Source: Planctomycetota bacterium
GTDB taxonomy: Bacteria; Planctomycetota; UBA11346
NCBI GenBank assembly: GCA_038213805.1
Contig: JBBQSO010000104.1
Location: 1-17,537 of the forward strand
Reading direction: 5' to 3'
Length of the DNA stretch: 17,537 nucleotides
Position numbers and translations under genes: made by a program. A model generated the notes under the pieces. That model saw nothing but the letters and a program-made list of their open reading frames with translations, searched no databases and was not told the origin of the DNA. This document shows positions 1 through 17,537 of the stretch, in pieces. Every line of letters starts with the position of its first letter. Within the stretch, counting starts at the first letter, position 1.

Positions 1-324
1 TCGCCACGCCGCGCAGCGCAACGGAGAGGTGATGGAGGAGATCATGCGCAGAAGTATGAGGGCTCATTAGGCCCGAAGAAATTTTTTTTAAAGCGTTGTC
101 AATACTAATATTATGGGTGGTTCGTAAGTGAACGGCATTGAGGGTACGGCTGGAGGGGAGTAGACGAAGGGCGGTAGGAAGCGAGGGCGCGAGGAAGCGA
201 GGAAGGCAGCAGAAAAAATCGGTGTGAGCGCGGTGAACACAGCAGGAATTCTGGTCACTATATGGACGTTCTCCCATGCTCCCTTCCTCTCGCTTGCCCT
301 CCCCTTCCCCCCTCTGTTCCAGCC

Positions 325-381
325 GTAACATCCCCCTGCCGCGCCTGTATAATGCCTGCCAGGCTGTGCCTACCCGGAGGG
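325..381 (+). promoter_or_regulatory. Putative sigma70 promoter and RBS of the 389..2137 gene
   Basis: GTAACA (325-330), 17-nt spacer, perfect TATAAT (348-353); GGAGG at 376-380 ahead of ATG 389. Confidence 0.55.
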
Positions 382-388
382 AACGTCC

Positions 389-2137
389 ATGCCCCGCGTC
401 ACCATGCATCCATCCCTCGCCCTGTTGCTCCTGGTCATGCCGTGCCTGGCGGGCGCGGCGGATGCCACCCCACCGGGGGTGCCACCCACCACCCCGCCTG
501 CCGCCGGGGTCCAGGCAGCGCCCAGTGCGGCGGTAGCAGCTCAGCTGGTCGCTGAGGGCAAGCGCCTGATGCAGGCCTCCAACAACGACCCCAGCCTGAG
601 TGTGGGTGCGGCCGTGGCCTTCTCGAAGGCCCTGCCCTACTATGAACAATCTGGCGAGTCCGACACCATCAGCGAACTCGAGGCCGACATCTTCTGGTGC
701 AAGAAGCGCATGAACCTGGAAGACGTCAAACGCTTCCGCGCCGCCAAGGACGGCAGCGCCACGGACACCGCCGCCCTCGACAAGGCCGAGGAGGTGGCGA
801 CCCGTCGCGTCGACGCGAACGAGGCCGATGCCTATTTCGCGCGCGCCCAGCGCTTCGCCACCGACCATCCCGCCGACCAGTTCGCTGTCGCGGTGCGCTG
901 GTTCGAGGTCGCGCAGCGCTTTCCGGGCACGCCTGTAGCGATCAAGGCTCAAGAGCAGAGTCTGGCCGCCCAGGGCAAGGCCATGCAGGCACAGGCCGCC
1001 GCCACCCAGGCCGACCTGGCCAAGCGTCGCACGCTCTTCGCGCGGCCCGCGCAACCTTCCAACGCGGCGGTTGCGCCGCCGGCGCCGGCCGACCAGCGCG
1101 CGGCCACCGCCCAGGTGCGCAAACTCTTCAAGGACCAGTTTGCGCGCACCAAGCCGGCGCAGAAGCGCAGGCTCGCGGTGCGCCTGCTCAAGGAGGCCGG
1201 GCAGACCGCGGACGACGCCGCGCTGCGCTGGGCTCTGCTTGCAGAGAGCCTGCAGCTCGCGGCCGACGGTGGCGATCTCGCCACGCTGATCACGGCCGCC
1301 GATGCACGCGCCACGCACTACACCGGCGTGGACGCCAAGGCGATCAAGAAGGATTGGCTGGCGAAACTGCACGCCCCGGTCGCGGCCGCCGCGCTCAAGC
1401 TGCTCGAAAATCCGGACGATCCCGACGCCAACACCACAGTCGGCAAGTGGTTCGCCCTCGACGCGCGCCATTGGGATGAGGCTCTTTCCATGCTTGCGCA
1501 CGGCAGCGATGCGGTGTGGAAGAAACCGTCCGAGATGGAACTGGCGGTGCCCGCCGGTCCTGGCCAGCGCCTTGAACTCGCCGACGGCTGGTACGACCTC
1601 GGCGCCAAGGCCAAGGACCAGGCCAAGGAGGCGCTGTGGGAACACGCCCTGACCTGGTACCGCGAGGCCGCCACCGGCCTGACCGGTCTCAGCGCCACCC
1701 GTGTCGCCACGCGCATCACCGAGATCGAGGACTTCCTGCCGCTGGTCGATGTCGACTGGAACGCGCTCACCGCCCGCCAGTGGGAACGCCTGCGCGCCCC
1801 GGCCAAGACCGTCAGCGTCCAGGCCGACCACCTGCCCGCCGGTCTGACCCTGGCCGCTGGGCAGAAGGTGCGGGTCGTGCCGCACCCGACCGACACCTGG
1901 TCGCTGGCCGGCTTCGGCATCCAGGCCACCGTCGACTGGAAGGGCTACGTCCAGGCCGGCAAGCAGGGTGACCACTTCATCGGTGCGCTGATCGTCTACG
2001 TCGGCAATGCGTCCTTCGCGCCCGGGGTGATCGAAGGCACCGGCGCAGTGTCGTTCGGCGCCTACCACCCTGCCTTCGTCGCCGCCAAGGCTGGCGAGAT
2101 CCGGGTAAAGATCCTGCCGGTCGAGGACGAGGAGTGA
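389..2137 (+). CDS. Secreted hypothetical protein with TPR-like helical repeats and a C-terminal beta-rich domain
   Basis: 582-aa ORF with host-like GC3 codon usage and a signal peptide (LALLLLVMPCLAGA). The segment DPDANTTVGKWF..WDEALSMLAHGSD..LELADGWYDL..ALTWY..LTGL resembles a helical module I recall from planctomycete secreted proteins and kinases. Confidence 0.8.
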   Translation: MPRVTMHPSLALLLLVMPCLAGAADATPPGVPPTTPPAAGVQAAPSAAVAAQLVAEGKRLMQASNNDPSLSVGAAVAFSKALPYYEQSGESDTISELEADIFWCKKRMNLEDVKRFRAAKDGSATDTAALDKAEEVATRRVDANEADAYFARAQRFATDHPADQFAVAVRWFEVAQRFPGTPVAIKAQEQSLAAQGKAMQAQAAATQADLAKRRTLFARPAQPSNAAVAPPAPADQRAATAQVRKLFKDQFARTKPAQKRRLAVRLLKEAGQTADDAALRWALLAESLQLAADGGDLATLITAADARATHYTGVDAKAIKKDWLAKLHAPVAAAALKLLENPDDPDANTTVGKWFALDARHWDEALSMLAHGSDAVWKKPSEMELAVPAGPGQRLELADGWYDLGAKAKDQAKEALWEHALTWYREAATGLTGLSATRVATRITEIEDFLPLVDVDWNALTARQWERLRAPAKTVSVQADHLPAGLTLAAGQKVRVVPHPTDTWSLAGFGIQATVDWKGYVQAGKQGDHFIGALIVYVGNASFAPGVIEGTGAVSFGAYHPAFVAAKAGEIRVKILPVEDEE

Positions 2138-2392
2138 TCCGCGCGTCTGCGCGGCAACTGCGCGGCTGAGGGCTACTCCGAGCATGAAGCGCATCCGCAG
2201 CGCTGGTACGACCGTCACGCGGCGGCCCGCACGCCGTTGACCGCGGATGCAGGAATCCTGCGCAGACCGCCATCCACGGATGGATTCCCTCCACCGCGTG
2301 CATGGACGCCGCCCATACCGGCCTTATCCGCAACGCCGCCACGATCGGCCGGTCTCATGCCCAGCACCTGCCCGCCCCCTCCGGAGCCTGCC

Positions 2393-4384
2393 ATGACCGC
2401 TTTCCGCACCCCGCTGCTCACCCTCCTTGCCCTTGCCGCCCCGCTCGCGTCCCGCCTTGGTGCGGTCGAGCACGAGCACGATCGGCCCTTTCTGCACCCG
2501 CTGTTCAGTGATCACACCGTTCTGCAGCGCGACATGCCGGTGCCGGTGTGGGGCTGGGCGGCGCCAGGCAGCGTGGTGACGGTGGCGATGAACGGTGCGC
2601 AGGGTACGGCCACTGCCGCAGCCGATGGTCGCTGGACGGTAAAGGTCGGACCCTTCCCCGCCGGCGGTCCGTACACCATGACCGTGACCGGTGCGGTCAC
2701 GGTGACGGTCACCGATATCCTGATGGGCGACGTGTGGATCTGCTCCGGGCAGTCGAACATGGAGATGGGCATCGGTGCCTGCAATTATGACGACGAGATC
2801 AAGGCGGCCGAACACCCCGATATCCGTCTGCTGACCGTGCCACGCAAGGTCGCCAAGGAGCCGACCTACACCGCCGACCTCACCTGGCTGCCCTGCCATC
2901 CCGACACCGTCACCAAGGGCATGTGGAGCGGCTTCAGCGCCGCGGGCTACTTCTTCGGCCGCGAGCTCAACCGTGAGCTCAAAGTCCCGATCGGCCTGAT
3001 CCACACCTCGTGGGGCGGCACCATCGCCGAGGCATGGACCAGTGCCGAGGGCTTGGCCAGTATGCCCGACTTCGCCGACCGCCTGGCCCAGGTGGTCGCT
3101 GCGCGCAGCGTGCCCGAGGACGAGTACGCCAATCAGCTTGCCACCTGGTACAAGGCCAACGACCCCGGTACCGGCGCCAACTGGGAAAAACCCGGCACCG
3201 ACGTCAAAGACTGGAAGGACATCGCGGTGCCCAAGCCGTGGGAGCAGTCCGGCGTGCCCGGCTTCGAGACCTTCGACGGTGTCGCCTGGTACCGCCGCGA
3301 CTTCGACGCTCCGGCCGACTGGGTTGGTAAGGATCTGGTACTGAACCTCGGCCCGATCGACGATATCGACACCACCTGGGTCAACGGCCAGCCGGTCGGC
3401 AGCGCGGAGCGCTACGACATCGCGCGCACCTACACCATCCCGGCCAAGCTGGTGCGCAAGGGCCGCAACTCCATCGCCGTGCGCGTGCTCGACACCGGCG
3501 GCCTGGGCGGCATCTGGGGCAAGCCGGAGCAGCTCTCCGTCGGCCCCGCCGGCGTTCCGCCGCTGCCCCTCGCGGGCACCTGGAAGATCAAGGACAGCAG
3601 CACGCTGGCCAAGCTCGGCGCGCCGCCGTCGCGCATCGACAGCAGCAACCCCAACGTGGTGACGGTGCTCTCCAACGGCATGCTCGAGCCCATCGTCCCC
3701 TACGCGGTCAAGGGCGCGATCTGGTACCAGGGCGAGAGCAATGCCGGCCGCGCCTGGCAGTATCGCACCCTGCTGCCGGCGATGATCACCGACTGGCGCA
3801 CGCGCTTCGGCTGCGGCGATTTCGGCTTCCACATCGTCTCACTGGCCGGCTTCATGAAAAGCGCGCCGCAGCCCGGCGACAACGATTGGGCCGAGCTGCG
3901 CGAGGCGCAGGCGCTGACCGCGAAGCAGCTCAAGAACTGCGGTCTCGCCCTGGCCATCGATATCGGCAACGCCGACGACATCCATCCCAAGGACAAGCGC
4001 GAGGTCGGCCGGCGCCTGGCGCTCAGCGCGCTCGCCAATACCTATCACCAGGCGGTGGAGTGGTCGGGCCCATGGTACGCCAAGATGGACGTCGAAGGCG
4101 CGAAGATCCGCCTGCACTTCGACCACCTCGGTGGCGGGCTGGTGGCCAAGGGCGACAAGCTGACCGGCTTCGCCATCGCTGGTGCAGACCACGTCTTCAC
4201 CTGGGCCGACGCGCAGATCGACGGCGACACCGTGGTGATAAGCGCCGCCGCGGTCGCCGCCCCCGAGGCGGTGCGCTATGCCTGGGATGCGAACCCGGTG
4301 TGCGACCTGTTCAACAAGGCCGGCCTGCCGGCGGTGCCGTTTCGCACCGACGACTATCCGGCGCGGACGCGCGACGCGAAGTGA
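2393..4384 (+). CDS. Sialate O-acetylesterase family protein (split SASA/SGNH domain with inserted galactose-binding-like beta-sandwich)
   Basis: Motifs LFSDHTVLQRD, GDVWICSGQSNM (catalytic Ser), FSAAGYFFGREL, WGGT, GAIWYQGESN and DDIHPKDK (DxxH). The insert has FDGVAWYRR, LGPIDDIDTTWVNG and NSIAVRVLD. Start set at ATG 2393, which begins a signal peptide (MTAFRTPLLTLLALAAPLA), rather than 2237. Confidence 0.92.
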   Translation: MTAFRTPLLTLLALAAPLASRLGAVEHEHDRPFLHPLFSDHTVLQRDMPVPVWGWAAPGSVVTVAMNGAQGTATAAADGRWTVKVGPFPAGGPYTMTVTGAVTVTVTDILMGDVWICSGQSNMEMGIGACNYDDEIKAAEHPDIRLLTVPRKVAKEPTYTADLTWLPCHPDTVTKGMWSGFSAAGYFFGRELNRELKVPIGLIHTSWGGTIAEAWTSAEGLASMPDFADRLAQVVAARSVPEDEYANQLATWYKANDPGTGANWEKPGTDVKDWKDIAVPKPWEQSGVPGFETFDGVAWYRRDFDAPADWVGKDLVLNLGPIDDIDTTWVNGQPVGSAERYDIARTYTIPAKLVRKGRNSIAVRVLDTGGLGGIWGKPEQLSVGPAGVPPLPLAGTWKIKDSSTLAKLGAPPSRIDSSNPNVVTVLSNGMLEPIVPYAVKGAIWYQGESNAGRAWQYRTLLPAMITDWRTRFGCGDFGFHIVSLAGFMKSAPQPGDNDWAELREAQALTAKQLKNCGLALAIDIGNADDIHPKDKREVGRRLALSALANTYHQAVEWSGPWYAKMDVEGAKIRLHFDHLGGGLVAKGDKLTGFAIAGADHVFTWADAQIDGDTVVISAAAVAAPEAVRYAWDANPVCDLFNKAGLPAVPFRTDDYPARTRDAK

Positions 4385-4397
4385 TGGGCGCCTCGAC

Positions 4398-4790
4398 TCG
4401 AATCCTCCCCCGATTCTGCGTACGGGTGGTTACGCGGCCTCGGCCTGCTGGAGATCGACGTCCATCGGGATGAGGTTGCCGATGGAGGTGTGGCGAATGG
4501 TCTTGTTGGAGCAGTACTTCCGTGTACTCGAAAATGTCGCTCTGAGCTTCAGCGCGAGCCTGGAAATCGCGTCGGTGGATCACCTCGTTCTTCAGCGTCT
4601 GCCAGAAGCGTTCGGCGACCGCGTTGTCGTAGCGGCAACCGCGCCGATTGATGCTGGCGACCATGCCGTTGGCATGGAGCACGGTGCGATGGTCGTCACC
4701 GGCATACTGGCTGCTACGATCGCTCTGGTGGATAAGGCCGGGCTTGGACTGGCGATCAGCGCTCGCCATGGCAAGCCATCGAAAACGTCT
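4398..4790 (-). mobile_element. Degenerate IS3-family remnant: frameshifted OrfB (rve integrase core) C-terminus plus right terminal IR
   Basis: The minus strand encodes PGLIHQSDRSSQY..GMVASINRRGCRYDNAVAERFWQTLKNE..AQSDIFEYTEV, matching IS3 HHSDRGSQY/DNAVAESFF. After a frameshift near 4512 it reads NKTIRHTSIGNLIP..QQAEAA-stop (4430-4432). This is followed by CCCGTACGCAGAATCGGGGGAGGATTCGA, which resembles an IS3 right end. The left limit of similarity is approximate. Confidence 0.88.
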
Positions 4791-5518
4791 GCCGATACCA
4801 CTTGGCGCCAAGTCCGGTCGATTATTTCCCCGCGATCGCAAATCGCCAATCGGACGTTTTTCAGAGCGGCATGATCAATGGGCAGCATTGGTAAAAGCGG
4901 ACTCTGCGTGAAAATGAGTCATGGTAGGCAGCGACTGCCCGAGAAGGGCAATGGCTGCATAAGCGCAGCCTTGCCGGCAACATCATTGCAATCAGTGCAC
5001 TCCAGGGCCAGTCCCAAGAACAGTCATGCTCCGCCGCGAACACACTTACAACGACGGGCACCGGAAATTTCCGGACTATAAGCCCCGCCGTTCCGGAGTA
5101 CCGACGATGATTGGGAAATGGATATCGGCATGGCCGCCGAACCAAAGGTTTGCTGCAAATGCCATTAGCCAAGATTTCGTCCCGGCTACACATTTTTTTC
5201 CACGGCGCATCAGCGGCAGCGATATCCAGCAATTGCCACAGCCGTCGCCTGCTGGACGCGAATCACCGGCGACATTTCGCGGAGGTCGTTGCCCGGATGC
5301 ACACGTTGGGGAAGGAATTCTGCGATGTGTGGGCAAAGTGCCAGGCGCGAAATTATTTGCCCAACCGGGGATAGGCGTCAAAGTGCCCGGAAACGTTCGA
5401 ACAACGAGCGTCCGGAATAGTCATCGTACACTCTTGGGAACATGACTATCATGCACATGCTCATGTTGTTCAATATCCACTGTCGTGCCCAACACCCATC
5501 ACCAGGGTTGGTAATTCC

Positions 5519-6481
5519 ATGAACTATCTGCTGGCGCTCTTGGTCCTCTGTCTGATCAATGCCCAAGCGAATACGGCAGAGGGCAAGCTGCTGAAGGTCT
5601 TCATCCTGGCGGGCCAATCGAACATGGAGGGCCAAGGAGTCGTCGATCTCACAGGCGCGGACTACAACGGGGGCCGCGGGACGCTAACCGCGCTCATGAA
5701 CGATCCGGTCAAGGGTGCGAGATATGGGCACCTTAAATCTTCGGACGGGAATTGGGCCGTCCGTGACGACGTGTGGGTTTGGTATCAGCGTGAAAACGCG
5801 CCGCTGCTCGCGGGGCCTTTGTCTCTTGGATTCTCAGTCTACGGTGATCGGCATCATTTTGGGCCTGAGTTGCAATTCGGCCACGTGATTGGCGAGGCGA
5901 TGGCGGATCAAGTCCTGATCATCAAGACTGCATGGGGTGGCAAGAGCCTGAACGTCGACTTTCGTCCGCCGAGTTCAGGCGGAACGGTTGGTCCGTACTA
6001 CAACCGGATGATCCAGGACATCCAGGTAGCGCTGGGATCGCTGAAGAGGACATTCCCGTCCTATGATGGCAGGGGATACGTGATCGCAGGATTCGTATGG
6101 TGGCATGGCTGGAATGATTATGTCGATGAAAAGGCGGCGATGAATTATGGACAGAATCTTACGAATCTGATCAACGATGTCCGTAAAGATTTGAAGGCGC
6201 CTAAGCTACCGGTGGTGATCGGCGAACTGACCGGACCCTGGGCCAAGGAATATAGTGGCCTTCCCGCTTCGGCGCTGGCAATCAGAAACGCCCAGCTCGC
6301 GGTGTCGAAACGGGATGAGTTTTTGGGGACGGTAAAGTTTGTCGAGACCAGTTCATACGTACGCAAGTCGACAGAATCTCCCAATCCTGGCCATGGCCAC
6401 CACGAATTCGGAAATGCAGAAACGTATTTCCTGGTCGGCGACGGTCTGGGCGAAGGCATGAAGGATTTGCTCAAACCATGA
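5519..6481 (+). CDS. Secreted SASA/CE6-like carbohydrate acetylesterase
   Basis: Signal peptide; KVFILAGQSNMEG (catalytic Ser), HFGPELQFG, LIIKTAWGGKSL..DFRPPS, GFVWWHGWND, LPVVIGE, GHGHHEFGNAETY. Confidence 0.88.
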   Translation: MNYLLALLVLCLINAQANTAEGKLLKVFILAGQSNMEGQGVVDLTGADYNGGRGTLTALMNDPVKGARYGHLKSSDGNWAVRDDVWVWYQRENAPLLAGPLSLGFSVYGDRHHFGPELQFGHVIGEAMADQVLIIKTAWGGKSLNVDFRPPSSGGTVGPYYNRMIQDIQVALGSLKRTFPSYDGRGYVIAGFVWWHGWNDYVDEKAAMNYGQNLTNLINDVRKDLKAPKLPVVIGELTGPWAKEYSGLPASALAIRNAQLAVSKRDEFLGTVKFVETSSYVRKSTESPNPGHGHHEFGNAETYFLVGDGLGEGMKDLLKP

Positions 6482-8964
6482 TTTATTTGCAAATATCACT
6501 AATTAAAAAGGTTATTTTCTATGCAATCGCATTGTTGGCTCTTGTGTCGCTCATCCAAATAGCGGCATCGGCAAGTGAATCTCCCCCAGATCTGACGCAT
6601 ACCCAGCTGGTCGATCGTGAGCGCACCTATAATCTCGGCGCCACTGGTCTGCGCGGTTGGATCTACACCAGGCCGGAGACCTACTTGGACAGCATCCAAG
6701 GGCGGACCACAGCGGTGAGCCGACAAATATTGGTCACCCATGTTGGAGCGAAATCACCATCGGATGGCGTCTTGCATGTCGATGACGTGATTCTGGGTGT
6801 TGATGGAAAGTTGTTCTCGGACGATGCGCGAAAAGGCATCGCCCTGGCAATCCAGGACGCAGAGAAACAGGAGAACGGCGGAATCCTGAGGCTCACGTGC
6901 TGGCGCTCTGGAACAGTCAAGGAGGTGAACATTAAACTCCAAGTTATGGGAACCTACAGCGATTCAGCGCCCTACGGCTGCGCGAAATCCAAAAAAATCT
7001 TTGACGAGGCGTGTGCCGTGCTGGCGCATGAACCGCTGCAGGAAAACTGGAATGGCGCGATAAACGGCTTGGCGCTGATGGCGTCAGGAAATCCTGAATA
7101 CCTGCCACGCGTGCGTGATTTCGCCCACAAGATTGGACCCACTACCTTGAATCTGACCGCGCGTGAAGGAATGGTGATATGGGACTGGGGATACCGATCT
7201 CTATTCTTGTGCGAATATTACCTGCTAACTGGCGATAATGAGGTGTTGCCTGCCATCACCACATACACGGTCACATTGGCAAAGGGGCAGAGCATGTACG
7301 GCACCTTTGGTCATGGTGTCGCGCTGCCCACCGCTGATGGCAAGCTGCATGGATCGATTCCTCCTTATGGGCCGGTCAATGAAGCGGGATTGATTGGCAA
7401 TCTTGCTATTGCCTTGGGTAGGAAATGCGGCGTCAGGGAACCCGAGGTTGAGGATGCCATGGTACGGGCATCTTCATTCTTCGGGTATTACGTCGACAAG
7501 GGCGCTATCCCCTATGGCGAACACGAACCGTGGCCCTATCACGAGAACAACGGCAAAGGCTCCATGGCGGCCATGCTTTTTTCTGCCCAAGGACGGACCC
7601 TTGAGGCGCAGTTCTTTGCCAAGATGGCGACAGCTGGCTATGCGAATCGCGAGATCGGCCACACCGGCCAGGGCTTCAGCTACCTGTGGAGTGCGTTGGG
7701 CGCGAACGTGGGCGGACCGGCTGCGACGGCGGCATTTTTCAAGGAGGCATCATGGCATTTTGATCTGGTGCGGCGCAGCGACGGATCGTTCACCTATGAT
7801 GGGGGCGAACAATACGGCCCTGGGAAGACTGATGACAACACCTATTATGGGAAAAGCGGTTACTATGGGTTGAGCCCAACGGCTACCTATGTACTGACTT
7901 ACGCGCTGCCACTTAAGAAGATCTTTATCACGGGCAAGGAATCCGTTCAGTCGACTTGGCTGAGCAAGAAAGATGTGGCAGACGCTATCGCCTCTGGCCG
8001 TTTCGATAGTGAACGCACCAAAATGACTCCGCAGCAACTGATCGCTGCATTCGCTGATTGGTCGCCCATTGTCCGTGGCTGGGCAGCAGAGGAACTGGCC
8101 CGCCGGCCAGAGGCGAAGGAACTGATTCCGCAGCTCATCGCCATGGCGGACTGCAAGGACGCACACCTCGAACAGGGTGCTTGCGAGGCGCTCGGTCTGC
8201 TCAGCAGCGTCGAGGCTCTCCCCGTCCTGGTGCGCAATCTTGCACATAAAGATCGATGGGTGCGCTACAAGGCGGCGCAAGCGATCAGAAGAATGGATGG
8301 TGCGGCCAAGCCGGCCCTGGCGGAGATCCTCAAGGCGATTGTAGCAACCGCAGAGCCGCTGCAGCCGATCATGTGGGCCGATCCTATCCAGTTGGCGCAT
8401 GGCCAGCTGGCCGCCGCGTTGTTTCAGGGGCAATTGACGAGCGACCTCAAAAACATCGATCCGAAGTTGCTCTACCCGGCGATCCGTGTGGTGTCACACA
8501 ACGCGGATGGCATGGCGCGGGCGACTCTGAAGAGATTTTTCGAGCGCGAGCTGTCGCCTGAGGACATGGACGCCCTCGCCCCCGACATTCTTGCTGCCGT
8601 CAAAGAGCGCGCACCGGCCGATACGATGTTCGGCAATGAGATCCGCATGGGCGGATTCAAAGCGCTGACCAAGTACAAATACCGAGAAGGAATAGAAATG
8701 GGCGTCCTGTTGGCCATGACGCAGGGTGGTCATGGCAGCGAAGTCCGGACAGGAGAAATCATGAAAGAGATCGTCGCATATGGTTCGGCGGCAAAGGTCG
8801 CCATTCCGGGCTTACTTGAAGTGATTGCGATGTTCAACCAGCAATGCGCACGGAACGAATTTCCCGCTGGGGACTTGAATGACCGTCGGGTCAACGCAAT
8901 CAGGGTGGCCATCAAGGCCATTCAGGCCGCCTCTACTCAGCCAGCCATGAAGTCGATCAAGTAG
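6478..8964 (+). CDS. DUF6288-like protein: signal/TM anchor, PDZ domain, alpha-helical core, HEAT repeats
   Basis: 828-aa ORF overlapping the esterase stop (ATGA). Contains YNLGATGLRGW, a PDZ-like ILVTHVGAKSPSDGVLHVDDVILGVDG, a core with HENNGK/GHTGQGFSYLW/RRSDGSF, and HEAT-like repeats (DWSPIVRGWAAEEL, GACEALG, DRWVRYKAAQAI). Family name recalled, not searched. Confidence 0.8.
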   Translation: MIYLQISLIKKVIFYAIALLALVSLIQIAASASESPPDLTHTQLVDRERTYNLGATGLRGWIYTRPETYLDSIQGRTTAVSRQILVTHVGAKSPSDGVLHVDDVILGVDGKLFSDDARKGIALAIQDAEKQENGGILRLTCWRSGTVKEVNIKLQVMGTYSDSAPYGCAKSKKIFDEACAVLAHEPLQENWNGAINGLALMASGNPEYLPRVRDFAHKIGPTTLNLTAREGMVIWDWGYRSLFLCEYYLLTGDNEVLPAITTYTVTLAKGQSMYGTFGHGVALPTADGKLHGSIPPYGPVNEAGLIGNLAIALGRKCGVREPEVEDAMVRASSFFGYYVDKGAIPYGEHEPWPYHENNGKGSMAAMLFSAQGRTLEAQFFAKMATAGYANREIGHTGQGFSYLWSALGANVGGPAATAAFFKEASWHFDLVRRSDGSFTYDGGEQYGPGKTDDNTYYGKSGYYGLSPTATYVLTYALPLKKIFITGKESVQSTWLSKKDVADAIASGRFDSERTKMTPQQLIAAFADWSPIVRGWAAEELARRPEAKELIPQLIAMADCKDAHLEQGACEALGLLSSVEALPVLVRNLAHKDRWVRYKAAQAIRRMDGAAKPALAEILKAIVATAEPLQPIMWADPIQLAHGQLAAALFQGQLTSDLKNIDPKLLYPAIRVVSHNADGMARATLKRFFERELSPEDMDALAPDILAAVKERAPADTMFGNEIRMGGFKALTKYKYREGIEMGVLLAMTQGGHGSEVRTGEIMKEIVAYGSAAKVAIPGLLEVIAMFNQQCARNEFPAGDLNDRRVNAIRVAIKAIQAASTQPAMKSIK

Positions 8965-9687
8965 GTGATTGTCGGTGGGTTGCTCTGGTGCAGGACCACG
9001 CCGACGTCGATGTCCACCTTCATGTCCTAATTAGACTATGTGCCCCTAGGACGCCACACCCCATCGCCGTCCTGGCTCTGGCTAGGATCGGCGTCTTGAT
9101 CGTCCGGTTGTTGTGGACCTATGGGGTCCCACGTGCCGCACATGCACCCTCCGCACCTAGTTTAACGGCCGCACAATTTCCCTTTGGGGTACCACGGTTA
9201 CGGTGTCTGAGATACATTTGCCGGCTAAAAAACACGCTTCGCCTACAGCGCATGCCGGTGCGCGCCCGGCTCAATTTCCGCGACGTGATCGCCATGGAGG
9301 TCGCGGCGTTGACCATGGTCGGGTCACCGACCATCCCAGCCTGAACCGCGGGCCCGACTGGAATGCGACGTCATTGAGGTAGCGACCGCCACAGCGCCGT
9401 GTTGAGCGGATTTCATTCGCTCTCATGGTTTATTGCGGACGGATACTCGTCGCACGCTGGATCCTGCGCAGCGCCCCAGGCTCATGCTCGATCGGTGCCA
9501 TCAGCCACTGCCAGATACCCCGCAGTGTCTGGAAGCGCTGGCGACGTGGTGCGCGGCCGATCACGGGGCGCAAGATCTTAAGCAGGCTCTTGGGCGCGGT
9601 CGACGAGGTCAGGGCGGGCATGGCACGGCTCCAATAGGGTTTCTATGAACCCTCATAGGCCAAAACCGACACTGTGTCAATAACAAC

Positions 9688-11121
9688 CTATTCTAAAAGT
9701 CGTCCCAGGTGGGCGCAGGCCTCTTCGCTGAGATGGCTGCTGCGGTTGAGCGTGAGTCCGATGCGCAGCCCTTCCTGCACCACCTGCCTCTCGAGGTAGT
9801 CGTTCGAGGGTGAGTTGGGCGGCAGCCCGAAGATCGCGAAGCGCAGATCCCCACCCGCGAACACTGGCGAGTCGCCGAGCTGGGCGAGGCGCGCGCGCGC
9901 GGCGCCGGCCAGGCCCATCGCCAGCACGTCCATCTGCGAGTACTCGCCTTCCATGCCCTGGGCGTTGAGCGCGAACTCGACCGCGACGCGGCTGCGGTAG
10001 CCCCCCTGCATCAAGTGAGGACCTGAGAGCAGCGGCAGGCGCATCTCCTGGAGCTGCCGCAGCAGCAGGAAGTCGTCGTTGTAGGTGGCGATGCTGACCC
10101 GACCGCCCGGGAAGGGCCAGCGCGAGAGCAGCGGCGTGCGGCCGTCGCAGTAGAGGTAGATGAAGGCGAGGTTGGCGAGCGCCGCGATCGGCTGGACCAG
10201 GGTCACGCCGCCACGCTCGAGGTGGCCAAGGATGCCGGGAGGCAGCACCAGGCTGATGCGCCGCCAGTGACGGCGCGCCTCGGCCGCCACGCTGAAGGCC
10301 TGGGTCAGCACCTGCCAGGGATTCGACGAGCCCTCGACGGTGGCGGTGAAGTTGCTGCCGCGGCGCGCGTCGTCGAGGCCGTCGACCCACAGCCGGCCGC
10401 GCGCATACAATGCGATCACCTGGCTCGGGTAACCCTCGGCCATGCTCAGCTGCTCGAGCACGCCGCGCCCGCAGCGCATCACCGCCTGGTGACCGTCGCT
10501 GGCCGTGGCGGAATAGGCGCGCACCTGGGCGCGTTCGAGACGCAGCGGCGCGCGCTCGGCGGCCAGCGAGTGCATCCCGCAGCGCACCAGCGCGGCGTCG
10601 ACCAGGCTGAACAGCAGCGGCACGGCGAGTTCGGTGAGAGAGGTGTCGGCGAGGGTCGCCTCGACTTGGAGGATGGCCTCGGCGGCGGCCTTGGGCGGCA
10701 GGCCGTGGCGCTCGACCAGCAGGGACTCGAGCCAGCCTCGTTCCCAGGCGCGCCGGCGGCCCTCGAGGTCGAGCACCACCAGGTTGGGCGCGCCCGCGCT
10801 CTCGCCACCCGCGCCGCTCAGGCGGCGCGAACGCCGGAAGCGCTCGCGCGCGTCGCGGTAGCGGGCGTAGGCGATGGCGACCTCGTAGTTGCCGCTTTCG
10901 TGCAGCACGTGCACCACCGCGTCCTGGATGTCCTCGATGCCGAGCGCCGCCTGGTCGCAGGAGCGCTCGAGGTGCTCGATGACCACCCGCGCCAGCTCCG
11001 CCGCCAGGGCCTCGTCGTCGATACCGACGGCCTGCTGGGCGCGCAGGATGGCGTGCCCGATGCGCGCGTCCTCGAAGGGCACCTGCTGCCCGTCGCGCTT
11101 CACCACCGCGGTCGGCCTCAC
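9688..11121 (-). CDS. Tandem ATP-cone protein with a degenerate class III ribonucleotide reductase (NrdD)-like core; probably catalytically inactive
   Basis: ATP cone aa 1-95 ([40 protein letters not shown]) and a second cone-like unit at aa ~114-183. NrdD-like [30 protein letters not shown] start overlaps the nrdR stop; no C-terminal RVxGY. Confidence 0.8.
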
Positions 11122-11591
11122 GGTTTGGCCCGTTGGTTCTCGCCGATGACGCGGCGCAGCTCGACCATGAACTCGTCGAGGTCCTTGAACTGGCGGTAGA
11201 CCGACGCGAAGCGCACGTAGGCGACCTGGTCGAGCTTGTGCAGTTCACCCATCACCAGCTGGCCGATCAGCGTCGAGGCGACCTCGCGCACGCCCTCGCC
11301 GAGCAGCTGCTGATGGATGCGGTTGACCGCGGCCTCGAGTTCGGCGCTCGGAACCGGGCGCTTCTCGCAGGCGATGAGCATGCCGTGGAGGATCTTGCGC
11401 CGGTCGAAGCTCTGGATGCGCCCGTCCTTCTTGATCACGCGCAGCGCCTCTTCGCCCTCGACGCGCTCGTAGGTGGTGAAGCGCTTGCCGCACGGGTTGC
11501 AGGCGCGCCGCCGGCGGATGGCCGTGCCGTCGTCGGTGGCGCGGGAATCGATCACCCGGTCATCGTCCTGGTTGCAGAAGGGGCAGCGCAA
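11118..11591 (-). CDS. nrdR: Transcriptional repressor NrdR
   Basis: [31 protein letters not shown] zinc ribbon, ATP cone [34 protein letters not shown] start preceded by GGAG. Confidence 0.97.
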
Positions 11592-11707
11592 CGAGCTCTC
11601 CGGAATCCGCCGGGCTGGGGCGGGGAGGCTGACTGTAGACGGGACGCGGTCGGTGCAAGGCCGCGGCGAGCGCTGGACGGGGCGGCATCACCTCCACCAT
11701 TGCAGTC

Positions 11708-13351
11708 ATGCGCCGCCTGCTCTCGCTGATCGCCGCGCTGCTGCTCGCCGGCCTGGTGCTGCCTTGGGTGGCGTGGCCGGCGCGCAGCCAGTCCGGACCG
11801 GTGGTGGTGCTCGGGCCGATCCGCACGCTCGACCCGGTGCTGGCCTCGCGGCTCGACGAATACCGCCTGATCGCCGCGCTGTTCACGCCGCTGGTGCGCC
11901 TCGATCCCGTCAGTCTCGCGCCGCAGCCCGGCCTGGCCCTGGACTGGGAGACTGCGGCCGATGATCTGCAATGGACCTACCACCTCGATGCGCGGGCGTG
12001 CTGGCGGGATGGCCGGCCGGTGACCGCCCCGGACATGCGCCGCGGCCTGCTCCGCCATCTGTTGCTCGGCTCACCCAACGCCGCCTACCTCGAGGATCTC
12101 ATCGTTGGCGCGCACGCCTCGGCCAGCGCCCTGCCGGCGCGCTTCGCCGAACTCGACGCGGCCATCGGCTTGGCCTGCCCGGACGCGCACACCCTGATCG
12201 TGCGCCTCCGCCATCCCGCGCCGTGGCTGCCGGCGCTGCTCTCACTCGCCCCGTTCGTTCCGGCCACCACCGCCCAGCTCGACGCCGACCTCGCCGGCAG
12301 GCGCGACGGTTGGAGCGATCCGACCACCCTGGACGGCGACGGCCCGCTGCTCTGCCGCGAGCATCTGCCGCGCCACCACTACGATCTGGTGCCCAACCCC
12401 GCCTACCGCGGTGCGCACCCTGCACGCGGGCCGCTGCGCGCATTGATCGTCGAGGACGGCGCCGCGGCGGCGCGCCTCTACCTTGCCGGTCAGGTCGATG
12501 CGCTGCTCTCCCTGCCCACCGACCTCAGTGCCGATCTCGCCGCTGCGCGCGTGCCTGGCCTGCAACTCGCCACATCGCTGGCCACCGAGTTCCTGCGCAT
12601 CCGCCTGGTGCCGCGCACGCGCGGCGAGGACGGTCGCACCACCCGCGCGCTCGCCGATCCGCGCCTGCGTCTCGCCCTGGCGCGGTCCATCGACCGGGTG
12701 GCGCTCGCGCGTGATCTGCTCCATGGGCTGGTCGTGCCGGCGCGCAGCTTCGTGCCGGTGGGCTTCGCGCGCTTCTCCGCCTACCGGCCACCGCTCGGCA
12801 CCCTCGACTTCGCCCCTGCCCAGGCGCGCGCCGACCTCGCGGCCGCCACCGCCGCGCTTGGGGTGCTGCCGCCACTGGTGCTGCTCGCGCCCGCCCAGCC
12901 GGCAGAGCGCGCGTGGGTGGCGGAATTCATCGCCGACGGCTGGCGGCGCGAACTGGGGCTGACCATCGAGGTGCGCCTGCTGCTGCCCACCGAGCTGCGC
13001 ACGCGCGAACGCGCTTTCGCCTTCGATCTGTCGCGCGGCTACTGGCAGGCTGACTTTCCGGATCCGACCAATTTCCTGGAGTGCTTCCGCGTGGGCGCTG
13101 GCAGCAACCGCACTGGCTACGCCGATGCGGAGTACGCTGCCCTGCTTGATCGCGCGGGCGGTGAAGATGGGGATGCGCGTCTCGCGACGCTGGTGTCAGC
13201 GGAGCGGCGGCTGCTGACGGCCCCGCCGCTCATACCGCTCTACCATCCGCAGTGCGCCTTCGTGGCGCGACCAGGTCTGGATGGCGTACAGGCCAATGAT
13301 CTGGAGACGGTCCACCTCGACGAGGTCGGGTGGAGCGAGATTGCGCACTGA
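11708..13351 (+). CDS. ABC transporter substrate-binding protein, family 5 (OppA/DppA-like)
   Basis: Signal/anchor; TLDP, LFTPLVRLD..PQPGLALDWE..WTYHL..WRDGRPVTAPD, DPRLRLALARSIDR, RGYWQADFPDPTNFL, NRTGYADAEY, PLIPLY. Confidence 0.9.
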   Translation: MRRLLSLIAALLLAGLVLPWVAWPARSQSGPVVVLGPIRTLDPVLASRLDEYRLIAALFTPLVRLDPVSLAPQPGLALDWETAADDLQWTYHLDARACWRDGRPVTAPDMRRGLLRHLLLGSPNAAYLEDLIVGAHASASALPARFAELDAAIGLACPDAHTLIVRLRHPAPWLPALLSLAPFVPATTAQLDADLAGRRDGWSDPTTLDGDGPLLCREHLPRHHYDLVPNPAYRGAHPARGPLRALIVEDGAAAARLYLAGQVDALLSLPTDLSADLAAARVPGLQLATSLATEFLRIRLVPRTRGEDGRTTRALADPRLRLALARSIDRVALARDLLHGLVVPARSFVPVGFARFSAYRPPLGTLDFAPAQARADLAAATAALGVLPPLVLLAPAQPAERAWVAEFIADGWRRELGLTIEVRLLLPTELRTRERAFAFDLSRGYWQADFPDPTNFLECFRVGAGSNRTGYADAEYAALLDRAGGEDGDARLATLVSAERRLLTAPPLIPLYHPQCAFVARPGLDGVQANDLETVHLDEVGWSEIAH

Positions 13352-13378
13352 CCAGCGGTGCCGCTCAGCGAACAGGGC

Positions 13379-13615
13379 TCACACCGCAGCGGGCTCGACG
13401 AGCAAAGTGACGACCACGCGGTTGGCCGTCTGGGCCACCGAGGCGATCACGTCGAGATTGGTACCGAGCTTGGCGCGGAAGCGTTCCGCGACCTGCCGCG
13501 CAGCGGACGGGTCGGGCTCACCTACAGCGTCGTAGAGCTCGAACCGATCGATGCCTCCACACGAAGTGAGGTAACCGATCAGGGCTTCGAGTTCCGGGGA
13601 GACTGTGGCGGGCAT
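13379..13615 (-). CDS. Small hypothetical protein (78 aa)
   Basis: Very strong Shine-Dalgarno AGGAGGTGA directly upstream of the ATG; globular alpha/beta-like composition; convergent with the SBP gene without overlap. Confidence 0.75.
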   Translation of the reverse strand: MPATVSPELEALIGYLTSCGGIDRFELYDAVGEPDPSAARQVAERFRAKLGTNLDVIASVAQTANRVVVTLLVEPAAV

Positions 13616-13702
13616 CCTTCACCTCCTGGCTTGATATGAGTGTACTCTTGGACGCGGGGCGTGTTGGGGCAAGAGCTGTGGGATTCAACAAGGTCCGGCG
13701 GC

Positions 13703-13857
13703 TCATCCACACGGCTTCGGGTGCTTGGCTGCGCGTGCAGCCTTGCGCCATGAATGACTGCGGATAGCGGCGGAGCTGACCGCGGCGCAGGTAAGCCTTC
13801 GGCAAGGGTGGCGAGCGGTACCGCCCCAGCGTGCGCTCTTCATCCACACCTTGCACA
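13703..13857. promoter_or_regulatory. DnaA-box-like motifs
   Basis: TCATCCACA at 13703-13711 and 13840-13848 (1 mismatch to TTWTNCACA); 2-mismatch variants CCTTGCACA (13849-13857) and, inverted, TGCGGATAG (13759-13767). Confidence 0.4.
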
Positions 13858-13893
13858 GCCTGGAGGGAATGGCCGGCCGCCACTGGCGCCGTG

Positions 13894-13920
13894 GCAAACA
13901 CCGCTACCCCGGGATGCGTA
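13894..13920 (+). promoter_or_regulatory. Putative ECF sigma-dependent promoter
   Basis: GCAAAC (13894-13899)-N17-CGTA (13917-13920) fits the general ECF 'AAC...CGT' consensus; it lies 22 nt upstream of the thioredoxin ATG. Confidence 0.55.
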
Positions 13921-13942
13921 TCAATGCGTGAGCACCACCGCC

Positions 13943-14374
13943 ATGCGCATCCCGATCGCCTCTCTCCTCGCCATCTTCACGGCGGCCCTCCTGGGAGGCT
14001 GCGCGGAAGACGGCGCGACCGCAGGCGGTGCGGGGGCGCCAGAAAAGGCGGTGGTGCACATCACCAGCGTGCAGCAGTTCGACACCCTGGTCGCGGCCAG
14101 CACCACGCCGCTGATCGTCGACTTCAACGCCTCGTGGTGCCCGCCGTGCAAGCAATTCGCCCCGGTGCTGGCGCGCTTCGCCGCTGACCATGGTGGCGCG
14201 GTGACCGCGCTCTCGGTCGACGTCGACGAGGTGCGCGAGCTCGGCATGCGCTACCGGGTCGAGGCCCTGCCCACGGTGGTGCGCCTCGACCACAGCAAGG
14301 AGGACGCACGCTTCGTGGGTGCCAAGGGTGCTGAAGACCTCGACGCCTGGTTCGCCAGCGGGCGGTCCCCGTGA
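13943..14374 (+). CDS. Lipoprotein thioredoxin
   Basis: Lipoprotein signal MRIPIASLLAIFTAALLGG|C; LIVDFNASWCPPCK active site; cis-Pro loop VEALPT. ATG 13943 preferred over 13754. Confidence 0.9.
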   Translation: MRIPIASLLAIFTAALLGGCAEDGATAGGAGAPEKAVVHITSVQQFDTLVAASTTPLIVDFNASWCPPCKQFAPVLARFAADHGGAVTALSVDVDEVRELGMRYRVEALPTVVRLDHSKEDARFVGAKGAEDLDAWFASGRSP

Positions 14375-14451
14375 GCGCCTGGGCGCTCGCCGGGCCGGGT
14401 CGCACCGGGTTCCTTGTTGCCGGGCTCGTCCGGGCGCGGCAGGCTCCCGCC

Positions 14452-15024
14452 ATGCCCGAGCCCGTGCAGACCACTGCTTCCGACGCGGCAGGCGCGCAAC
14501 TCGCGCGCTTCGCCGCCGGCGACGAGCAGGCGTTCACCGAGCTGGTGGGTGACCACCAGCAGGCCGCCTACGTGACCGCCTGGCGCGTGCTGGGCGATGG
14601 CGAGGCCGCCCACGACTGCGTGCAGGAGGCCTTCCTGCGCATCCTGCGCCACCACGCGGACTACCGTGCCGGCCAGCCGTTCCGCCCATGGCTGCTGCAC
14701 ATCGTGCGCAACCTCGCGATCGACGCGCTGCGCCGGCGCCGGCGCTTCGCGCATCCCGACAGCCTGCACGCCCTGGCTTCCCCCTCGACCCCCTCCGCCA
14801 TGGAGGGCATGGAGCTGCGCGTGCGCGTCGCCGAGGTGCTCGATGAACTGCCGGCGAAATACCGCGACATCATCGTCATGCGCGAGATGGAGGGCATCCC
14901 CGCCGAGGAGATCGCCGCCCACATCGGCGTCGACTACAGCACCACGCGCTGGCGCCTGCACCAGGCGCGCCGCCTGTTCCGCGAGGCCTGGCTGGCGCGC
15001 TTCGGCGCGGAGGACGCGCCATGA
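14452..15024 (+). CDS. ECF (sigma-70 group 4) RNA polymerase sigma factor
   Basis: GDEQAFTELV, AHDCVQEAFLRI, FRPWLLHIVRNLAIDALRRR (region 2); LDELPAKYRDIIVMREMEG..EEIA..STTRWRLHQARRLFR (region 4). An alternative GTG start at 14371 overlaps the thioredoxin stop. Confidence 0.93.
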   Translation: MPEPVQTTASDAAGAQLARFAAGDEQAFTELVGDHQQAAYVTAWRVLGDGEAAHDCVQEAFLRILRHHADYRAGQPFRPWLLHIVRNLAIDALRRRRRFAHPDSLHALASPSTPSAMEGMELRVRVAEVLDELPAKYRDIIVMREMEGIPAEEIAAHIGVDYSTTRWRLHQARRLFREAWLARFGAEDAP

Positions 15025-15806
15025 CCCTTGAGCCCGACATCGATCTGCGCCACGCCGCCGCCGACCATGCCGCCGGCGATCTGCCCCCGGCCGAGGCCGC
15101 GGCCTTCGCCCGGCTGCTCGTCGACGATCCGGCGCTGCAGCGTGAGGTCGCGTCCTGGAGCGCCTTCCAGTCCCGGCTCGCCACCGGAGTTCCGGATGCT
15201 GCGCATGCGCCGGGCCCCGAGTTCGCCCGTGAACTGCTGCGCCGCCGCCACGACCGCGCGCAGCGCGCCATCGCCATCCCCATGCCGCGCTGGTTCGCGG
15301 CGGCAGCGGCGGCGGGTCTGGGCGTGCTCATCGGTGCCTTCGCCGTGCCGCATGCCCGCGCGCCTGCGGATGCGGGGGTGGTGGCCTTGCAGGACGACGG
15401 CACCGGTGCAAGCGCACCGGCTGCGGCGACCCGTCCGCCGGTGCGTCTGGCCAGCACCGATCGCGTCCGCACCAGCGGTGACGACCCGGCGCGGCTCGCT
15501 GCCACCGGCGAACATCCTTGGATCGGCCTGTGGACGCGCCTGGTGACCCTCGACGAGGGAACCACGCATGCTCGTCATGCCCATCTGGTGGTGCGCATGG
15601 TTTCCGGCAGCCCTGCGAGCGCGGCGGGGATCCATGCCGGCGATGTCATCCTGAGCGTGGACGGCGTCGCCGCCGATCAGGAGCAGTCCCTGGCGCGCGC
15701 CCTCGCCGCGCATCGTCCTGGCGAGATCCTCGCCATCGAGTGCTGGTGCGCGATCAACGAGCATACCAACCAGCACCGCGTTACGGTGGGCAAGGTCTAC
15801 GAATAA
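15021..15806 (+). CDS. Transmembrane anti-sigma factor with C-terminal PDZ domain
   Basis: ATGA overlap with the sigma gene; anti-sigma-like N-terminus (DHAAGDLPPAEAAAFARLLVDDPALQREV); TM helix WFAAAAAAGLGVLIGAFAV; PDZ PWIGL..VVRMVSGSPASAAGIHAGDVILSVDG..HRPGE. Confidence 0.82.
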   Translation: MTLEPDIDLRHAAADHAAGDLPPAEAAAFARLLVDDPALQREVASWSAFQSRLATGVPDAAHAPGPEFARELLRRRHDRAQRAIAIPMPRWFAAAAAAGLGVLIGAFAVPHARAPADAGVVALQDDGTGASAPAAATRPPVRLASTDRVRTSGDDPARLAATGEHPWIGLWTRLVTLDEGTTHARHAHLVVRMVSGSPASAAGIHAGDVILSVDGVAADQEQSLARALAAHRPGEILAIECWCAINEHTNQHRVTVGKVYE

Positions 15807-15863
15807 CGCTGCCCAGGGTGTGCACAGGCAGGGAAAAACCCTCCTTCATGGGTCGCGCCGCTG

Positions 15864-15891
15864 TGGTATGCTGAAGGCGGATCCCACGGAG
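15864..15891 (+). promoter_or_regulatory. Extended -10 promoter and RBS for 15897..16241
   Basis: TG-G-TATGCT (15864-15872); GGAG at 15888-15891. Confidence 0.4.
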
Positions 15892-15896
15892 TCCGT

Positions 15897-16241
15897 ATGC
15901 CTGACGATCATGCCGGCCTGCTGATCTTCCTGCTCGTCAGCATCGAAGCCGCCACCGGCTTCGTCTGCGCCGAGATCATCCGTCTCAACCTGCCGCGCCG
16001 CTGGGTGCGTACCCGCGCGCAATGGCGCCTCGCCTGGCTGACCGGGTTGGCGGTCTATGCGATCAATCTGGGCGCCATCCAGCTCGAGCGTATGGGTTTC
16101 CACATGCAGGGCCCCGCCGAGGGCATCTCCAACCTGGCCGCGATCTGGCTCTATCCGTTGATCGCCTTCCCGCTGTGGCTGAGCATCCTGCAGACGCGCA
16201 AGGTGCTGATGGCGAGCCATGGGCGGGATCCGTACGCCTAG
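15897..16241 (+). CDS. Small hypothetical membrane protein (~3 TM helices)
   Basis: 114 aa with three hydrophobic stretches, host-like codon usage and an RBS. Confidence 0.75.
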   Translation: MPDDHAGLLIFLLVSIEAATGFVCAEIIRLNLPRRWVRTRAQWRLAWLTGLAVYAINLGAIQLERMGFHMQGPAEGISNLAAIWLYPLIAFPLWLSILQTRKVLMASHGRDPYA

Positions 16242-16342
16242 CGGCGGGTCCGGAAGTCCGTACGCCTGGCGGCGGGTCCGGAAGTCCGGAAGTCCGGAGG
16301 TCCGGAGGTCCGGAGGTCCGGAGGTCCGGAAGTCCGGAAGTC
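16229..16342 (+). repeat. 28-bp direct duplication followed by 8 tandem copies of GTCCGGA(A/G)
   Basis: TCCGTACGCCT[A/G]GCGGCGGGTCCGGAAG at 16229-16256 and 16257-16284; octamers from 16276 to 16339. Confidence 0.95.
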
Positions 16343-16391
16343 TCGTGGCCACGATGTCGCAGCGGAATTCTGAAGTGATGCGAAATAACCG

Positions 16392-16420
16392 GAGGCCGAG
16401 CTGGTAACCAGCTCGGCCTC
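16392..16420. terminator. Perfect hairpin, likely terminator between convergent genes
   Basis: GAGGCCGAGCTGG-TAA-CCAGCTCGGCCTC (13-bp stem, 3-nt loop) with only weak T-rich tails on both strands. Confidence 0.7.
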
Positions 16421-16471
16421 GTGCTTCCTATATTCGTTACCTGCGTCGATAGCGCACGGCTGTCGGCTGTC

Positions 16472-16498
16472 GACTTCCGGACCCCCGGACTTCCGCAC
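16472..16498 (-). repeat. Inverted copies (~3) of the GTCCGGAR octamer
   Basis: GACTTCCGGACCCCCGGACTTCCGCAC; the reverse complement reads GTGCGGAA GTCCGGGG GTCCGGAA GTC. Confidence 0.85.
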
Positions 16499-16502
16499 TC
16501 TC

Positions 16503-17108
16503 CTACAGGATCTTATCAATGATCCCGTACGCCTTCGCCTCATCGGCATCCAGCCAGTAATCGCGGTCGCAGTCCTCGGCGAGCTTCTCGTATGGATGAC
16601 CGGTGTTGTCGGCGAGGATCTGGAGCAAGGTGCGTTTCATCTTGAGGATGCGGTTGGCGCTGATCTCGACGTCGGTGGCCTGGCCGCGGGCACCGCCGAG
16701 GGGCTGGTGGAGCAGCACCTCGCCGTGCGGCAGGATGGCGCGCTCGCCCTTGGTGCACCCGGAGAGGATGACCGCGCCCATGCTCGCGGCCATGCCGGCG
16801 ACCACCGCGTGCACGGGAGCCTTGCTGCGGCGGATGACGTCGTAGATGGCCATGCCGTCGACGATCGAGCCGCCCGGGCTGTTGATGTACAGGGTGATCG
16901 GCTTGCTGGCGTCCTCGAGCTGGAGGTGGAGCAGCTGCTGGACGATGTTGTTGGCGCAGAGATTGTCGATCTCGGTGCCGAGGTAGACGATGCGGTCCAT
17001 CAGCAGGCGGGAGGGCAGGTCGACCTCGCGCGCATCCTTGATCTTCTGGATCAGGACCTTGGGCGCGCCGGCGGTGGTGGGGCTGCTGTCGTCATCGTTG
17101 TAGGGCAT
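16503..17108 (-). CDS. clpP: ATP-dependent Clp protease proteolytic subunit
   Basis: SRLLMDRIVYLG, LYINSPGGS, GMAASMG (Ser), LLHQPLGG (His), DRDYWLDADEAKAYGIID (Asp). Confidence 0.97.
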   Translation of the reverse strand: MPYNDDDSSPTTAGAPKVLIQKIKDAREVDLPSRLLMDRIVYLGTEIDNLCANNIVQQLLHLQLEDASKPITLYINSPGGSIVDGMAIYDVIRRSKAPVHAVVAGMAASMGAVILSGCTKGERAILPHGEVLLHQPLGGARGQATDVEISANRILKMKRTLLQILADNTGHPYEKLAEDCDRDYWLDADEAKAYGIIDKIL

Positions 17109-17114
17109 GGCGAG

Positions 17115-17142
17115 ACTCTAGGAACGGTTGGGAAGGCCTCAA
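17115..17142 (-). promoter_or_regulatory. Putative promoter for a leaderless clpP mRNA
   Basis: TTGAGG-16 nt-TAGAGT, ending 6 nt before the ATG; no SD sequence. Confidence 0.45.
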
Positions 17143-17173
17143 GCCCGTTGCCGACGAACCACGGCACTGTCGT

Positions 17174-17537
17174 TCAATCGTCGCGGCGGCCGCCGAGCAG
17201 TCCGGCCTGGGCCGCCCAGTAGAGCAGGTTCATCAGCGCGATGCCCGCACCGGCGATGTAGGTCATGCCGGCGGCAAGCAGCACCCCACGCACTGCGTGG
17301 TCCTCCTCACCGGGCTGGGTGATGCCAAGGGCGACGAGGCGCTCGCGGGCGCGGGCGGAGGCGTTGAATTCCACCGGCACCGTGACCAGCGAAAAAGCGG
17401 TGGCGGTACCGAACAGCGCGACACCGGCCAGGGCCAGGGTGTAGCCCAGGCCGCCGCCATGCGCCGCCTGGTGGGCCGCGCCGAGCCCCGCGCCGATGAT
17501 CACCAGCCACGGTCCGATCATGTTTCCGATATTGGCG
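17174..17537 (-). CDS. YugP-like neutral zinc metallopeptidase, membrane-bound (5' part outside window)
   Basis: FSLVTVPVEFNASARA..VRGVLLAAGMTYIA is the characteristic C-terminus of this family; the ORF runs to the window edge. Confidence 0.88.
   Translation of the reverse strand, partial: ANIGNMIGPWLVIIGAGLGAAHQAAHGGGLGYTLALAGVALFGTATAFSLVTVPVEFNASARARERLVALGITQPGEEDHAVRGVLLAAGMTYIAGAGIALMNLLYWAAQAGLLGGRRDD

Follow-up and report, generated by a model that had tools for sequence, protein, structure and literature searches.

A purifying-selected NrdD-derived protein without the reductase active-site features overlaps nrdR in Planctomycetota

The stretch of Planctomycetota DNA analysed here (17,537 nucleotides, hereafter the window) encodes, directly behind the gene of the repressor NrdR, a protein of 477 amino acids (P0001; 9688..11121, minus strand, stop codon included) that derives from NrdD, the catalytic subunit of class III ribonucleotide reductase (RNR). 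Purifying selection maintains this protein, and its gene is tied to nrdR. Judged by its sequence, it has no radical machinery and is catalytically inert as a reductase. Because the catalytic residues are all lost, it probably serves nucleotide sensing or regulatory help rather than the production of building blocks for DNA, and we consider it about an even call that this NrdD-derived pseudoenzyme acts with NrdR as a nucleotide-sensing accessory. A full-text literature search found no paper on an NrdR-coupled NrdD-like family, and in the excerpted text of PMC9531940 no relevant pseudo, inactive or truncated forms were found.

The upstream ORF (11118..11591, minus strand; 157 aa, TTG start) was identified as nrdR, encoding a Zn-ribbon and ATP-cone repressor, with a TIGR00244 score of 194.4 bits against a cut-off of 124.65 (E 9.6e-58) and Pfam matches to PF22811 (aa 1-42) and PF03477 (aa 51-137). 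In the sequence ccGTGAggc, the GTG start of the 477-aa ORF shares four nucleotides with the TGA stop of nrdR (GTGA, 11118..11121, minus strand). The original prediction of an intact ORF with host-like codon usage, whose GTG overlaps the nrdR stop, was borne out by the ORF calls, by this junction and by the GC3 values (0.92 for the 477-aa ORF, 0.93 for both nrdR and ClpP). The arrangement extends well beyond the window: nrdR lies immediately upstream, in the same orientation, in 39 out of 39 related Planctomycetota loci with upstream DNA (four more begin inside the gene and so were left out of the count), and its stop overlaps the start of the 477-aa homologue in 35 of them, by four nucleotides in 25. 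Translation of NrdR and the 477-aa protein from one mRNA, with translational coupling, is the best explanation of this arrangement; such an overlap speaks for co-expression, not for binding. Besides nrdR, the neighbouring genes are not conserved across the related loci. In a cluster of seven loci, the DNA downstream contains, on the same strand, a nucleoside diphosphate kinase gene, which Pfam confirmed in two of them (E about 1e-55) and which fits a nucleotide-related role. No RNR catalytic domain and no radical-SAM/activase domain was detected among 103 neighbour ORFs of the related loci (53 + 50; about 6 kb per side). The 11 other ORFs of the window also contain no radical-SAM or RNR domain, and the partner activase NrdG was thus not seen nearby.

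The intergenic region between nrdR and a divergent SBP_bac_5 gene (11592..11707) presumably contains the promoter. No sigma-70-like site was found in it on the strand of the gene, and Rfam, tRNA and promoter/terminator scans returned nothing relevant. NrdR boxes were scored with a 16-bp consensus over the 270 nt upstream of nrdR (169 nt for the locus L037). The best sites of the window and of the 39 loci matched at 7-10 of 16 positions and none stood above 200 shuffles (lowest shuffle p 0.1); no printed NrdR-box consensus was found in the excerpted text of PMC12051234.

Three parts make up the 477-aa protein: the canonical ATP-cone at aa 5-93, a second, degenerate cone at aa ~113-200 and a 273-aa domain without Pfam match. 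The first cone (10843..11109, minus strand) matches PF03477 with an E-value of 8.4e-17 (61.9 bits against a cut-off of 25.8) and carries a VVKRDG hairpin, in which, among 57 aligned sequences, R9 and G11 are invariant and conservation reaches 90% or more at K8 and D10. A double ATP cone had been proposed from the sequence. Pfam sees one cone in this protein, and aa 105-205 searched alone against Pfam gave no ATP-cone match; the second cone (10522..10785, minus strand) is nevertheless real, albeit degenerate. Indeed, the predicted structure repeats there the hairpin-plus-helices topology of the first cone, hhalign places the two cones in register (E 0.0015, but a probability of just 17%), and the regions of three relatives (P0135, P0137 and P0177) that BLASTP aligns to it reach ATP-cone scores of 28.5-32.2 bits, exceeding the cut-off of 25.8. 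In its hairpin, the KR pair is replaced (VLDLEGRRR). Two distant members, L038 and L039, show NRS or NRQ instead of KRD in the hairpin of the first cone, hence canonical ATP/dATP binding may not be universal in the family.

The NrdD ancestry of the N-terminal part is supported by sequence comparison. By BLASTP, aa 6-254 are 35% identical to a PF13597-positive protein (E 6e-28), and hhalign aligns aa 7-310 of the family alignment (A1) with an alignment of NrdD-like proteins (A2) with a probability of 99.95 (E 1e-38), an 11-residue segment of the 477-aa protein falling on GDIHLHGLG. The NrdD landmarks recognised by eye in this part therefore reflect true homology. Those proposed further downstream (FAIFGL and the segment that begins with GLTLNRS) are colinear with the relatives, but their sequence support is limited to an E-value of 0.052, so that the C-terminal part of the homology rests on structure. 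The whole protein gave no PF13597 match at E<=1, nor did aa 205-477 at E<=10, and the latter segment matched no Pfam family. NCBIfam NrdD models match aa 4-99 only, with 46-67 bits against cut-offs of 548-764, and in searches for the barrel domain against Pfam, NCBIfam and PDB, with single sequence and profile, the first cone was the sole match.

The fold was assessed on an AlphaFold (AF2) model, in which aa 205-477 (9691..10509, minus strand) reach a pLDDT of 91.6. With the whole model, 73 PDB matches reached E<=1e-3 in Foldseek, the listed ones being RNR subunits without exception. With aa 205-477 alone, the top 14 ranks were all occupied by RNR, led by the cone-less NrdD of T. maritima (E 1.5e-5), and the TMq against NrdD chains ranged from 0.47 to 0.62 (0.58-0.62 for T4 NrdD, 0.61 for S. 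thermophilus NrdD). DSSP counted about 8-9 strands after the cones, the reference being the ten-stranded RNR/PFL barrel. Similarity to the RNR barrel beyond the cones, on which the pseudo-NrdD reading depended, is thus present by both hhalign and Foldseek. As a lead only, protein-atlas features gave NRDD clusters for 29 of 30 matches (score 0.90-0.91). Taken as a derivative of NrdD, the protein would have kept both cones, the canonical and the degenerate one, plus roughly the initial seven or eight strands of the RNR barrel; the retained portion of the barrel has a highly conserved central surface.

The shortened barrel domain is distinguished from NrdD by what it lacks. The vestigial finger-loop region, whose placement is inferred from strand order (aa 364-380; 9982..10032, minus strand), is followed by strand F with N386. 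None of the 57 aligned members has a Cys at aa 364-378, in agreement with the predicted loss of the finger-loop cysteine; position 375 is Y in 30, W in 24 and H in 3, G367 is invariant and N386 is present in 54 of 57. Aligned with the NrdD-like relatives, S. thermophilus NrdD shows its MGCRS loop as an insertion. The Cys that follows strand A is missing in at least 55 of the 57 members, any position between 250 and 262 having Cys in at most two (two at 253, one at 260). The original prediction had placed this RNR 'NC' site at GSNF (aa 255-258); by transitive alignment it falls at about T259-A260, and the Cys is missing either way. The protein ends, as anticipated, before the Zn/glycyl-radical domain, in a C-terminal helix (aa 466-477; 9691..9726, minus strand) with invariant C469 and H471 according to the alignment and the predicted structure, about 150 columns short of the full-barrel relatives in a relaxed alignment. 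The four-Cys Zn site and the glycyl-radical tail are missing in all 57 members. The only invariant Cys residues are C469 and C325, the latter within a ten-residue family signature (aa 322-331; 10129..10158, minus strand) that includes the invariant C325-D326-G327-R328-T329 and that also served as search pattern for related loci. The protein has lost the two active-site cysteines and the Zn/glycyl-radical tail and, on the best explanation, also the terminal portion of the barrel.

Absence of these features, together with a length below that of NrdD, could in principle describe a recent truncation or a decaying nrdD pseudogene that stays open by chance, and one near-identical MAG copy (L001) is frameshifted near aa 112. 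We give this explanation next to no probability, since homologue lengths and dN/dS rule it out. The search, which admitted lengths of 262-835 aa, yielded 130 homologues at E<=1e-3, and the 120 listed measure 305-491 aa at 48-97% identity; a length of about 470-490 aa is held down to 43% identity. In the nine pairs that are 90% or more identical at the amino-acid level, dN/dS was 0.020-0.126, alike low in the first cone, the second cone and the barrel. The GC3 and the conserved coupling to nrdR also speak against decay. An intact protein 97% identical (P0003) exists, so the simplest account of the L001 frameshift is a misassembly or a lesion private to that copy. Neither the 120 listed matches nor a length-unrestricted scan included a close, active NrdD of full length; in the latter, the next relatives were at most about 35% identical and aligned over the N-terminal part only. 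Hence, the relatives behaved as the pseudo-enzyme proposal had anticipated, with similar length, missing catalytic residues, a position behind nrdR and dN/dS below 1. Fused NrdR-plus-barrel forms, which at ~634 aa would have been admitted by the length range, were also absent from the 120 listed matches. Among the 57 sequences, 55 columns are invariant, 38 of them in the barrel (aa 205-477) and 2 in the second cone.

Compared with class III NrdD (PF13597; 1h79, 4con, 8p23, 9d3x), the 477-aa protein shares the N-terminal ATP-cone, the strand-F Asn, a linker and initial barrel strands that are homologous (strand A of the GDIHxHDL type, helix A and strand B) and, by the significant fold match, the likeness of aa 205-477 to the RNR barrel. 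It differs in having no PF13597 match, none of the finger-loop Cys, post-strand-A Cys, Zn site and glycyl-radical motif, and no last barrel part, in being ~150-270 aa shorter and in having no activase gene in sight. With NrdR (TIGR00244) it has the ATP-cone in common (NrdR cone against first cone, hhalign probability 90%, E 1.6e-6), whereas it is three times longer, has an RNR barrel and contains neither the Zn-ribbon (no PF22811 or TIGR00244 match) nor a known DNA-binding domain. The best whole-model Foldseek match was the class Ia NrdA of P. aeruginosa (5im3; E 1.6e-11), which likewise has two N-terminal ATP-cones in tandem, the first alone being canonical-looking; it is, however, an active enzyme of class I whose barrel is complete and which has the catalytic cysteines. 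The second cone of P. aeruginosa NrdA is not known to bind nucleotide. The nearest relatives outside the family are double-cone NrdD-like metagenome proteins of 600-810 aa (A2 and similar; E 1e-23 to 1e-11). The A2 set likewise has no conserved Cys at either the finger-loop or the post-strand-A position, and the Zn/Gly tail is lacking from 16 of its 19 members; unlike the 477-aa protein, these relatives have a full-length barrel and 33 of the 60 scanned match PF13597, at no more than about 35% identity.

RNR homologues that have lost catalysis are known from yeast (Rnr4) and betaherpesviruses (the R1 homologues). An 'NrdD-like paralog (no NrdG)' is listed for Chloracidobacterium in Table 1 of PMC12816986. 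These proteins provide precedents for RNR-family members without RNR catalysis or for NrdD-like proteins without activase, but none of them is known to be linked to nrdR or to share the shortened architecture. With respect to gene order, the nrdRJ operon of Streptomyces coelicolor, the promoter of which is named in PMC9110341, resembles the present locus in that nrdR shares its transcript with an RNR-family gene that encodes an ATP-cone; there, however, the partner is an active class II reductase, whereas the protein described here derives from class III and is inactive.

In most bacteria, NrdR serves as master repressor of the synthesis of deoxyribonucleotides, and its known mechanism involves only NrdR itself and ATP/dATP. 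If the accessory role holds, this circuit would gain a further component, a co-translated protein built from a reductase that has been disarmed, and an ancient radical enzyme would have been turned into a sensor. In NrdR tetramers the ATP-cones pair, and the ATP/dATP load sets the oligomeric state and DNA binding (PMC9110341). Gene linkage and domain content point to nucleotide binding, contact with NrdR and a regulatory outcome for the 477-aa protein: its first cone would read ATP/dATP as in NrdD and NrdR, the nucleotide state might change its oligomeric state or its contact with NrdR, and this could tune repression of the real RNR genes elsewhere in the genome. The complex predicted for the 477-aa protein (A1) with NrdR (A4) scored 0.00 in two runs without controls, which speaks neither for nor against binding. 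The want of an NrdR box upstream of the operon and the NRS/NRQ hairpins of L038 and L039 count against the accessory role. A stronger form, in which the protein is an obligate stoichiometric partner that joins the ATP-cone oligomers of NrdR and relays a further nucleotide signal, sensed by the vestigial barrel, into the repression of RNR genes, is possible, if doubtful. It would make this the first bacterial RNR pseudoenzyme acting as transcriptional co-regulator, and the part now in view of a broader clade, so far unrecognised, of NrdD-like double-cone proteins that lack the Cys and mostly also the glycyl-radical tail.

The conserved polar residues of the barrel (H300, E302, C325, D326, R328, T329, D350, C469 and H471) would also fit remaining catalysis, and the protein could still catalyse a non-radical reaction on nucleotides or some other substrate, possibly aided by a metal and under the control of its ATP-cone. 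This is unlikely in our judgement, even though a conserved pocket can be drawn from the same residues with N386 in place of T329, many of the invariant residues concentrated in the barrel are typical of catalysis or metal binding and sit at strand ends and in loops, and close pairs have barrel dN/dS values down to 0.013-0.07. Indeed, the barrel is incomplete, no likeness to enzyme families other than RNR was observed, and we know of no RNR-fold protein with non-radical chemistry. Alternatively, the protein might lack catalysis and pair, as a subunit, with an active RNR of the class III (NrdD) or another type whose gene lies elsewhere, by way of a helix A/helix B dimer surface, with an allosteric or dominant-negative effect, as inactive Rnr4 pairs with Rnr2 in yeast. 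Helices A and B form the dimer and specificity-site interface in RNRs, and the segment aligned to NrdD helix A, strand B and helix B (opening with NPWQVL) is among the best conserved. Such pairing nonetheless seems rather improbable, given that the 103 neighbour ORFs scanned contain no RNR catalytic or activase domain and that NrdR, rather than an RNR, is the sole genomic partner found invariantly.

Current annotation of the family is uneven. A cluster look-up of ten relatives returned 'hypothetical', 'ATP cone domain-containing protein' and, once, 'ribonucleoside-triphosphate reductase (formate)', and some sources use the label 'transcriptional regulator NrdR family protein', which stems from the cone alone. 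The larger NrdD-like set is currently annotated as 'anaerobic ribonucleotide reductase' or hypothetical, which matters for the RNR repertoires and oxygen lifestyles inferred from genomes.

The nrdR gene of the window (11118-11591, minus strand) starts with TTG and encodes a 157-aa protein, which scored 194 bits on TIGR00244 (cut-off 124.65) and matched both the Zn-ribbon PF22811 and the ATP-cone PF03477. Its TGA stop and the GTG start of the 477-aa ORF (9688-11121, minus strand) overlap in the sequence GTGA, as claimed in the original prediction. This ORF is a genuine coding frame, and the host-like codon usage ascribed to it is illustrated by a GC3 of 0.92, against 0.93 in nrdR and in ClpP of the same window. 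A locus scan with a single genome for each species yielded 43 loci (identity 43-99%), all titled Planctomycetota (some Kuenenia or Brocadiaceae) except one "bacterium" MAG. Four of these, where the contig starts within the gene, were left out; in all 39 loci with upstream DNA, the gene directly ahead on the same strand is nrdR. The nrdR stop and the start of the ATP-cone gene overlap in 35 of the 39 (by 4 nt in 25 loci, 1 nt in two, 11 nt in four and 23-29 nt in four), the remainder being separated by 7 nt (two loci) or by 154 and 175 nt. Judging from this gene order, the 477-aa protein is always co-expressed with NrdR, usually via translational coupling.

A word-indexed search of 5.8 billion proteins, with lengths of 262-835 aa admitted, returned 130 relatives at E≤1e-3. 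Among the 120 listed, lengths range from 305 to 491 aa and identities from 48 to 97%. PF03477 is the sole precomputed domain in 117 of these, the other three being short fragments; where the 120 have names, these are "ATP cone domain-containing protein [Planctomycetota]", "hypothetical protein" or "transcriptional regulator NrdR family protein". Close homologs that are full-length active NrdD were looked for, and no close relative of full NrdD length appeared among the 120 of 130 relatives listed, whereas the admitted length range would have shown them. The gene is not decaying. Indeed, Nei-Gojobori dN/dS, anticipated to be below 1, was 0.020-0.126 in nine pairs with ≥90% amino-acid identity and 0.17-0.32 in five more divergent pairs, and was equally low across cone 1 (aa 5-93), cone 2 (aa ~113-200) and the barrel (aa 205-477). 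For one pair, dS had reached saturation. A recent truncation of nrdD is excluded. An alignment of 57 family members contains 55 invariant columns: aa 205-477 account for 38 and cone 1 for 15, which leaves only 2 for the second-cone segment. The signature motifs are RGRLWxDGLDDPxRGS, LSGPHL, ALNAQGLEGE, RFAIFGL, two further motifs of 11 and 15 residues and a C-terminal one of 12 residues (not shown). In the MAG copy with 98% identity (L001:6001-7450), the reading frame shifts at about aa 112, within the linker that joins the two cones, and the gene runs on in a different frame. An intact protein with 97% identity (P0003) exists, so the frameshift may be due to misassembly.

Pfam recognized a single ATP-cone (aa 5-93, E 8e-17) and no further family in the 477-aa protein, and matches to NCBIfam RNR models and PDB sequences were confined to cone 1. 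When scanned alone, aa 105-205 gave no ATP-cone and aa 205-477 no family whatever. The proposed double ATP cone was upheld in part: the second cone is real, the profile match to NrdD-like relatives (aa 7-310, described below) spanning both cones, yet it is degenerate. Its predicted topology (hairpin-plus-helices) repeats that of cone 1, the two align in register, albeit weakly (E 0.0015, probability 17%), and against PF03477 (cut-off 25.8 bits) the equivalent regions in three relatives reach 28.5-32.2 bits; in the second cone, the Lys-Arg of the nucleotide-binding hairpin is missing. In two distant members (L038:1673 and L039:6001), the cone-1 hairpin reads NRS/NRQ, not KRD, which suggests that canonical nucleotide binding may have been lost in part of the family.

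When 1.84 billion representatives were scanned with HMMER in filter-only mode, 1333 matched at E≤1e-3, of which only four are full-length representatives of the family. The next tier consists of proteins of 600-810 aa (E 1e-23 to 1e-11), which match aa ~5-255 and in some cases extend to aa 320-349. The ATP-cone is present in 72/72 of those scanned; PF13597 (NRDD) was found in six of the first 12 at E≤1e-3, four exceeding its cut-off, and in 33 of 60 further ones at E≤1e-5, being absent at that level in 27. With BLASTP, aa 6-254 are 35% identical to one PF13597-positive relative (E 6e-28). When the family profile was compared with that of 19 double-cone NrdD-like relatives (probability 99.95, E 1e-38), the alignment covered aa 7-310, which span both cones, the helical linker, strand A, helix A and strand B. 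The N-terminal NrdD landmarks were thereby recovered, including the GDIHxHxL-type strand A, which reads RGRLWVDGL here. The C-terminal landmarks (RFAIFGL and GLTLNRS with the 10 residues that end it) fall where they had been placed; however, the colinear relaxed alignment of aa 305-477 is not significant by sequence alone (E 0.052). In this alignment, the family stops ~150 columns short of the full-barrel relatives.

The structure was predicted with AlphaFold2 from the family alignment, and with confidence (mean pLDDT 92.8, pTM 0.78). Foldseek against the PDB gave 73 matches at E≤1e-3 for the whole model, and all those listed are RNR subunits, namely alpha chains and the ATP-cone-bearing NrdB 5olk. 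The two-cone P. aeruginosa NrdA came first (E 1.6e-11) and class III enzymes next (E 1e-7). TM-scores over the whole chain were only 0.27-0.37, as expected since the model is multi-domain. To examine the barrel without the cones, aa 205-477 were folded separately, with 32 sequences that come from the window and related loci (pLDDT 91.6, pTM 0.85). RNRs occupied all of Foldseek ranks 1-14, with the cone-less T. maritima NrdD first (E 1.5e-5, TMq 0.47-0.54), which bears out an RNR-barrel similarity beyond the ATP cones; TMq was 0.58-0.62 for T4 NrdD, 0.61 for S. thermophilus NrdD and 0.55 for a class Id alpha subunit, while TIM-barrel enzymes appeared at lower ranks only (TM 0.21-0.24).

The predicted loss of the finger-loop Cys was confirmed, none of the 57 members having a Cys at aa 364-378, the hairpin preceding strand F. 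At the tip of this hairpin stands G367(invariant)-P-H-L-M-Q-G-G, with Y, W or H next at position 375. The loop that comes after strand A has a Cys at 253 in 2/57 sequences and at 260 in 1/57; of the cysteines, only C325 and C469 are invariant, and the strand-F Asn N386 is kept in 54/57. A Zn-ribbon and a glycyl-radical loop are also absent, in agreement with the claim that the C-terminal radical domain is lacking. The protein is NrdD-derived, with an intact regulatory cone, a strongly constrained incomplete barrel and no radical chemistry. In the profile of the 19 relatives, the MGCRS finger loop of S. thermophilus NrdD is an insertion and its TNCC aligns to non-Cys residues, and 16 of the 19 lack the Zn/Gly tail at the C-terminus, so that they likewise look disarmed. 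These relatives (P0135-P0230) are PF13597-positive double-cone proteins of 713-811 aa in which neither the finger-loop nor the post-strand-A position has a conserved Cys, one being named "ribonucleoside-triphosphate reductase (formate)" by one source. Such proteins may be counted in error among the active class III RNRs.

Yeast and herpesviruses have inactive RNR homologues; an NrdR-coupled bacterial counterpart is not known. A full-text literature search found no paper on an NrdR-coupled inactive NrdD-like family, the nearest mention being the listing of an "NrdD-like paralog (no NrdG)" of Chloracidobacterium in a table (PMC12816986). NrdR activity is described as set by the ATP/dATP load and by ATP-cone pairing within tetramers, octamers and dodecamers (PMC9110341). 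On the simplest reading, the 477-aa protein would be a nucleotide-sensing accessory of the NrdR system, which could act via mixed cone contacts with NrdR; alternatively, its vestigial barrel may report a second nucleotide signal. Less probably, it may be a non-catalytic subunit that docks onto an active RNR with its well-conserved helix A/helix B surface, or may itself still carry out some catalysis with the His, Glu, Cys, Asp and Arg residues that are invariant in the family.

Apart from nrdR, no neighbour common to all loci was found, and none of 103 neighbouring ORFs scanned carries an RNR or radical-SAM domain; the divergently oriented solute-binding gene recurs at 12 loci. In a cluster of seven loci including the window's closer relatives (L002:3821-4306, L004:7978-8487 and five others), the ATP-cone gene is followed 270-560 nt downstream, on the same strand, by a gene for nucleoside diphosphate kinase, confirmed with PF00334 in two of the loci (E ~1e-55). 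Eight of the more divergent loci have a third gene of ~250 aa with no Pfam match, following the ATP-cone gene at -4 to ~+50 nt (L011:7470-8165, L018:1084-1833, L022:7421-8170, L034:7431-8165, L037:2040-2738, L038:3172-3936, L039:7503-8273 and L041:7467-8225), which has no counterpart in the window. Its C-terminus bears an invariant, Zn-ribbon-like CxC...CxxC, with weak PDB similarity to eS27 (E 0.85). The kinase gene is absent from the window, where an apparent island occupies its place. The G+C of the window is ~0.68-0.73 except for a 0.55 stretch at ~4500-9000, and the low-GC block just downstream of the operon (4392-9446, GC ~0.55) has a GC3 of 0.63-0.65 vs 0.86-0.93 in flanking genes. It holds an integrase-core (rve) fragment (4311-4841, minus strand), a SASA esterase (5519-6481) and a DUF6288/HEAT protein (6478-8964), and looks like an inserted island, since in a related MAG locus (L003) the corresponding flanks are just 756 bp apart. 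The remaining window genes (family-5 solute-binding protein, thioredoxin, ECF sigma factor, PDZ anti-sigma factor, ClpP, sialate-esterase-like proteins and DUF6288) include none for ribonucleotide reduction. At 13754-15806, the thioredoxin, ECF sigma factor and PDZ-containing putative anti-sigma factor genes stand in tandem, with overlapping starts and stops in all three.
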